A DNA stretch of 64,000 nucleotides, taken from contig CBDDIJ010000005.1 in the NCBI GenBank assembly GCA_965228855.1, positions 32,001-96,000 on the forward strand. Direction: 5' to 3'. Made by a program: the position numbers and the translations under genes. Each line of letters starts with the position of its first letter. Position 1 is the stretch's first letter. The DNA comes from Candidatus Obscuribacterales bacterium (GTDB lineage Bacteria > Cyanobacteriota > Vampirovibrionia > Obscuribacterales > Obscuribacteraceae). Positions 1 to 64,000 of this stretch are shown here, in pieces. Under the pieces are notes generated by a model. The model saw only the letters and a list, made by a program, of their open reading frames with translations. It made no database searches and was not told the origin of the DNA.

Positions 1-615
1 GTAACCCCTCGTCTCTCTCCAGGCTTTCCGTCTTAACTCTCGCTCATACATTCGGATGATTCGATCAGTTGTGGACGCGTCGTGCTCGCCGTGGGCAGCG
101 CCTACATCAAGATTGGCTTTCAGTTTGGCAAGCTCGTTCAAATTCTCATCCGTCAACTCGACCTGCGCCAACTCTTCTTCCGTCGCCGTTCTCGCCAGTC
201 GAGCCTCCGCCTGCGAACGGCTCAGCGTGAAGGTCTCCTGATCCTCGGCTTCGGTAAAATGTTTTAAATCGAAGCGAATACCGTTGATCTGCAAACCCAC
301 CCCGCGCGCAAACGGCGCCAACTTCTTCATGAGTTGTCCACGATGGAAGCTGAGCTCCTGAGCCACTGTCGAATCTTTGACAGAAACCACGAGACTGCCC
401 TCGTGATCTATAAACAAAGGTCTTGAGACTTTCTTGAACGCTTCGTCGACCACGTCGTTCCACATCGCCATGAAAGCCTGCTCCTTCATGCGCTGCTCAA
501 GCCCATATTTACTGAGCACTTTGCTCAGCACAGTGCTCAACGAAGTGATCGAGCTTCGATTTCGCCTGCGCTGAAACGGTTTATTCTTGCTGTCCGACGA
601 GGAATCGTTATTCAT
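1..615 (-). CDS. DciA/DUF721-family protein (partial; runs off the window start)
   Basis: Not in the ORF track because there is no stop inside the window. Manual translation from ATG 615 is open to base 1: MNNDSSSDSKNKPFQRRRNRSSITSLSTVLSKVLSKYGLEQRMKEQAFMAMWNDVVDEAFKKVSRPLFIDHEGSLVVSVKDSTVAQELSFHRGQLMKKL...INGIRFDL. The W..VV / L.V.V.....AQEL / I..IRF pattern is typical of DUF721. Confidence 0.8.
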   Translation of the reverse strand, partial: MNNDSSSDSKNKPFQRRRNRSSITSLSTVLSKVLSKYGLEQRMKEQAFMAMWNDVVDEAFKKVSRPLFIDHEGSLVVSVKDSTVAQELSFHRGQLMKKLAPFARGVGLQINGIRFDLKHFTEAEDQETFTLSRSQAEARLARTATEEELAQVELTDENLNELAKLKANLDVGAAHGEHDASTTDRIIRMYERELRRKAWRETRGY

Positions 616-816
616 GCGGTCACCTGAGGTCGCCTATTGGCGCCGAGCTCCGTTGGTTACACATTATAGAATCTTACTGAGAATCTGGACCCATCAGGGA
701 AATTTTCCTCATATTTTTGCAGACGACCGTTCAACGGCAGCAGAACCTGAGATATAATCTGCCTTACTCGTCGTTTTTGACGAGACCAACACAGGGTTAA
801 GGCTGCTGGAGGTTCA

Positions 817-1173
817 ATGACGTCACCCGTGCGCTCTCACAATACTATTGAAGAACTTCAACGCAGATTCAAGCCAGAAAACGCTCGCAATCTTTCCGCA
901 ACGTATTTGATTACGATCCACGGAGAAGAAGGCGGCTCCTGGCTTACGAAGATCGCCGATGGCAACTGCGAATTTATCAAACAAGAAACACCGGACAATT
1001 CCAAAGCGGACTGCTGCATCTCAATAGCAGCCGAGGACCTCGAGTTCATCATGTCGGGTCAGATGACTGCCATGACAGCGGCACTTTCCGGCGTTCTCGC
1101 AATTGACGGAGAACTCGGGCTGGCTATGCAACTCGTCCCGATCTTCTTCGAAGGACAAGCACCGTTTATTTAA
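817..1173 (+). CDS. SCP2 sterol/lipid-binding domain protein
   Basis: GGAGG RBS upstream. Motifs ADCCISIAAEDLEFIMSGQ..AMTAALSGVLAIDGELGLAMQL match the SCP2 pattern. Confidence 0.85.
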   Translation: MTSPVRSHNTIEELQRRFKPENARNLSATYLITIHGEEGGSWLTKIADGNCEFIKQETPDNSKADCCISIAAEDLEFIMSGQMTAMTAALSGVLAIDGELGLAMQLVPIFFEGQAPFI

Positions 1174-1199
1174 ATTCGCTCATTGGATCGAGCGAGTTT
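1174..1199. terminator. hairpin between convergent transcripts; possible bidirectional terminator
   Basis: Stem TCGCTC-N8-GAGCGA flanked by A/T-rich bases, directly after the SCP2 stop codon. Confidence 0.45.
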
Positions 1200-1355
1200 A
1201 TCCAAGTGCTAAGATTCAATCTGAATTGCCGGGCTCAAGTCGCAGGCAAACTCTTCTAAGGAACCGTCCATGACGGTTCCTATTTGCTTTTGGGGACCGT
1301 AGTATGCGATATCGCCGGCGGTGCCAGCCGTTGTGAAACGGAAAGCAAGTGACAA
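1197..1355 (-). ncRNA. ssrS: probable 6S RNA (boundaries approximate)
   Basis: Intergenic stretch folding into a long irregular rod: GCCGG/CCGGC, TCGCA/TGCGA, GCAAA/TTTGC and a perfect apical stem AGGAACCGTC-ATG-GACGGTTCCT, with asymmetric bubbles. Minus-strand segments CCGTTTCACAACGGCTGGCACCGCCGG and GCGACTTGAGCCCGGCAATTCAG resemble cyanobacterial 6S motifs as I recall them. No covariance search was run. Confidence 0.55.
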
Positions 1356-2255
1356 TCAGTCAGATCTCATTCCTCTGAGACCAGCCTTCATGCAATCCGA
1401 CGGGACAGCCCGTCCAGTCCATATCTCGAAGGCACGCGCGGCTTGATACACAAGCATATCCAGACCATCGACGGAAGAAAGCGATAGCGCTCGAGCCCGT
1501 TCTTCCAGAACAGTGGGATACTCGTTTTTCGAATACACGAGATCGTAAACCAGCGTGCGTTTATCCAACCGGGCAAGAGCTTCCGAAAACCAGTCAGGAA
1601 GCGGTTCACCGTTTTGCCCAGCCGGAGTTGCATTAACCAATAAAAATTTAGCGGATAAAGATTCTTCGTTCAGATGCTCAACAGATCGCAACATTGATCC
1701 TTCAATAAGCAGTTGGCCTCTCGGTCCTAAAGAATTCGCGATTTCAACGACGAAGTTACTGGACTTTCTAAAATCGCGTCCGAATATCGATATATCCAGA
1801 AAGCCCATTTCGCATAACCCGGCAACCACGGCTTTGGCTGCGCCTCCACAACCGATTACTAAAACCGATTTCGACCAATTAGTATCAATGTTTTCTCTAT
1901 CAATTGCGTCGCTGAGCGCTCGCGAAAATCCGTAGACATCGGTATTATGTCCAACCGTTTTGCCACCAGAAAAGACTATTGTGTTGACCGCCCCGACACT
2001 CCTTGCGTCTTCCACAACCTCGTCTAAAAGCGGTATGACCGCTTGTTTATGCGGGATAGTGACATTCACTCCATCGAATCCTGAACGCTTAAGCTCGTCG
2101 AATTTAACGGCTAACTGAGCCGCTTGTATATCTAGTAGACGATATTCGCCATCTAGGCGGTGAAACGAAAGCGCCGCCTCGTGAAGAAGCGGCGACAATG
2201 AATGTTTTACTGGATGCCCGATTAATCCCAACAGATATTGTTTCTTGCTGGGCAC
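1356..2255 (-). CDS. aroE: shikimate dehydrogenase
   Basis: Motifs GHPVKHSLSP, GVNVTIPHK, GAVNT, NTDVYG, GCGGAA, NATP, DLVY, DGLDMLVYQA. Confidence 0.95.
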   Translation of the reverse strand: MPSKKQYLLGLIGHPVKHSLSPLLHEAALSFHRLDGEYRLLDIQAAQLAVKFDELKRSGFDGVNVTIPHKQAVIPLLDEVVEDARSVGAVNTIVFSGGKTVGHNTDVYGFSRALSDAIDRENIDTNWSKSVLVIGCGGAAKAVVAGLCEMGFLDISIFGRDFRKSSNFVVEIANSLGPRGQLLIEGSMLRSVEHLNEESLSAKFLLVNATPAGQNGEPLPDWFSEALARLDKRTLVYDLVYSKNEYPTVLEERARALSLSSVDGLDMLVYQAARAFEIWTGRAVPSDCMKAGLRGMRSD

Positions 2256-2266
2256 AATCGCAACTA

Positions 2267-2698
2267 CTAGTAGTTTTTCGTCTGAACAGTAGCTACGCGC
2301 ATCTTACTGATGCCGGACTGCGAACAAGCGGTCATGATGTGCACCACATCCTTTTGTTTGCAGTCTCCATCCGCATTTACCGTAACTGGTACGTCTTTGA
2401 CACCGATAGAGTTGATGACCTCTTGCAGCTTGGTCTGAATACCAGCTGGACTCGTGTCTTGAAGCGTCTTTCCGTTGATTGCGATTTGACCTTCTTTCGA
2501 AACATCAATCATAATCGACTTGGTCCGCGCGTTTTCTTTCTTCGCGTGGTAAGTCTCCGGCGGTTTGATCTTCAGTTCTGATTTGTCGATCAAAGGCGCA
2601 ATCAAGATCATGATTACGAGGAGCACCAAGAACACATCGGTTAGAGGAGTAATATTAATGTCGGTGAATACTTCAGCACCGCCGCCTCCCATAGCCAT
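2267..2698 (-). CDS. exbD: ExbD/TolR biopolymer transport protein
   Basis: INITPLTDVFLVLLVIMIL transmembrane motif with the conserved Asp; lies downstream of exbB. Confidence 0.9.
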   Translation of the reverse strand: MAMGGGGAEVFTDINITPLTDVFLVLLVIMILIAPLIDKSELKIKPPETYHAKKENARTKSIMIDVSKEGQIAINGKTLQDTSPAGIQTKLQEVINSIGVKDVPVTVNADGDCKQKDVVHIMTACSQSGISKMRVATVQTKNY

Positions 2699-2745
2699 TC
2701 TCGATCACCCCCTTCTTAAATTCGAATCAATCATTCAGACGCTGA

Positions 2746-3390
2746 CTATTTGTATGAACCGCTGGCTTCTTCGCTGGCGACAAAGCTGAGGAAGAGAAGC
2801 TTCAGAAGCTGGAAGTCGTCGTTGAAACGCTTAACGGTGTTTGTATACCAGTTGTTGAACACAACCGCGAGGATAGCGACAATCAGACCGTATCCTGTTG
2901 CGATAAGAGCCTTCGCAACACCGATAACGACTGTCTGCGTACCGCCACCGGATGCGCCGAGTTCGTCCAGCGTGAAAACTACACCGACCACAGTCCCGAA
3001 CAGTCCAAGGAAGGGGCAGGTAGCGCCAATAGTTCCAAGAATCGCCAGGTGTTTTTCCAGTTTGCGTGATACCAGTCCAACAGTGATGTCGAATGCTTTG
3101 GAGAAGTCTTCTTTCTGTTCAGCAAGAAGTCTTACGCCTTCTTCTGCAACTTCGCCAATTACTCCACCGAGACGGCTGCAGGTTTGCTGCGCCTTTTGCA
3201 AATTGTTGTTTTCCAACTCGCGCTGCAACTGGTGAATGAACGCAGTCACGTCACGACGATTTTGCTGGTAATACAGGTAGCGCTCAACAATTACGGCGAG
3301 CGTAGCGACCGAGCACAATGTGATTGGAATCGATGCGAACCAATCCTGCATCATGAAGTCGAGGAAGTAGGTTAGAAATTTGTTCTCCAT
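2746..3390 (-). CDS. exbB: ExbB/TolQ/MotA proton channel protein
   Basis: Motifs IGATCPFLGLFGTVVG and GVAKALIATGYGLIVAI. Confidence 0.9.
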   Translation of the reverse strand: MENKFLTYFLDFMMQDWFASIPITLCSVATLAVIVERYLYYQQNRRDVTAFIHQLQRELENNNLQKAQQTCSRLGGVIGEVAEEGVRLLAEQKEDFSKAFDITVGLVSRKLEKHLAILGTIGATCPFLGLFGTVVGVVFTLDELGASGGGTQTVVIGVAKALIATGYGLIVAILAVVFNNWYTNTVKRFNDDFQLLKLLFLSFVASEEASGSYK

Positions 3391-3450
3391 TATTACTCCT
3401 AGTTGAGTTCACTCTCCCTAATTGAGATCACTCCCAGCCGTATGAGTCTA

Positions 3451-5181
3451 TCAGAATCGGCGGAATACGCCACCACTACCGGACCCCTTGAAGACGTTGT
3501 AGTCGAATGTAAATTGGATATCTACATCCTCTGGCGCCCCATCTGGTAACGGTCTGAACGGTGCCGCGTTTTGTACAGCCTTGAGTGCGGCCTGATCCGC
3601 TATCGCCAGGCCTGAGCCGCCAGCCAACCGGAGGTTAGACATGGTGCCGTTTGAATGAATTTTGAATATAACTGAAACCCGTTTACTTTCGTTACCTTTC
3701 GGCGGGAACCATGCTCGTTTGATACGACGTTGCAAGTCCGCCATGTATGGTCCGAAGTCCACGTCTTTCTGTGCCGCCAGCGATGGACGACCTGGCTTGG
3801 CGCCTTTGTCCGGGTTGCCCTCGGAGCCTTCGCCGCCACCACCACCGCCACTGCCGGCGGATGGTCTGGGGACGCTCGGATTGACCGCCATGGACGGACC
3901 GGAGTCACCGCCACCGCTACCACTACCCGAGCCGGACCCGGCACGAGAAGGAGCAGGGGCAGCCGATGGTCCGCTGCCGGATCCACCCTTGGAGTGCGAG
4001 CCTCCGCCGCCACCAGCCATCACTGGAACCGGTGAACGTGCACCGCCACCGCCGGAAGTTCCACGCGTGCTGATCGAAGCGATCGGCGCGGGCATGCTGC
4101 CGGACGAGCTGCTCGGAAGAGCTGCGATCGCAGGCGATGGCGCCGCCGGTGCTCCGACCTTACCGATGGAAACCGGCGCAGGCACTGGAGTCGGATTGGC
4201 TCTCGGCGAAGCGGCCGGAGCGGCGAAAGGATTCGGCAATGCCAAAGGCATTTTAGAGGGAGCCGGAGTCGGGCTCGGCGTAGGCGTCGGCGTAGCCATC
4301 GGAGCGGGCGACGGACTCGGTCTCGGCGTAGGAGTAGGAGTCGGAGCCGCAGACGGCGACGGTCGTGGCGTCGGGCGCGGAGTCGGCTGGGCAGACGGTC
4401 TGGGCGTCGGTGTCGGCGCCGGAGCTTGTTTTTGCTCGACCGGTTTAGGTGTCGGACGCGCCTGCGGTTTCGGCGTCGGAGCAGCCTGGCTAGGCTGTTT
4501 CGGTGCAGGCGACGGAGGCGCTACTTTCTTTTGAGGATTGTGCTGCCCTCTGTTTTCCGAATTGTGCTCAGCTTTTCGCTTGGCGCGAATTTGTTTTTTG
4601 ACTTCAGGTTGGTTCTGAATAAATTCGATATCCGTCACCTGCACTTTCGGAGGCGGCGGAATTAAGAAGAAAAACGCAAGAATCAAGCATGTCGCCATCA
4701 ATGCGACGTGAAACAGATACGACCCACTCGACGCCTCAGGCATATCCATGACGGCATCGGCATATATCTGCTTGCGCTGAATAACCGCGGCATGGTCGTA
4801 AGCGTCGCGCATGCAGAACGCGGTAAACGAGAGAAACAAACCGATAATGATCATCGACGCCGGATTACCCAGGCGGAAGTTCATCATGCTGGCGATAAGC
4901 TGTTTGTTCGGCTCCATATTGAAGCCGAGAGCAAAGGTATACAGCGACTGCAGCAGCGACTCGTTGAACATCAATCCCAGGAAGACCAGGAAGTTGATGA
5001 ATCCAACCGACAGGAAGAGCATGCCCTTCCGCGTCTCGCCGTTGTAGAGCTGACCTAACCCGGGCAAAATAGACAGCATTCCTGCCATCGTCGGGTCTTT
5101 TTGAGGCCGGTCACTATTTTTCGCGTATGTAGCCATGGAAGTTGGTTTCCGTACCAGAGTAGTAAGTCGCAGAGGTCCCAT
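3451..5181 (-). CDS. TonB-family energy transducer with an N-terminal multi-TM domain and a long Pro/Gly/Ser-rich linker (start may be ATG 5136)
   Basis: C-terminal TonB/TolA domain (YMADLQRRIKRAWFPP...FKIHSNG...DQAALKAVQNAAPFRPLP). PT/PS repeats in the linker. First gene of the exbB-exbD operon. Confidence 0.85.
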   Translation of the reverse strand: MGPLRLTTLVRKPTSMATYAKNSDRPQKDPTMAGMLSILPGLGQLYNGETRKGMLFLSVGFINFLVFLGLMFNESLLQSLYTFALGFNMEPNKQLIASMMNFRLGNPASMIIIGLFLSFTAFCMRDAYDHAAVIQRKQIYADAVMDMPEASSGSYLFHVALMATCLILAFFFLIPPPPKVQVTDIEFIQNQPEVKKQIRAKRKAEHNSENRGQHNPQKKVAPPSPAPKQPSQAAPTPKPQARPTPKPVEQKQAPAPTPTPRPSAQPTPRPTPRPSPSAAPTPTPTPRPSPSPAPMATPTPTPSPTPAPSKMPLALPNPFAAPAASPRANPTPVPAPVSIGKVGAPAAPSPAIAALPSSSSGSMPAPIASISTRGTSGGGGARSPVPVMAGGGGGSHSKGGSGSGPSAAPAPSRAGSGSGSGSGGGDSGPSMAVNPSVPRPSAGSGGGGGGEGSEGNPDKGAKPGRPSLAAQKDVDFGPYMADLQRRIKRAWFPPKGNESKRVSVIFKIHSNGTMSNLRLAGGSGLAIADQAALKAVQNAAPFRPLPDGAPEDVDIQFTFDYNVFKGSGSGGVFRRF

Positions 5182-5603
5182 TGAACTCTTCAGCAGGGAT
5201 TAGCCGCGGAGCGATTCTATTAGTTACGACCAGAAACAAGGGAAAATGTTTCTGTTTCGCGCAACTGTTGGCATTGAACCCACTTTAAAGAGTGTCCTAA
5301 CCGAATAAACAGCCGCCTTTTATGTTAACGAAAACTAAGTATATCACTTCTATATCTTCGTTTTTATCGCTCAAAGCCAGAATACAACGGGTTTCCAGTT
5401 GATATCTAGAGGTCTGTTCGCATACGCAAAGTTAGGCGCGGCGACAGGAGTTAAACTCACTATATCGCCAAAGCCTCAAGCGCCGCACGGCGCTTTGGGT
5501 TGAACAACACTCAGGACTTTCCCGAACGAAATCCTAGGGTAAACCCTGACATGACCTTCTTCTGGTTCTAAACCGCTTTATCAGCCGGCCGTTCTCTAAC
5601 CGA

Positions 5604-6653
5604 TTACATGCTCAAGTTGGGCATACGCAGCTCTTCAGCGAGCTCGATTTTGAGTTCGTCGCCAGGCCGCACTTCAACTTTCTTGCCTTTCTTCGACAAG
5701 AGAATCGCAACACCGACCGCGATACCAACACCAGCACCGATCATAGCGCCGCCTGCGCGACTGATGCTGCTGTTGCTGTTGCTGGTCGAGCTATTGTTAT
5801 TGTTGCCGGATCCGGCAGCCAGAGCGCCAACGCCCAGACCGACGAGGGTAGGGAGCGCAACCGCACCGGTGTCGAACGCTATGTCTTTCAGACCACGTCT
5901 GGCATGTACAACTCCGCCGCGAGCAACGAGATTTGCGACGATTGGAATCGAGCGATTGTCAGGCGTCGTGATCGTGTCGAATTTCAAACCTACGGAACCG
6001 GATCGGTTCAAGTGCTTCGGCGAGTTCAACTGGGCGATTCTACCTTTGATAATTGAGCCGGCAGGAACGATGGTTGATCCGTCGATACTCAAGTCTTCCG
6101 ATGTACGGGCTGCGAATTCATCGCCCTCCTGGCTGGTATCGGAATCAACAGCCGTGTCCATAATGATCGGAATTTTTGTTCCGGTTGGAACAACTTTAAC
6201 GTAACCTTTTAAAACTTTCTTGCCGGAAGAATCCGTCGTTTCACCTGTGGTTTCACTCGCAGTCTCGGTCTTCGAACTGGCGTCATCAGTGGTACCACTG
6301 GCGGTTGGTGTGGACGCTTCATCGCTCGATGATGTCTGAGTCTTGGTGACAGGCGGAGTGTCGTCGACGCTAGGCGTTTCGGCTTGCATCTCGGAATTCA
6401 TCGGCACTGAAAAATGATTGCCGGTCGTCGAATCACCCATGCCGCTCGGCGCTTCGTCCGACGGTTCGGAATCCGAGGACGAACTCTCAGGATTGTATAT
6501 CTTGAAATTGAGTTGGGGCTCATCGCCAGCCAGTGCTGGTGTAGTAACAGTTCCGCCAAGCATGAGAAGCGAGAGCGAAATCGCTATGAAAGAGCTACCG
6601 TTCCGAGACATTTTTATTCTCCATTGAGCTTTCGAAAGATTCTTTCGATGCAA
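5604..6653 (-). CDS. exported protein with a TrbI/VirB10-like beta domain and glycine-zipper hairpin (start probably ATG 6611)
   Basis: Signal peptide ending TTPALA, then a Ser/Thr/Asp-rich linker, then VPTGTKIPIIMDTAVDS..GDEF.A.....I.GS.IVPAGS.IKG and GGAMIGAGVGIAVG. Confidence 0.6.
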   Translation of the reverse strand: MHRKNLSKAQWRIKMSRNGSSFIAISLSLLMLGGTVTTPALAGDEPQLNFKIYNPESSSSDSEPSDEAPSGMGDSTTGNHFSVPMNSEMQAETPSVDDTPPVTKTQTSSSDEASTPTASGTTDDASSKTETASETTGETTDSSGKKVLKGYVKVVPTGTKIPIIMDTAVDSDTSQEGDEFAARTSEDLSIDGSTIVPAGSIIKGRIAQLNSPKHLNRSGSVGLKFDTITTPDNRSIPIVANLVARGGVVHARRGLKDIAFDTGAVALPTLVGLGVGALAAGSGNNNNSSTSNSNSSISRAGGAMIGAGVGIAVGVAILLSKKGKKVEVRPGDELKIELAEELRMPNLSM

Positions 6654-6942
6654 CCATTAAACCTGCCAGGGTTTTGTTCGACTGATTATCGGCAGACCGA
6701 AAGCAGTCAAGTGGAGCAGTCAGTCTAACACGCTTGCCAGGATGTCGAAATTAGCGATTGCTAGTAATGTGTACAAATCGGACCGAAAGCGAAACCGGTG
6801 CTTCCTTAACAGGCGCAACGTCAAGGATAGCTTGAAGCAGTTTTTGTAAACCGCTGTTAGCTATTACCATCAATGGTGAATTAAACTAAATACAAATGAG
6901 AAGTGAAAGGCCGCCACTTTTGGCCGCCCAGAGGTACCGCAA

Positions 6943-8859
6943 GTGATTCAATGCCCAATTTGCCAGGTCCTGAACGAAGACGCAGCCTTATTCTGTGCCG
7001 AATGCGGACAACGCTTCAATCAGGCTCCGACGAGTGCGCCGCCGCAGCAGCCGGCTGCGCAGCCATATCAGCCACCTCTGCAGGCATCGAATCAACCACC
7101 ACTGCAAACTCCGCATCAGCCGCCCTCGCAACTCGACACATTGCCGCCGGACCAACCGCCGAAACCTTCTAAGCCCAAACTCAGATCGCCAATGCTTGGC
7201 GCAGTGGAAGAGGAAGACGGTTATGAAAAGCCACAGATGAGCAAGCTCAGAGGAACGAGTTCTGCTCGGCAAGAAGGTTCCACCACAGGGAAAAAACATT
7301 TGCGCTCGCCGCTGCTTGGCGGTGACGATGACGACGACTCCTACGATGATGACCAGGAATCAAGCCGCTCCAGCCGCGGAAAAGGCAAGAAAAGTTCTGA
7401 ATCGCAAGAATCGACCGCAGCCAGGAAGAAGCGACTGCGCTCGCCCCTCTTGGGCGAGGATGATGACGACGACGGCGACAATGACGAGGATTTCGCGCCT
7501 GAGCCAGGTACGAAAAAACATCTACACTCTCCGCTCCTCGGCGACAGCGGTCCGTCACGCGGTGGCGGAAAGAGCGCAAAGAAAGGACCGTTGCGCTCGC
7601 CGCTCCTGAGCGGTGACGACGATTTTGACGAGGACGAGCCACCACGTTCTTCCAAGAAGGGCCTGCGCTCACCGATGCTCGGAGGCGAAAGCGATCCGGG
7701 AGAGCATCACGGAGCAGGAAGGCACCACAAAGGTGGCTTGCATTCGCCACTGCTCGGCGATGCGGATGATTATGATGACGACGAACCTTCTCCACGTCGA
7801 GCACCTATGGGTGGTGCCACCACCGGTGGCAAGCCGAAGCTGCGTTCAAGCCTGCTTGGCGGCGGCGGCGGATACGATGACGACGACTATGATGACGATT
7901 GGGATGACGAAGATGACGACAACCCTGACGTTTTACGCTCTCCGTTGTTAGCAGCGAAGAAGAAAAAACGGCCCAAGCCGGAAGCACCACATGCGGAGGC
8001 AGCGCCAGGACCGGCAGCGCACATGCAAGCTGCACCACCGCAACCAGCGCCACCCGCCTTTCCAGGACAACCGTCGGCACCTTTCCCTGGTCCAGCTGAA
8101 CCACAGCCGCCCTGGCAAAACACAGGAGCTCCACCGATTCCCGGAGCCGCTCCGCAGGGATGGCCGGGCGGAACTCAACCTCAACCTGGCCAACCGTGGC
8201 CTCCACAAGGTCAGCAACCCGCTCATAACCCGCCACTGCCGGCAGGGTCAGTTCCTGGAACGCCACCATGGCAAAATCGCATGGACGGTGGTCCTGCGTC
8301 AGCTCCAGCGTTAGACATGGCAAGAGCAGCAGAAGTGCCGGCTATCGTAGACGACAACGACGAATTTCGATTGGATATATCCGCGCCAAGTCTACCGCAG
8401 GCAAACTTTCCGCCGAGCGAATCCTTATCATCGCCACCACGGCCGGTTCCGCACCAAGAAGCATCACGTCCCGAACCTCCTAAAAGAGGTAGGAGCGAAG
8501 ATGACGACGAAGATGATCTGAACGGTCCTAAAGACAGACGGGTGCGCGTTGAGCGCAGAAAAATGCCGGATCGCAGGTTCTCATCCTTATTAGACGAGAA
8601 AGGGTCATCCGGCGGAGCGCCGAATTACGATGACGACTATTCGGTTGGTAGACCTCAGGGGCCAGCAGCGAACGCAGGAATGGCCAAGATGATGCTCGGT
8701 CTGGGCGCACTGGCGATGGGCTTCAAAATCTATCAGTTTATGGAAGTGTCCAAGAGCTGGGATCTTTCTAAGTTACCGATGTTTGTCGCCGAACAATTCT
8801 TTAGCGGCCTTGCCATTGTTGGTCTGATAGTTTTGGCGCTAAGTTGTATGAAGAAATAG
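6943..8859 (+). CDS. zinc-ribbon protein with a long disordered region (9x LRSPLLG motif) and two C-terminal TM helices
   Basis: N-terminal CPIC..N...A.FCAECG zinc ribbon. Pro-rich and Asp-rich low-complexity middle. Hydrophobic C-terminus. GAGG RBS before the GTG start. Confidence 0.85.
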   Translation: MIQCPICQVLNEDAALFCAECGQRFNQAPTSAPPQQPAAQPYQPPLQASNQPPLQTPHQPPSQLDTLPPDQPPKPSKPKLRSPMLGAVEEEDGYEKPQMSKLRGTSSARQEGSTTGKKHLRSPLLGGDDDDDSYDDDQESSRSSRGKGKKSSESQESTAARKKRLRSPLLGEDDDDDGDNDEDFAPEPGTKKHLHSPLLGDSGPSRGGGKSAKKGPLRSPLLSGDDDFDEDEPPRSSKKGLRSPMLGGESDPGEHHGAGRHHKGGLHSPLLGDADDYDDDEPSPRRAPMGGATTGGKPKLRSSLLGGGGGYDDDDYDDDWDDEDDDNPDVLRSPLLAAKKKKRPKPEAPHAEAAPGPAAHMQAAPPQPAPPAFPGQPSAPFPGPAEPQPPWQNTGAPPIPGAAPQGWPGGTQPQPGQPWPPQGQQPAHNPPLPAGSVPGTPPWQNRMDGGPASAPALDMARAAEVPAIVDDNDEFRLDISAPSLPQANFPPSESLSSPPRPVPHQEASRPEPPKRGRSEDDDEDDLNGPKDRRVRVERRKMPDRRFSSLLDEKGSSGGAPNYDDDYSVGRPQGPAANAGMAKMMLGLGALAMGFKIYQFMEVSKSWDLSKLPMFVAEQFFSGLAIVGLIVLALSCMKK

Positions 8860-9058
8860 GTAAGCAGTTTTTAACCCAGAGACTGCTCGCTTGCCTTCAG
8901 GCCTTACCAGCTTGGCAAAACATAACATTCCAAGAGATACCAGCGTGGTATAGTTGGCTCGTTCTCAGGAACCTTTCTAGCATTCGTTGAATCTTCAGAT
9001 CCCGAGTCGTACATCGTCACTCAATTTGAAGTTTTCATCATCTGTACAGGTAGATCTA

Positions 9059-10468
9059 ATGGGTAAACCATATACATCGGTCCGTCGCGCTCTGCTCCTC
9101 AGCCTCGGCGTCTCTATACTCACGAGTTCGAGTTTTGTCCCCGCGGCTAACGCATTCTCCGTTCTAGGAAAGAAATCCTCCTCGTCCTTCGATCTGCCCT
9201 GCGCGGAGAAGCTGGATGGTGATACCGCGGATAGTGCAGCATCTATTGACGCCAACAGCCCCGACCTGGCACCGATGAAGCTGTCAGATCCAAAAACTGA
9301 AGCTAAGACGAGCACTACTGATGGTGCTCCATCTACCACGGAAACGACTTCAGAGGGAACGTTAAACGCGAGCGTCACGACCAACACCTACATGCCGAAA
9401 GGACCGCTTGAGGGTGACAATGCTGGACTGCTATCACCGACGAGTCTGAAAGGCGCAAAAACCAAAGATATTTCAGACCTTGGAAGCGGCACCTTGAGCG
9501 AACAAGCGAGAGCAGTTAATCTGGCACCTCTTCCTTTGATGGATTCGGCAGATGTTAGCGCGCAAAAAGCCAACGATGAAGCCGAAATCGAAAGAGAGCA
9601 GCTAACCGGTCTATGGGAAGCGGCACTGCAGAAGTCTCCCGAAATCAACTTCGTGCTGGCGAAGCTAATGCCAACTTCCGATCCGGCCAAGGCGACTACA
9701 TTCATGATGCGAATGCTCGCCGTCGCAATGAACGGTGGTATCGCCGCTACTCAGATGATCGCACCTACTCCGGGCATGTACGCAGCCGGAACCGGAGCTT
9801 CGTCAGTACTTGGTCAGCTCATGGGTATGGTCGAAAACAAAAATGCGAAAAAGGCTCGTTTGAACGAAACAGAAAGAATCATGTTGTTCAATATGACCCG
9901 GGCCCAAGCCGACAAACTCGTTAATGAATATCGCAACTATAAAACGCGTCACAAGTCGCTCTACAAAGCCAATGCGGACTTTGAAGAGTTGAAAACACTT
10001 GCGTTGGAAGTTCGCAAAGACGGCGCCAAAGAGCTGGAGACTACGTATACGTTGAAACGCCAACAGCGTGACATCGATGAAATTGGGAACCACCTTTCTT
10101 CTAACCGCAAAGCGCTCTGCGACTTAGCAGGCGAAGAAGCAGTGGCAAAACTCGACGCCAGCATTGATGAAGAATTCAAAAAACTGCATCCGGAACTGAT
10201 TACAGAAACAAGTGAAACCACTGCAGCTCAACCGCACTTCTCTACACCATCATCTCCGGATGTGGTGCCTGTTGCTGAGGGCGTTCCCGCCCCAAAGACT
10301 CAGGGAAACGCGAGTGAGGTAGTCGCCGATTCCAGCGACCAGAAGCAAGCTGAAGAAAAAGTAGCCGAGATGCGGAACTTCAAAGAGCGCCCCGACAAGA
10401 ATGCTCACAAGGTCGCCGAGAAACCATCCAAAGGCAAGGATGACTCCAAGCCTGCGTTTAAACTCTAA
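9059..10468 (+). CDS. exported hypothetical protein with a coiled-coil region
   Basis: Long ORF (track start 8987). ATG 9059 gives a signal peptide MGKPYTSVRRALLLSLGVSILTSSSFVPAANA. Helical, charged C-terminal half. Confidence 0.75.
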   Translation: MGKPYTSVRRALLLSLGVSILTSSSFVPAANAFSVLGKKSSSSFDLPCAEKLDGDTADSAASIDANSPDLAPMKLSDPKTEAKTSTTDGAPSTTETTSEGTLNASVTTNTYMPKGPLEGDNAGLLSPTSLKGAKTKDISDLGSGTLSEQARAVNLAPLPLMDSADVSAQKANDEAEIEREQLTGLWEAALQKSPEINFVLAKLMPTSDPAKATTFMMRMLAVAMNGGIAATQMIAPTPGMYAAGTGASSVLGQLMGMVENKNAKKARLNETERIMLFNMTRAQADKLVNEYRNYKTRHKSLYKANADFEELKTLALEVRKDGAKELETTYTLKRQQRDIDEIGNHLSSNRKALCDLAGEEAVAKLDASIDEEFKKLHPELITETSETTAAQPHFSTPSSPDVVPVAEGVPAPKTQGNASEVVADSSDQKQAEEKVAEMRNFKERPDKNAHKVAEKPSKGKDDSKPAFKL

Positions 10469-10495
10469 AACCCAAAGCATCTAAAAGTTGGAGCC

Positions 10496-11521
10496 ATGTC
10501 AACCGAGAAGAAGAAAGATTGGATCGTTTGGCTGATCATCGGCTTGTGCGCGCTTTCTATTCCAGTTGGAATAATGGGGAAGCAGAATAAGCCCAGTACA
10601 GACACGGATTCAGCCACCACCGATAGTGGCTGGGGAATCACATTCAAAGATCGCATCAAAGTGATAAGTTTGAATGGAATGATCAGTGACACCGACGAAA
10701 AAAGCGTCTTCTCTCTCTCCGATTCTTCGATCGCGTCTACAATCAAAAAAATACGAAAAGCCGCTGAGAACAGCAAAGTCAAAGCGGTCTTATTGCGTAT
10801 CAATTCGCCCGGCGGAACGGTGGCCACCTCACAGGAGATCAATCAAGCGGTTACCGCCTTGAAAGCGAAGAAACCTGTGTTCGCCACCATGGGCGATATC
10901 GCTGCCTCAGGTGGATACTATGTCGCCTGCGCCACGGATAAAATCTACGCGAATCCCGGCACGCTTACCGGTTCTATAGGCGTGATTCTGAACGGCATGA
11001 ATTTCAAAGGCTTAGCAGACAAGCTTGGCGTACAGCCGCAAGTGATCAAATCGGGCTTATTTAAAGACATAGCCTCACCCTATCGACCGATGACCGATGA
11101 AGAGAGAAAAATTCTTCAAGGTTTAATCGACGATTCATACGATCAATTCGTCCATGCTGTTGCCGACGGCCGAAAGATGAAGCTAGAGGACGTAAAAAAA
11201 ATAGCAGATGGCCGAATTTATTCCGGCAGGCAAGCTAAAGCTAACGGGCTTGTTGATGCGCTCGGCTCCTACCAGGACGCGCTTCAAGATTTGCAGGCGA
11301 CTTGCAAAAAGAGGTACGGACTGACAGAAGATCTTCCGGTCGAAGACAAATCTTCCAGTTCAATCCTTGAATCATTGTTCGACTCCAGCAGCGCGTCATC
11401 GATGTTCCAACACCTGGGCGGGTCCACTCAGCAAAGCATTGAGGAGACCGTAATCGAGCGAATCATGCCGGTTTCCATGCAAGCGAAATACTACAAACAA
11501 CCGCTCTGGTTGATGGAATAG
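10496..11521 (+). CDS. sppA: signal peptide peptidase SppA (S49, short form)
   Basis: Motifs LRINSPGG, GDIAASGGYY, TGSIGV, IKSG.FKD, DGRIYSG.QA; N-terminal TM helix. Confidence 0.95.
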   Translation: MSTEKKKDWIVWLIIGLCALSIPVGIMGKQNKPSTDTDSATTDSGWGITFKDRIKVISLNGMISDTDEKSVFSLSDSSIASTIKKIRKAAENSKVKAVLLRINSPGGTVATSQEINQAVTALKAKKPVFATMGDIAASGGYYVACATDKIYANPGTLTGSIGVILNGMNFKGLADKLGVQPQVIKSGLFKDIASPYRPMTDEERKILQGLIDDSYDQFVHAVADGRKMKLEDVKKIADGRIYSGRQAKANGLVDALGSYQDALQDLQATCKKRYGLTEDLPVEDKSSSSILESLFDSSSASSMFQHLGGSTQQSIEETVIERIMPVSMQAKYYKQPLWLME

Positions 11522-11540
11522 ATTCACTTCGGAGTAGAAA

Positions 11541-12167
11541 GTGGACGCCACCACCACCGTCAACGAAAACGTTTCAACACCGTCATGGGCGGACTTGTTT
11601 TTCGGCATTATCACAAACCCGATAAATACGCTGAAAGAGCTCGACGCAATGTACGAAACAGCGCCTGTTTACACGCTTACTCAGCAGGCCTTCAACATCG
11701 TATTTCTTACAGCGTTCTTGCTTGGAATGGCTCGCTTTAACCCTGAGGAAGCGTTTCTCTCGCTATTCGAAATCCTGAGTGTAATTACAAATGAGATGGT
11801 CATCTGGGTGGTCTCGGCAAGTTTGCTGTCACTGCTCTCCACGATTCTTTCAAACGCACGACCGACGAGATGGAAGAAAGCCCTCGTTTTAACCGGATGG
11901 TCGTTCACTCCCATCCTCTTTTTCGCGCCGCTTATGTGTTTCAAAAACGCCCTTGGCGCCTGGGTTTTACCAATTGCCACGATACCAACATGGTGGACTC
12001 TATTTTTGCTTTTCACAAGCTACAAGATTGCTCTCAATGTTAGAGCATCAAAATTGCTGGTTGTTGCACTCATAATGCCGCCGCTTCTTTTCCTGGTCTA
12101 TATGTTCTGGACAGGGCTTTCACTCATGGTGCTTCTGTCGGAGATAATCTCAGCGTTTCAGAACTAA
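11541..12167 (+). CDS. Yip1-family multi-pass membrane protein
   Basis: About five hydrophobic helices and an N-terminal GII..P..T motif. Cyanobacteria-like placement after sppA is inferred. Confidence 0.65.
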   Translation: MDATTTVNENVSTPSWADLFFGIITNPINTLKELDAMYETAPVYTLTQQAFNIVFLTAFLLGMARFNPEEAFLSLFEILSVITNEMVIWVVSASLLSLLSTILSNARPTRWKKALVLTGWSFTPILFFAPLMCFKNALGAWVLPIATIPTWWTLFLLFTSYKIALNVRASKLLVVALIMPPLLFLVYMFWTGLSLMVLLSEIISAFQN

Positions 12168-12185
12168 TGGCACAGAATTCCTGAG

Positions 12186-13121
12186 ATGAACGAGAACAAG
12201 AGAAGAAAACCAACTGTCATTGCGGTTGTCGGTCCAACCGCCTCCGGAAAGACCTCTCTCTCCATCGAGCTTGCCCTGAAGTATCAGGGAGAGGTGATCG
12301 CTTGCGACTCACGCACTGTATACAAGTATATGGATATTGGAGCCGCAAAACCTACGGTTGAAGAACGCAAAGGAGTGCCGCACCACATGCTGGATGTGGT
12401 GGAACCTGACCGCGTTTACACGGTCGCCGAATTTCAAAAAGCGGGAACGGAAGCAATCCAGAATGTAATTTCCAGAGGCAAACTCCCGGTGGTTACCGGA
12501 GGTACAGGGCTGTATGCTCGAGCGCTCCTGGAGGGGTTGCAGATTCCCGAGGTTGGACCTCAGGATAAACTCAGAGAATCTCTGAAACAGACCGCTGAGA
12601 AAGAGGGCAATGAGGTTTTATTCAACAAGCTCAGAGAACTGGATCCGGTTTCCGCGGAAAAAATCATGCCGAATGATCTGCTTAGAATAATTCGCGCGCT
12701 AGAAGTAACAATGGTGCTCGGAAAGCCATTCTCCGAAGTAACGCGCCGGGTCGAGGTGCCCTACAACGTAATCTGGGTCGGTTTGAACTTCGACGACCGC
12801 ACTGTCTTAAAAGATCGAATCGCTTTGCGAATGAATCAGATGATGGAACAGGGCTTGCTGGATGAGTCGAGGTTTTTGCATGAAAGGTTTGGTCCGACGC
12901 AGCCGATTTTGAACGCGGTCGGATATCGACAAATGTTCAACTATATAGATGGCGTCTGGTCTATGGAAGAAGCAATAGAAGATTGCTTGAAGCACAATTT
13001 TCAGCTCGCGAGAAAACAAATCATGTGGTTCCGCGCGAACCCGGATACCATCTGGCTTGTTGTCGACAAAAGTAAACAACTTTTCGATGACGTTTTTCAC
13101 GAAATAAATCAGCTGATCTAA
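12186..13121 (+). CDS. miaA: tRNA dimethylallyltransferase
   Basis: Motifs GPTASGKT, CDSRTVYKYMDIG.AKP, PHHMLD, GGTGLY, RIIRALEV, A.KQ..WF. Confidence 0.97.
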   Translation: MNENKRRKPTVIAVVGPTASGKTSLSIELALKYQGEVIACDSRTVYKYMDIGAAKPTVEERKGVPHHMLDVVEPDRVYTVAEFQKAGTEAIQNVISRGKLPVVTGGTGLYARALLEGLQIPEVGPQDKLRESLKQTAEKEGNEVLFNKLRELDPVSAEKIMPNDLLRIIRALEVTMVLGKPFSEVTRRVEVPYNVIWVGLNFDDRTVLKDRIALRMNQMMEQGLLDESRFLHERFGPTQPILNAVGYRQMFNYIDGVWSMEEAIEDCLKHNFQLARKQIMWFRANPDTIWLVVDKSKQLFDDVFHEINQLI

Positions 13122-13192
13122 ATCCAAGCAAAAGCGGCTTCTAATCAGCGTTTACGAGGTCGATCTTTTGTTAGAATGATCCATGAATTGTA

Positions 13193-13429
13193 TTGCAAAT
13201 TACGTTTCTGCCGCCTGAATGGGAGAAATTTTGCTCATTAGGGCTAGACGAAACAGAAGTTAGGGATATACTGGTAAAAGTCTTAAGCCTCTTCAGCAGC
13301 GGATCCCTCGAGATCCGTGACAGTAAAGACAATCGGGATTTACCACCAGGTAACTTCAACGAGTTTCTTAAAAGCGGCATCGTAACAAGTTCTGGTAAAC
13401 GGCGAACGGCGGATGAAGAGAGTAACTGA
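13193..13429 (+). CDS. small hypothetical protein
   Basis: 78-aa ORF with a TTG start. Fills the gap after miaA and overlaps the next ORF by 17 nt. No recognisable motif. Confidence 0.35.
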   Translation: MQITFLPPEWEKFCSLGLDETEVRDILVKVLSLFSSGSLEIRDSKDNRDLPPGNFNEFLKSGIVTSSGKRRTADEESN

Positions 13430-13754
13430 TACGGCATCGATTAGAGAAGTGGCACTTCCATTCAGCGACGGACTTTTGTCAGCGCGGCTCTGGAAAGCCG
13501 GAGAAAGAAGCGTAGTGGGCGTTCCCGAACTCGGACTGCATTGCTACGGTGTGTCGGAAAGCGAGGCTGTTTTCCGATTATTCACGACACTCCTGAAGTA
13601 TTATCGTCAATTGAAACAACACGAAGATCGCCTCGGAGAGCGCGGTCTCAATCACCTTGCGCACCTGAAGAATTGGGTCGCAGGTATCGAAAAGCGAATG
13701 ACCTCTTCGCCGATTGAATCAAGGTTGGTTTCACTGCGATCGCGCCTGAGATAG
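13413..13754 (+). CDS. HicB-like (partial RNase H fold) small protein
   Basis: VVGVPELGLHCYGVSESEAVFRLFTTLLKYY resembles the HicB N-terminal V.VP.L.....G.T..EA...L pattern. Confidence 0.55.
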   Translation: MKRVTDTASIREVALPFSDGLLSARLWKAGERSVVGVPELGLHCYGVSESEAVFRLFTTLLKYYRQLKQHEDRLGERGLNHLAHLKNWVAGIEKRMTSSPIESRLVSLRSRLR

Positions 13755-13854
13755 CGAGCGCCGACAGTTTATACCCTCTTGCAGCGAATCCGTTTCAACC
13801 CTTGGAAGTTTAAGCGTTCGCGGCTGAAACGTCTTCAGTCCTTCTTCTCCTGCC

Positions 13855-15363
13855 TCAGTGGAATTCGACGCGTGACTCCTCGACGAGTCCGCGCTCTTTC
13901 AATATCAGCTGCGTTTTGAGTGCGTGCAGATTCGCTTCCAGTCCCGCCGGATATTGGTGCGGGTTGACCAGTCGTTTGATACCCGGATGGAATCCGTTTA
14001 GCTGATCGAAGACGAAAGCCCTGGTCGCGTCAAAGCCTGGGTAGTCATAGACCAGTTCTCCAGATCGGAAAACAGGCTTGAGCAAATCAACAAAGTCTGT
14101 TTCCGGCTCAATCGCTTTGCGGCGCGTAAAATCCAGGGGGTCAATGATTACGGGTCGGGCTCCGAGTTCGTTGCTCTCATCGTAAATCATGTCTGCGATA
14201 AATCTTTGGGATTCATTTTCCCGATTGAAGTATCGACGCACCTGAAGCAGACCCGGGTTTGAAACCTTGATCGTCTGCTCCGATAGTTTAATCACATGAC
14301 GCCAGGCACGCCCGGGCGAACGAACAGCGGAAAGTTTGTAAACACCTCCAAGGGAGGGCTGGTCGCTTCCGGTAACCAGCTTGGTACCGACCGCCCAGGT
14401 ATCTATTTTCGCGCCCTGGTTAATCAATGATGTGACAATAGACTCGTCCAGATCGTTGCTCGCCATGATGGAAGATTCTGTAAATCCAGCCTCGTCCAGC
14501 ATTTTGCGAGCCTCTACCGATAGGTATGCAAGGTCACCCGAGTCTAAACGAATGCCGAGCATCTTATGACCTTCGGCGCGTAATTTCTTGCCGACTTCGA
14601 TGGCGTGCTGAACTCCGACGAGAGTATCGAAAGTGTCAACAAGAAAAACGCAATTGTTCGGCATCGCTCGTGCGTAGTCGTTAAACGCCTCTTGCTCGCT
14701 CTCATGCGCCATAATCCAGCTATGCGCGTGCGTTCCTTTCACGGGAATACCAAAAAGTTTCCCTGCAAGAACATTCGAGGTGCCGTCACAGCCGCCGAGA
14801 TACGCAGCAAGACTGGCTGTGACACCACCATTCATTCCTTGTGCGCGACGCAAACCGAATTCATAAACCTTCTGACCTCTGGTCGCCAACTTGATGCGCG
14901 TCGCCTTGGTGGCTATCAGAGTCGGAAAGCAAACGAGGTTTAGAAGCGCAGTCTCCAGAATTTGGGCTGGAATAATCGGACCGACAACGCGCATGAGCGG
15001 CTCATGAGCGAAAACCACCGTGCCATCAGCGACAGAGTGGAGGTCAACATTGAAATCCATTTCGCCGAGGTATTTGATGAACTCGGCTTCGAACAAAGGT
15101 GTTCCGTCATGAGCCTTCAAGGACGCCAGGTAGGCAAGGTCGTCATCATAGAATTTCAAGCCTTTGACATAGTCGATGACCTGATTCAAACCGCAAAATG
15201 TCGCGAATCCACCATGGTAAGGATTGCGACGGAAGAATAATGTGAAGGCTGCTTCTCTATCCGCATACCCGCACTTCCAATAGGCGTAGGCCATCGTCAG
15301 TTGATAAAGGTCAGTCAGCAAAACGGGGGCTTGCCAGTTTGTAGTGTCCGTGGGCAATACCAT
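13855..15363 (-). CDS. pncB: nicotinate phosphoribosyltransferase
   Basis: Motifs LLTDLYQLTM, EFGLRRAQ, GTHAHSW, LVDTFDT, GIRLDSGDL, GVYKL. ATG 15363 has an AGGGAGG RBS (the track ORF extends to 15474). Confidence 0.95.
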   Translation of the reverse strand: MVLPTDTTNWQAPVLLTDLYQLTMAYAYWKCGYADREAAFTLFFRRNPYHGGFATFCGLNQVIDYVKGLKFYDDDLAYLASLKAHDGTPLFEAEFIKYLGEMDFNVDLHSVADGTVVFAHEPLMRVVGPIIPAQILETALLNLVCFPTLIATKATRIKLATRGQKVYEFGLRRAQGMNGGVTASLAAYLGGCDGTSNVLAGKLFGIPVKGTHAHSWIMAHESEQEAFNDYARAMPNNCVFLVDTFDTLVGVQHAIEVGKKLRAEGHKMLGIRLDSGDLAYLSVEARKMLDEAGFTESSIMASNDLDESIVTSLINQGAKIDTWAVGTKLVTGSDQPSLGGVYKLSAVRSPGRAWRHVIKLSEQTIKVSNPGLLQVRRYFNRENESQRFIADMIYDESNELGARPVIIDPLDFTRRKAIEPETDFVDLLKPVFRSGELVYDYPGFDATRAFVFDQLNGFHPGIKRLVNPHQYPAGLEANLHALKTQLILKERGLVEESRVEFH

Positions 15364-15402
15364 ACGATTGAAGCCTCCCTGAAAATGCGTGATAAATGTA
15401 GC

Positions 15403-15990
15403 ATGCGAAAGACCGTTCTTTCTGTTATCGCGCTTGTTGTTTTTGTGTCTGCGCAAAACTGCTTTTGTCTGCAATCGGCCACAGGTGAGCCTATTGAAAG
15501 CAAGCCTGCAGCCGGTCTCGAGACTGGTGATTATTCTTATTCCGATTCGCCAGCGCCACCCGACGAAGACAAACCCGACAGCGACGAAGTTGAGACCAGT
15601 GGGTCAGATGAGCAGAACGATGACGCTCGCATGCAGCAAAATTCTCTCGACTCTATGACGGACCTGCCCGCGCAAACAGAAGTCCATAAGCCGATCTACA
15701 AGTACGTGGGTAATTCTTTCTCTTTCAAATTTCATCGTCCGTCCTGCCCATTCGCAAAAGCAATGTGGCGCGGGCACGTCGTAAAATTTCAGTATCGCAA
15801 ACAGGCAATCGACGCCGGGCAGAAACCTTGTCGTTACTGCCTCCCGCCATACTGGAAGTCAGTAGGAGCTAAAATTCTCAAGACGTCTCCTGAAAGCCAG
15901 AAAGGTTTATCAACAGTTGAAAACGTGCAAAATTTGCCAACCGTAAATGCACCCAAAAAAGATGTTAAATCGACCGCCGGCAAAGATTAG
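15403..15990 (+). CDS. exported protein with an Ada-type Zn-binding domain
   Basis: Signal-like N-terminus from ATG 15403, an acidic linker, then YVGNSFSFKFHRPSC...F.....A..AG.KPCRYC.P. Confidence 0.75.
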   Translation: MRKTVLSVIALVVFVSAQNCFCLQSATGEPIESKPAAGLETGDYSYSDSPAPPDEDKPDSDEVETSGSDEQNDDARMQQNSLDSMTDLPAQTEVHKPIYKYVGNSFSFKFHRPSCPFAKAMWRGHVVKFQYRKQAIDAGQKPCRYCLPPYWKSVGAKILKTSPESQKGLSTVENVQNLPTVNAPKKDVKSTAGKD

Positions 15991-16128
15991 ACGGGCATTC
16001 TAGAAGGAAAGAAGTTATCAATGGTTTCAGCCACCTGCAGCGCATAAAAGCCAGCAGGTAAAAGCTGTAGATAGATAATACAAAAGAATGGTATAACGAC
16101 TCCAGGGTGTTTTTAGGGCGTTCTAAGC

Positions 16129-18828
16129 ATGCAACAACTCGAGTACGAATTTTCTAACGCGATTGGCATCGTCATGGACAGAACTGTTGATCCGCCGAAA
16201 GTGTTGGGTCAAGCGTTCATGGTATCGAAAACGCGCCTCGTCACTAACGCCTCGTCTGTTTTTCACTACACGGAAGCACCATGGGCTATAGAGGTGCTGT
16301 TTCCGTTTCCGGACGTGCGAGTCACAATCAAAGCAGTCAACCTGCACAACGACTACGACAAAGTAGCCGCGCGCGCTATGTATCTTGCGCAAACCGGCAC
16401 TCCGACGGACAACTCGCTGCATATTCAAACCAACGACATCGCTGTTTTGATTATCGACCCGCAGCCGCCGGACGTCCCGCAAGACCGAATCGCCGAGTTG
16501 AACCGGGCACTCTCGCTGCCATTCTCAGGTGAAGGCGTAGAGGCGTCGGGCAACTTGCGGGGGACCGAGTTCGTCCAGATCATCAACACCGCGCTGGAAG
16601 CCGGTCGCGAAGGTCTTCTTACCCTCTTTGATTCGAGAAACATTCCTATCGCCCATATCGCAATCGCTCGTGGCGGGATTCTCAAAGTCTTCCACGAACA
16701 GGTCATGTCATCGGAGATGGCCTTTTGCGAGCTGGTATACAGACAACCGGCTCATGGATTTGCGTTTAAACCTGGCGTAGACATCGATTGGGGAGAGGTG
16801 CCGGAGGTGCAAACCCCACCGGATCGCCTGACCTGGGAAGCCATGCGCCGAGCGAACGAGATTCCGAAATTGTTGCAACAACTCGGAGGTCCTGAAGCTC
16901 GCTATCAGCAAGTAGTACAGAACTTCGATCCGGAAGCTGCCAGCGAAGAAATCCGCTGGATGGTAGCCCCCTTATGGGCGTCTCTTGACGGATACACATC
17001 GCTCGACAAGCTGCCCAAGCGGGTCGGCGTTGACACCTACACCATTCTCATCGCGATTCGCGAGCTGGTAAACCGTGGCGTCGCATCGCAAATCAACAGG
17101 ATCAGCCCGTTTCCATGCACCGGACAGATGGGCACTCCGCTCATCTCGCACACCGACTTCGAGGTGCACCCCTGGGACCCGCTGCAAGCGTTCTACCTCG
17201 ATCCTATCTCAGGAAAACCGACCTGGCTCGAAGGAAACTTCTTCGGCGTCGCTAACTCATTACAGCCCAAGAATATGTTGCACACTATCGCGATTCCCAA
17301 GGACGCGCGTGGTTGCTTGATTCTCAAGGACTATAAGCTGATTGGATTGCACATAGGCGCTCAGGAGTTAAAACCGGGACAACCGGCACCTCCGGTCAAA
17401 TGCTACCAGTTCATGTGGATGGGAGCTCTCCTGGACCTGAGCACCCGCAAAGTTCGCTCATCGGGAGAAGGCGAAGAGGAAGGTGTTGGAACACTGCGCT
17501 CTTCCATGGACGCGCTTTCGGAGGAAAATCAGGAACGCGCGAACGTTGTGAAAATCCAGTGCCCAACCTGCTTTGCAGTCAACGCAGACTACGGAACTTG
17601 CACCACCTGCGGAGCTACCATCGAGGCACCACCGGAGGAGCCAGAACCAAGCAACAAGCTGATGGCTTCGAAACCGGCGAAGGAACTCAAAAAGCTTCAA
17701 AAACAATATGGCATAACGGACAAACAAGCCAAGATCGGTGGCGGTGTTTTGATCGGATGTTTGTTGATGATGGTGATGTGCGTTGGAATTCCGAAGGGAG
17801 CAAAGACGGACACAACACCTTCGAAGCCTGCTGTACAGCCAATCGCGAAGACTCCGGCATCAGACAAAAAGGCGGTTCAACTCGCAGTCGACGAAGGCGG
17901 TTTTTCAGCAACCGCTCCACCCATGTATTCATACGTTGACACGAGCGACTTGACTGCGCCGACGCCTTCGTTCGGTTTAAACTCAGAACAAGCGAACCAA
18001 AAAATACTGTTCATCGTGTATGACGACCTGGCGCCGCTCACATCCTTGAACAACTTCTGCGGCAAGCCGCCATTTCAGGAAGTAGATAGAGCAGATGCGA
18101 GCACCTCTGTGATTGATTCCAGCGAGCAAATTCTTGGAGCTGGAAAGTTGAAATGGATTCTTGGCCGGTACACGAAAGCCGGACTGAAAGAACCGATTCA
18201 CATCATGCTCGCCTCCTTCCCGGCAGCCAAGGACGGGAAATCTATCCTCGTCGTGGCGCAAGCATTCGACGACAAAGGAAAGCGCGCTTACAACCATAAG
18301 ACGACACTGTTTGTCTTGGACGAAATTGCCAGCGAGATGACCGCTAAACGAAACGAAGAAGTTCTCTCGACTTCAAACAGCGACAAAGGCGCAACCGCCG
18401 CTGACGAAGACGATGAGGAGTTCGATGAATCGGAAGACGGAGCATCGGATACGAAAAAAGTTTCATCGAAAATTTCGACCGAAGAAGAAGAAGATCAGTT
18501 CCTTGTCGACGCTCAGACCGTTTTACAAGAAGCCCTCGACCTGCCTGAGAACCTGATCTCCGTTGCCGAGAAATACGAAACGGAGAATCAGAAACCGAAG
18601 AAGTGGAAAGAGGGTGGATTGCTCGTAGGCGTCGACCCTGAGGGTCACGTGAAGCGCATAGAACTTCTCTCGACCGAACAGAACGATAAGACTGAAACAC
18701 TCAACAAGGCTCTCGAAAAGGCCGTGCAGAAAGTCGAAATGTTCAAGGACGCACCGATTACAAAGCGTGGTGAGTTCCAGTTCCAGGTACGCTTGCAGGG
18801 TAAAGAAATCGTACTTCGCAAAGTGTAG
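16129..18828 (+). CDS. large membrane protein: degenerate trypsin-like fold, DUF4388, zinc ribbon, TM helix and periplasmic region ending in a TonB-C-like domain
   Basis: GQAFMVS..RLVTNASSV and NDIAVL (trypsin-like); SGNL....FVQII..A....REGLLTL (DUF4388-like); CPTC..CTTC; a TM helix; C-terminal VGVDPEGHVKRIELL. Confidence 0.7.
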   Translation: MQQLEYEFSNAIGIVMDRTVDPPKVLGQAFMVSKTRLVTNASSVFHYTEAPWAIEVLFPFPDVRVTIKAVNLHNDYDKVAARAMYLAQTGTPTDNSLHIQTNDIAVLIIDPQPPDVPQDRIAELNRALSLPFSGEGVEASGNLRGTEFVQIINTALEAGREGLLTLFDSRNIPIAHIAIARGGILKVFHEQVMSSEMAFCELVYRQPAHGFAFKPGVDIDWGEVPEVQTPPDRLTWEAMRRANEIPKLLQQLGGPEARYQQVVQNFDPEAASEEIRWMVAPLWASLDGYTSLDKLPKRVGVDTYTILIAIRELVNRGVASQINRISPFPCTGQMGTPLISHTDFEVHPWDPLQAFYLDPISGKPTWLEGNFFGVANSLQPKNMLHTIAIPKDARGCLILKDYKLIGLHIGAQELKPGQPAPPVKCYQFMWMGALLDLSTRKVRSSGEGEEEGVGTLRSSMDALSEENQERANVVKIQCPTCFAVNADYGTCTTCGATIEAPPEEPEPSNKLMASKPAKELKKLQKQYGITDKQAKIGGGVLIGCLLMMVMCVGIPKGAKTDTTPSKPAVQPIAKTPASDKKAVQLAVDEGGFSATAPPMYSYVDTSDLTAPTPSFGLNSEQANQKILFIVYDDLAPLTSLNNFCGKPPFQEVDRADASTSVIDSSEQILGAGKLKWILGRYTKAGLKEPIHIMLASFPAAKDGKSILVVAQAFDDKGKRAYNHKTTLFVLDEIASEMTAKRNEEVLSTSNSDKGATAADEDDEEFDESEDGASDTKKVSSKISTEEEEDQFLVDAQTVLQEALDLPENLISVAEKYETENQKPKKWKEGGLLVGVDPEGHVKRIELLSTEQNDKTETLNKALEKAVQKVEMFKDAPITKRGEFQFQVRLQGKEIVLRKV

Positions 18829-18851
18829 TCCGAAGCAGGCTAAACAACTGT

Positions 18852-18882
18852 AGCGCGCTCAGGAAAGCCGGGGCGCGCTTTT
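18852..18882 (+). terminator. intrinsic terminator between convergent genes
   Basis: AGCGCGCTC...GGGGCGCGCT followed by TTT. Confidence 0.6.
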
Positions 18883-18903
18883 CGCTTTCAACTGCAACAT
18901 TTC

Positions 18904-19539
18904 CTACGAAGCGGGTCGCTTATGTCGGCGAACCCGAACTTCCGGCTTCTTGTCAGATGAAGAAGATGCTGATGAGCTGTCATTATCCTTCTTCGCTGGA
19001 ACGCCAGTGGCAATCTCTCGAGCTTCGTCGTCACGACCGAGTTTTTTCAAAATCGCTGAAAGTTTTTGCCTGCTGCGCTTCATGTCCAGGTGATTCGGTG
19101 GTAAGTTTTTGGAACGGACATCGAAAGCCTTTCGATATGCGACTTCCGCCTGCTGATACATCCCCAACTTCTCTTGCAGCACCCCGAGTTCTTCAGCTGG
19201 AGTGGCTATGCGGACGTCTTCAGGACCAAACTGCGATTCCAGATCTCTAATGCAATCCTCATAAAGCTTGACGGCCTTAGCTGTTTCTCCACGACCGGTT
19301 TTCTCTCGAGCCAGACGCATATAATCATCGAAGTTGGCCGGTTTCTCTTCGTACCAGCCTTCAACCTCGGACATTTCCCATTTCTTAAAGCAACCGGAAA
19401 TCGAGACGGAAACAGACATCAACAGAAGTACGGATAGAACCCCACGGACTCCTGCTCCGAAAAATCTGTTTGAACTTTTACTTGCTCTTTTTGGTGGCAT
19501 CTTTTTGTTTCTCTTCTTCAGCCGCGCGCTTCTCAGCAC
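18904..19539 (-). CDS. TPR lipoprotein (true start likely about 19500 or downstream)
   Basis: Lipobox VSISGC; kinesin-light-chain-like TPRs (A.KLY...I...E..FGPED..IA....LG.L....G.Y..AE..YRKA). Confidence 0.8.
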   Translation of the reverse strand: MLRSARLKKRNKKMPPKRASKSSNRFFGAGVRGVLSVLLLMSVSVSISGCFKKWEMSEVEGWYEEKPANFDDYMRLAREKTGRGETAKAVKLYEDCIRDLESQFGPEDVRIATPAEELGVLQEKLGMYQQAEVAYRKAFDVRSKNLPPNHLDMKRSRQKLSAILKKLGRDDEAREIATGVPAKKDNDSSSASSSSDKKPEVRVRRHKRPAS

Positions 19540-19984
19540 GTTTCTTCAGAACTTCATCCGGCACGAGATTATATTGAATCATCTTCGCTTTGATCTTCTT
19601 CAAATCCTGATCGATGATCTTCATCTGCTCGCCGTCCGGTTCTACCTCTTGCATAATGGCTTTCCATTGCTTGTACTCGTTGTAAGCAACTTTCCAATCC
19701 TGCCTGGCCATGTACATACCGGCGAGATATCCAACGCAAGTTCCTGTCTGCGCGGCTTTCTCACCATACTTCTTGGAGCAAACATCGATTGCTTCTTTGT
19801 AGAGCTTTTCAGCCTCATCGATTTTGCCCTTGGCCTGCGCATCCTGCGCGTCCTTGACGAGCGTCTCCCACTTTTTGGAGCCGCCTCCCATCATTGCAAA
19901 ATCAGGCTTGCCAACCTCCCCGCAGGAAGTGAGCAAAACCGACAGAAATATCAATGAGGCGATTTGTTTATAGCGCATTCGCAT
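19478..19984 (-). CDS. TPR lipoprotein
   Basis: Lipobox LLTSC; TPR segment G..DEAEKLYKEAI.V..KKYG....LAGMY. Confidence 0.8.
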   Translation of the reverse strand: MRMRYKQIASLIFLSVLLTSCGEVGKPDFAMMGGGSKKWETLVKDAQDAQAKGKIDEAEKLYKEAIDVCSKKYGEKAAQTGTCVGYLAGMYMARQDWKVAYNEYKQWKAIMQEVEPDGEQMKIIDQDLKKIKAKMIQYNLVPDEVLKKRAEKRAAEEEKQKDATKKSK

Positions 19985-20096
19985 TAGCTCTCCGGCCGAT
20001 TTCTATACAAAGTTAGCATGTCCGCGCCGCTGAGACCATACCGAATTAAAAGTTCGCGCAGTCATCAGCCTTGCGGCGTTTACATCTTTACAGTTG

Positions 20097-21452
20097 TCAA
20101 ACTTTTTCGATTTTCGCACCAACGAAGTAGTGACCCAGGATCGAGCGATAGTTCCAGCCCTGCTTAGCCCAACCCTGTGCCCCGGTTTGCTGTAAACCGA
20201 CCCCATGCCCCCAGCCCAGTCCGGAGATGGTGATTGCTGAAAGATGTCCGATCTCGCTGTTTGTCTGATCAAAAAATATTCGAGCACTTTTTAAACGAGC
20301 GAGCTTCTTACCGGGAGTTTTGAAGAGGTCGCGGATTATCAATTCCTTTGAAATCTTCCAGATGCCGCCGGACGTTTTCACCGAAACTTCGATTGCGCAT
20401 CCGGAGACACCGCGTTTGGTAACCGCAAAAGATTCAATATGTCCGAATTTTCCTGAAGATGGTGCCACTACAAATGGTGCACGATCGTCCTTCATCATTG
20501 CGTTAACAGTCGCATGAATGTTGGCTTCCACGTCATCGGCAGTGAGTTGTACTTTCCACTTGAAATGATGCGAGGAACTGTCCACCGTATGTGGTGCTGC
20601 GCTGTAGAACTTTCGGAGATCCGATTCGTTAGCCAGGTTATAGGCAAACTTCTCAGCCTCGGGGACCCCAGTGAGATAGGGAAGGGGCTGCGGAGGGAAT
20701 TGACCGGTCACTGGATCCGAGAAACAGTTTTCATAATTCTCCGTGTGCCCACCGGCATTAGAGCTGAAAAGGGCCAAAATAGGTTTCCCTTCCCAGGTTA
20801 AAACCTGACCGAGCGTCTCCGCGATTGCCTTTTCATGGGTCGGAGATGAAACCGTCGTAAGCCCACCGAAATATTGGCAACAGAGATAGGAATCACAAAC
20901 GTTAGCATTATCCTTTTCGTGACTGATTCGAGGATTGAGTCCGTACGTTCTCGCCGCGACTGCTTGTGCTTTCACGGCTTCGATGTGATAAGACGCCGGA
21001 ATTTCCGACTGCAGCACGCCGCGAAGATACTTATCGAGATCGAGAATCAGTGCCACTCGCAAGTGATTATTCTTGACGAACAGAGCAATTGCACCATGAT
21101 ATCTAGCACCCACGTTTCCGGACGCCCCGGCTCGCTTCACTGATAAGAAATTGATATCGCTCGGACCCTTGAGGATTACAAGTCCGGCTCCGCCAAACAG
21201 ACGCACGCCGGATTCAAAGACCTCCAACTCTGTGCCGGCGGCAGTCTTCTTGACTTTCGCGCTGATCTTTTTACCAGCCGGCACTGTAGTTGCCGGTTTG
21301 TCAGAGCGCCCCGCCCAGTCCAGAAGCGCTGACCGATTTGCAGGCAACTGAGTGAGATGATACACGTCCAATGAGCCGGCGCTCGAAAAGGTCGCCTCAG
21401 AGTGGTTGAGGGACTTCAGATCGCTTGTGGAAAGAGCGACAACTACCTGCAT
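20097..21452 (-). CDS. SpoIID/LytB-domain lytic transglycosylase
   Basis: Motifs YLRGVLQSEIP, EAVKAQAVAARTY, CQYFGG, GLGWGHGVGLQQ.GA, IL.HYF.G. Confidence 0.92.
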   Translation of the reverse strand: MQVVVALSTSDLKSLNHSEATFSSAGSLDVYHLTQLPANRSALLDWAGRSDKPATTVPAGKKISAKVKKTAAGTELEVFESGVRLFGGAGLVILKGPSDINFLSVKRAGASGNVGARYHGAIALFVKNNHLRVALILDLDKYLRGVLQSEIPASYHIEAVKAQAVAARTYGLNPRISHEKDNANVCDSYLCCQYFGGLTTVSSPTHEKAIAETLGQVLTWEGKPILALFSSNAGGHTENYENCFSDPVTGQFPPQPLPYLTGVPEAEKFAYNLANESDLRKFYSAAPHTVDSSSHHFKWKVQLTADDVEANIHATVNAMMKDDRAPFVVAPSSGKFGHIESFAVTKRGVSGCAIEVSVKTSGGIWKISKELIIRDLFKTPGKKLARLKSARIFFDQTNSEIGHLSAITISGLGWGHGVGLQQTGAQGWAKQGWNYRSILGHYFVGAKIEKV

Positions 21453-21501
21453 TCAGACACCATGGGCTCGCTGAAGGATAATTGTTTCATTCTCTCAAAA
21501 G

Positions 21502-21587
21502 TGGCGGAGCAGGAGGGACTCGAACCCCCAACCCCTTTCGAGGCAGCCGCTTTCAAGGCGGTGTCTTCATCCAGCCAGGTCTGCTCC
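21502..21587 (-). tRNA. tRNA-Ser(UGA) with an atypical D-arm
   Basis: Acceptor stem GGAGCAG/CTGCTCC plus GCCA; anticodon loop CT-TGA-AA; long variable arm GCCTC-GAAA-GGGGT; T-arm GGGGG-TTCGAGT-CCCTC; G73 discriminator; CCA encoded. Confidence 0.9.
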
Positions 21588-21630
21588 ATAACTTTGCAAT
21601 ATACTCTATTCACGGTGCCTCTGAAAAGCT

Positions 21631-22569
21631 ATGGTAAATGAAACTTCAAGGAACCGCTTGCAGAATTCATCAATGACGCTCCCCGAAAACCAGAACAGCG
21701 AAACAATCAGCGAAGCGAAAAAGCCTTTCAATAAGGCGAAAATCAGACTCGACCTTGCGCTGGTCGAGCAGGGATTTTTTACAACCAGAAAAGAGGCCCA
21801 AACTGCCATCATGGATGGTGCGGTACTCGTGAACAATGAGAAGGTCACCAAATCTGGTGCCAACATATCTGGGACTGACAAACTGGCTCTTCGCCCGGGC
21901 TTCGCTAAACAAAAATATGTGAGTCGTGGAGGGTTAAAACTGGAAAAAGCCCTGGAACAGTTTCAAATCAAAATCCAGAATCGGATCTGCCTTGACGTGG
22001 GTGCGTCAACAGGCGGTTTCACAGATTGCTTGCTGCAACACGGTGCCTCCACGGTTTACGCTATTGATGTGGGATACGGTCAACTAGACTGGAAATTGAG
22101 GACGGATAAGAGAGTTGTCGTCAAAGAGAGAGTCAACGCACGCTATCTTGTTCCCCAGGAACTCTATGAGGATGGAGCGGAATGGGCTTCGCTAGCCGTA
22201 ATTGACTGCTCTTTCATTTCACTCGATAAAATATTGCCTGCCGTCGAAAAGCTTTTAGCCACAGACAATAGCGAGATCGTCTGTTTGATAAAGCCACAAT
22301 TCGAAGCGGGAAGAGATCAGGTAAAAAAGGGCGTGGTGCGTGACGGCAAAGTCCACCTCGAAGTTTTGCAAAGAACAGCAGAGCATGCTTCAGCACTGGG
22401 TTTCTATGTACACAAGTGTACGTTCTCACCGCTCAAGGGTCCGAAAGGCAATATCGAATATCTGATGCTACTTTCGAAAGCCTTCTGCACTGACAATTCC
22501 ATCGACTACGATGGTGAAGTAGCTCAAGCGATCGAGACTCTCAGAAATGCCAGTACAGAAGAAAGTTAG
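21631..22569 (+). CDS. tlyA: TlyA-family rRNA 2'-O-methyltransferase (start may be ATG 21673)
   Basis: S4 domain RLD..LV..G...R..AQ..I..G.V; motifs YVSRGGLKL, LDVGASTGGFTD, DVGYGQL, SFISL, LIKPQFE, GN.EY. Confidence 0.95.
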   Translation: MVNETSRNRLQNSSMTLPENQNSETISEAKKPFNKAKIRLDLALVEQGFFTTRKEAQTAIMDGAVLVNNEKVTKSGANISGTDKLALRPGFAKQKYVSRGGLKLEKALEQFQIKIQNRICLDVGASTGGFTDCLLQHGASTVYAIDVGYGQLDWKLRTDKRVVVKERVNARYLVPQELYEDGAEWASLAVIDCSFISLDKILPAVEKLLATDNSEIVCLIKPQFEAGRDQVKKGVVRDGKVHLEVLQRTAEHASALGFYVHKCTFSPLKGPKGNIEYLMLLSKAFCTDNSIDYDGEVAQAIETLRNASTEES

Positions 22570-23399
22570 CTCACCTTTTGACTGCCGAGGAACAAGCACC
22601 GTTCCTGAAGTTGCTCGAATAACTCGAGGGTGTGCACGACGACTTCCTGCGGGTCTGCGCCTCCGGACTCAGTCACAGCCATTGTGATCAACTCTGCGTA
22701 TGATACAGGTCCCCGAGCGACTCGCTCTACGACTTTTGCAGCGGCGTCTCCGAGTTCGAGAAAGCGCGCGTAAAACTCATCGGGATCTCGATAAATAGCC
22801 AAATTCGTGGCGTCCTTCTTAACGCGGCGCGGCAGCCGGACATCATCTCGGAGCCAATCGACGAGTTTAGCGATCGGATATTGATAATGACGAATAGCTA
22901 GCACCGAATTTAATACCGGTCCGTAAGCATTAAAGACCTCTGGGTTATCCAGAGCGATAGGCTCGCCGCGAATTTCTTTCGCATCACTCTCCATAATCTC
23001 AAGCTCGATCCATTCGTAATCGGCCAGTTCGGGAAGAAACCCATGGCGGGCCACGAGTTCAGGACAATCGACTTTCAGAAAATCGGAGAATGCGCTTGCT
23101 GCTTTGTTGAGATTGAAATGGGCGGGCAGTCTTAACTCGAAGTATCTGTCGACCAGTCTATTCCATTGCCGGGATAAGATTTTCTGACATCCGGGGTAAA
23201 TCGACTTCATCAAATCATGACGACCGTGACGAATCAGGGAAGCATAGAGACGAACACCACGCGGATCGATCTCCTGCGAAAAATCTTCGTCCTCGCCAAG
23301 ACAATCCGGTCGAGAACCTGATAGAAACTTGGTCCGCGCTTCATCCTGCGTCCACAGTGTAGATAGTGTCTGTTCTATTGTTTGAAGATTTTTTGTCAT
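22566..23399 (-). CDS. DUF2063-family MNIO partner protein (HvfC/BufC-like)
   Basis: Pattern G.RLY..L......L...YP....L..W..LV..YF...P......A..F.DFL......P.LADYEW.EL; directly downstream of the DUF692 gene. Confidence 0.85.
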   Translation of the reverse strand: MTKNLQTIEQTLSTLWTQDEARTKFLSGSRPDCLGEDEDFSQEIDPRGVRLYASLIRHGRHDLMKSIYPGCQKILSRQWNRLVDRYFELRLPAHFNLNKAASAFSDFLKVDCPELVARHGFLPELADYEWIELEIMESDAKEIRGEPIALDNPEVFNAYGPVLNSVLAIRHYQYPIAKLVDWLRDDVRLPRRVKKDATNLAIYRDPDEFYARFLELGDAAAKVVERVARGPVSYAELITMAVTESGGADPQEVVVHTLELFEQLQERCLFLGSQKVS

Positions 23400-23416
23400 T
23401 GTATTTGAGCGAACAA

Positions 23417-24433
23417 CTAGGCGCGCGCGCCCCGCTTCACCAAGCGTTTTGTGTCTGAATTCATGCGAATCACCTCAGCGTCATGACCGTCGCTATCGCG
23501 ATCGGGCGTCAGCTCCGAAGAGGGTGCTGCTTGCTCAGTTTCGGACGTAGCAGCGCAAGTTGAACCTGATTTCAAGTTCGCAAGCCTGGGCTGATAGTTA
23601 GCGGCAATCGTTCTTATCTGATGAAGCTCATCAAGAATTTCAGAGAACTCCGGGTAGTTCTGGTCGCGTTCAAGCATCACCGCGTTGACAGGTACTCTTG
23701 CCAGGACATAATCCAACAACTCGAAAACCGGCTCTATAACCGGATTTCCATGAGTGTCGATAATCATCTCCTCACCATGACTGTGACCGGCGACGTGCAT
23801 CTGTACGGTGCGCTCAATGGGAAGAGCATTCAAATACTTGTATGGATCAAAATTGTGGTTGATCGAATTGACATAGACATTGTTGACGTCAAGCAACAAG
23901 CCGCAATCAGCTTTTTCAAGAACGTCGGACAGGAACTGCACCTCGGTCAATTCAGAGCCGGGCATGTTCATGTAATAGGAAATATTTTCGAGCAACAGCG
24001 GACGTTCTATATAATCCTGCACAGTTTTTATGCGCTTCACGACATGCTGTATCGCTTCTTTCGACGTCGGCAGCGGAAGCAGATCGTGAAGATAGTGTCC
24101 GCCTATAGATGTGAAACACAAGTGGTCGCTAAACCATGGTGCATCGATGGTATCAAGCAATTTTTTGAGCGACTTCAAGTAGGTCTCGCTCAGAGGATCG
24201 GTACTTCCGATCGAAAGATTGACTCCATGGGTCACAAGGGGGAAAGCCGAGTTCGCCTGTTCAAGGCGCTCTCGAGCCATCCCCCCGAGATCCATGTAGT
24301 TTTCTGGAACCAGTTCAAGCCAGTCTATTTTGTCGGCACTGTTGAATGTTTCGTGAGCGAGTTCTCGGCGAAGACCAAGACCAACGCCCAATACAGGAAG
24401 GTTCTTCTTCGTTGTTAGGAAGTCGAAAGCCAT
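23417..24433 (-). CDS. DUF692-family multinuclear non-heme iron oxidase (MNIO; HvfB/BufB-like)
   Basis: Motifs GVGLGLR, E..PENY, HG..LSIG, SDHL, LLENISYY, LLDVNN.YVN, HVAGH, IDTHG, LERD. ATG 24433 has an AGGGG RBS. Confidence 0.95.
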   Translation of the reverse strand: MAFDFLTTKKNLPVLGVGLGLRRELAHETFNSADKIDWLELVPENYMDLGGMARERLEQANSAFPLVTHGVNLSIGSTDPLSETYLKSLKKLLDTIDAPWFSDHLCFTSIGGHYLHDLLPLPTSKEAIQHVVKRIKTVQDYIERPLLLENISYYMNMPGSELTEVQFLSDVLEKADCGLLLDVNNVYVNSINHNFDPYKYLNALPIERTVQMHVAGHSHGEEMIIDTHGNPVIEPVFELLDYVLARVPVNAVMLERDQNYPEFSEILDELHQIRTIAANYQPRLANLKSGSTCAATSETEQAAPSSELTPDRDSDGHDAEVIRMNSDTKRLVKRGARA

Positions 24434-24496
24434 ATTTTCCCCTGTAAACTGCGACCAACAAAGCACAAAAAAGGCTGGACGATTCCAGCCGAAAGA

Positions 24497-24826
24497 CTAC
24501 TCTGCTTTCTTCTCTTCGGTCTTGCAGGAGCCTTCTTTGCCCTTGCAGGAGCTCTCTTTGCCCTTGCAGGAGCCTTCTTTACCCTTGCAGGAGCCTTCTT
24601 TGCCCTTCGCAGCTTTCTTCTCTTTCTTTTCTTTCTTAGCTGGTTTTTCGTCTTTCTTAGCATCGGTCGCTGCTGCGTCATCAGCGAGATTTACTTTCTT
24701 GCTGATTTCCGAAGGGGAAGACGTTTCTTTGACCGAAAGCTCAGCTTTGTCAGCTGCGTTTGCTTGGCCTTGAAGTGCAAATCCTAGAACAGCAACCAAA
24801 GCTGCAGCTAGTTGTACCTTTTGCAT
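24497..24826 (-). CDS. secreted RiPP-like precursor peptide with 4x KGKE(G/S)SC repeats
   Basis: AGGAGG RBS; Sec signal peptide ending ..QANA; Lys/Glu-rich linker; four Cys in 7-aa repeats; immediately upstream of DUF692-DUF2063. Confidence 0.9.
   Translation of the reverse strand: MQKVQLAAALVAVLGFALQGQANAADKAELSVKETSSPSEISKKVNLADDAAATDAKKDEKPAKKEKKEKKAAKGKEGSCKGKEGSCKGKESSCKGKEGSCKTEEKKAE
24521..24604. repeat. 4 x 21-nt tandem repeat encoding the precursor core
   Basis: CTTGCAGGAGCCTTCTTTGCC and near-identical copies starting at 24521, 24542, 24563 and 24584. Confidence 0.95.
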
Positions 24827-24876
24827 CGTTGACCTCCTAATTAGGTGTGATGGTTATGGGCCCGTTGGGACCCTGA

Positions 24877-24930
24877 CTCCCTACTCGTACGTAAGTAGGG
24901 AGGATTAGTGTTCATGGTAGGGTACCATGA
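24877..24930 (-). promoter_or_regulatory. candidate ECF-type promoter overlapped by two inverted repeats upstream of the precursor gene
   Basis: Minus strand TGAACA-N17-CGTA (24914->24888). Inverted repeats CTCCCTACT-N8-AGTAGGGAG (24877-24902) and TCATGGTA-GGG-TACCATGA (24912-24930). Confidence 0.4.
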
Positions 24931-25180
24931 TTAACAAAAACCCATGTGAAGGTTATGGGCGTGTAAAATCTATCTGCCCGCTTCTGAAGGAATAAGTCCC
25001 TGCTACAATGCTGGCCTCTTGTTTGAGGCAACAGAACCGCAATATTTGATATTTATCTGTCGCATAGCCAGTCAATATCAGTTTTCAAGAGAAAAATCGT
25101 TTTTCCATCCTTATATATAGGTATATAAGAAACGCTGGGTAAAAATCACAACGCATACAGAAGGAAACAGTTCGGCAAAC

Positions 25181-25774
25181 ATGAGCAGCGACGTTAACAA
25201 GGCATTCAAAGAAACTTTGAGTAACTGGGCCTATATGGATATGGCACCACCGGATGTACTCGAAATGTCTCATCCACTTTTTTGCGAGAAACTCGGCGTT
25301 GATCCAAATGCGTTCTCATTTAAGTCATATGCACAACCTGGCGAATCGAAAGACTGGTATCAAGCTCCGTTCGAATTTCCGGATGTGATTGAAGGAACGA
25401 TGTACCTTTATCTCCCATCGCGATGGACAAGCGATATGAAACAGAGCAACGTCGCTCAAGTTCTCGAAGGTTCACGCGTAAGACAGACGTTGATTCTGGC
25501 AAGCAAAGAGGATTGGAAAAAATCACTCAACGACTTTTTCGATATCGGCGAAACCGCGGCTTTCGCGTACTATCCCGTTCATTTACCCTATTACGATCAG
25601 TGGGTTGCATGTGTAGACATGCAAGAAAAAATTTGGATCTATACGTTCTACGGCGCTGGTGATTGGATTTTGATATCCAAAGGCGATGCCGGTGGACGCA
25701 ACACGCTGGGATTGCAGATCACCTCATCGGTGCATTCAAGTCCGTGGTACAGCTGGATCGCAAGCGCACAATAG
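25181..25774 (+). CDS. hypothetical protein
   Basis: 197-aa ORF with an AAGGA RBS and aromatic-rich composition; no family recognised. Confidence 0.7.
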   Translation: MSSDVNKAFKETLSNWAYMDMAPPDVLEMSHPLFCEKLGVDPNAFSFKSYAQPGESKDWYQAPFEFPDVIEGTMYLYLPSRWTSDMKQSNVAQVLEGSRVRQTLILASKEDWKKSLNDFFDIGETAAFAYYPVHLPYYDQWVACVDMQEKIWIYTFYGAGDWILISKGDAGGRNTLGLQITSSVHSSPWYSWIASAQ

Positions 25775-25802
25775 TTCATTCATCCGATGGAAAACTGAAT
25801 CG

Positions 25803-26474
25803 ATGCAAGGAACGAATTCGGCCAGCAATTTTAGTTTCATCTACCTACACGGTTTCGCATCAGGACCGCAGTCGACTAAAGCTCGCTATTTCAATGAAAA
25901 ACTGACTGCATGTGGTATCACTCCAGCGATACCGGATATGAATACTCCATCATTCACTGACATGACCCTGACGTCGCAAATCGATCACGTCGGAGAGAAA
26001 TTGATCAAAGACAACTGCGTGATGATCGGATCCAGCATGGGAGGTCTTGTCGCAACTTTGACTGCGACTCGTTTTCCTGCGGTGAAAGCATTGATTCTTC
26101 TTGCGCCCGGTTTTGGAATCGAAAGACGTTGGAACGATCTCGTCGATCAAGATAAACGCAGTGCCTGGAAGCATCATGGAGTTCTTGATGTCTTTCATTA
26201 TGCATCGCAGAAAAACGAACCACTCTCATATAAATTTGTCGAAGATCTCGAATCGTATTCAACGCGAAACATTCAGGTGACTATTCCCACGCTGATACTT
26301 CACGGAAAAAACGATGAAGTCGTGCCAGTAGGCGAAAGCAAAAATTTCGCACAACAAAATCCTGCACACGTGAAATTGATTGAATTGGAAGACGGGCATG
26401 AGTTGATCCAATCGCTGCCGACAATCTGGAGCGCTTCGGAGAAGTTTCTGCGAGAGCACAATCTGATCAACTGA
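25803..26474 (+). CDS. YqiA/YcfP-family alpha/beta hydrolase (esterase)
   Basis: Motifs YLHGFASGPQSTKA, nucleophile GSSMGG, HG..DEVVP, DGHEL. Start revised to ATG 25803. Confidence 0.9.
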   Translation: MQGTNSASNFSFIYLHGFASGPQSTKARYFNEKLTACGITPAIPDMNTPSFTDMTLTSQIDHVGEKLIKDNCVMIGSSMGGLVATLTATRFPAVKALILLAPGFGIERRWNDLVDQDKRSAWKHHGVLDVFHYASQKNEPLSYKFVEDLESYSTRNIQVTIPTLILHGKNDEVVPVGESKNFAQQNPAHVKLIELEDGHELIQSLPTIWSASEKFLREHNLIN

Positions 26475-26491
26475 TCATAATTCGATAAAAA

Positions 26492-26526
26492 CAAAGGAAC
26501 CTCGGAGGTCTTCCGAGGTTCCTTTG
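26492..26526. terminator. bidirectional intrinsic terminator
   Basis: Perfect 15-bp stem CAAAGGAACCTCGGA-GGTCT-TCCGAGGTTCCTTTG between convergent genes. Confidence 0.85.
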
Positions 26527-26548
26527 AATGTTTCCTTCAGGACCCTAA

Positions 26549-27241
26549 TTAAGCGTTGTCTGCTGACGGCGCATCGTTAGTGGTCACCGGCGCTGCCTTA
26601 CGGGTTGCGCCTTTTTTCTTTCCGCCTTTTTTAGCTGCGGGCTTCTTAGCTGTCGACTTCTTAGCTGTTGCTTTCTTCTTGGTGGTAGCGCCAGCCTTTT
26701 TGGCGGCTGGTTTCTTAGCTGTCGACTTTTTAGCTCCGGTCTTTTTCGCTGCGGGCTTTTTAGCTGCTGCTTTTTTCTTTGGAGCTGCTTTCTTTGCTGC
26801 GGGCTTTTTAGCTGCTGCTTTTTTCTTTGGAGCTGCTTTCTTCGCTGCGGGCTTTTTAGCTGCTGCTTTTTTCTTTGGAGCTGCTTTTTTCGCTGCGGGC
26901 TTTTTAGCTGCTGCTTTTTTCTTTGGAGCTGCTTTTTTCGCTGCGGGCTTTTTAGCTGCTGCTTTTTTGGTAGCGGGCTTTTTAGCTGCTGGCTTTTTCT
27001 TAGCGGCTGCTTTCTTTGCTGCAGGTTTTTTAGCTGCAGTTTTTTTGGCTGCAGGTTTTTTAGCTGCCGATTTCTTCTTAGCTGCTGCTTTCTTCTTAGC
27101 CGGTTTCTTAGCGGCTGGTTTTGCATCTCCACCAGCTGTTGCTGCACGTTTAGGTGCTGCGCCAGCTGCCTTTTCTACAGTAGTTTCAGAAACGGTACCT
27201 GGTATTTTCCGTTCTTCGCTACCTTTTTCTTTGGTTGCCAT
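26549..27241 (-). CDS. histone H1-like Lys/Ala/Pro-rich nucleoid protein
   Basis: GGGAGG RBS; protein composed mostly of KKPAA/KKAAP pentapeptides (AlgP/Hc2-like composition). Confidence 0.85.
   Translation of the reverse strand: MATKEKGSEERKIPGTVSETTVEKAAGAAPKRAATAGGDAKPAAKKPAKKKAAAKKKSAAKKPAAKKTAAKKPAAKKAAAKKKPAAKKPATKKAAAKKPAAKKAAPKKKAAAKKPAAKKAAPKKKAAAKKPAAKKAAPKKKAAAKKPAAKKAAPKKKAAAKKPAAKKTGAKKSTAKKPAAKKAGATTKKKATAKKSTAKKPAAKKGGKKKGATRKAAPVTTNDAPSADNA
26742..26968. repeat. about 4.5 x 48-nt tandem repeat (KKPAAKKAAPKKKAAA)
   Basis: CTGCGGGCTTTTTAGCTGCTGC recurs at 26749, 26797, 26845, 26893 and 26941. Confidence 0.9.
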
Positions 27242-27650
27242 TCTTTTTTTCCTCCCGGTATTACTTGGTGGAGTTCAAAAAACGTTTGGTAAAAACATCT
27301 CAGACTTACTGTGAATGCAGTTTTCAATCGTTTGCTGTTGCCACCACTTTTGAATAGCGCAATCTTTTTTTGCACTACTCAATCACACCACACGTTGATA
27401 CATTACTTTCATTTAGAAAAAAATGCAATATATAGATCAAAATCAACTTGTGATTACGAAATTTTTTTGTCACATCGATCGGATTTTTGATCTCGAACCA
27501 ATGCACGAAAACAGATCGTCAACCTACTACTCGCCTCCGCTGATTTCGCGAAAACACATACCCATCAAGCTTTTGCAGACTCGCGATCGAGTCAGTCGCA
27601 ACTCGGATTGATCCGAAAGGCGATCGAGCAAAAGGATCTTGTTTGTAAAC

Positions 27651-28646
27651 TCATATGGCCGTCCATGCACCACCGACGAAACCGAATGCAGATCTGAAAG
27701 ACTCGTTCTGAATTTGTTTCAACTCGCTAAAATCAATCACATCATGATCGATCAGTCGTTCGTACTCACCAGGCAAAGTACACGGTGATGGATTACGTCC
27801 AGGGTTGTCTGTGCAAACAGCAATTGCAACGCCGGCTTCGCGACATCTTTCAAACACGACTCGAAGTTCTGAAAAGTCTTTCAATACTCCCGTCTGCCGA
27901 TAACTCGTAGGGCAGACTTCAAGCGTAATTTGTTTTCTAGCCAACTCTTTCAACATCTCCGGTTTGACCAGAGGAATGTGAATGCCATGACCTATTCGAT
28001 CGAGGACGTTGAAGTATTGAGGGAAAACATTTTCAATGCCGGTCTCGCCGAGGTGACAGGTTGTTTTGAGACCACACGCCCTCGCCTTACCGAGAAGAGA
28101 AACCCACTCCTCGAATTTCTCCGGATTGATCTCAGGCCCGGCAAGATCGATCCCGACGACCGGACCCAAGTTGTCTTGCGCGCATTTTAGAATTGCCTCG
28201 TTGATTTCGAGAGGCAACCGTCGATCGAGACAGAGGATTTGTTTCACGACGATCGGGTAATCAGAAGGACGTACATTCGCCGAAATTACTTCAACGATTC
28301 CGTTCATCTGACCGAGTCGCTTCTCCGTCGAATCTTTGTGGTTGGTTCGGAAAAATGGGTTGTATCGTAACTCCATGTACTGAAGATTTTCGAAGGTGTA
28401 GGCACCGCGGCACAGTCGCACACAGAAGTAGGGCAGGTGCTCAACGCTCTGCAACTCTTCGACAAGTGAGTGGATCTTCACAAACTCTTCCAGCGTTCTG
28501 CACGGTCTGGTGAACCAATTGTAGAAACCATCGTAATCAGGGAAATATTGCAAGGTAGCATGATCGTGCCTTTGCAAAAATTTGTAGATAATCCGAGGAT
28601 GCAGTGCGCCACCAAGATGTCTGTGCAAATCTGCATACAATGCCAT
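27651..28646 (-). CDS. add: adenosine deaminase family protein
   Basis: Motifs DLHRHLGG, YMELRY.P, VVGIDLAGPE, T.HLGE, RIGHG, LEVCPTS, TDNP. Confidence 0.88.
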   Translation of the reverse strand: MALYADLHRHLGGALHPRIIYKFLQRHDHATLQYFPDYDGFYNWFTRPCRTLEEFVKIHSLVEELQSVEHLPYFCVRLCRGAYTFENLQYMELRYNPFFRTNHKDSTEKRLGQMNGIVEVISANVRPSDYPIVVKQILCLDRRLPLEINEAILKCAQDNLGPVVGIDLAGPEINPEKFEEWVSLLGKARACGLKTTCHLGETGIENVFPQYFNVLDRIGHGIHIPLVKPEMLKELARKQITLEVCPTSYRQTGVLKDFSELRVVFERCREAGVAIAVCTDNPGRNPSPCTLPGEYERLIDHDVIDFSELKQIQNESFRSAFGFVGGAWTAI

Positions 28647-28832
28647 GTGTGTTCTCTCCTAAGCTTCCAAGAAATTTCTTCCCGAATACAACGATTTCTG
28701 AACGCGAAATCAATACATCAGAGTATACGCCTGCAAGGCAACGTGCCTGTTAGATTTGCCGACGGTTTCAGTTGCAAACAGATGCGGTATATATCAAGCA
28801 CGTTCGAGTTATCAGACCATAGCGACGGCGCT

Positions 28833-29522
28833 GTGAGGCTAAACAGAATTATTCGCTCGAGAAGACACACAAAATTAGTCCTGGGCAAATTTGCTATTTG
28901 CCTCTCCATCGCTTCTCTCTGCTCCGTCATTAGCGAGAAAGAAACTTTCGCCGATGGTGACCCTATAGTTCGCATAGACACGACCAAAGGACCGATTTTC
29001 TGTCGTGTGTTTCGTTCTGCGGTACCGATGACATCAAGCAATTTTCTAGAAATTGCATCGACGGGATTCTACAGCGGCAAAATTTTTCATCGCATCGAAA
29101 ACTGGTGTATCCAGGGTGGCGATCCGAATGGAAATGGCACAGGTGCATACACCGATCCGAATACGGGTGCACCTCGTTACATAAACCTGGAGATAAATCG
29201 CAACTTGCATCACACCGGTGGCACACTCGCGATGGCAAGATCGAATGCCCCCAATTCTGCAAGCTGCCAGTTCTACATCACCAAGTGTCCGATGTATCAG
29301 CTCGACGGCAAGTACGCAATCTTCGGTCAAGTGGTCGGCGGAATGAATGCAGTCATGGCAATGCGTCGCGGGGATGTGATCCAGAATGTTTCAATCGTTC
29401 AATCGCAACCTCAACAACAGGGACAATCGGGCGGAAGCGGCCAACGCCAGCAGCAGCGCGGACGAAACACCCCGCAGGTTCCCTACGAACCACCTTCTGA
29501 AATTCCTGACAGCAACTTCTAA
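28833..29522 (+). CDS. exported cyclophilin-type peptidyl-prolyl cis-trans isomerase (start uncertain: 28782 or 28833)
   Basis: Motifs FY.G.IFHRI..W.IQGGDP.G.GTG, GTLAMAR, SA.CQFYIT, LDGKYAIFGQV. The track start at 28470 overlaps the add gene and is rejected. Confidence 0.9.
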   Translation: MRLNRIIRSRRHTKLVLGKFAICLSIASLCSVISEKETFADGDPIVRIDTTKGPIFCRVFRSAVPMTSSNFLEIASTGFYSGKIFHRIENWCIQGGDPNGNGTGAYTDPNTGAPRYINLEINRNLHHTGGTLAMARSNAPNSASCQFYITKCPMYQLDGKYAIFGQVVGGMNAVMAMRRGDVIQNVSIVQSQPQQQGQSGGSGQRQQQRGRNTPQVPYEPPSEIPDSNF

Positions 29523-29555
29523 ACAACGAGATTGGAAACGCTTTGAGCCTATTGG

Positions 29556-30182
29556 TTAAAACTGACGCAATGCATGGGTGAGCGGATTCGAGCGTGACTG
29601 ATCGTCATCAAAACGACAGTCACGATTCAAAGCATCCTTCAATCGACGCACGTACTCACTTCTTGGAATATTGCGTGCGCTAAAAGTCCCCAGGTGCTCC
29701 GTCATGTATTGAGAATCAAGAAGTGTGAAATTTCTCTCCTTCATTCGCTCGACGAGATAGACGAGACTAACTTTCGAAGCATCTGTCTCAACGTGAAACA
29801 TGCTTTCTCCCATGAAGGCACCACCGACCGCGACACCATACAAGCCACCAGCGAGTTGACCCTTATAGAACGCTTCGACCGAATGCGCAAAACCCATCTC
29901 GTGAAGTTCTGTGTAGACTCGAATGATCTCATCGGTGATCCACGTGCTGTCACGCTTGGCGCACATACGAATTACATCGTCCCAAGCCGTGTTGACTCTC
30001 ATGTCGAACTTACCGCTCCTGAATGTTCGCATCAATCGCCTGGAAGCGTGAAAGTCTTCCAAATCGATAATGCAGCGAGGGTCAGGCGAATACCAGTAGA
30101 TCGAACCATCATCATTGCCCATCGGAAAAATTGCCTGCGTGTAAGCGGCAAGAACAAGCTGAGCGGTGAATGGTTGATGCAC
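29556..30182 (-). CDS. aat: leucyl/phenylalanyl-tRNA--protein transferase
   Basis: Motifs AY.Q.IFPM, WYSPDPR, TWI, AHSVE, GGLYGV, GESMF, DASKV. Confidence 0.95.
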   Translation of the reverse strand: MHQPFTAQLVLAAYTQAIFPMGNDDGSIYWYSPDPRCIIDLEDFHASRRLMRTFRSGKFDMRVNTAWDDVIRMCAKRDSTWITDEIIRVYTELHEMGFAHSVEAFYKGQLAGGLYGVAVGGAFMGESMFHVETDASKVSLVYLVERMKERNFTLLDSQYMTEHLGTFSARNIPRSEYVRRLKDALNRDCRFDDDQSRSNPLTHALRQF

Positions 30183-30254
30183 GGAAATTGGTTGCGAACC
30201 GTCTGACGTTGATTGAAACTTATCGGGTTTCTCGAATAGTAATTCAGCCTACGC

Positions 30255-30725
30255 TCAATTCTTACCCGTTTTCGTCGCTGATGACTTCACTATTGTTTTG
30301 GCTGTACCATTGAGCGACGGAGATGAAGGATTGGAAGCGCCGGAAGTAGTGGGTGTCAGACTCCTGAGATAGGCGATCAAATCTTTCATTTGCTCCTCAC
30401 TGATTACATCCTTTCCGAATGCAGGCATACTTGCACCCGGAACACCTTTGCGAATCAGCTTCTCGATCTTCTCGTCATTCGGATATCTCTTCGCAAAAGA
30501 TTCACCCTTCAATGGTCGACTGGGATGAACCGAATTGCCGCCGCCTCGATGGCAATCCACACAGGTAAGACTTTCAAAGATCTCTTGACCCTTCTTCGCG
30601 TCTCCCCTGGTCGAAGACAATGTTGGCGTCGCCATAAATAGCGAAACGATTACCAGAGTTGTGTATGCAAATTTCTTCATCGACTTACGTGTAGTTGAAA
30701 CGGCATCTGTACGAGCCAAATTCAT
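30255..30725 (-). CDS. class I c-type cytochrome, cytochrome c6-like (start probably ATG 30680)
   Basis: Signal peptide; GDAKKG.EIF; heme motif CVDCH followed by GGGN; distal MPAFG; YL.SL. Confidence 0.88.
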   Translation of the reverse strand: MNLARTDAVSTTRKSMKKFAYTTLVIVSLFMATPTLSSTRGDAKKGQEIFESLTCVDCHRGGGNSVHPSRPLKGESFAKRYPNDEKIEKLIRKGVPGASMPAFGKDVISEEQMKDLIAYLRSLTPTTSGASNPSSPSLNGTAKTIVKSSATKTGKN

Positions 30726-30766
30726 CTTAGCGAAATTCGATAGACTTTGCAGCTCTGTATTGCGCT

Positions 30767-31303
30767 TCAGGCAAGCAGATTCGGTTTATAAACCTTGAAT
30801 GAGTATTCGATGCCGTTCTCGCTCTGAATCTCAGAACTGGTTAGTAGTTGAAAGAATTGCTTGTAGTCCGGGAAAAATGTGTCACAGTCAAAACGATGGC
30901 GTACTTCCGTCAGATAAAGCAATCCGATTCGATGATCTTGAAGGGCCTGGTTATAGATTTCGGCACCGCCGATGATGAAGACTTGTTCTACCGGTCCTTT
31001 CTCCAGGTGCTCGAATGCTTCGTCCAGAGATGCGAACCGAAACACTCCATCAGGAACGTAATATGTTTCATTGCGTGAAAGCACGACGTTGTACCTTCCG
31101 GATAGTGGACGAAAATTGGGCGGAATAGACTCCCAGGTTTTCCGTCCCATGATCACTGCGTTATATTTTCCGGGCGCGGTTGTTTCGGTCGTAATCTGCT
31201 TAAAGTATTTAAGGTCGCCGGAGAGCCGCCAGGGAAGCTGGTTATTCTTTCCGATCCCGCGATTCAAATCGCAGGCGACAACAATGTTGAAACGTTCATT
31301 CAT
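30767..31303 (-). CDS. folA: dihydrofolate reductase
   Basis: Motifs GIG.NN.LPW.L..DL.YF, VIMGRKTWES, RPL.GR.N.VLSR, IIGGAEIY, DTFFP. Confidence 0.97.
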   Translation of the reverse strand: MNERFNIVVACDLNRGIGKNNQLPWRLSGDLKYFKQITTETTAPGKYNAVIMGRKTWESIPPNFRPLSGRYNVVLSRNETYYVPDGVFRFASLDEAFEHLEKGPVEQVFIIGGAEIYNQALQDHRIGLLYLTEVRHRFDCDTFFPDYKQFFQLLTSSEIQSENGIEYSFKVYKPNLLA

Positions 31304-31326
31304 CTCTGCGGCTATTCCAGATTGTT

Positions 31327-32145
31327 CTAAACCGACACCGGGAATTTGATGAAACCCTGATGCACGTAATCGTGCAGTTGGAAATCCTCATATTGCAGAT
31401 CGAACAAAGGTTTCTTCGCAATCTCAACTCGCGGCAACGAACCAGGTGTTCGCGCTAACTGTTTTTCCAATCCTTCCAGGTGATCGAGATAAATATGAGC
31501 GTCACCAAATGTGTGCGTAAAAATTCCGGGAGTTAGATTGCATTCGTTTGCCACCATCATCAGAAGCAGCGCGTAGCTTGCGATGTTAAAAGGCACTCCC
31601 AATGCCATGTCCGCCGAACGTTGATAAAGCTGAAGATCGAGGCGGCCTGTTTGTGAAACGTAAAATTGAAACATCATATGACAAGGAGGCAAAGCCATCT
31701 TATCGATATCAGATACGTTCCACGCATTTACAATCAATCGACGCGAGTCGGGGTTAGTCTTGATTTGATCGATCACATTTTGAATTTGATCGATGTGACC
31801 TTTCTTATACGAATCAGAACCGAGGTCATATTCGAATTTCGGCCACTTGCGCCACTGATATCCATATATAGGTCCGAGTTCGCCATTCTCATCCGCCCAC
31901 GCATTCCAGATTGGCGTGTACTGTGCAAGATCGTCATTGATGTTTGTCGAGCCACGCAAAAACCAGAGTAGTTCGCGCAACACACCATCGAATTTCACTT
32001 TCTTGGTAGTAAGTAGAGGAAAGCCTTCTCTTAGATCGTACTTAGATTGCAAACCGAACATTGATATCGTGCCGGTTCCAGTCCGGTCTTCACGACGCTC
32101 ACCGTTTTCCAAAATATATCTAACCAGATCCAAGTACTGCTTCAT
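31327..32145 (-). CDS. thyA: thymidylate synthase
   Basis: Motifs [52 protein letters not shown]. Confidence 0.97.
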
Positions 32146-32479
32146 AGTTCACCTCGGGATCTCCCCGCGCACATGTCCAGGGGAGGTCGATCCATATTTT
32201 TCGCGACGCAGGAAAAGCGCTCCACGACTGGCTTTCCTTTGTTCATACATTTGCAAGGATAACACGTTTTCCAGGCAGTGATGTCAGCTCATTCGCGATC
32301 TCAAGCAGTTAAAACCTATTGAAACCTTTGCTTGTCAACAACAACCTCGATTTCGAGAAACCCTAATCTATATATATTTACTTCAACTATAAATCTAGGA
32401 TGAGCAATTCCAGCGATCCGGAAAATGCCGGGTAAGCTAAGTCTTCGTTCAACGGCTTCAATTTGGGAGAAAAACGGAG

Positions 32480-34033
32480 ATGCTCACAGAGTTTCGCAAT
32501 GAACCTTTTACTGATTACAAGCAAAAGGATAACGAAGATGCCATGAGAGCTGCATTCGAGAAAGTCAGAGGCTGCTTCGGCAAATCGCATCCTCTCATCA
32601 TCGGTGGTAAAGAAATTACGACCGGAGATGAAATGATCTCGACCAATCCCGGAAATCCCAGCGAAATCGTCGGCAAATTTTCAAAAGCCGGTATGAAAGA
32701 AGCTGAACTCGCAATGGACGAAGCGCTCAAAGCATTCGATTCATGGAGCAAAGTAAATCCCACTGAACGCGCTCGATATTTATTCAAAGCAGCGGCAATC
32801 ATGCGCGCAAGAAAGCACGAGTTCTCCGCATTGCTCTGCCTGGAAATTGGCAAGAACTGGGCTGAAGCTGATGCAGACACCGCGGAAGCAATCGACTTCT
32901 GTGAGTTTTACGGACGAGAGATGATGCGTCTCTCGCAACCGCAGCCGCTTACAGCATGGCCCGGTGAAGAGAACGAATTGAGCTACATTCCGCTCGGAGT
33001 TGGTCTGGTAATACCGCCCTGGAATTTCCCGCTCGCCATCTGCGTTGGCATGACCACCGCAGCAATCGTCAGCGGCAACTCCGTAATATTGAAACCTTCG
33101 AGCGAAACGCCAATGATCGCTTATGCGTTCTGCAAGGTAATGGAAGAAGCCGGTCTCCCGCCGGGAGTGCTCAACTTCGTCCCTGGTCCTGGCGCATCGG
33201 TCGGCGACTTCCTGGTCACTCACGCGAAGACCCGCTTTATCGCCTTCACCGGAAGTAAGGAAGTCGGTCTGCGAATAAATGAACTTGCAGCCAAGCCACA
33301 AAAAGGACAACTCTGGATCAAGCGAGTTGTAGCCGAGATGGGAGGCAAGGATTCGATCGTTGTCGACAAAGACGCCGATCTTGATAGTGCCGCCGATGGT
33401 ATCGTCGCTTCCGCATTCGGATTCCAGGGACAAAAGTGCAGCGCCTGCTCGCGCGCCATCATCGTCGCAGACATCTACGATGAGATGGTCAAGAAAATCA
33501 AAGAGCGCACCGACAAACTGAAAATCGGAAAGTGCGAAGATCGCGACATCAACATGGGACCGGTCGCATCGAAATCAGCCTATGAAAGCATTCTCTCGTA
33601 CATTGAAGTAGGTAAGACCGAAGGCAAAGTAATTTCCGGCGGAGGAAAGGACGAGAGCAACAATGATGGTTTCTTCATCAAACCAACAGTGATAGCAGAT
33701 GTCGCACCAGGAGCCCGTATTTCTCAAGAAGAGATTTTCGGACCGGTTCTGGCCGTCATCAAAGCGAAGGATTGGACCGATGCGATCGATATTGCCAATA
33801 ACACTGAGTTTGGTTTGACTGGCGCGGTTTATTCGAAAAACAGAGCGCATATCGAGCAAGCTCGCCGCGACTTCCACGTCGGTAATTTGTATTTGAACCG
33901 GAAGTGCACCGGTGCGATGGTAGGCGTCCATCCCTTCGGCGGATTCAACATGAGCGGCACTGACTCCAAAGCTGGTGGCAAAGACTATTTGCTGTTGTTC
34001 ATGCAAGGCAAATCGGTGTCCGAGCGCTTCTGA
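32480..34033 (+). CDS. pruA: L-glutamate gamma-semialdehyde (P5C) dehydrogenase
   Basis: Motifs F.NEP, PWNFP, FTGS.EVG, EMGGK, FQGQKCSACSR, EEIFGPV, NRKCTGA.VG..PFGG..MSGT. Confidence 0.93.
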   Translation: MLTEFRNEPFTDYKQKDNEDAMRAAFEKVRGCFGKSHPLIIGGKEITTGDEMISTNPGNPSEIVGKFSKAGMKEAELAMDEALKAFDSWSKVNPTERARYLFKAAAIMRARKHEFSALLCLEIGKNWAEADADTAEAIDFCEFYGREMMRLSQPQPLTAWPGEENELSYIPLGVGLVIPPWNFPLAICVGMTTAAIVSGNSVILKPSSETPMIAYAFCKVMEEAGLPPGVLNFVPGPGASVGDFLVTHAKTRFIAFTGSKEVGLRINELAAKPQKGQLWIKRVVAEMGGKDSIVVDKDADLDSAADGIVASAFGFQGQKCSACSRAIIVADIYDEMVKKIKERTDKLKIGKCEDRDINMGPVASKSAYESILSYIEVGKTEGKVISGGGKDESNNDGFFIKPTVIADVAPGARISQEEIFGPVLAVIKAKDWTDAIDIANNTEFGLTGAVYSKNRAHIEQARRDFHVGNLYLNRKCTGAMVGVHPFGGFNMSGTDSKAGGKDYLLLFMQGKSVSERF

Positions 34034-34060
34034 TCGCTGCCATACTGCTTACTTAAATCG

Positions 34061-34089
34061 AGAGGAGATGTTTCGGCATCTCCTCTTTT
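34061..34089 (+). terminator. intrinsic terminator
   Basis: AGAGGAGATG-TTTCGG-CATCTCCTCT followed by TTT. Confidence 0.85.
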
Positions 34090-34347
34090 GACCTCATGAA
34101 ATCTAGAAAGCGGTTTCAAATTAGCAACAATTGGAGATGCCGACAGAGATATTGACAACAAGCGGACCCATTCGAATCGCTCGATTTCGTTGAGCTAAGG
34201 CTATCGCAGACATAGTCAAGTGATTCGAAGGACGTCCGGATTGGCTTTTGGAGGTCGTTGTTACCTAAAAGGTCTGCTAAACTACATATCCGGTACTTTT
34301 AGTAAGGCAGCCCTAGATGCGGACACGAAACCTGGTGGGAGGATTAG

Positions 34348-34785
34348 ATGGTTGAATCCATTCAACTCATCCGACAAATTGCTGTAAGAGCGATCGTCAC
34401 TGAGAACTTCAAAAACCAGGTGAGCAACGAAATTCAGCGCAACCTTCAGCAAATTGACGCTGAGTTGCAGCAACTCGAATTCAAGGGCAAGCGCGCAGTA
34501 TCCGAAATCGAAAAGCGCTCTCAGGGCGTGATGACCGCCGATGCCCGTGTGCAGATCGAAACTATTCGTGGTCAGGTCGAGCAAGAAAAAATGCGACTGC
34601 TTCAGCTCAAAGAAGAGATGATGGGGCAGAATCAAGCACTTTCCGAGCTTCCGATTGGTAGCGTAGTAACGCAGTTTACGGTTGAAAACCCGGTTGAAGT
34701 CAGAGTCGGCGAGAATATCTTCCAACGTCTCGAAGGCGGTGAGATTCTCGTCAAAGACGGCATCATTCAGGAGATCCGAATTTAG
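34348..34785 (+). CDS. YlqD-family protein
   Basis: I.L.R.I.V.AIVTE..K, then a coiled coil, then V.VG.N....L...EILVKDG.I.EIR; GGGAGG RBS. Confidence 0.85.
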   Translation: MVESIQLIRQIAVRAIVTENFKNQVSNEIQRNLQQIDAELQQLEFKGKRAVSEIEKRSQGVMTADARVQIETIRGQVEQEKMRLLQLKEEMMGQNQALSELPIGSVVTQFTVENPVEVRVGENIFQRLEGGEILVKDGIIQEIRI

Positions 34786-34811
34786 AAAACGAATTCACCA
34801 GGCGTGTTTTG

Positions 34812-34838
34812 AGGCGACTCCGATCCGGGTCGCCTTTT
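34812..34838 (+). terminator. intrinsic terminator
   Basis: AGGCGACTC-CGATCC-GGGTCGCCT followed by TTT, after ylqD. Confidence 0.75.
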
Positions 34839-35092
34839 AGTTACTGCCACTACATATGGTGCCGAAACGGTCATAGTTCGACAGACAGCATCGTCACGCC
34901 GCCGCCGAAAGTAACGCTCGACGATCAAAGATTTGGAAGCACCACCAACGGTGACTATCACTGGAAATATCATCACTGAAACGAGTGCGTCCAAGAGTGT
35001 GTTGTTTACCAAAGAACTAAGGTCCAAGCGAGACTCTTAGGTTTGGCCAGCAGTTGTGCTCGGCTCAAACGTTATTAGTCCTCAAACGTCGA

Positions 35093-35116
35093 GAGGCGGC
35101 TCAATTGAGCCGCCTC
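35093..35116. terminator. perfect 24-bp palindrome; probable terminator of the sigma factor gene
   Basis: GAGGCGGCTCAATTGAGCCGCCTC, 36 nt beyond the sigma gene stop codon. Confidence 0.6.
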
Positions 35117-35151
35117 CAATATCGAGATTCCTGCAAAATCAATGACTCGAC

Positions 35152-36168
35152 TTACTCTTCGAGATAATCCTTCAGCTGGTCGCTAGCCTGAGATTGTCTC
35201 AAAAAGCGAAGTGCTTTGAGTTCAATCTGACGTGTGCGCTCACGAGTAATGCCGACAAGTCTTCCGACCTGCTCGAGCGTCCGTGGCTTTCCGTCATTCA
35301 GACCGAAACGCAGAATCAAGACTTCGCGCTCGCGCGCTGTCAGTACAGACAGCACTTTTCGGACATCGTCCGACATGAGACTTGTCGCAGTCGCGTCTTC
35401 AGGAGTCTTTGAAGACTCATCTTCGACTAGCTCGGCTAGCGTGTTGTCATCGTCTTCGCCATATGGAGTATCCAGCGACAGCGGCGATCGGTTTGCGGCC
35501 AAAATATCTTTGACTTTAGCAAGCGAAACATCCATTTCTTTCGCGAGTTCTTCCATTGTCGGTCTGCGGTCGAGCTTTTGAGACAACGACCGAGTTGCTT
35601 TACGCAGGTTATTGATGGTCTCTACCATGTGAACCGGCACGCGAATCGTTCGAGATTTGTCGGCCAGCGCTCGGGTGATACCTTGTCTTATCCACCAGGT
35701 TGCATAGGTGGAGAACTTGTATCCGCGCTCCGGATCAAACTTTTCGGCAGCGCGGATAAGACCGAGATTGCCTTCCTGAATAAGGTCGAGAAAGGGCAAT
35801 CCACGATTCTGATACTTCTTAGCGACGCTTACGACGAGGCGCAGATTGGCCTGCACGAGCCGCTTCTTCGCCAGAGGATCGCCGGCGGCGACACGACGAG
35901 CCAGCTCGATCTCCTCACTAGCCGATAGAAGCTTTACTCTACCAATAGATCGTAGATAGAATTGAACCGGGTCTTCCGATACGACCACTCCACCGCGACG
36001 CTTGGTCGCGATAGCGACGTTTTCTTCGCCATCATCACTATCATCAAACAAATCATCATCGGCGGAACTCGCCGCGAAATCTGCTCCAGGGAATGAAGGC
36101 ATGAATTCGTCTAGACCGATCTCGTCGGCCATCGGACTATAGTTTTGTGTACTTGCTCTTCTTGCCAT
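35152..36168 (-). CDS. RpoD/SigA-family sigma-70 factor lacking region 1.1 (group 1/2; start uncertain)
   Basis: Region 1.2 [11 protein letters not shown]; regions 2.1-2.4 [35 protein letters not shown]; region 4 TLEQVG...TRER.RQIE.KAL. Confidence 0.93.
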
Positions 36169-36711
36169 TGTGTCCGTGTAGCTTTTCACTACTCTTGGGG
36201 TTGAGAGAAACGTCCTGTTCAGGTGTGGGCACAAAACTTCCGCCCTTGTAAAAAAGCGGTTAACTCATTTTGTCCAAACCCACAAATTGGGGTGACGCCT
36301 TCCCTATTAAAATGTTCCACCCTTTCCCTTGATAACCGGGTTAACCCTAGATCTGTTTTGCATAGTGTTACCATTGCGATCAGCTCAGGCTATTACCGCG
36401 TAAAACGCCCATCTGGTCAGGGTTTTCATTCCCGAACAATGTAGATGTTCAGACGTCACATCCTTATACTTCCATACGACGATAAGCCACGGAACGCCCA
36501 CCAGTACAGTTAACTTACTGAACGTCCCCGAGCATGAGAATCACCCGGGTGATGTTCACCAGTGTCCGTTTTTATCGCTTTCGTCTACTTCAGTAAGCAA
36601 CTTTCTCTGAGAATTGTCTGAAGAACGCAAGCCTGGCGACAATTGAACATTTCAAGCTGATAGTCTTGCCTGGTTACAAGACCGCTTATTCGTACGAAAT
36701 AGGATACAACC

Positions 36712-37926
36712 GTGAGGCATATTCACACAAAAACCAGGGCGCTGCTTGCCTTCGCAGCCTTGCTAGCGATGATTTCGCCCTCTCCGTCAATCGCAGCCGG
36801 CGCTGACGACTACAGTGTCAAACCGACGGCACCCGCCATTAAGACGACGCCAGAATCGACATCCGAACCATCGATGGAGATGCCGGAGATCAAATACGAA
36901 CTCGGCAAACAGCCGTTGAAACAGCATCCGGGAGGCGCCTCCAACGAAGCGACCGCGCTGAACTTTCCGATCTCCAAGGGACTCGCTGGTGTTTCAATGT
37001 TTCTGAAACCAGGCGCCCTGCGTGAGCTTCACTGGCACGCAAACGCGGCAGAGTGGGCGTATGTCATCAATGGTCACTGCAGAATCACCATTATCGATCC
37101 CGAAGGCCATAAGGAAATCAAAGATTTCGGTCCAGGTGACGTCTGGTACTTCCCTCGCGGTCACGGTCACTCAATCCAGGGTATCGGACCGGAAGAGTGT
37201 CATTTCATACTCGTTTTCGACAGCGGTTATTTTTCCGAGTTTGCCACTTTCAGCGCAAGCGATTGGATTGCGCAAACTCCATCCGAAGTCCTCGCGAAAA
37301 ACTTTGGCATGTCTGCCTCGGCATTCAAAGATTTCCCGAAGAAGGAGGTTTATATCAGCCAGGGTCCGGTTCCCACGGCGCTTCCGACGGATCCGCCTCC
37401 GGATAGCGACAATCCGCCGCCCCTCACTCACAAATTCTCACTCGGCGGCAAAATTCCGACTGTCACCGCCGGCGGTAGCATGACGCTTGTAGATCAGAAA
37501 CAATTTCCAATCTCTACCACCATGAGCGGTGCGATTCTGAAGATGAAACCGTATGCGATGCGGCAATTGCACTGGCATCCAAACGCCGATGAATGGCAGT
37601 ATTATATCAAAGGTCGCGCCCGCATGACTGTCTTCGGCTCACAGGGGCGGAAAATCACGAGAGAGTTCGGTCCAGGCGATGTAGGCTATGTACCCATGGG
37701 CTACGGGCATTATCTTGAAACGGTAGGAAACGAAGAGTGTGAGATGCTCGCAGTTTTCAACTCTGGAACCTATCAGGAAATCTCTTTGTCCGAATGGCTC
37801 GCAAACACGCCCAAGCAGTTGCTGGAAACCAACTTTGGAGTTTCTCCCAGCATCATCGATTCGCTTCGAAAGGGGGCAGGTCTGTTCAGCAAGCCGATGG
37901 GACCTGTGAGCATTCCGAACGAATAG
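36712..37926 (+). CDS. oxdC: exported oxalate decarboxylase-family bicupin
   Basis: Two Mn-cupin motifs (RELHWH..AEW...G.GH and RQLHWHPNADEW...GYGHY); lid-like FSEFAT retains Glu; signal peptide. Confidence 0.88.
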   Translation: MRHIHTKTRALLAFAALLAMISPSPSIAAGADDYSVKPTAPAIKTTPESTSEPSMEMPEIKYELGKQPLKQHPGGASNEATALNFPISKGLAGVSMFLKPGALRELHWHANAAEWAYVINGHCRITIIDPEGHKEIKDFGPGDVWYFPRGHGHSIQGIGPEECHFILVFDSGYFSEFATFSASDWIAQTPSEVLAKNFGMSASAFKDFPKKEVYISQGPVPTALPTDPPPDSDNPPPLTHKFSLGGKIPTVTAGGSMTLVDQKQFPISTTMSGAILKMKPYAMRQLHWHPNADEWQYYIKGRARMTVFGSQGRKITREFGPGDVGYVPMGYGHYLETVGNEECEMLAVFNSGTYQEISLSEWLANTPKQLLETNFGVSPSIIDSLRKGAGLFSKPMGPVSIPNE

Positions 37927-38785
37927 TTTCAATTCTGTGCGAACCACTATAGATATTGAATCTATCTTCTCTGACAAAACCTACCAGCGTGATGCCGGCT
38001 TCCGAAGCCAGTTCTACGGCAAGACTCGAAGGAGCCCCTACCGCGGCAACCATTCGAATGCCGGCATTTACCCCTTTTTGAATGAGTTCAAAACTGGCGC
38101 GCCCACTGAGAAACAGAATGGACTGATCGAGCGGCACGCTTTTTCGCATCAACATTGCTCCGACGAGCTTGTCGAGGGCGTTATGTCGCCCCACATCTTC
38201 TCTGAGTTCGATTAATCGTCCCGAAGGAGTGAACAGAGCAGACGCGTGAATACCGCCTGTTGTGTCGAAGTCACTCTGCATCAGGCGCACGCTCCGAGAC
38301 ATGGTTGTAAAAACAGTACAATCTACTGTGAAAGAGTCTGATTCCAGGTCCGGTCGCGATAGTAGGCTCGAACAGTTCGGAGCTGAGTTAGAAGCATCAA
38401 CGCGTTTTAAAACGCTTGCAATAGACTTCTTTCCGCATACCCCACAGCTTGAGTTTACATACGAATGTCGTTCCAACCCCTCAAAGGTAAAGGACACACC
38501 GGCTTTGAGCGAGACGACTACGCCGTTGCATTTATCCAGTGTGATTTTATCAATCTGAGAATAGCTTTCAATAATCGACTCTGCAAATAGAAAGCCGGCC
38601 GCGAGTTCGGCATCATTGCCGGGGGTACGCATGGTGACTGCAACTGTTCGGATCTCCCCGTCAAACTCAATCTTTATCTCGAGTGGCTCCTCTACCGACA
38701 AGCTATCGGAACAGGCTTCTAAAGCGCCACCACGGAATTTATGCGTCTCTACCACGACGATGTTTCTGTCGTTTCTTCGCTTCAT
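37886..38785 (-). CDS. fdhD: formate dehydrogenase accessory sulfurtransferase
   Basis: Motifs EEPLEI, TMRTPG.D.ELA.GFL..E, SSCGVCGK, TGG.HA, REDVGRHNALDK, SAP-like GAPSSLA. Its 3' end overlaps oxdC by 41 nt. Confidence 0.95.
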   Translation of the reverse strand: MKRRNDRNIVVVETHKFRGGALEACSDSLSVEEPLEIKIEFDGEIRTVAVTMRTPGNDAELAAGFLFAESIIESYSQIDKITLDKCNGVVVSLKAGVSFTFEGLERHSYVNSSCGVCGKKSIASVLKRVDASNSAPNCSSLLSRPDLESDSFTVDCTVFTTMSRSVRLMQSDFDTTGGIHASALFTPSGRLIELREDVGRHNALDKLVGAMLMRKSVPLDQSILFLSGRASFELIQKGVNAGIRMVAAVGAPSSLAVELASEAGITLVGFVREDRFNIYSGSHRIETIRSECSQVPSAC

Positions 38786-38795
38786 ATCCCCCCCA

Positions 38796-41117
38796 CTATG
38801 ATTGAATTTCGGATCGAGTTATATCCACGAGAATCTGCTTCATGAGAGGCTGATCGCTCTGCTCGCTGTAGTCTCCGAGCGGTATTAGGACATTTAACTC
38901 AGGCATGTAACCTGCCACGCTTCCTTTCGGAATGTTATATCTGACAGCGCGAAACCCTGATATCGAGCGCGTAGAGCCATCCTTTGCGTAGGAAACGATA
39001 TCAGTCTCATCGAACTCTTCCAAACCGCGACTTTGCATGTCTATTTCGTTCATCAACACCAGTCTCCGAAGGTTGTGAACGCCGCGATAGCGATCGTTGT
39101 TTGAGTACACAGTGGTGTTGAATTGATCGTGAGAGCGCATTGTACAGAGCATCAGCTTCCCGGCTGGTGGCAGAGTATCGCGCAGTGGAACAGCGGAGAA
39201 ATTAGCCTTCCCTGTATCGGTGAGAAACTTCAGTTCTCGAGCGGGCTGAGCGAGCCTGAAACCGAGGGGCTCACGAACGCGCTTGTTGAAATTCTCAAAG
39301 CCGTCAATCGCTTCGGACATCCTATCGCGTATCAAATCGTAATTCCCAACAAACGCTTCCCAGGGCGTATTCGAGGCAGGCATTGTTGCACGCGCGATAC
39401 CAGCGATGATGGCACATTCGGAGCGAAGTTTGTCAGAAGCTGGTCGACGAGTTCCCCGAGAGAGGTGAACCATACTCATCGAATCTTCCACGGTAATCTG
39501 TTGTGGACCAGCTGCCTGTTCGTCGTTTTCCGTCCTCCCCAAACAGGGCAGAATAAGCGCATCTTTGCCGTGTATGACATGGCTGCGATTGAGTTTCGTA
39601 CTGACATGCACGGTCAATGGACAACGCCGCATTGCTTCGAAAGTTTTTTCGGTATCAGGGGTAGCAGAAGCGAAGTTTCCGCCCATGCCGATGAAAACCT
39701 TTACGCGCCCCTCGTACATGGCTTCGATTGTTCTAACCGTATCAAGCCCGTGTTCTCGCGGCGATGTGATACCACAAGCTTGATCCATTTTGGCTAGCCA
39801 CGCCTCAGGCGGCGCGTGGTGAATGCCGCAGGTTCTATTACCCTGAACGTTGCTATGTCCGCGAATGGGAACAGCTCCAGCGCCCTCTTTTCCGAGGTTG
39901 CCGCGCAGTAAAAGAACGTTTACGATTTCTCTTATGGTGTCAACACCAAACTCGTGCTGAGTGACTCCCAAACACCAGCTCATGATCGCGGTTTTCGCCT
40001 GCCGGTAAATCTCTGCAGCTTTTACAATTTCGGCTTTTGAAACGCCTGATTGCTTTTCTATATCCTCCCACTTTGTGCTTTCGCAAACATTCTTGTAAGC
40101 CTCAAAACCGTGCGTATGTTTTTCGATAAATGAAACATCAAGCGCGGAGCTGTCAGATTGAAACTGTTCGAGCAAATACTTGCCAATTCCGCGGATAATT
40201 GCAAAGTCGCCTCCGACGCGAGGTTGTAAGTTCAAGGATGACGTTTTCGTCGATTTGAAAGTGAGCATAGCCATGATCTCGTGAGGCGTGATTGCCTCTG
40301 TGGCTGCAACTTCTATCAGCGGATTAATGTGAACTATTTTCATATCTCGCTCGTTAACGCCGTCACCAAGAGCAGTAAGCATGCGCGGAGCGTTCGTTGC
40401 GACGTTCACACCAATCACAAAGATTGCATCGGTCTTCTGCAAATCAACCAGATCGCAAGTGCCCTTTCCGGTTCCAATCGCCGCACTGAGAGCGCGTCCA
40501 CTCGCTTCATGACACATATTTGAGCAGTCCGGAAGATTGTTGGTTCCGAACTCACGAGCGAACAGCTGATACAAAAAGGTGGCTTCGTTCGATAAGCGCC
40601 CTGATGTGTAGAAACTCGCTTCGTTAGGCGATTCCAGCGAGTTCAAATGCTGAGCAATCAGCTGAAAGGCGTCACTCCAACTGACCGGCACGTAGCGATC
40701 GGTTGTTGCGTTATAGCGCATGGGTTCAGTCAAACGCCCGACGTTCTCCAACTCGAAATCGCTGCATGTTTCCAGTTGCTTTACCGGATGACGTTCAAAC
40801 CATTCTCTATCGCAGCGCTTCTTAGTCATCTCCCAGCTGACGTGCTTGATGCCATTTTCGCAAATGTCCATCCGCAGCCCTTTGCGGTCATCAGGCCAGG
40901 CACATCCGGGGCAATCGAACCCGCCGTTTTCATGATTCATCCGAAAGATTGCTTCGACGCCTTGAACGACCTCTTGCTGTTCAATCAAGACGCGAGCAAC
41001 ACTGAAAGCCGCGCCCCATGCTGCAGCGGGATGTTTGTAGTCTTTCTGCGAAAAATTACGCTTTAGCTTTTTCCTCGCCAATTTGCCTGCAACATCGAGT
41101 GGTTTCTTATCATCCAT
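38796..41117 (-). CDS. FdhF/YdeP-family molybdopterin oxidoreductase
   Basis: Motifs GFDCPGCAWPD, CENG.K, FYTSGR.SNE, NNLPDCSNMCHE, RGHSNVQG, RSHDQFNTT.Y. Start ATG 41117 with an AAGGGA RBS. Confidence 0.93.
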   Translation of the reverse strand: MDDKKPLDVAGKLARKKLKRNFSQKDYKHPAAAWGAAFSVARVLIEQQEVVQGVEAIFRMNHENGGFDCPGCAWPDDRKGLRMDICENGIKHVSWEMTKKRCDREWFERHPVKQLETCSDFELENVGRLTEPMRYNATTDRYVPVSWSDAFQLIAQHLNSLESPNEASFYTSGRLSNEATFLYQLFAREFGTNNLPDCSNMCHEASGRALSAAIGTGKGTCDLVDLQKTDAIFVIGVNVATNAPRMLTALGDGVNERDMKIVHINPLIEVAATEAITPHEIMAMLTFKSTKTSSLNLQPRVGGDFAIIRGIGKYLLEQFQSDSSALDVSFIEKHTHGFEAYKNVCESTKWEDIEKQSGVSKAEIVKAAEIYRQAKTAIMSWCLGVTQHEFGVDTIREIVNVLLLRGNLGKEGAGAVPIRGHSNVQGNRTCGIHHAPPEAWLAKMDQACGITSPREHGLDTVRTIEAMYEGRVKVFIGMGGNFASATPDTEKTFEAMRRCPLTVHVSTKLNRSHVIHGKDALILPCLGRTENDEQAAGPQQITVEDSMSMVHLSRGTRRPASDKLRSECAIIAGIARATMPASNTPWEAFVGNYDLIRDRMSEAIDGFENFNKRVREPLGFRLAQPARELKFLTDTGKANFSAVPLRDTLPPAGKLMLCTMRSHDQFNTTVYSNNDRYRGVHNLRRLVLMNEIDMQSRGLEEFDETDIVSYAKDGSTRSISGFRAVRYNIPKGSVAGYMPELNVLIPLGDYSEQSDQPLMKQILVDITRSEIQS

Positions 41118-41290
41118 GCGGATTCCCTTTTGATTGGACACTCGTCCAAAACTCATTATGAATTTGTATATGCCTATCTATTTCCCGCGATTTTTGTGTA
41201 CTAAACAGCTGACAGAATGAGCGTTTCCGGAGAAGTGTAGAAAATAGTATCGTGATAGACTGGGATAAGCAGTCAGACGAGAGAGCGGGT

Positions 41291-41785
41291 ATGGTCAAAG
41301 TCGCAGGGTTCTTAATCGCGTTCTTCTCGATCGTCGGCTTCTTAACGATGTCGGCGGCTCGAACGGAAGCGCCTAGAGCCAGAGTACAGACGCCAGTTAT
41401 CGTCTGCACAAAAGAATTGAAGGCCGGCAGCAAAATATCCGCAAACTCGTTTGTGCAGGTGTTACAAGCGGATGTCCCCGTCAATGCAGCGACAGAACCT
41501 GTACATGTCACGGGTATGTACATAAATTGCAACCGCCGAGTTGGCGACAGAATTTACTTACAAGATCTGCTTCATGACCGCTCGAACATCATTGTGTCAG
41601 CCTATAGGACCAAAAGAAAAATCGAGAATGGTGAGGCGCTCAATCTGAGTAATGTTGCACTGGATCGAGCTGCGATCGGTGAGCTTCCACCTGCTTACAT
41701 TTCCAATTGCTCTCAATTCAACTCAAAGTCCGCCGCGCGAGACCTTGATGCCTACAGTTTTTTCGCTGCCGGTGACATAAAGTAA
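41291..41785 (+). CDS. membrane-anchored SAF-domain (FlgA/CpaB-like) protein
   Basis: N-terminal hydrophobic helix and two SAF-like repeats (V.V...EL.AG.KI and AY...R.I..GE.L...V....A.RDL). Start uncertain (track 41252). Confidence 0.55.
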   Translation: MVKVAGFLIAFFSIVGFLTMSAARTEAPRARVQTPVIVCTKELKAGSKISANSFVQVLQADVPVNAATEPVHVTGMYINCNRRVGDRIYLQDLLHDRSNIIVSAYRTKRKIENGEALNLSNVALDRAAIGELPPAYISNCSQFNSKSAARDLDAYSFFAAGDIK

Positions 41786-42036
41786 TGGCAAAGCCAGCCA
41801 TGTGGCTACACTCTTTGCGTCTAAAATCCTCGCTTTTGCAAAAGTGGGAATTCCGAAGAAGTCCGCTAGCGGCCGCGTCCAAAGTCGTGACAGGCGTTCA
41901 CCCTTTGCTCACCGATACGATATTCAACCCTCTCCATCTCCGAACGAAAGACGCTGAGGATGTCGGCAAAAAAACCGACGATCACGCACAGAAAAATGCA
42001 AAGTATTGCGCACCTGGCCATAATTTCAGTTTAGCA

Positions 42037-43080
42037 TCAGCTAGGTCTGATGCTCATATGTTTTTGGCTGGTATGCAGCAAGCGCGATACAGTGGCACCG
42101 CTCATGATACCGCCTAAGCAGACGAAGAGAATGAAGAGGGACGACAATAAAGCGCGATTCCCGTCATCCCAGAGATCCGGTATATTGAAGCCTACAGATA
42201 CGCTAATCAGGGCCAAGTTAAAAGCAACATTTACGAGGTCAAATAGCAAAAATGGAAGGCAGCATAACATAGCCGCAACGATCTTCGAAGACAATTCTTC
42301 TCGTCTAACTAGAGTCGCTGAAGCAAGAGCTGCAGCAAAGATCCCGACGGCGTCTTTAGCGATTTCGAAGCGCCAGGAGGTTGATAGAACTGACAAAAAA
42401 CCAATGCAAACAATGGCGACAATACCGGGTCCAAGAATTCGCGCAGGGTCGACTCGCCGACTCAAAGCTCCCCAAAATTTCGAGCCAAACATTGATACAC
42501 AGAGAAAGCCTGGTAGTGAAAGCAGACCAACAATCATTAAGGGAGCCAGGTAGTCAAGGCTCGAGCTCAAACGTAGTCCTGTTAATGTATCTGTGAGTAG
42601 CATACACGCGAGCAACATCGGAATTGCGGCAAAATTCCAATGAATTGAGCCGCGGAAATGAGATTTCAAAAAGCCGAACGTCAGAGCAAATCCGAATAGA
42701 CCACATAGCAAAAACAAGCCAATGGCAAACATCCATTGTACGGAAACCTCTGCCTTACCCAGAAGCCTCTGTACAACTTCGTATCCATAGTGATATTCAG
42801 CAGAAACGACCGACATTGTTGCACTACCCACGAGAAAAGAAAGTGCAATGGCGACAGTCAGTTTAACTAAATCAATGATTGAAGACAGTTTTGAGCTCAA
42901 ATATTTCTCTTTCAATGGCAATATGTCGAGAACAGGATTCAGTATTGATGCCTCTTCTGCCACGACTGGCGAAAAGGAATCGGATATAGCACCAGGCCCC
43001 GACTTAGACGCATCGGTGTCCGAGGTTGGCCTGAGCTTGGTCGCAGGATCGGCAGGTGTCGTAAATTTGAACTTGCTCAT
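42037..43080 (-). CDS. multi-pass membrane hypothetical protein
   Basis: 347-aa ORF with about 8 hydrophobic segments, in the same orientation as the ccs operon. Confidence 0.7.
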   Translation of the reverse strand: MSKFKFTTPADPATKLRPTSDTDASKSGPGAISDSFSPVVAEEASILNPVLDILPLKEKYLSSKLSSIIDLVKLTVAIALSFLVGSATMSVVSAEYHYGYEVVQRLLGKAEVSVQWMFAIGLFLLCGLFGFALTFGFLKSHFRGSIHWNFAAIPMLLACMLLTDTLTGLRLSSSLDYLAPLMIVGLLSLPGFLCVSMFGSKFWGALSRRVDPARILGPGIVAIVCIGFLSVLSTSWRFEIAKDAVGIFAAALASATLVRREELSSKIVAAMLCCLPFLLFDLVNVAFNLALISVSVGFNIPDLWDDGNRALLSSLFILFVCLGGIMSGATVSRLLHTSQKHMSIRPS

Positions 43081-43134
43081 ATTCTTAACTTAGCAACGTT
43101 ACAAATTGTCTGCTCAAGAGTCCTGAATGACTAG

Positions 43135-44127
43135 TTACTTAAACTGCCCGTAGCTGTGCAGACCGCCGAAGCCCAGTGAGTTGAAACCGAGATAGGTCAG
43201 GAGTGTCAGCAGCAAGCCCACAACAGCAACTACGGCAAGTTTCTCCGGCTTCATGTCTCGGTGAATGCGAAGGTGAATGTACGCAGCGTAGCCGAGCCAG
43301 GTGACGAGAGCCATTGACTCTTTCGGGTCCCAGGACCAGTAGCTGCCCCAGGCGTGGTTCGCCCACAAGCCACCAGTGATGATACCAATAGTTAGTAGTG
43401 GAAAGCCAATGGCGATGCAGCGGTAGGAAACATCGTCATAGGTTTCAGCGAGTTTAGCGTTGACCTTGGAAGCATCGAATTGGTTTAAAAGCTTGAAGGC
43501 AACGACAACGCCGACTAAACTGCTGCCGACAAAGAGGAGCTGAAGCCAATGCACAGCTATCTCGGTGAATGTGCCTAAACCAATCGCGCTCACGGCGAGC
43601 ACTATTGTCGTAACCGCGACAGCAAGCGTTTTACGTCGCCCCGCGGCGAACAATTGCAGGAGCGCTGCAAGACCGGAGAGGAACAGCATAGCGTATGAAA
43701 CGATCAGCGGCGGCACGTGAATCTGGCGCCAGTATGAAACTAGAGCCGGAACCAGAGGTTGAATCTCATGCTGACTCGACGGCAGCCAGCTACCGTACAG
43801 GAAGAACGTAGCTGCGGTCAAGCTGGCGAGCCAACCAAGCTGCTTAATGCCATATGCGCGTGCGATCCATAAGTAACCACCCATGGTGGCCCATGCAAAC
43901 CACAATAGTGACTCGTACAGGTTTGATAAAGGAAACCGCTGAGCCTCAACTCCGCGCGTCACGATTGCGATGGTCAGCGAGAGGAAACCAACAATTAGAA
44001 CGCCGGAGGCGATTTTTAAAAGCAGCTCTTTCTTTCCTCGCAATCCGTTGGAAGCGACGAAAACCCAGAACGACATGACGGATGAAATTCCGGCAGTGTT
44101 TGTTAGTGCTAGCTGAAAGTCCGACAT
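43135..44127 (-). CDS. ccsA: cytochrome c biogenesis protein CcsA (system II, ResC)
   Basis: Motifs PLSNLYES, PLVPAL.S.W..IHV, WWD domain WANHAWGSYWSWDPKE, Y.H, GLHSY. Confidence 0.95.
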   Translation of the reverse strand: MSDFQLALTNTAGISSVMSFWVFVASNGLRGKKELLLKIASGVLIVGFLSLTIAIVTRGVEAQRFPLSNLYESLLWFAWATMGGYLWIARAYGIKQLGWLASLTAATFFLYGSWLPSSQHEIQPLVPALVSYWRQIHVPPLIVSYAMLFLSGLAALLQLFAAGRRKTLAVAVTTIVLAVSAIGLGTFTEIAVHWLQLLFVGSSLVGVVVAFKLLNQFDASKVNAKLAETYDDVSYRCIAIGFPLLTIGIITGGLWANHAWGSYWSWDPKESMALVTWLGYAAYIHLRIHRDMKPEKLAVVAVVGLLLTLLTYLGFNSLGFGGLHSYGQFK

Positions 44128-45785
44128 TAGGAGTCTCCTGAATGCGCGTCTGCGCCGGCTGCAACAAGTTTCTCATCGTGAGACGCCGGAGAATTCTCCA
44201 GAGTCTCCGCGAGTCTGTCATTAAATGACTTCGGTTCGCTCTTCGCAGCGGTCACCGCAGGCGGTGCTTGCGGTCCAATTTGCTGCGACAGCGACTCAAC
44301 GAGTTTATCGATCAACTTTTCAAAACCGGTCTTCGCCTTTAGCGATTTACCGCCGATGAATAAATAAGTCCCAGCTGGCTCACGCGTCGCTTCAACACGT
44401 GCGGAAGTCTCAGTCGGCTCATGAGTCGCATTGAGCTTGAGCGTAACATCAGGATCTTCGGTCGCACTCAGCTTCAACGTCACATCAGGATCGGCGACAT
44501 TGTTCAACTTCAACGTCGCATCAGGATCTTCAACAGCGCCAAGCTGTAAAGTTCTATCCGGGTCATCTTCGTTGTCGCTTCGCTGCTCGACGGAAACCCA
44601 GATATGTCGATGCGGAATCGCAGCCAACATTACGCCGACCATGATGAAAGCAAAGGCGATGTAGACAGTGACGAGTCCGGGATCATTCTTATACTGCAGA
44701 CCGGAAACCGGTATCACTCGGTCGAACTTCAATTTCACCGTGCCCAGAGTTACACTCTCTCCAGGCTTGAGTTCGGAAATCAGTTTGGGAGCCTCCCAAT
44801 CAGGACGCTTCGCAAACACGCGCATGGGCGCTGTTGTATCCAGGACGCTAAAAATAAACACCGTGGACTGATCGAGCGGAAGAAACGCAGCATAACGTTT
44901 TCCCATCGGCTGAACTTGCATGCGCTGCGGATGTCCATTGAAGCTTACTTCAACCGCGTCTATCCCCCAACTGGATTGATAGATATCAGTTCCATCATAC
45001 GAGAGCGGGTTGTTGACAGAGATCTCGCCCTGTTTAAGAACTTTGCCTTTCTCGTCGACTACCGAAAGATTTGAATACCACTGTTTGGGTTCGCCGGAAG
45101 GATAGTTTTCACGGCGAGTGCTGTCAACGCGAACGCCCCAGGTCGGCAACTTTCCAATCCACAATTTACTGTGTTGCGAACCGGACATCGACATGGTTTC
45201 GCCTAACAAAACGGGTTGAAAACCGCTGTAGCCGGTCCACGAAGTCACGGTGACGCCTGCGAGCAACGTCAGCAAACCAATATGTGTAATCGTTGCAGCC
45301 AGACGTCCATACTTGCCGGACTCAGCTGTCAAAGATTGCTCGTCCACCTTCACGGTGAACTTCCGCTTCGCCAGCTCGTTTACCACAAACGACATTGCTG
45401 CCGAACTCGAGTAATTTCCGAGGAAAACCTTGCGAGCCACTGGCATGTTTTCAATCTGACGCCCTTTCAAGAACGGCATCACCTGCTTCAACAGCTTGAC
45501 CTTCGGAAAGACTCTCTGAAAGCTGACCGCCACCATATTCAGGGTCAGCATCGCAATCAGGAAGAGAAACCAGGGGCTGTGAAAAATGTCTGAAACGCCA
45601 TACTTGATGAGAAACTTCGCCACATCAGGCGCGAACGCTTCAAAGACCTTCTCTCGTCCAACCACCGCTTCCTGAGGGCACCACGCCCCTATCAAAACAG
45701 TAATCGCCGTCAATGACATAAATGTCACGGCCATCTCCAGGCTGGCGAATACCGATATCTTTTTAGGAGTGGGTTCGTTTGTCAT
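44127..45785 (-). CDS. ccs1: cytochrome c biogenesis protein Ccs1/CcsB (ResB)
   Basis: Motifs IG...PQ, DIFHSPWF, GRL...ITH.GL, ISVN.PL.Y.G..IYQ.SW, GLQYK.DPG; start/stop coupled to ccsA. Confidence 0.92.
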   Translation of the reverse strand: MTNEPTPKKISVFASLEMAVTFMSLTAITVLIGAWCPQEAVVGREKVFEAFAPDVAKFLIKYGVSDIFHSPWFLFLIAMLTLNMVAVSFQRVFPKVKLLKQVMPFLKGRQIENMPVARKVFLGNYSSSAAMSFVVNELAKRKFTVKVDEQSLTAESGKYGRLAATITHIGLLTLLAGVTVTSWTGYSGFQPVLLGETMSMSGSQHSKLWIGKLPTWGVRVDSTRRENYPSGEPKQWYSNLSVVDEKGKVLKQGEISVNNPLSYDGTDIYQSSWGIDAVEVSFNGHPQRMQVQPMGKRYAAFLPLDQSTVFIFSVLDTTAPMRVFAKRPDWEAPKLISELKPGESVTLGTVKLKFDRVIPVSGLQYKNDPGLVTVYIAFAFIMVGVMLAAIPHRHIWVSVEQRSDNEDDPDRTLQLGAVEDPDATLKLNNVADPDVTLKLSATEDPDVTLKLNATHEPTETSARVEATREPAGTYLFIGGKSLKAKTGFEKLIDKLVESLSQQIGPQAPPAVTAAKSEPKSFNDRLAETLENSPASHDEKLVAAGADAHSGDS

Positions 45786-46537
45786 TCTGGGTTTCCGGAT
45801 TTATTCTTGATCGCGTCGGCCAGGTCTTGCTCGAAAAGCTGAGACGCTTCGTCAAAGTTATTGCGTTGCAAAGCGAGGCATACATCTTCAGAATAGATGA
45901 TTTGACTGATTATTTCCGAAAGGGAGGCATCGTCCAAATCCAGCCTGGCAGCCGTAACTTTCTCAATCACGAAGTCTGCGAACAGCGCGTAGTGATCCAT
46001 GTCACGAACAAAGGCTGCCTTGATGCGACTGATCAGAGCCTTCTCCAGCGCACCAGAAATTCCGTCGGTAGAAACCGAAATTTTGATTTGTCCCCGCCGG
46101 AACCAGCTTGGCAGGACAAAGTCGCTGGTTTGCTTGACCGACGCCTCAGTGCAAAGAACGCCCGCGACTTTCGCAAGTTTAGCAATGCGCTCATTGTCGG
46201 AATAGGAATTCGTGAAAGCAAAGATCAGAAAAAACTCCGACAGGTCGAATTTGCCTTCAAGCAAATCCTTCTGGGTGCCAGTCGAAAGTGACATCTTATG
46301 GCTGTAGGCCAAAGCGAGTTCTTTCATCTCCTCGTCCGGCTTATTCGCGAGCAGTTCGATTGTGGCACCACATTCGATGACACCCCGAATCAACGACAAA
46401 ATGCGCTCGCTATCTCCGACAATGAGAACGCGTTTACCTTCAAGGTTCAAGCCAATCGGAAAAAATCGCTTTCCATCAAGTGAGAGCTTAGAGCCGGGCT
46501 CTTTGACGTTTTGAGATTGTCCCGACTTTCTGGGCAT
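45782..46537 (-). CDS. precorrin-2 dehydrogenase/sirohydrochlorin ferrochelatase-like protein (CysG-N/SirC), divergent
   Basis: Motifs FPI.LNL.GK.VLIVG, LIFA.T, SDF.LPS...RG.I.ISVST.G. The usual GGG of the NAD-binding loop reads VGDSE here. Confidence 0.8.
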   Translation of the reverse strand: MPRKSGQSQNVKEPGSKLSLDGKRFFPIGLNLEGKRVLIVGDSERILSLIRGVIECGATIELLANKPDEEMKELALAYSHKMSLSTGTQKDLLEGKFDLSEFFLIFAFTNSYSDNERIAKLAKVAGVLCTEASVKQTSDFVLPSWFRRGQIKISVSTDGISGALEKALISRIKAAFVRDMDHYALFADFVIEKVTAARLDLDDASLSEIISQIIYSEDVCLALQRNNFDEASQLFEQDLADAIKNKSGNPE

Positions 46538-46547
46538 AGGCTCGAAC

Positions 46548-47618
46548 TCAGGTTGTTCTGGTCATCACATAGTTGGCTAAGGTAGCCAGTCCGTCTTTGT
46601 AAGAAGAATCTTTGATGTCTTTCAAGGACTCAATAGCTTTGTCAGCGTAACTGCGAGCGAGGTCAACCGTTTTCTCGACGCCGCCGTTGTTGCGTATGAT
46701 TGCAAGCGCCTCTTCAGCTCCTGCGTCTTCACAGATTGCGCGAGTGTCGATCAACTCCTTCAAGCGAGCCGAGTTAGAATCGCCCGCTTCGAGGATAAAC
46801 ATCGCAGGTGCAGTGACCACTCCATTACGCAAATCGCTGCCGACCGCTTTGCCGGTTTCTTTCTGAGAACCGGTTATGTCCAGCAAATCGTCGACGATTT
46901 GGAAACAGATGCCTAGGTTGAGACCGTAGTCTTTGAGATTTTGAATGGTTTCGTTCGAGCAGCCGTTCAAGATGGCTCCACTGTGGCTGCCGGCCGAAAA
47001 GAGTGAGGCGGTTTTTCCGACCGATTTCTCGATGTAAGCGTCCCAGTCGACTTTCGTTTGAAACTGTTGGCGCATCTGTTTGATCTCACCAGAGCAAAGA
47101 TCGCCCAGAACCTGACCGTAAATACCGACCACAACCGGGTTCATAATGCGAGCCAGACAAATCGACGCTTGAGCAAACAGCAAGTCGCCCATGAGAACTG
47201 CGATTCGGTCGTTCCACTTCTTATTGATGGTTTCCTGACCGCGACGCACGGAAGCCTTGTCTATCACGTCATCGTGGACGAGGCTGGCAGTGTGAATCAG
47301 TTCGGTCAAAACCGCAAGAATGATGTGCAAGCGGCTCAGCTTACCGGTCTCACGCGCCGTCGCTTTCGAGGAAAGCAAGACGATAAGCGGGCGAATCCGC
47401 TTACCGCCGGCGTGGAAGATTTGCTTGAGCAACTCCTCGACAAATGTGTTGTCGTCAATTAAGTTCGATTTGAGCCAGTCCTCGACCAGCGACATCTCGT
47501 CACTGACGAGATCGAACAGAGAAGATAGTGATGGGGTGCCCGCGATAGTCGCAGACGGGGATCCTTGTGCTGACTTCATAACCCTTCGGTTGTCAAAGAT
47601 ACGGTCTAAGCTTTTCAT
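46548..47618 (-). CDS. long-chain polyprenyl (solanesyl/octaprenyl-type) diphosphate synthase
   Basis: Motifs GGKRIRP, ELIHTASLVHDDVID...RRG, AVL.GD, KTASLF, FQIVDDLLD, GK..GSDL. Confidence 0.93.
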   Translation of the reverse strand: MKSLDRIFDNRRVMKSAQGSPSATIAGTPSLSSLFDLVSDEMSLVEDWLKSNLIDDNTFVEELLKQIFHAGGKRIRPLIVLLSSKATARETGKLSRLHIILAVLTELIHTASLVHDDVIDKASVRRGQETINKKWNDRIAVLMGDLLFAQASICLARIMNPVVVGIYGQVLGDLCSGEIKQMRQQFQTKVDWDAYIEKSVGKTASLFSAGSHSGAILNGCSNETIQNLKDYGLNLGICFQIVDDLLDITGSQKETGKAVGSDLRNGVVTAPAMFILEAGDSNSARLKELIDTRAICEDAGAEEALAIIRNNGGVEKTVDLARSYADKAIESLKDIKDSSYKDGLATLANYVMTRTT

Positions 47619-47829
47619 ATTCAGGTATCTAACGTCAATGTTTTAGCTACTAATCTCAACTAAAATACAAGACTGCGTGCGGGATGAGACGCACTTCATC
47701 CTCTCAAAAAGTGCCAATTTTGTGTCTCAGTTACGAATTAGCCGGTTTGGGATAAGTCGAAAGTTGGCAAGACATGATCGGTGTTTTAGATTGGTAATAT
47801 AGTCATCTCAGCAATTTTGGAGGCAGGTC

Positions 47830-48324
47830 GTGTTTGAGGATTTGAAAAGAAGGCTTCTCTCAGGAGAAATCTCATTCACACAGGCGCTGCCGGAAGCACT
47901 ACCTCAACTCCGCGGGAAAATCACAGACGACAACCTGTTGTGGCTGTCGAGCGAGCTGCAAGGTTACGCCGACGCATTGACGTTTTACCAATCACCGAAT
48001 CACGGGCTTCCCGCTTACCGAGCCGTCCCAGGCGCTTTATACTTGATGAGGCAGGACGGTTCGTTTGAGCCTCTTAACCACCCTTACGCCGCCCGGGACC
48101 GCTTCTTCTTGAGCGCTCCTATTCACTGGCTCGAAGAATTCTCGAACTTGCAAGGCGAGGACTCGCTTGTAGAACTGCAAGAGTTTGGCGCATTCGTCGC
48201 AAAAATGGGTGGAGGAGTTGTCTGCTCCTGCCCAAAATCTGAACTGAAACGCATTATTGCGACCTTCCGCAACGAGTTCATCAAGTTGTTAGACCAGGTT
48301 GATGCCGCTGCAAAGCAAGGCTAG
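47830..48324 (+). CDS. AbiTii-like domain protein
   Basis: GGAGG RBS before GTG; L.WL.SEL.GY...LP.YR.V.G resembles the AbiTii signature. Confidence 0.6.
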   Translation: MFEDLKRRLLSGEISFTQALPEALPQLRGKITDDNLLWLSSELQGYADALTFYQSPNHGLPAYRAVPGALYLMRQDGSFEPLNHPYAARDRFFLSAPIHWLEEFSNLQGEDSLVELQEFGAFVAKMGGGVVCSCPKSELKRIIATFRNEFIKLLDQVDAAAKQG

Positions 48325-48354
48325 CCGCTCGCACCGCATTCAATACCATCCGGT

Positions 48355-50091
48355 TTAATTGTCTGGATCTAAACCATCCAGCATGTTCGCAAAACCGCGA
48401 CCAACCACTTCGCGCATGTTCGACATGGCGCGAAACATCTTCATGTTCGCCGGGTCTTTCAGCACGCGCTGAAAGCGAGGATCTGAAATCACGACCTTAA
48501 ATTCCGGGTCTTTGCAAAGACCTACGAATCGTGGGTCCTTTGATAGTGCCTGCACATTCGGGTTTTTAACGAAGCGACTGACCTTAGGGCTCTTCGGATT
48601 GGTTTTCCAAAGTTTCCATAACTCGGGGCTTCGCACGAACTCCTGCGACATCGGATCATCCCAGATAGTTTTCATTGAAGGGTCATTCCACATCTCCGAT
48701 AACAACGGCTGAAACTTCATGAATCCAGGAGACATAAAGAATGCGCGAGAGTCCGGGTCTGATGACATTCGTCCATGTCTATTGTTGAGAAATGCCGCGC
48801 GCAAGTCAGGGTCTTGCGTCATTTTACGAACCTCTGGGTCCTCGTCTTTCGCCGCTTGATTCAGGATGATTTTGCGCTGAATTTCGGAAAGCTGTTTGTG
48901 ATGACCAGACCTGGATTCGCGAATTCTCTCGTTTACATCATCTTCTATTGGGAATGCGGACCCGGTTTCGAGGTTCGAAATCGCGTCGTATTCCTTGGTG
49001 GCAATGCGCCGCTTCTCACTGTTTCCAGTCAACGAAAAAGTATAAATCCAGATGGGTAGCGCAATTACAATCAGCACTGAAACCATCAACAATCGACGGT
49101 GGGCGGAAGCAAAGTTTCTAGCATTTTGAAGCCAACCATTTGCTGGTTGCGTTTTCTCAATCGACTTACTGAGGTCGATTCGAGAAGTTTCCTCGCCGAA
49201 CAATGATGCGGTCCGCATGTTCTCCTTGTAGCTCTCATACACTTGCTCCAAGCGCTCTTTGAGCTGCAACGCCGATTGATAGCGATCGGCAGGATCCTTC
49301 TCCAGAGTTTTTGCAACAACGTGTTCGAGATCGGCAGGGAAGCTAGTCCCGCAGTCCATCTCATTTAGCAAAGGAGGAATCTCCTCCTGTTGCATCAGAA
49401 TTGTATCCATGTACGTGTCGCCTTGCAGCGGAGCCTTGCCAGTCAAAACTTTGAACATCAAACAGCCGAACGAATAAAGGTCGGATGCTTCAGCCACATC
49501 ATCTCCGCGAGCCTGCTCAGGACTCATGTATAAAGGACTACCGACTCGCACGCCGGTTGAAGTTAATTTCTGATCCTCGCTCTTGAGCTTCGCAAGTCCA
49601 AAATCCACGAGCTGGACATTGCCGGGTGTCTTCTCGCAGAGCATGATATTCGACGGTTTGACATCTCGATGAAGGACTTTGTTGACGTGGGCGTGGTGCA
49701 GCCCGGCGGCAATCTGAATGAATATCGGCAGTGCTTCCTCCACCGGAAGCCTCTTCGAGCGCCGCTGCACGTCTTCCAGACTCTGGGCGCCGACGTAATC
49801 CATGACCAGAAAGAGGTCACCCGTTGGGGTTTGTCCGAAGTCCAGCACCTTAACGATATTGGGATGATCGAGCTTGGCAGCTGTTCTAGCCTCTTGCTGA
49901 AACCGAATAATATTCTCGCGCGACAACCCCGGCAAGAGAATCTTCACAGCCACGAGTTTGTCCAACGTCGTGTCGGTTGCTTGAAAAACCGCACCCATAC
50001 CACCCGCGCCCAGCTTCTTGAGAATCTGGTAGCGGGATACGAATTCCGGAGATTCCGGTGGTAGCGTCGTTCGATGCGGGTAGCTGTTCAT
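48355..50091 (-). CDS. Hanks-type Ser/Thr kinase with a TM helix and a DP-repeat C-terminal region
   Basis: Motifs LGAGGMGAV, VAVK, HRDVKPSN, DFG, GSPLYMSPEQ; TM LLMVSVLIVIALPIWIY. Confidence 0.95.
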   Translation of the reverse strand: MNSYPHRTTLPPESPEFVSRYQILKKLGAGGMGAVFQATDTTLDKLVAVKILLPGLSRENIIRFQQEARTAAKLDHPNIVKVLDFGQTPTGDLFLVMDYVGAQSLEDVQRRSKRLPVEEALPIFIQIAAGLHHAHVNKVLHRDVKPSNIMLCEKTPGNVQLVDFGLAKLKSEDQKLTSTGVRVGSPLYMSPEQARGDDVAEASDLYSFGCLMFKVLTGKAPLQGDTYMDTILMQQEEIPPLLNEMDCGTSFPADLEHVVAKTLEKDPADRYQSALQLKERLEQVYESYKENMRTASLFGEETSRIDLSKSIEKTQPANGWLQNARNFASAHRRLLMVSVLIVIALPIWIYTFSLTGNSEKRRIATKEYDAISNLETGSAFPIEDDVNERIRESRSGHHKQLSEIQRKIILNQAAKDEDPEVRKMTQDPDLRAAFLNNRHGRMSSDPDSRAFFMSPGFMKFQPLLSEMWNDPSMKTIWDDPMSQEFVRSPELWKLWKTNPKSPKVSRFVKNPNVQALSKDPRFVGLCKDPEFKVVISDPRFQRVLKDPANMKMFRAMSNMREVVGRGFANMLDGLDPDN

Positions 50092-50224
50092 TAAACTTCA
50101 ACGCAGCGCCGTAAACTGAGGCTCAAGAAAATTATGCCCCGATTCGACAGATTCCTCGCACAGTGGGCGAATCGAGTTGCTAAAATAGCAGCTTCCAGGA
50201 AGCACCGCACCGAAGAGGGTCGCC

Positions 50225-51436
50225 ATGTCTGCCACCGCGAGCAAAACCAGCACAACGTTAATCGAGCGAATTCAAGAACAGCTTCGGGCCGAATCAATCG
50301 ACGGCTGGCTGTTTTATTACTTCAAGAACAATGACCCGATTGCACTAAGCATCCTGGGTATGATGGAAGGGCACATGACACGCCGCTGGTTCTACTATGT
50401 GCCTGCCAGAGGCGAGCCGGTCAAACTGGTGCACGGCATCGAACTCGACGTTCTCGACGCACTACCAGGCACAAAAGAAGTATATGTCGGTTGGAAACAG
50501 CTGGAGCAGAAGCTGGGAGACATCCTCACCGATGCGAAATCGATCGCCATGCAATACTCACCGAAGAATGCAGTGCCCTATGTCTCGCGCGTCGATGCCG
50601 GCACAATCGAGCTTATTCGTTCTCTTGGAAAAAATGTCGTCACAAGCGGCAACCTTGTTCAAGCATTTGAAGCGAGCTGGTCGGAAGCGCAATTGCAGAC
50701 GCATATCTACGCAGTCGAGAGTCTGCGTAAAATCGTTTTTGAAGCTTTCGCAGAAGTGAAGCGGCTGATCAACAAAGGCGAGGCCGTCAACGAATATGAC
50801 ATTCAACAATTCATTATGGGTAGATTCGACCATTACGAGATGACGACCTATTCGCCACCGATAGTGGCGGTGAATGGACACAGCGGACTACCTCATTATC
50901 AACCAAGCAAAGACGAACATGCCCCAATCAAGAAGGGCGATTTCTTACTGCTGGATATCTGGGCGAAACGTCGCGACGTCCGTGATGCCATATATGGTGA
51001 CATCACCTGGACCGGTTATGTGGGGACGGAAGTGCCGACAGAGTTCGTCAAAATCTTCGACATCGTGAAAGGCGCTCGAGATGCGGCACTAGATCACGTC
51101 AAAGATGCTGTTTCCAAAGGCGAAGTTCTGCACGGATGGCAAGTCGATGAAGTAGCACGTACCTATATCCGCGAACGCGGATATGCGGACTATTTCATCC
51201 ATCGCACCGGTCATTCGATTGGAACTGAAGTCCACGGAAATGGCGCCAATCTGGACAATCTCGAAACCAAAGACGAGAGAGTTTTGATTTATAAACATGG
51301 CTTCTCCATTGAGCCAGGTGTATACCTCAAGGAGTTCGGAGTGCGTTCCGAAATTGATGTCTACATCGAGGAAGGCAAAACGCTCGTAGCGGGCGGTCCG
51401 ATTCAAGAGAAAATTATTCCGATCCTCGCCGACTGA
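50225..51436 (+). CDS. M24-family metallopeptidase (Xaa-Pro peptidase-like)
   Basis: Motifs PHY, LLDIW, GDITW, HRTGHSIG..VHG, FSIEPGVY..FGVRSE. Confidence 0.92.
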   Translation: MSATASKTSTTLIERIQEQLRAESIDGWLFYYFKNNDPIALSILGMMEGHMTRRWFYYVPARGEPVKLVHGIELDVLDALPGTKEVYVGWKQLEQKLGDILTDAKSIAMQYSPKNAVPYVSRVDAGTIELIRSLGKNVVTSGNLVQAFEASWSEAQLQTHIYAVESLRKIVFEAFAEVKRLINKGEAVNEYDIQQFIMGRFDHYEMTTYSPPIVAVNGHSGLPHYQPSKDEHAPIKKGDFLLLDIWAKRRDVRDAIYGDITWTGYVGTEVPTEFVKIFDIVKGARDAALDHVKDAVSKGEVLHGWQVDEVARTYIRERGYADYFIHRTGHSIGTEVHGNGANLDNLETKDERVLIYKHGFSIEPGVYLKEFGVRSEIDVYIEEGKTLVAGGPIQEKIIPILAD

Positions 51437-51481
51437 ATAGGCATAGCAGATAGCCATTTTGGATAGGCAGACACGCGCACG

Positions 51482-52582
51482 ATGACTGAAAATAGTTTGA
51501 AAACGAGTTCGGTGACTTACTGCAGTTTGAATGAACTGGAAGGTTTGGCGCAGGAGAAGCTGAACCGGATGACGTTCGATTATTACGCCGGTGGCGCCGG
51601 AGATGAGCTGACGCTGCGGGATAACATCGATGCGTTCAACAGGATAAAACTGTTTCCGCGCATGCTTGTCGATTCAAGCAAGTTAAACACGGAAGTCGAG
51701 ATCTTGGGAACGCGATTGGCTAGTCCACTGATGATCGCTCCTATGGCGTTTCAACGTCTGGCACACGAGCATGGCGAAATTGCGATGGCGAGAGCCGCTG
51801 GCAGAGCCGGATGCGGCATGGTAGTCAGCACGCTGGCAACGTCTTCACTGGAAGAGATTGCGGAAGCTGGGTCGACTCCACTGTGGTTTCAACTTTACGT
51901 CTACAAAGATCGGCAGATCACAATTGACCTGTTGGAACGGGCAGCAGCTGCAGGTTTTAAAGCCATCGTTGTAACTGTTGATTCACCGGTTCTCGGTAGA
52001 AGATTTCGAGATATGAGAAACCTTTTCCATTTACCGACTCATTTGAAGTGTGGAAATTTGACCGGCGCACTTCAAAGCATTCCGGTAAAAGAAGGTGACT
52101 CGGGACTTGCAGCGTACATCGCATCGATGTACGACGTGAGTTTGACATGGGAAAGTTTGAGATGGATAACGAAGCAAACTAAATTGCCGGTATTAGTCAA
52201 AGGCGTTTTGAGAGCCGACGACACAAAACTCGCGATTGAAAACGGCGCTGCCGGCATCATCGTCTCCAACCACGGGGGACGCCAGCTAGACACGACGGTC
52301 GCAACAATCGATGCTCTTTCTGATGTGGTCAGAGCGGCAGACGGCGAAGTTCCGGTCATCGTCGATGGTGGCATCCGCCGTGGAACCGATATTCTCAAAG
52401 CTCTGGCATTCGGCGCAAAAGCCGTCCTCGTCGGTCGTCCTATGCTATGGGGCTTAGCACTCGAAGGCGAAGATGGCGTTTATAAAGTGATGGAAACGTT
52501 AAAAGACGAACTTCGCAACGCGCTTATTTTGTCCGGTTATCCCGACGTCACATCTGTGGACAGAAGTCTTCTTGGCTCATAA
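51482..52582 (+). CDS. FMN-dependent alpha-hydroxy acid oxidase (glycolate/lactate oxidase family)
   Basis: Motifs FDYYAGGA.DE.TL, WFQLY, TVD.P..G.R, VKG, VSNHGGRQLD, DGGIRRG.D, GRP.LWGLA. Confidence 0.93.
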   Translation: MTENSLKTSSVTYCSLNELEGLAQEKLNRMTFDYYAGGAGDELTLRDNIDAFNRIKLFPRMLVDSSKLNTEVEILGTRLASPLMIAPMAFQRLAHEHGEIAMARAAGRAGCGMVVSTLATSSLEEIAEAGSTPLWFQLYVYKDRQITIDLLERAAAAGFKAIVVTVDSPVLGRRFRDMRNLFHLPTHLKCGNLTGALQSIPVKEGDSGLAAYIASMYDVSLTWESLRWITKQTKLPVLVKGVLRADDTKLAIENGAAGIIVSNHGGRQLDTTVATIDALSDVVRAADGEVPVIVDGGIRRGTDILKALAFGAKAVLVGRPMLWGLALEGEDGVYKVMETLKDELRNALILSGYPDVTSVDRSLLGS

Positions 52583-52627
52583 AGCAGGTTTCACAGCATA
52601 GTAAACGGTTAATTTTGCGAGGACAAA

Positions 52628-53572
52628 ATGGCAAAGGAAACAGCACCGCGCATAGTATCACTGATCGCCAGCTCGACCGAAATAATTCACGCACTCGACA
52701 TGGGGAAATACATGGTCGGGCGCTCCCACGAATGCGATTTTCCATTGTCCATAAAGAGCTTGCCGGTCTGTACAGGTCCGAAATTCAATGTTGATGGCAG
52801 CAGCTATGAAATCGATCAACGCGTGAAAGCAATTGTTCAAGAGTCTCTGTCGGTTTATAAAGTATTCGCGGATAAACTGAACGAACTCGCTCCGACCCAC
52901 ATCATAACGCAGGCGCAGTGCGAAGTCTGCGCGGTCAGCCTCAAAGATGTAGAGGTGGCTGTCTGCGACTTGATTACGTCTCAACCGCAAATCGTGTCAC
53001 TTCAACCTGATTGTCTGGAAGATGTGTGGACAGATATTCGAAAAGTCGGTAATGCACTAGATATCCCAGAGAAAGCCGAGATCGTAATCACTGGTCTGAA
53101 ACAGCGCATTGCCGAAGTAAGTGAAAAGGCGCAGGCTGTTTCTAAGCAAGAAGGAAGGAAACGAACGGTAGCGATTATCGAGTGGATTGATCCATTAATG
53201 GCGGCCGGCAACTGGATGCCAGAACTTGTTGATCTCGTAGGCGGCGAAAACCTCTTCGGCGTTGCCGGAAAGCATTCGCCCTGGATGCAGTGGGATGACG
53301 TGGTTCAAAAAGACCCGGATGTCTTAATCGTGACGCCGTGCGGTTTTGACAATGAGAGAACTTTGCAAGAGATGCATTTGATTTCAGGAAAGCCGGGTTA
53401 TGAAAACCTGAAAGCGGTGAAAAGTAAACATGTGTATGTCGCCGACGGCAACCAATACTTCAATCGCCCCGGCCCCAGGCTGGTAGAGAGTCTTGAGATG
53501 ATGGCCGAGTTGATTTATCCGGAAATTTTCGACTACGGTCATAAGGGCACTGGCTGGGTCGAGTTTTCTTGA
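52628..53572 (+). CDS. BtuF/TroA-like cobalamin-binding protein without a signal peptide
   Basis: Motifs RIVSLI.S.TEI, GRSHECD, TQ.QC.VCAV, EW.DP....G.W.PE, FNRPGPRLV. Confidence 0.8.
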   Translation: MAKETAPRIVSLIASSTEIIHALDMGKYMVGRSHECDFPLSIKSLPVCTGPKFNVDGSSYEIDQRVKAIVQESLSVYKVFADKLNELAPTHIITQAQCEVCAVSLKDVEVAVCDLITSQPQIVSLQPDCLEDVWTDIRKVGNALDIPEKAEIVITGLKQRIAEVSEKAQAVSKQEGRKRTVAIIEWIDPLMAAGNWMPELVDLVGGENLFGVAGKHSPWMQWDDVVQKDPDVLIVTPCGFDNERTLQEMHLISGKPGYENLKAVKSKHVYVADGNQYFNRPGPRLVESLEMMAELIYPEIFDYGHKGTGWVEFS

Positions 53573-53635
53573 CGTTGAATTTCTGCTATAACTTGGATGT
53601 TTCCAAGGATTCACTTGGCGCTCAGGTATCTAATT

Positions 53636-54310
53636 TTGCATTATTCAACAATCCTTTTCGACTTTGATGGCACGTTGACGCACTCGCTGCCGATGTGGAT
53701 GCGCGCTTATCAATACGCGCTGTCGCAGTATGGTATCAATCTTGCGACAGAGGAAGTGATCGGCAAATGTTTCTATCGCCCGTGGAGAGATCTCGTCGTC
53801 GACTTTGAACTGCCGTCGATAACCGATTTCGGTGCGCATGTAAATGTCGGTCTAGAAGCGGCAATGCCTGAGGCCGTTCTGTTCGATGACGTTGAGAACT
53901 TTCTGGAAGCCTGCAGACTACGTGGTATCAAACTCGGTATCGTAACCTCTTCCACCAAAAAAGTAGTTCGCACTTTCATCCAGGAGAATAACCTGGAAGG
54001 TTACTTTGCAACAGTAATCACGGCCGATGATATCATCAACTTCAAGCCCCACCCAGAGCCCGTCTTCAAGGGATTGGCAGAAATAGGCGGCACTCCCGAC
54101 ACAAGTCTATTCGTTGGTGACTCATCAGCCGACATGCTCGCCGCGGAAGCTGCCGGCTTGCACAAAGCATTGTTTCTGCCGGATGAACACCTAAGCTTTT
54201 ACGACTTTACCGAGCTGCGCAACCACGAACCGCATCTGGTTTTCCACAAATACTCAGAAATTTTGTCCCGCTTAGAAGCAGTTCCACATGAGACGGCCGA
54301 CACTATCTAG
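53636..54310 (+). CDS. HAD-family phosphatase (Gph/PpaX-like)
   Basis: Motifs FDFDGTL, GIVTS, KPHPEP, FVGDS..D. Start probably TTG 53636 (track 53597). Confidence 0.88.
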   Translation: MHYSTILFDFDGTLTHSLPMWMRAYQYALSQYGINLATEEVIGKCFYRPWRDLVVDFELPSITDFGAHVNVGLEAAMPEAVLFDDVENFLEACRLRGIKLGIVTSSTKKVVRTFIQENNLEGYFATVITADDIINFKPHPEPVFKGLAEIGGTPDTSLFVGDSSADMLAAEAAGLHKALFLPDEHLSFYDFTELRNHEPHLVFHKYSEILSRLEAVPHETADTI

Positions 54311-54397
54311 ACGCGAACATTCAGATCAATTCAGTTCCATTCAGTCTGAGCCCGCGACTTGACATCCGTTCGATCTATAGCTTTTCCTTCAGCATCG

Positions 54398-54471
54398 CCG
54401 ATGCTAGTCCGCTGCCAGTCCGATGCCAGTCCGATGACAGTCCGATGCCGGTCCGATGCCGGTCCGCTGAC
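54398..54471. repeat. about 6.7 x 11-nt degenerate tandem repeat, consensus CCGATGCCAGT
   Basis: Units start at 54398, 54409, 54420, 54431, 54442, 54453 and 54464 (partial). Confidence 0.85.
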
Positions 54472-54571
54472 ATACCAACTGCGGCATGACTTCTCATAAT
54501 CTCTCATACCTTGCGGGGAATGGCGACTTAGGGCATGTTACAGGCGGTATCAAAACTTGAGCGCTCCATAT

Positions 54572-54626
54572 CGCATGCGGAATAGCGTGCGGAATACGAG
54601 CGTGCGGGACAAGCGCATGCGGAATA
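54572..54626. repeat. 4 imperfect copies of a TGCGGAATA-cored repeat
   Basis: cgcatgcggaata, gcgtgcggaata, cgagcgtgcgggaca, agcgcatgcggaata. Confidence 0.65.
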
Positions 54627-54646
54627 AGCGCCGGCGCCCCGTGAAT

Positions 54647-55180
54647 CTATGGCTTCTGAACTTCCGCGTTGGTCCGCAACGCGGCGCGCAGCGCAGATGA
54701 CACATCCATGCGGGCATGACAAACGGCAATGGCAATCGCGTCGTTGGCATCATCCGGTTTAATTATCTGCGACAGATTCAGCAGTTTAGCGACAGCTGTT
54801 TGAACAAAAGACTTGTCAGCGCGCCCATGGCCGGTCAGGCAGAGCTTAACCTGCATTGGCGTGTACTCAGCGACTTCATAACCACCAGTTGCGGCCGATT
54901 CAAGAATCACGCCCCGCGCTTGCGAAACAGGAACGAGGGTTTTGGCATTCTTGAAAAAGAAAATAGCCTCGACTGCCACCACATCCGGCTTATACTCATC
55001 TAAAAGTGTGATCATGTCAGCGCGAATCATTGCGAGCCGCTGCGGATTACTCATTGTTTTTGGGGTGGAGATAACCCCCGAAGTTATATATCGATAAGAG
55101 TCACCTTCTCTCTTGTCCACGACACCGAAGCCCACTGCGGCTGTTCCCGGGTCGATTCCCAATATTCGATGAGTCGACAA
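54647..55180 (-). CDS. ruvC: Holliday junction resolvase RuvC
   Basis: Motifs ILGIDPG, VEAIFF.KN, QARGV, EYTP.QVK...TG.G.ADK, DDA.DA.AIA.CH. Confidence 0.96.
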   Translation of the reverse strand: MSTHRILGIDPGTAAVGFGVVDKREGDSYRYITSGVISTPKTMSNPQRLAMIRADMITLLDEYKPDVVAVEAIFFFKNAKTLVPVSQARGVILESAATGGYEVAEYTPMQVKLCLTGHGRADKSFVQTAVAKLLNLSQIIKPDDANDAIAIAVCHARMDVSSALRAALRTNAEVQKP

Positions 55181-55231
55181 CAGATATCCCTCAAATAACT
55201 CTCAAACAAAGAAGCTCAAGACCGTGTAACA

Positions 55232-56899
55232 TTGACACGTACAGAGAGTAGCCGAAGAGTGTTCAGCAAGCAAGTAGTTAGAGATACCACCGAGCTATTC
55301 GGCAGAAAAACTGCGCTGCAGCGTCTCGGCGTCGGTTATAAACTGCCGGTAGCATTTTTCTTCGGTTGTCTATTCGGGCTGTCCAGCGCCGGTTTCGAGC
55401 TCTGGTGGTTGGCGTGGATAGGTTTGGCACCACTTCTGGTGCTGCTGCGAGGAGTCAACAGCAAATTAGAGGCGGCTTCCGTTGGACTTTCATTCGGCGT
55501 CGGCTATCACGGCGTGTCGCTCTCCTGGTATCTAGGTCTCGGTACTCTCAGCTGGCTAGGGTTCCATGAAATTCTTGGCACCCAAATCAGCATGTTTATC
55601 TGGATTCTCGAATCGCTCCACCAGGCGCTCCTCATTGCCGGCTTTGCCACGCTTGTATATTGCTTGCCGCTGCGCGCCGGCTTCCTTCCAAACATAGAAC
55701 GACCGTTCTTCCCATACTTGTTGTCGGTGCCACTAATCTGGGTTTTTCTTCAGTGGATGATCGCACCTTCAGAGATTTTTGTAGGATTGCCGATAAACCA
55801 ACTCGCCTATTCGCAGTACAAGCAGCTTCCGCTCATTCAACTCGCATCAATCGGCGGCAGTGGCAGCATCGATTTTATAATCGTATTGGTCAATGCCACC
55901 ATCTCCAATCTATTCCTGGAAGTCAGCCATAGTGCGCGTCGACTCGGCGCACGCACAGACAATTTCTCCACCAGATTCGGTGGCTTATTCGATTTCACCG
56001 TCACGATTATCGCTCTAATCGGGATCTGCTCGTGGGGCAACACACGCATCGCGGCGATCAATGAGCGCATCGACGCAGCCACCGCGATGGCACTGGACTC
56101 GCATTCACCGCCGGTCTCAGTTGCAGTCGTCCAGGGCAACGTGACGATCGAAGAAGAGCGGTTGAATATTTCAAAACCAACAGAGATTGCAAAACGCTAT
56201 TCGACACTGTGTGCCAACCTCGGGTCCTCGATGCTTTGTTTGCCCGAAGGAGCGATTAACGCTGCTCAAATGCAGCCTGGCTGCCTGCTAAGTATCCTCA
56301 AAAACATCGTTTTCAAACAAAAGAAAGAAGTCATCGTCGGCACGATTGAAACGCTTCAAAACGGACTCGCGAATGGCGCTGAATTGATCACGCCAGCTCG
56401 TCAGAGCCGTGATTTGTATCTAAAACAACGCCTTGTTCCGCTTGGCGAATTCGCGCCACAGTTTTTCAACGACGAGCGGATTCCCAATCGCGTCCGCAGT
56501 CGCATTCCGGCAAGTCGGGAATCGTACCTGTCTGCACACTCGGCACAACTGGCGAAAAGCCAGTATGGCAAGGTCGGGATGTCGGTTTATATCGAGCTGA
56601 TCTACCCGAAGCTCATCGCCGACGAAGTGCGAAACGGAGCGTCATTGCTTGTAAATGTTTCGAACCTTGCCTGGTTTCACAACGCATCAATCAATCGCCA
56701 ATTGCTGGCGGCAGCGGTGCTGCGCTCAGTGGAAAACGAGCGCTACCTTGTGCTTGCCGCCAACACCGGAATTTCGGCAGTTATTGACCCGACCGGCATG
56801 ATTAACAGTATGTCTTTACCTGGACGGCGTGGAGTGCTCCTCAACACGATACAATTCCTGTACAGTAAGACTCCCTTCAGTAAAATGTGGTGGTTGTGA
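55232..56899 (+). CDS. lnt: apolipoprotein N-acyltransferase homolog (catalytic Cys substituted)
   Basis: N-terminal TM region plus nitrilase fold: VQGN, LPEGA, Y.KQRLVP.GEF, N.SNLAWF, RSVEN.R....ANTGISAVIDP.G. The ICYE position reads VYIE. Start uncertain. Confidence 0.85.
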   Translation: MTRTESSRRVFSKQVVRDTTELFGRKTALQRLGVGYKLPVAFFFGCLFGLSSAGFELWWLAWIGLAPLLVLLRGVNSKLEAASVGLSFGVGYHGVSLSWYLGLGTLSWLGFHEILGTQISMFIWILESLHQALLIAGFATLVYCLPLRAGFLPNIERPFFPYLLSVPLIWVFLQWMIAPSEIFVGLPINQLAYSQYKQLPLIQLASIGGSGSIDFIIVLVNATISNLFLEVSHSARRLGARTDNFSTRFGGLFDFTVTIIALIGICSWGNTRIAAINERIDAATAMALDSHSPPVSVAVVQGNVTIEEERLNISKPTEIAKRYSTLCANLGSSMLCLPEGAINAAQMQPGCLLSILKNIVFKQKKEVIVGTIETLQNGLANGAELITPARQSRDLYLKQRLVPLGEFAPQFFNDERIPNRVRSRIPASRESYLSAHSAQLAKSQYGKVGMSVYIELIYPKLIADEVRNGASLLVNVSNLAWFHNASINRQLLAAAVLRSVENERYLVLAANTGISAVIDPTGMINSMSLPGRRGVLLNTIQFLYSKTPFSKMWWL

Positions 56900-57372
56900 A
56901 GATATTGACTACTAAATTCCGAATTCCGCTCATAATGACGCTCCTCGTGACGGCATTCACAATGCAATCTTTGTTTCTGGAAGCGATTGGAAAAATGCCA
57001 ACAGCCACAATTGGAAAAAACATCATCAACCTGGAAGTAGCTCAAACTCCAAAAGAAATCGAGCGCGGCTTGATGGGCAGAACAGCCCTGGACCAGAACA
57101 GCGGAATGGTGTTCCTATTCACTCCGCCACGCGGCGTTCGCTTCTGGATGTACAACTGCTTCATCTCGCTGGACATGATCTTCATCAAAGACGGCAAAAT
57201 TATGCGCATTTGCAAAGACGTGCCACCATGCAAATCGCAAGACCCGACGCAATGTCCGACGTATCCGGAAGGAGAAGACGTTTCCGTCTCTGAAGTTATC
57301 GAGGTCAACGCCGGATACTGTGAAAAGAATGGTATCAAGGAAGGTGACACTGTGAAGTTCGATTTTAAATAA
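56887..57372 (+). CDS. DUF192-family protein
   Basis: Motifs LEVA.TP.E...GLM.R, GMVF.F, FWM.N..ISLDMIFI, VIEVNAG....GI..GD. Confidence 0.9.
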   Translation: MVVVKILTTKFRIPLIMTLLVTAFTMQSLFLEAIGKMPTATIGKNIINLEVAQTPKEIERGLMGRTALDQNSGMVFLFTPPRGVRFWMYNCFISLDMIFIKDGKIMRICKDVPPCKSQDPTQCPTYPEGEDVSVSEVIEVNAGYCEKNGIKEGDTVKFDFK

Positions 57373-58157
57373 TGCGAGAAACCGAGAAGTCCATGGAAGA
57401 TAAGTTCGATATTGTTCAAACAGAAATAGTCGATGGTGTGGGCTGGATAACGCTAAACCGTCCTGGCATGCGCAACGCTATTTCGCACGACATGTGGATG
57501 GCGATTCCAGAAAAGCTTTCCTGGATGCACGACAATGGCGCAAAGGCTGTCGTTTTCTGTGGCGCAGGAGGCAACTTCGCATCTGGTGCCGATCTCGAAG
57601 AGATGGAACAAATCGATAACTACGCTCGCGCACAAACTTTTTGGCATGCGTTGAGTGAAGCTCTCGACTATGTTTATGCTTTTGAACTACCGCTGATAGC
57701 CATGATTGACGGCGCCTGCATCGGTGGAGGCTTATTACTTTCGGTCGCTTGTGATTTGCGATACGCAAGTGCAAATGCCTCCTTCGGAGTACCCGTATCG
57801 CGGCTAGGCATCGTGCTGGACGACGACAATATCGCTCGGTTAACCTACCTGGTGGGACCGGCAAAAGCAAAAGAAATTCTGTTCACCGGAGACGTTATAA
57901 CCGCTCAAGAAGCGCATTCTATCGGACTGGTTAATAAGGTCGAAGATGTTGCAGATCTGCGCGCGACTGTTGAACGTGTTTCAAAACGTATCGCGGAAAA
58001 CGGTTACGCTTCAATCATCGAGTCGAAGCGCTCAGTGCGACGCGCAATGTCGGAAGGCGCTCGCAGTGGGCTTCTCCCGCAACACGAAACCGTCGTCGTC
58101 AGCAGCTATCTGACTTCAGATTTTAGAACGCGCATCAAACGTTTCTTCGGCGACTAG
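57372..58157 (+). CDS. enoyl-CoA hydratase/isomerase family protein
   Basis: Motifs ITLNRP..RNA, F.SGADL, PLIAMIDG.CIGGG, CDLR.A, A.EA..IGLVN. Confidence 0.9.
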   Translation: MRETEKSMEDKFDIVQTEIVDGVGWITLNRPGMRNAISHDMWMAIPEKLSWMHDNGAKAVVFCGAGGNFASGADLEEMEQIDNYARAQTFWHALSEALDYVYAFELPLIAMIDGACIGGGLLLSVACDLRYASANASFGVPVSRLGIVLDDDNIARLTYLVGPAKAKEILFTGDVITAQEAHSIGLVNKVEDVADLRATVERVSKRIAENGYASIIESKRSVRRAMSEGARSGLLPQHETVVVSSYLTSDFRTRIKRFFGD

Positions 58158-58173
58158 TCATAGCCTCCGGAAT

Positions 58174-58488
58174 TCAAATTCCCACAAGTTTCCGAAAATC
58201 GGAGACGAATTGGGCTACGTCACTCCAGAGAAAACCTATGACGCCAAACAGAGCGATTAAAATGCCACCGCTTCTCCAAATCTCAGTCCGCCGACGGTCA
58301 AGACATTGATAGCTGCACCTAAGACTATCGGTAAAAGACAATTTGCAGGCTGCAAAGGCGTTTGAGAACAATTGCACGCCCCCATGTTTTCGTACCTGAA
58401 TGAATAAACCTGCCACCAACGCGATGACAGAGACCGCCAAAATCACGAGCGGAAACAGATACAACATCGTGAAGAAGACTTCGTGCAT
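58174..58488 (-). CDS. small two-TM membrane protein (paralog of the upstream gene)
   Basis: Two hydrophobic helices; N-terminus similar to that of 58542-58745. Confidence 0.6.
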   Translation of the reverse strand: MHEVFFTMLYLFPLVILAVSVIALVAGLFIQVRKHGGVQLFSNAFAACKLSFTDSLRCSYQCLDRRRTEIWRSGGILIALFGVIGFLWSDVAQFVSDFRKLVGI

Positions 58489-58541
58489 AATCCAGGTCCC
58501 ATTACCCCCTTCCCATCGTACTAAAAATCAGCTTGCCTCGT

Positions 58542-58745
58542 CTAACCAAGTGCGATCACGCAGGACCAAACGATAATGAGGATGTTCAGGCAGAACAAAG
58601 TAATTAAGATGCCACCTGTAAGTCCCGGAAGCGCTTTGAAAAACTTGCACCTTTTCGTGAGCGCGGCTGCTAGCGCGATAACAGCGACCGCCGAAATCAC
58701 GAGCGGAAGCAAGTACAGAATAGCGAAGAGAACCTCGAGCATCAT
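58542..58745 (-). CDS. small two-TM membrane protein
   Basis: MLEVLFAILYLLPLVISAVAVIALAA versus MHEVFFTMLYLFPLVILAVSVIALVA; both also share GGILI.LF. Confidence 0.55.
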   Translation of the reverse strand: MMLEVLFAILYLLPLVISAVAVIALAAALTKRCKFFKALPGLTGGILITLFCLNILIIVWSCVIALG

Positions 58746-58746
58746 C

Positions 58747-59023
58747 TCGGCGCAGGAAGATTTACGAAACCTCCACGATTACATAGCGAGGGATGATGCC
58801 GATGCAGCAGATCGCTGGATCGACAACCTGGTCAAAAATTTCGATGTTTTAACGGCAGCCCGGAATAGGGAAGAGGCGCGATGATCTGAAACGTGACTTT
58901 AGAATCATCACTGAAGGTGACTACATCATCATTTATCGCGTGAACAAGAGAACTGACTCCGTCGAAATAGTTCGCGTCGTGCATGGGAAACGCGACCTTC
59001 GGAAAGCCTTATCAGAAGTGTGA
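58747..59023 (+). pseudogene. ParE/RelE-family toxin remnant (5'-truncated, frameshifted)
   Basis: First frame: SAQEDLRNLHDYIARDDADAADRWIDNLVKNFDVL. After a shift near 58855: QPGIGKRRDDLKRDFRIITEGDYIIIYRVNKRTDSVEIVRVVHGKRDLRKALSEV*. No convincing start codon and no antitoxin gene. Confidence 0.8.
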
Positions 59024-59196
59024 GATCCCGTGAACCTAGCAGCTCGACAATGCGACCATTTGGACTCTCATTTTCCGTTCGCGTTGTTTTCGGCGCCAAC
59101 CAGCGAGAATTGTTTCAATCTAGTAGATTGAAGCTAGAACATTAATCGCCCCAACGCGGGCATAAGTAGATAGAGATAGATCAGCGAGAAACAACG

Positions 59197-61407
59197 TTGA
59201 CGGCATCGGCACCTATCGCGAAAGTCACGCAGAAGCACAAAGATGAGCGCATCATGCGCCACAGCGATCATATGTCGACCGCCGCTTTGTGGTGGAAAGT
59301 TGTCTTTCTGATTCCGATCTGGGGCATTATCCCGGTTGCCATATTCGGTTTCGTGATGACGCAGTTCGGCAGCGTGGTATCCGACATCGGCTACATCGTG
59401 GTCCTGGTATGCGGTTTCGCGTACTTCTTCGAGGACATTCTAAAACGGAAGTTCAAAATCGCAGACGGTGTGCTTTACTACGGATATCAAAGCTGGCAGC
59501 TGAGCAATCTAAAGTCGCTTTCAGTCAGCTATGAGACTGACAAAATCGTTCCTAAAGACCTGATTTTCACCTTTCAAAACGGCGACCTCCAGCCATTCGA
59601 ACTCGCTCGCATAGACGCAAAAGATGTACAGTTCATAGTCAAATATGTCGACAGTCATTATCCTCACTGCATCGTCGATTCGACCCTGCGGACGCTGGCT
59701 CGCTGCCAGGAACTCGGTCCGCGCATGCGCAGCTTCGACGCAAATGTCGAGATTCGTTACAACGCTCACCGTGTGCTGACAGACACGTACAAAGGCTTTC
59801 GCGGTTCGCTCGCGAGTTGGTCGCGATTAGGCCCGATGGTGGCCTGGCTGTGCTTCACTCCGATCTGGATTTCCAGCACTATGTTCTTTTATGTAATTCA
59901 CAAGACGGCGCTGCTCAACAATGAAAGCCTAGCAAAGCAGCTGGCATTAACATCTGCCGAGACTTTGAAGGAAATCACGAACACGCTCCAGGGCGGTGTG
60001 ACAAACATCGCAATAGCCGTAGCAAACCCAGTTGTGGCAATGGTCGCCGCATTTATTTCCGTCTTTCTTTTCGTCAAGGCCGTGAAGAATCTGACGGAGC
60101 CGAACCTGCTTGTTCTGGACTCTAACGGCATCACCTTCTATCAAAGTTTCAAACTTTCACGTTTCAAGCTAAATTGGCTCGGCTGGAACGAAGTCAAAAG
60201 TGCATACATGGACCGCCCGGAAAATTCCCAGCCGGACGACTGGATGGTTGTCTTCAAAGATCAAAACGGTAAGAAACTGCGATCACTGGAATACGCCGCT
60301 CTGGATCCAAGAGGCCGAGCCGATCTTTATGAGAGGCTGAAACATTTCGCACCGGCTTGCACAATAACCGCAGACCTTGCTGAAGCTCTGATGCCACAGC
60401 AGAAAGCCAGCTACACAGAACTCTGGCTTCAATCATTAACCGGGTCACCAAACCGCGACAATCTCGATCCTCTTGAAGCAGGCGACCAGCTCAATCAGGG
60501 TCGATATGACGTGGTTATGAAACTGGGCGTAGGCGGTCAAGGTGCAGCTTACCTCTGTCGGGAAAACGCGGCTCTGGATAAATCACACTGCCAGGATGTC
60601 GTTTTAAAGGAAACAATTTTTCCAATCTTCGTGGAGGATTCGGTTCGCAGGCAAGCGCTGGAACGTTTTGAACATGAAGCTCGCACGCTCAATTTACTGT
60701 CACACGATCATATCGTTCGCTTGCTGGATTATTTTGTAGAGGACCACCGCGGCTATCTAGTACTGGAGCACATTGAAGGCCAAAACCTCCGAGACTACGC
60801 CGGCGGCAAACCGATGGAAGAGAAACAGGTTATAGAACTCGCTCTTCAGATGTGCGACATGCTTGAGTATCTTCATGAAAGAAGAGTGTTACACCGAGAT
60901 TTCACACCGGACAATTTAATGCTTGAGCGCTCTGGCACGCTTAAGCTAATCGACTTCAATGTCGCTCAAACTCAAGCGACCGGGTTGACCGGAACAGTCG
61001 TTGGAAAACATGCTTACGTACCGCCTGAACAATTCCGAGGGAAGCCGGTCCCGGCAAGCGACATCTACGCGATGGGCTGCTCGCTGTTCTATCTTCTGTC
61101 GGGTCACGATCCTGCACCGATTACGCAATCAAAGATCGCAGATGAGCGCCCAGAAATAGGCACCGAAATTGATACCATAATTCGTACCTGCACTAACATG
61201 AAAGCCGAAAATCGCTATCAGGATATCCACGCACTGAGAGCCGACCTGAAGAAAGCGCTTGAACGTTTGGATAAAAACGGAAGCACCGTCACCATCAACT
61301 CCAACTCAGAAGAGCGAGTCAAGGTCGCAGTAAATCAGGGCACCACATCCAATACCAGCGACGAGCAATCTGCTCAGGAGGAGCGCACAAGTTTATGGCA
61401 GAGCTAG
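59197..61407 (+). CDS. membrane Ser/Thr kinase-like protein: two TM-pair/PH-like modules and a C-terminal kinase domain
   Basis: Motifs LGVGGQG.AY, VVLKE, HRDFTPDN, DFN, GKHAYVPPEQFRG, SDIYA.G. Start uncertain. Confidence 0.9.
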   Translation: MTASAPIAKVTQKHKDERIMRHSDHMSTAALWWKVVFLIPIWGIIPVAIFGFVMTQFGSVVSDIGYIVVLVCGFAYFFEDILKRKFKIADGVLYYGYQSWQLSNLKSLSVSYETDKIVPKDLIFTFQNGDLQPFELARIDAKDVQFIVKYVDSHYPHCIVDSTLRTLARCQELGPRMRSFDANVEIRYNAHRVLTDTYKGFRGSLASWSRLGPMVAWLCFTPIWISSTMFFYVIHKTALLNNESLAKQLALTSAETLKEITNTLQGGVTNIAIAVANPVVAMVAAFISVFLFVKAVKNLTEPNLLVLDSNGITFYQSFKLSRFKLNWLGWNEVKSAYMDRPENSQPDDWMVVFKDQNGKKLRSLEYAALDPRGRADLYERLKHFAPACTITADLAEALMPQQKASYTELWLQSLTGSPNRDNLDPLEAGDQLNQGRYDVVMKLGVGGQGAAYLCRENAALDKSHCQDVVLKETIFPIFVEDSVRRQALERFEHEARTLNLLSHDHIVRLLDYFVEDHRGYLVLEHIEGQNLRDYAGGKPMEEKQVIELALQMCDMLEYLHERRVLHRDFTPDNLMLERSGTLKLIDFNVAQTQATGLTGTVVGKHAYVPPEQFRGKPVPASDIYAMGCSLFYLLSGHDPAPITQSKIADERPEIGTEIDTIIRTCTNMKAENRYQDIHALRADLKKALERLDKNGSTVTINSNSEERVKVAVNQGTTSNTSDEQSAQEERTSLWQS

Positions 61408-62843
61408 CTGTTAAAGCCACATACGATTCTCCCGGAGTTCCGTCAATCCGAACGCTACTGAAGGGCACCTTTCCAATCTGGGGTCTTGTATTTCCGCTCG
61501 TCACAATCATCGGACTTATTCTTATAGTCGGTACATACATATACTATCCAAGCTCCCGAGATCATGCGGACCTGTTCAAGTGCTTCTTTGTCATTATGAG
61601 TTGCTGCGCGACGGCGCTAATTGGTTTGACCGCAACGCGAGTGTTTTCAAAAAACCAATTGATTGTAGATAAAAGCGGTCTGCGCATGCCGATTATGCTG
61701 GATCAACCGTTTGCATCCATGCAATATTTCAACTGGAAAAACATAAGGCGCTTTGATGTTTCCAACGCGGATAAATCGATGGAGAGGAGAGAGCTTTGTA
61801 TTTTCACAGACAGATTTGCACAACCAATCAAGCTTTTCGTGGACAAACTCGATCCAAGTGAAACAGAACAAATTCTTCTCGCCGTAGAACTATGGAGCAA
61901 CGGATGCGAGGTCGGCGAAAATATCACAACATTGCGCTCCGACATAAAGCAACTGGCAAGTGGCTCCAACGAACTGAGCTACACAGATATGTGGGAGGAC
62001 GAGTTGCGGCGTCGATACTGTCCGACGAATTTTCTACCGTTGGAACCGGGGCGGACCCTGAAAAACGGAACTGTCAAAGTAATTCGCCACCTGGCCCTCG
62101 GCGGTCTGGCGGCAATCTACCTGTGCGATCGTGGGGACGGTAAAGACCTTGTCGTAATAAAGGAAGCAGTGATTCCGGAAGACGCGCAGGAAAGCGTCAA
62201 ACAAAAGGCGAAGGAGATGTTCGAGCGCGAAGCGCAGCTCCTCATGAAGCTCGACCACCCCGGCATCGTCAAAGTGTTCGACTATTTTGTTGAAGGCGGC
62301 CGAACATATTTGATGCTGGAATATTTGAACGGGCAAGATATTCGGCAATACGTCCGGCAAAACGGACAGCAACCGGAACACGTAGCCATTGATTGGGGCA
62401 TCAAAATCGCCTCTATCCTTAAGTACCTGCACGAGCAAGAACCGCCAATCATCCACCGCGACCTGACGCCGGACAATCTGGTCGTCACCGAGGACGGTAG
62501 CATCGTCGTCATCGACTTTGGTGCCGCCAATGAATTCATCGGTCAGGCGACTGGCACACTAGTCGGCAAGCAGGCTTACATTTCGCCGGAGCAATTTCGA
62601 GGGAAGGCAATGATCGAGAGCGATGTTTACGCTTTTGGCTGCACTCTGTATTTTCTTTTGACGGGGAAGGAGCCGGAAGCGCTATCCACTTCGAATCCGA
62701 AAGAACTGCGGCCCGACCTTTCGCCCGAGGTTTGTGAACTGGTCGAATGCTGCACTCAAATGGAGCCCGAAGATCGATATCGGTCAGCCCAACCGCTTAT
62801 TCCGGTCCTGCGACGAATCTCGGCAGCGCAAGCGGGCGTTTAA
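61395..62843 (+). CDS. membrane Ser/Thr kinase-like protein: one TM-pair/PH-like module and a C-terminal kinase domain
   Basis: AGGAGGAG upstream; motifs LALGGLAAIY, VVIKE, HRDLTPDN, DFG, GKQAYISPEQFRG. Overlaps the upstream paralog by 13 nt. Confidence 0.9.
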   Translation: MAELAVKATYDSPGVPSIRTLLKGTFPIWGLVFPLVTIIGLILIVGTYIYYPSSRDHADLFKCFFVIMSCCATALIGLTATRVFSKNQLIVDKSGLRMPIMLDQPFASMQYFNWKNIRRFDVSNADKSMERRELCIFTDRFAQPIKLFVDKLDPSETEQILLAVELWSNGCEVGENITTLRSDIKQLASGSNELSYTDMWEDELRRRYCPTNFLPLEPGRTLKNGTVKVIRHLALGGLAAIYLCDRGDGKDLVVIKEAVIPEDAQESVKQKAKEMFEREAQLLMKLDHPGIVKVFDYFVEGGRTYLMLEYLNGQDIRQYVRQNGQQPEHVAIDWGIKIASILKYLHEQEPPIIHRDLTPDNLVVTEDGSIVVIDFGAANEFIGQATGTLVGKQAYISPEQFRGKAMIESDVYAFGCTLYFLLTGKEPEALSTSNPKELRPDLSPEVCELVECCTQMEPEDRYRSAQPLIPVLRRISAAQAGV

Positions 62844-62946
62844 AACAAGCATGCCGGAGTTTAGCCTACAATAAAGCAGGCGTGAGTATAGACTACGCCT
62901 GCATTTTAGAGCTTCGCGTCGGGCGAAATCGGTTTAAAACCGAAAG

Positions 62947-63189
62947 CTAGACTTGAATTACGCGTTTGATTTCCGGCAGCGCTTCTTTCAGCGCGCGCTC
63001 AACGCCCATCTTCAATGTCATCGTGGAGCTGGGGCACATGCCGCAGGCGCCGAGGAGATGCACGAAAACTTCGCCGTCTTTGACTTCGACGAGTTCGATA
63101 TTGCCGCCGTCCATCATCAACATCGGACGAAGCTTATCAAGCACTTCTTCAACTTGGGCACGGATGCCGTCTTTCACTTGTTCTGTCAT
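62947..63189 (-). CDS. nfu: NifU-C/Nfu Fe-S cluster carrier
   Basis: Motifs [17 protein letters not shown] and [16 protein letters not shown]. Start ATG 63189 with a GAGG RBS. Confidence 0.93.
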
Positions 63190-63287
63190 TACAAAAGAGC
63201 CTCTTATATTGCGTCTGTGGCGGTCCAACCGGTAATCAAGACCGTTCTAACTATATCTTTTATTATCGCCGAGTTTTCAATATTTAA

Positions 63288-64000
<713 letters not shown>

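Follow-up and report, generated by a model that had tools for sequence, protein, structure and literature searches.

An operon in which a cysteine-rich peptide with a predicted export signal precedes an MNIO (DUF692) enzyme raises two questions: what the enzyme makes of the peptide, and how it accommodates a core in which lysine follows cysteine. Such an operon lies in the window analysed here, a stretch of 64,000 nucleotides from Candidatus Obscuribacterales bacterium. Our preferred reading, drawn by analogy with characterised relatives, is that it probably makes a captophorin, with 5-thiooxazole formed on the heptad cysteines, export through Sec and binding of excess copper in the periplasm.

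Organisation of the operon

Three genes, in the order A-B-C, occupy positions 22566..24826 of the minus strand, with gaps of just 63 nt (A/B) and 17 nt (B/C); the co-oriented, tightly packed arrangement given in the initial annotation is borne out. Working from the 5′ end, gene A (24497..24826, minus strand; defined by its ORF, repeat and conservation) encodes a precursor of 109 amino acids, comprising a predicted Sec signal (residues 1–24), a Lys/Glu-rich linker and four cysteine heptads, with Cys80, Cys87, Cys94 and Cys101 found in KGKEGSC, KGKEGSC, KGKESSC and KGKEGSC respectively. Repeat and translation together place the four 21-nt units encoding KGKE(G/S)SC at 24524..24607 (minus strand), with Cys codons at 24587-89, 24566-68, 24545-47 and 24524-26, and TRF reports the 21-nt unit in 4.3 copies (24521-24612, score 154); peptide and tandem repeat are thus as first annotated. 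The signal peptide, also claimed at that stage, is predicted from features seen by eye (a basic N-terminal end, a hydrophobic stretch and Ala-Asn-Ala at 22–24) together with the conservation of Ala24, retained by 90% or more of the 34 relatives aligned. Structure prediction for A is of low confidence (pLDDT 51, pTM 0.15), yielding the signal helix only.

Gene B (23417..24433, minus strand; profile and alignment) encodes the MNIO, an iron enzyme, of 338 amino acids if its start is taken as the ATG at 24433, the ORF tool preferring a GTG 33 nt earlier. Gene C (22566..23399, minus strand) encodes 277 amino acids in which Pfam models detect DUF2063 (36.5 bits) and the NGO1945 C-terminal, RRE-type domain (NGO1945_C; 32.9 bits), both above cut-off, making it a PME type 1 partner and upholding the DUF2063 assignment made earlier. 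Against the NCBIfam HvfC model it scores 88 bits (cut-off 142), and a phmmer search of the PDB with C gave no match. A predicted complex of B, C and mature A scored 0.86, but its control still reached 0.75, and we do not use it as evidence.

As the initial annotation stated, no DoxX or sigma gene adjoins the operon; DoxX has three matches elsewhere in the same genome. For the divergent 197-aa neighbour, the ESM Atlas offered a DUF7941 lead only, below 0.9, and a tRNA-like stretch near 21500-21590 received no ARAGORN call.

A precursor family built on Ser-Cys-Lys heptads

Searches of the precursor against the Pfam and NCBIfam precursor models, as the initial annotation had proposed for HvfA and BufA (both in the library), returned no match. 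For HvfA (NF050188) this held at E-values up to 1, and the EGKCG motif is absent; BufA2 (NF050166), which does match Buf2-like peptides of the same order, and DUF2282 were likewise unmatched. The ESM Atlas returned low-complexity clusters only, all under 0.9. There are 86 homologues of A, the named ones all ‘hypothetical’, and a scan of species-representative genomes, which excludes distant relatives outside the lineage less well, gave 77 loci, with titles mostly of Obscuribacterales/Melainabacteria. On these sequence comparisons we regard the precursor as representing an unnamed family.

Members carry between 1 and 14 cysteines. Across 68 distinct precursors lysine follows 424 of the 432 cysteines, and EGSCK holds 314 of them, both figures being set in part by the search pattern; cysteine follows lysine in only 2/432. 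In the window's precursor lysine follows all four. A repeat of the KGKE(G/S)SC type lies directly upstream of an MNIO gene at 55 of the 74 related loci with a recovered precursor ORF, so the layout is not a matter of chance.

Relationship to characterised systems

Captophorin clusters share an A-B-C order, a PF05114 enzyme, a partner with DUF2063 and RRE, and a signal-bearing cysteine precursor (PMC12452194, PMC13097082). Judged by its encoded domains the operon has this layout, that of the bufferins and oxazolin, and the family assignments behind the earlier comparison with those two hold. Their treatment as separate systems does not: oxazolin has been reassigned to 5-thiooxazole, and bufferin and oxazolin therefore form one class, with more than 20,000 clusters known. 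5-Thiooxazole is present in every MNIO-PME1 product characterised, and as a rule these products bind copper (PMC13097082).

The suggestion that the core differs from known ones survives in part. The combination of EGSCK with a heptad repeat is not listed in the published precursor table, where the one EGSCK occurrence belongs to an unrelated Buf2 peptide; the core is nevertheless less alien than supposed, as Cys-Lys precursors form one of three captophorin groups and EGSC is common, with 1,087 occurrences in the RefSeq precursor table, many of them, among the rows listed, as EGSCG in EGKCG peptides (PMC13097082). As a motif, the EGSCK 5-mer combines the Glu-Gly frame seen in EGKCG peptides with the Cys-Lys found in Buf2.

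With the EGKCG captophorins oxazolin, fontiphorin, gonophorin and bulbicupramide (HvfABC, FonABC, NgoABC, MmrABC) the operon shares its gene order, signal peptide, C-terminal cysteine repeats of variable number starting Glu-Gly and an Arg-Arg near the N-terminus of the enzyme (R15/R16 in FonB), and with fon and mmr the minimal three-gene form. It departs from them in its core (EGSCK repeating every seven residues, where they have EGKCG pairs), in Gln258, where their enzymes have Phe (FonB F250) after the catalytic Asp, in the want of an HvfA match or an adjacent DoxX, in HvfB and HvfC scores below cut-off, and in the position of B outside the proteobacterial EGKCG enzyme clade, with which a union is not rejected. 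With bufferin 2 (BufA2B2C2 of Caulobacter vibrioides; BUF_6/12Cys), from the Cys-Lys captophorins, it has in common Lys-Gly after Cys, a signal peptide, a PME1 partner and a score past the BufB cut-off, and with the looser Cys-Lys category its multiple Cys-Lys motifs; it lacks the fixed 6/12-Cys pattern (there are four here), a BufA2 match and a confident fold, its enzyme keeps Arg23 and has Gln at 258 in place of the Asp/Gly of Buf2 enzymes (Asp in 6/8 references), and a common enzyme clade is rejected by our trees. A separate Buf2-like operon is present in the same genome. Bufferin 1 (DUF2282; BufA1B1C1D1) has an enzyme of the same class, the same type of partner and the same way of export, but there is no DUF2282 match and no adjacent DoxX, sigma or NrsF gene. 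Methanobactin (MbnABC) is also set apart, B scoring 54 bits against an MbnB cut-off of 325 and the partner being DUF2063 rather than MbnC.

Active site and proposed chemistry

B matches PF05114 with 352 bits, passes the NCBIfam bufferin-maturase (BufB) cut-off narrowly (315.6 versus 310 bits) and falls below that of HvfB (316.1 versus 360). Its ligand-type residues (H69, H104, E149, D182, N185, H213, D226, H228 and E255), together with D257, are all present, in keeping with the intact-looking ligand set noted at the outset; the same set, HHEDNHDHE plus the Asp, occurs in all reference groups, and ligands and catalytic Asp are intact in 60/60 linked enzymes. A close relative of B, MBX9667069.1 (83% identical), has been placed, with no precursor family assigned to it, among the PME-type-1 MNIOs of the large network cluster (PMC12452194).

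Two further features characterise the linked enzymes. Arg-Arg (R22-R23 in B) is kept in all 60; of 13 same-order paralogues with no precursor beside them only 2 have R23, as does 1 of 8 Buf2 references. (R22-R23 were aligned to 3BWW, FonB numbering being mapped by motif through 3BWW and a Neisseria locus rather than by a FonB alignment.) Gln at position 258, beside the catalytic Asp, is equally invariant (60/60), and in the literature consulted we met no characterised enzyme that has Gln here; it also occurs in 13/13 precursor-less paralogues and in 7/10 long fusion-type paralogues. We consequently treat Q258 as a trait of the clade rather than as independent evidence for Cys-Lys selection, and reject it as proof thereof.

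FonBC cannot handle substrates in which Lys follows Cys (PMC13097082), and B must therefore differ from the characterised EGKCG enzymes. In the mechanism we propose, which builds on the gene content and order, ligand set, family conservation and residue pattern observed here, and on characterised relatives for substrate pairing, ring chemistry, export and copper binding, Arg22/Arg23 would read the Glu of EGSCK, whilst Gln258, replacing the Phe of EGKCG enzymes, would let Lys follow Cys. MNIO and partner would then oxidise each KGKE(G/S)SC cysteine to 5-thiooxazole, at −4 Da apiece and up to −16 Da in all. The mature peptide (about residues 25–109; 8.96 kDa unmodified), predicted to leave through Sec and to bind excess copper in the periplasm, would probably be a flexible chain with evenly spaced rings, its capacity tuned by repeat number. 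The published specificity model proposes that Buf2 enzymes accept Cys-Lys through an Asp; the present branch, which seems to reach Cys-Lys by its own route, using Arg-Arg together with Gln, is a natural test of it. Fourteen of the 55 linked loci have, upstream, a further precursor whose CG(K/E)GSCG cassette resembles HvfA, and one such peptide matches the HvfA model weakly (E 0.0028). The additional Cys-Gly precursors of some members suggest a more permissive enzyme, one that may help in making thiooxazole peptides.

Phylogeny of the linked enzymes

In trees of 41 rows, which include 10 of about 62 linked enzymes but neither the longest branches (L006, L125, L146-148) nor other redundant rows, grouping of the linked with the Buf2 enzymes is rejected (AU p 1e-39 and 9e-10), as is union with the whole Buf clade (p 0.017 and 0.008; one Buf1 reference in the tree); a quick tree of 112 rows agrees on the Buf clade. 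A union with the EGKCG enzymes survives the tests (p 0.26, 0.25), the linked enzymes lying outside the clade of three EGKCG references. The mixture-model tree puts them outside a group that holds both EGKCG and Buf enzymes (91/98, not starred), so that characterised members on either side do not give a safe guide to their chemistry. That tree supports no direction; descent from EGKCG enzymes, a reading we had entertained, was dropped, and we claim only ‘not Buf2’. The captophorins, an already known class, gain an unnamed precursor family and an enzyme branch, marked across one order of non-photosynthetic cyanobacterial relatives by the repeat, the pair of active-site residues and a shared upstream motif.

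A branch that falls in neither the Buf clade nor the proteobacterial EGKCG clade might modify cysteine with a different group, for instance a cross-link or ring in which the neighbouring Ser or Lys takes part. Gln beside the catalytic Asp in every linked enzyme, the near-invariant Lys after Cys and the many different reactions catalysed by MNIOs (PMC12452194) speak for this; we nonetheless consider it quite improbable, given a true PME type 1 partner, an enzyme over the BufB cut-off, the EGKCG union that the trees do not reject and the behaviour of FonB, in which a change at Phe250 altered substrate tolerance and left the product unaltered (PMC13097082).

Upstream and intergenic DNA

Upstream of A lies a conserved motif, a pair of TT(T/A)AC-like half sites separated by 11 bp (24951..24970, minus strand), which could be anchored upstream of MNIO-linked family members in 53 of the 54 distinct regions and is likely to be the site of a regulator or sigma factor. 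The operon's copy tops a genome-wide scan at 41.4, the next site reaching 23.2 and a reversed-genome control 26.6 at most; with no second site above background in the genome, this regulon search gives no clue to the signal. Column conservation picks out two further boxes (24910..24934, minus strand), TTAAT and then TA(G/C)(G/C)ATG, the latter a possible −10 element, and a sigma-70 consensus scan found no site there. The precursor's ribosome-binding site, AGGAGG, is at 24831..24840 (minus strand). Two inverted repeats upstream of A were considered as operators and dropped, being conserved in close relatives only.

Between A and B a hairpin scan finds a terminator-like hairpin with a T run (24467..24490, minus strand), which would favour the precursor over the enzyme transcript; six such hairpins were found against 3.2 expected in shuffles, weak evidence alone. 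Contigs from RNA libraries (three runs, two studies) span the precursor and, in two runs, also the start of B; we claim no expression from these, as they are contigs that may contain DNA, small shares having been retrieved with this very sequence.

Stand-alone copies and physiological role

At 19 family loci the precursor has no adjacent MNIO; one is a contig end and 18 are true stand-alone copies, with no MNIO within the 2.5 kb fetched. Together with the many MNIO paralogues of the order that have no visible precursor and the hairpin between A and B, these copies would suit a peptide left unmodified by B, acting as a plain cysteine-rich metal or redox buffer of the periplasm whilst B works elsewhere. 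We think this very unlikely: in linked loci A lies 25–119 nt 5′ of B (counted up to where the enzyme match begins), R23 goes together with having a precursor, and for 12 of the 18 stand-alone copies the 77 matches also include a linked copy from the same assembly, making modification in trans possible.

The neighbours of these 19 loci raise an oxidative-stress role: a divergent ECF sigma gene accompanies 17, MsrAB 16 and a zinc-finger anti-sigma gene 13, and 17 of the 18 stand-alone copies have an ECF-like promoter pattern. In Haemophilus influenzae a DUF692/DUF2063/DoxX cluster is induced by HOCl via RpoE2, which also drives msrAB (PMC7907618). The ring chemistry could accordingly be as proposed and the main task protection against periplasmic oxidants (hypochlorite, peroxide), with metal binding secondary. 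This we hold to be unlikely, as the window operon's upstream motif differs from the stand-alone pattern, the ECF/anti-sigma/MsrAB locus of its genome is without a precursor copy, the loci are kin rather than independent events, and co-regulation with MsrAB also fits copper binding, since oxazolin binds copper.

Against the captophorin reading stand the neighbouring genes: next to the linked loci there is no recurrent copper, DoxX or sigma gene, and the enzyme-less copies adjoin genes of oxidative repair. The enzyme family occurs in 102 of the order's 107 genomes, and the operon's chromosomal neighbours are conserved, which suggests an everyday envelope function in this uncultured group. A bolder version, to which we give rather little credence, would have an MNIO branch of the Obscuribacterales' own, apart from the two characterised groups that form thiooxazole, with Gln by the catalytic base and a modification new on Ser-Cys-Lys heptads; its product would be a near-core envelope defence of the order with regulation of its own, in which satellite precursors controlled by an ECF-MsrAB switch would soak up oxidants instead of storing copper. 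The division between an enzyme-linked copy with its own motif and stand-alone ECF-MsrAB copies bears on whether the family serves copper stress, oxidant stress or both.

Organisation of the operon

On the minus strand of the window we see three co-oriented genes, as the initial annotation had described, all of them real ORFs: a precursor, A (24826–24497; 109 aa), an MNIO (DUF692) enzyme, B (24433–23417; 338 aa), and a partner, C (23399–22566; 277 aa). The four cysteines of A (80, 87, 94 and 101) do lie within heptads encoded by a 21-nt repeat, and a putative signal peptide is read by eye from its sequence and the conservation thereof. The enzyme and partner assignments also hold, with B scoring 352 bits against PF05114 and C combining DUF2063 with an NGO1945 C-terminal domain. 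In NCBIfam, B exceeds the cut-off for the bufferin maturase (315.6 against 310) and falls short of that for HvfB (316.1 against 360). A itself, when searched as the initial annotation had proposed, matches no NCBIfam precursor model; the library contains both HvfA and BufA2, which do match other peptides of the window's lineage. A does not qualify as a precursor of any of the three named families and should not be filed as HvfA or BufA.

The operon nonetheless displays the testable features of the captophorin class, and its product is probably a captophorin that binds copper in the periplasm, working as proposed for oxazolin and bufferin: cysteines would be converted to 5-thiooxazoles in the cytoplasm, the peptide exported by Sec, and copper then bound in the periplasm.

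A lineage-associated precursor family

The nearest named relatives (97% enzyme identity) are titled Candidatus Obscuribacterales, the order to which the window probably belongs and in which 102 of 107 genomes match PF05114. Species-representative genomes yielded 77 stretches matching a DNA pattern for GKEGSCKGKE; 64 are titled as Obscuribacter-, Melainabacteria or cyanobacterial bins, the remaining 13 being titled generically or for other groups yet encoding the same peptides. The precursor ORF could be recovered by script for 74 of them: 55 just upstream of an MNIO (‘linked’), 18 ‘stand-alone’ and one at a contig end. The 68 distinct precursors carry 1–14 cysteines each; among the 432 cysteines, Lys follows 424, Ser precedes 376 and 314 lie within EGSCK, with a spacing of seven in 296 cases, figures that the search pattern itself partly favours. 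A looser pattern matched 97/107 genomes, its control indicating that single matches include chance ones. None of 86 protein homologues of A has a name beyond ‘hypothetical’.

At 14 of the 55 linked loci (L040, L046, L049, L053, L059, L063 and eight more) there is a second upstream precursor, in which a CG(K/E)GSCG cassette precedes a conserved TD(E/K)KGA stretch; Lys-Cys precursors go with related enzymes from other families of the class. Intermediate precursors occur at L150, L178 and L182, comprising an ESSCAA-repeat type with a Gln enzyme in another family of the class, and hybrids that combine CGKGSCG with E(S/A)SCK, found together with an Asp enzyme and an adjoining DUF1223-like gene.

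Enzyme residues and phylogeny

Aligned to 3BWW, B has RR at positions 22–23 and ERDQN in place of ERDFN. R22, R23, D257, Q258 and nine ligand-type residues are present in all 60 distinct linked enzyme cores, in line with the intact-looking metal-ligand set first described for B. Three EGKCG references have Arg at site 23 and Phe at 258. Among the eight Buf2 references, site 258 is Asp or Gly, and a single one has Arg at site 23. As 13 precursor-less paralogues of the order keep Q258, with R23 in just two, R23 tracks the Glu-bearing precursor, and Q258 is a trait of the clade. Paralogues with Gln258 and lacking Arg23 include L170, L172–L175, L177, L179, L181 and L183, for which no upstream precursor was found. 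The residues named for FonB are Arg15, Arg16, Asp249 and Phe250, Cys-Lys enzymes having Asp where FonB has Phe250 (PMC13097082); one sentence of that paper ascribes the second Arg to the family of Cys-Lys enzymes, contradicting its own logo description, and our reference enzymes side with the logos.

The 41-row trees place B neither in the starred clade that unites the Buf1/Buf2 enzymes (100/99 and 99/99) nor in the one made up of the three EGKCG references. A grouping of B-type enzymes with Buf2 (p 1e-39 and 9e-10) and one with the Buf clade as a whole (p 0.017 and 0.008) are both rejected; grouping with EGKCG enzymes is not (p 0.26 and 0.25). For the linked enzymes, monophyly is neither supported nor rejected (p 0.45). 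Given the rejection of a Buf2 grouping, it is unlikely that the Cys-Lys core was inherited together with a Buf2 enzyme. We consider a different chemistry on the peptide improbable, and a peptide that stays unmodified highly improbable; conversion to a copper-binding captophorin is the reading we favour.

Regulation and neighbourhood

Of 54 distinct linked upstream regions, 53 contain a motif whose two half sites are separated by 11 bp, with two weaker boxes after it; it may be an OmpR-type or ECF site. With a matrix trained on neither the window nor its closest relative, the window's site is top in its genome by a wide margin, and no second site rises over control. The motif is absent from the stand-alone copies, KEGSC precursors with up to 14 cysteines (L044, L052, L054, L057, L058, L060, L061 and 11 more). 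An ECF-like promoter pattern precedes 17 of these 18, which are divergent to genes for an ECF sigma factor (17), MsrAB (16) and a zinc-finger anti-sigma factor (13); a setting that mirrors Haemophilus influenzae under HOCl, where, according to PMC7907618, RpoE2 drives msrAB and a DUF692/DUF2063 cluster. An oxidant-protection role would fit this parallel; the window's genome has an ECF/anti-sigma/MsrAB locus, a second precursor copy was not found in it, and we judge such a role unlikely, if conceivable, for the operon's product. Downstream of some stand-alone precursors lies a TPR protein or DUF1223.

Across 75 loci (74 recovered plus the window), an upstream alpha/beta hydrolase is common to 40, a convergent TlyA to 30, and a YceI gene downstream of the partner to 16. 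In 35, a 197-aa gene (window 25181–25774, plus strand), with no Pfam or NCBIfam match, is divergent to the operon and shares its upstream region, making it a candidate neighbour or regulator. The recurrence of these four genes suggests vertical inheritance at a fixed chromosomal site. Also in the window are a Lys/Ala repeat protein of histone H1-like (HC2) type, whose gene contains a 48-nt tandem repeat (26549–27241, minus strand), and, between a SpoIID-domain gene and TlyA, a stretch that is tRNA-like by eye (about 21500–21590, minus strand), for which ARAGORN made no call.

Published record

In the RefSeq precursor table of PMC13097082, EGSCK has a single occurrence (a Buf2 peptide), against 1,087 for EGSC and 331 for SCKGK; Obscuribacter and Melainabacteria have no entry there, and the enzyme table of the paper holds two Vampirovibrio pairs. 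According to PMC12452194, some 4,000 enzymes of its large cluster lack an assigned precursor family, and Table S2 gives hundreds of small ORFs. In the accessible part of its spreadsheets, MBX9667069.1, the enzyme encoded at a closely related locus, has one entry among the accessions, as PME type 1, and the accession of the matching precursor does not figure in the columns for named precursors; ORFs of the EGSCK family may thus already be among those of Table S2. Full-text searches (core motifs, lineage plus MNIO, captophorin/thiooxazole), judged at the level of search results, found no account of the family.

Other MNIOs

The window's genome encodes three further MNIOs. One belongs to a Buf2-like operon (L005:5843-7912; G000:C2) comprising a 6-Cys lipoprotein precursor, an MNIO over the BufB cut-off and a partner, divergent to a two-component pair; another comes after a membrane protein that has a Gly/Cys tail, and the last is a divergent MNIO. 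Elsewhere in the order, MNIO frames of about 590–830 aa (L163, L164, L167, L168, L176, L180, L184, L185, L187 and L188), mostly with no adjoining Cys precursor, have long C-terminal extensions, several partner-like by eye, and are possible MNIO–partner fusions. Small genomes of the order host Buf2-clade enzymes with shortened, SCKGKSGC-like precursors of 2–4 cysteines (L008, L009, L011–L013, L016 and L023).
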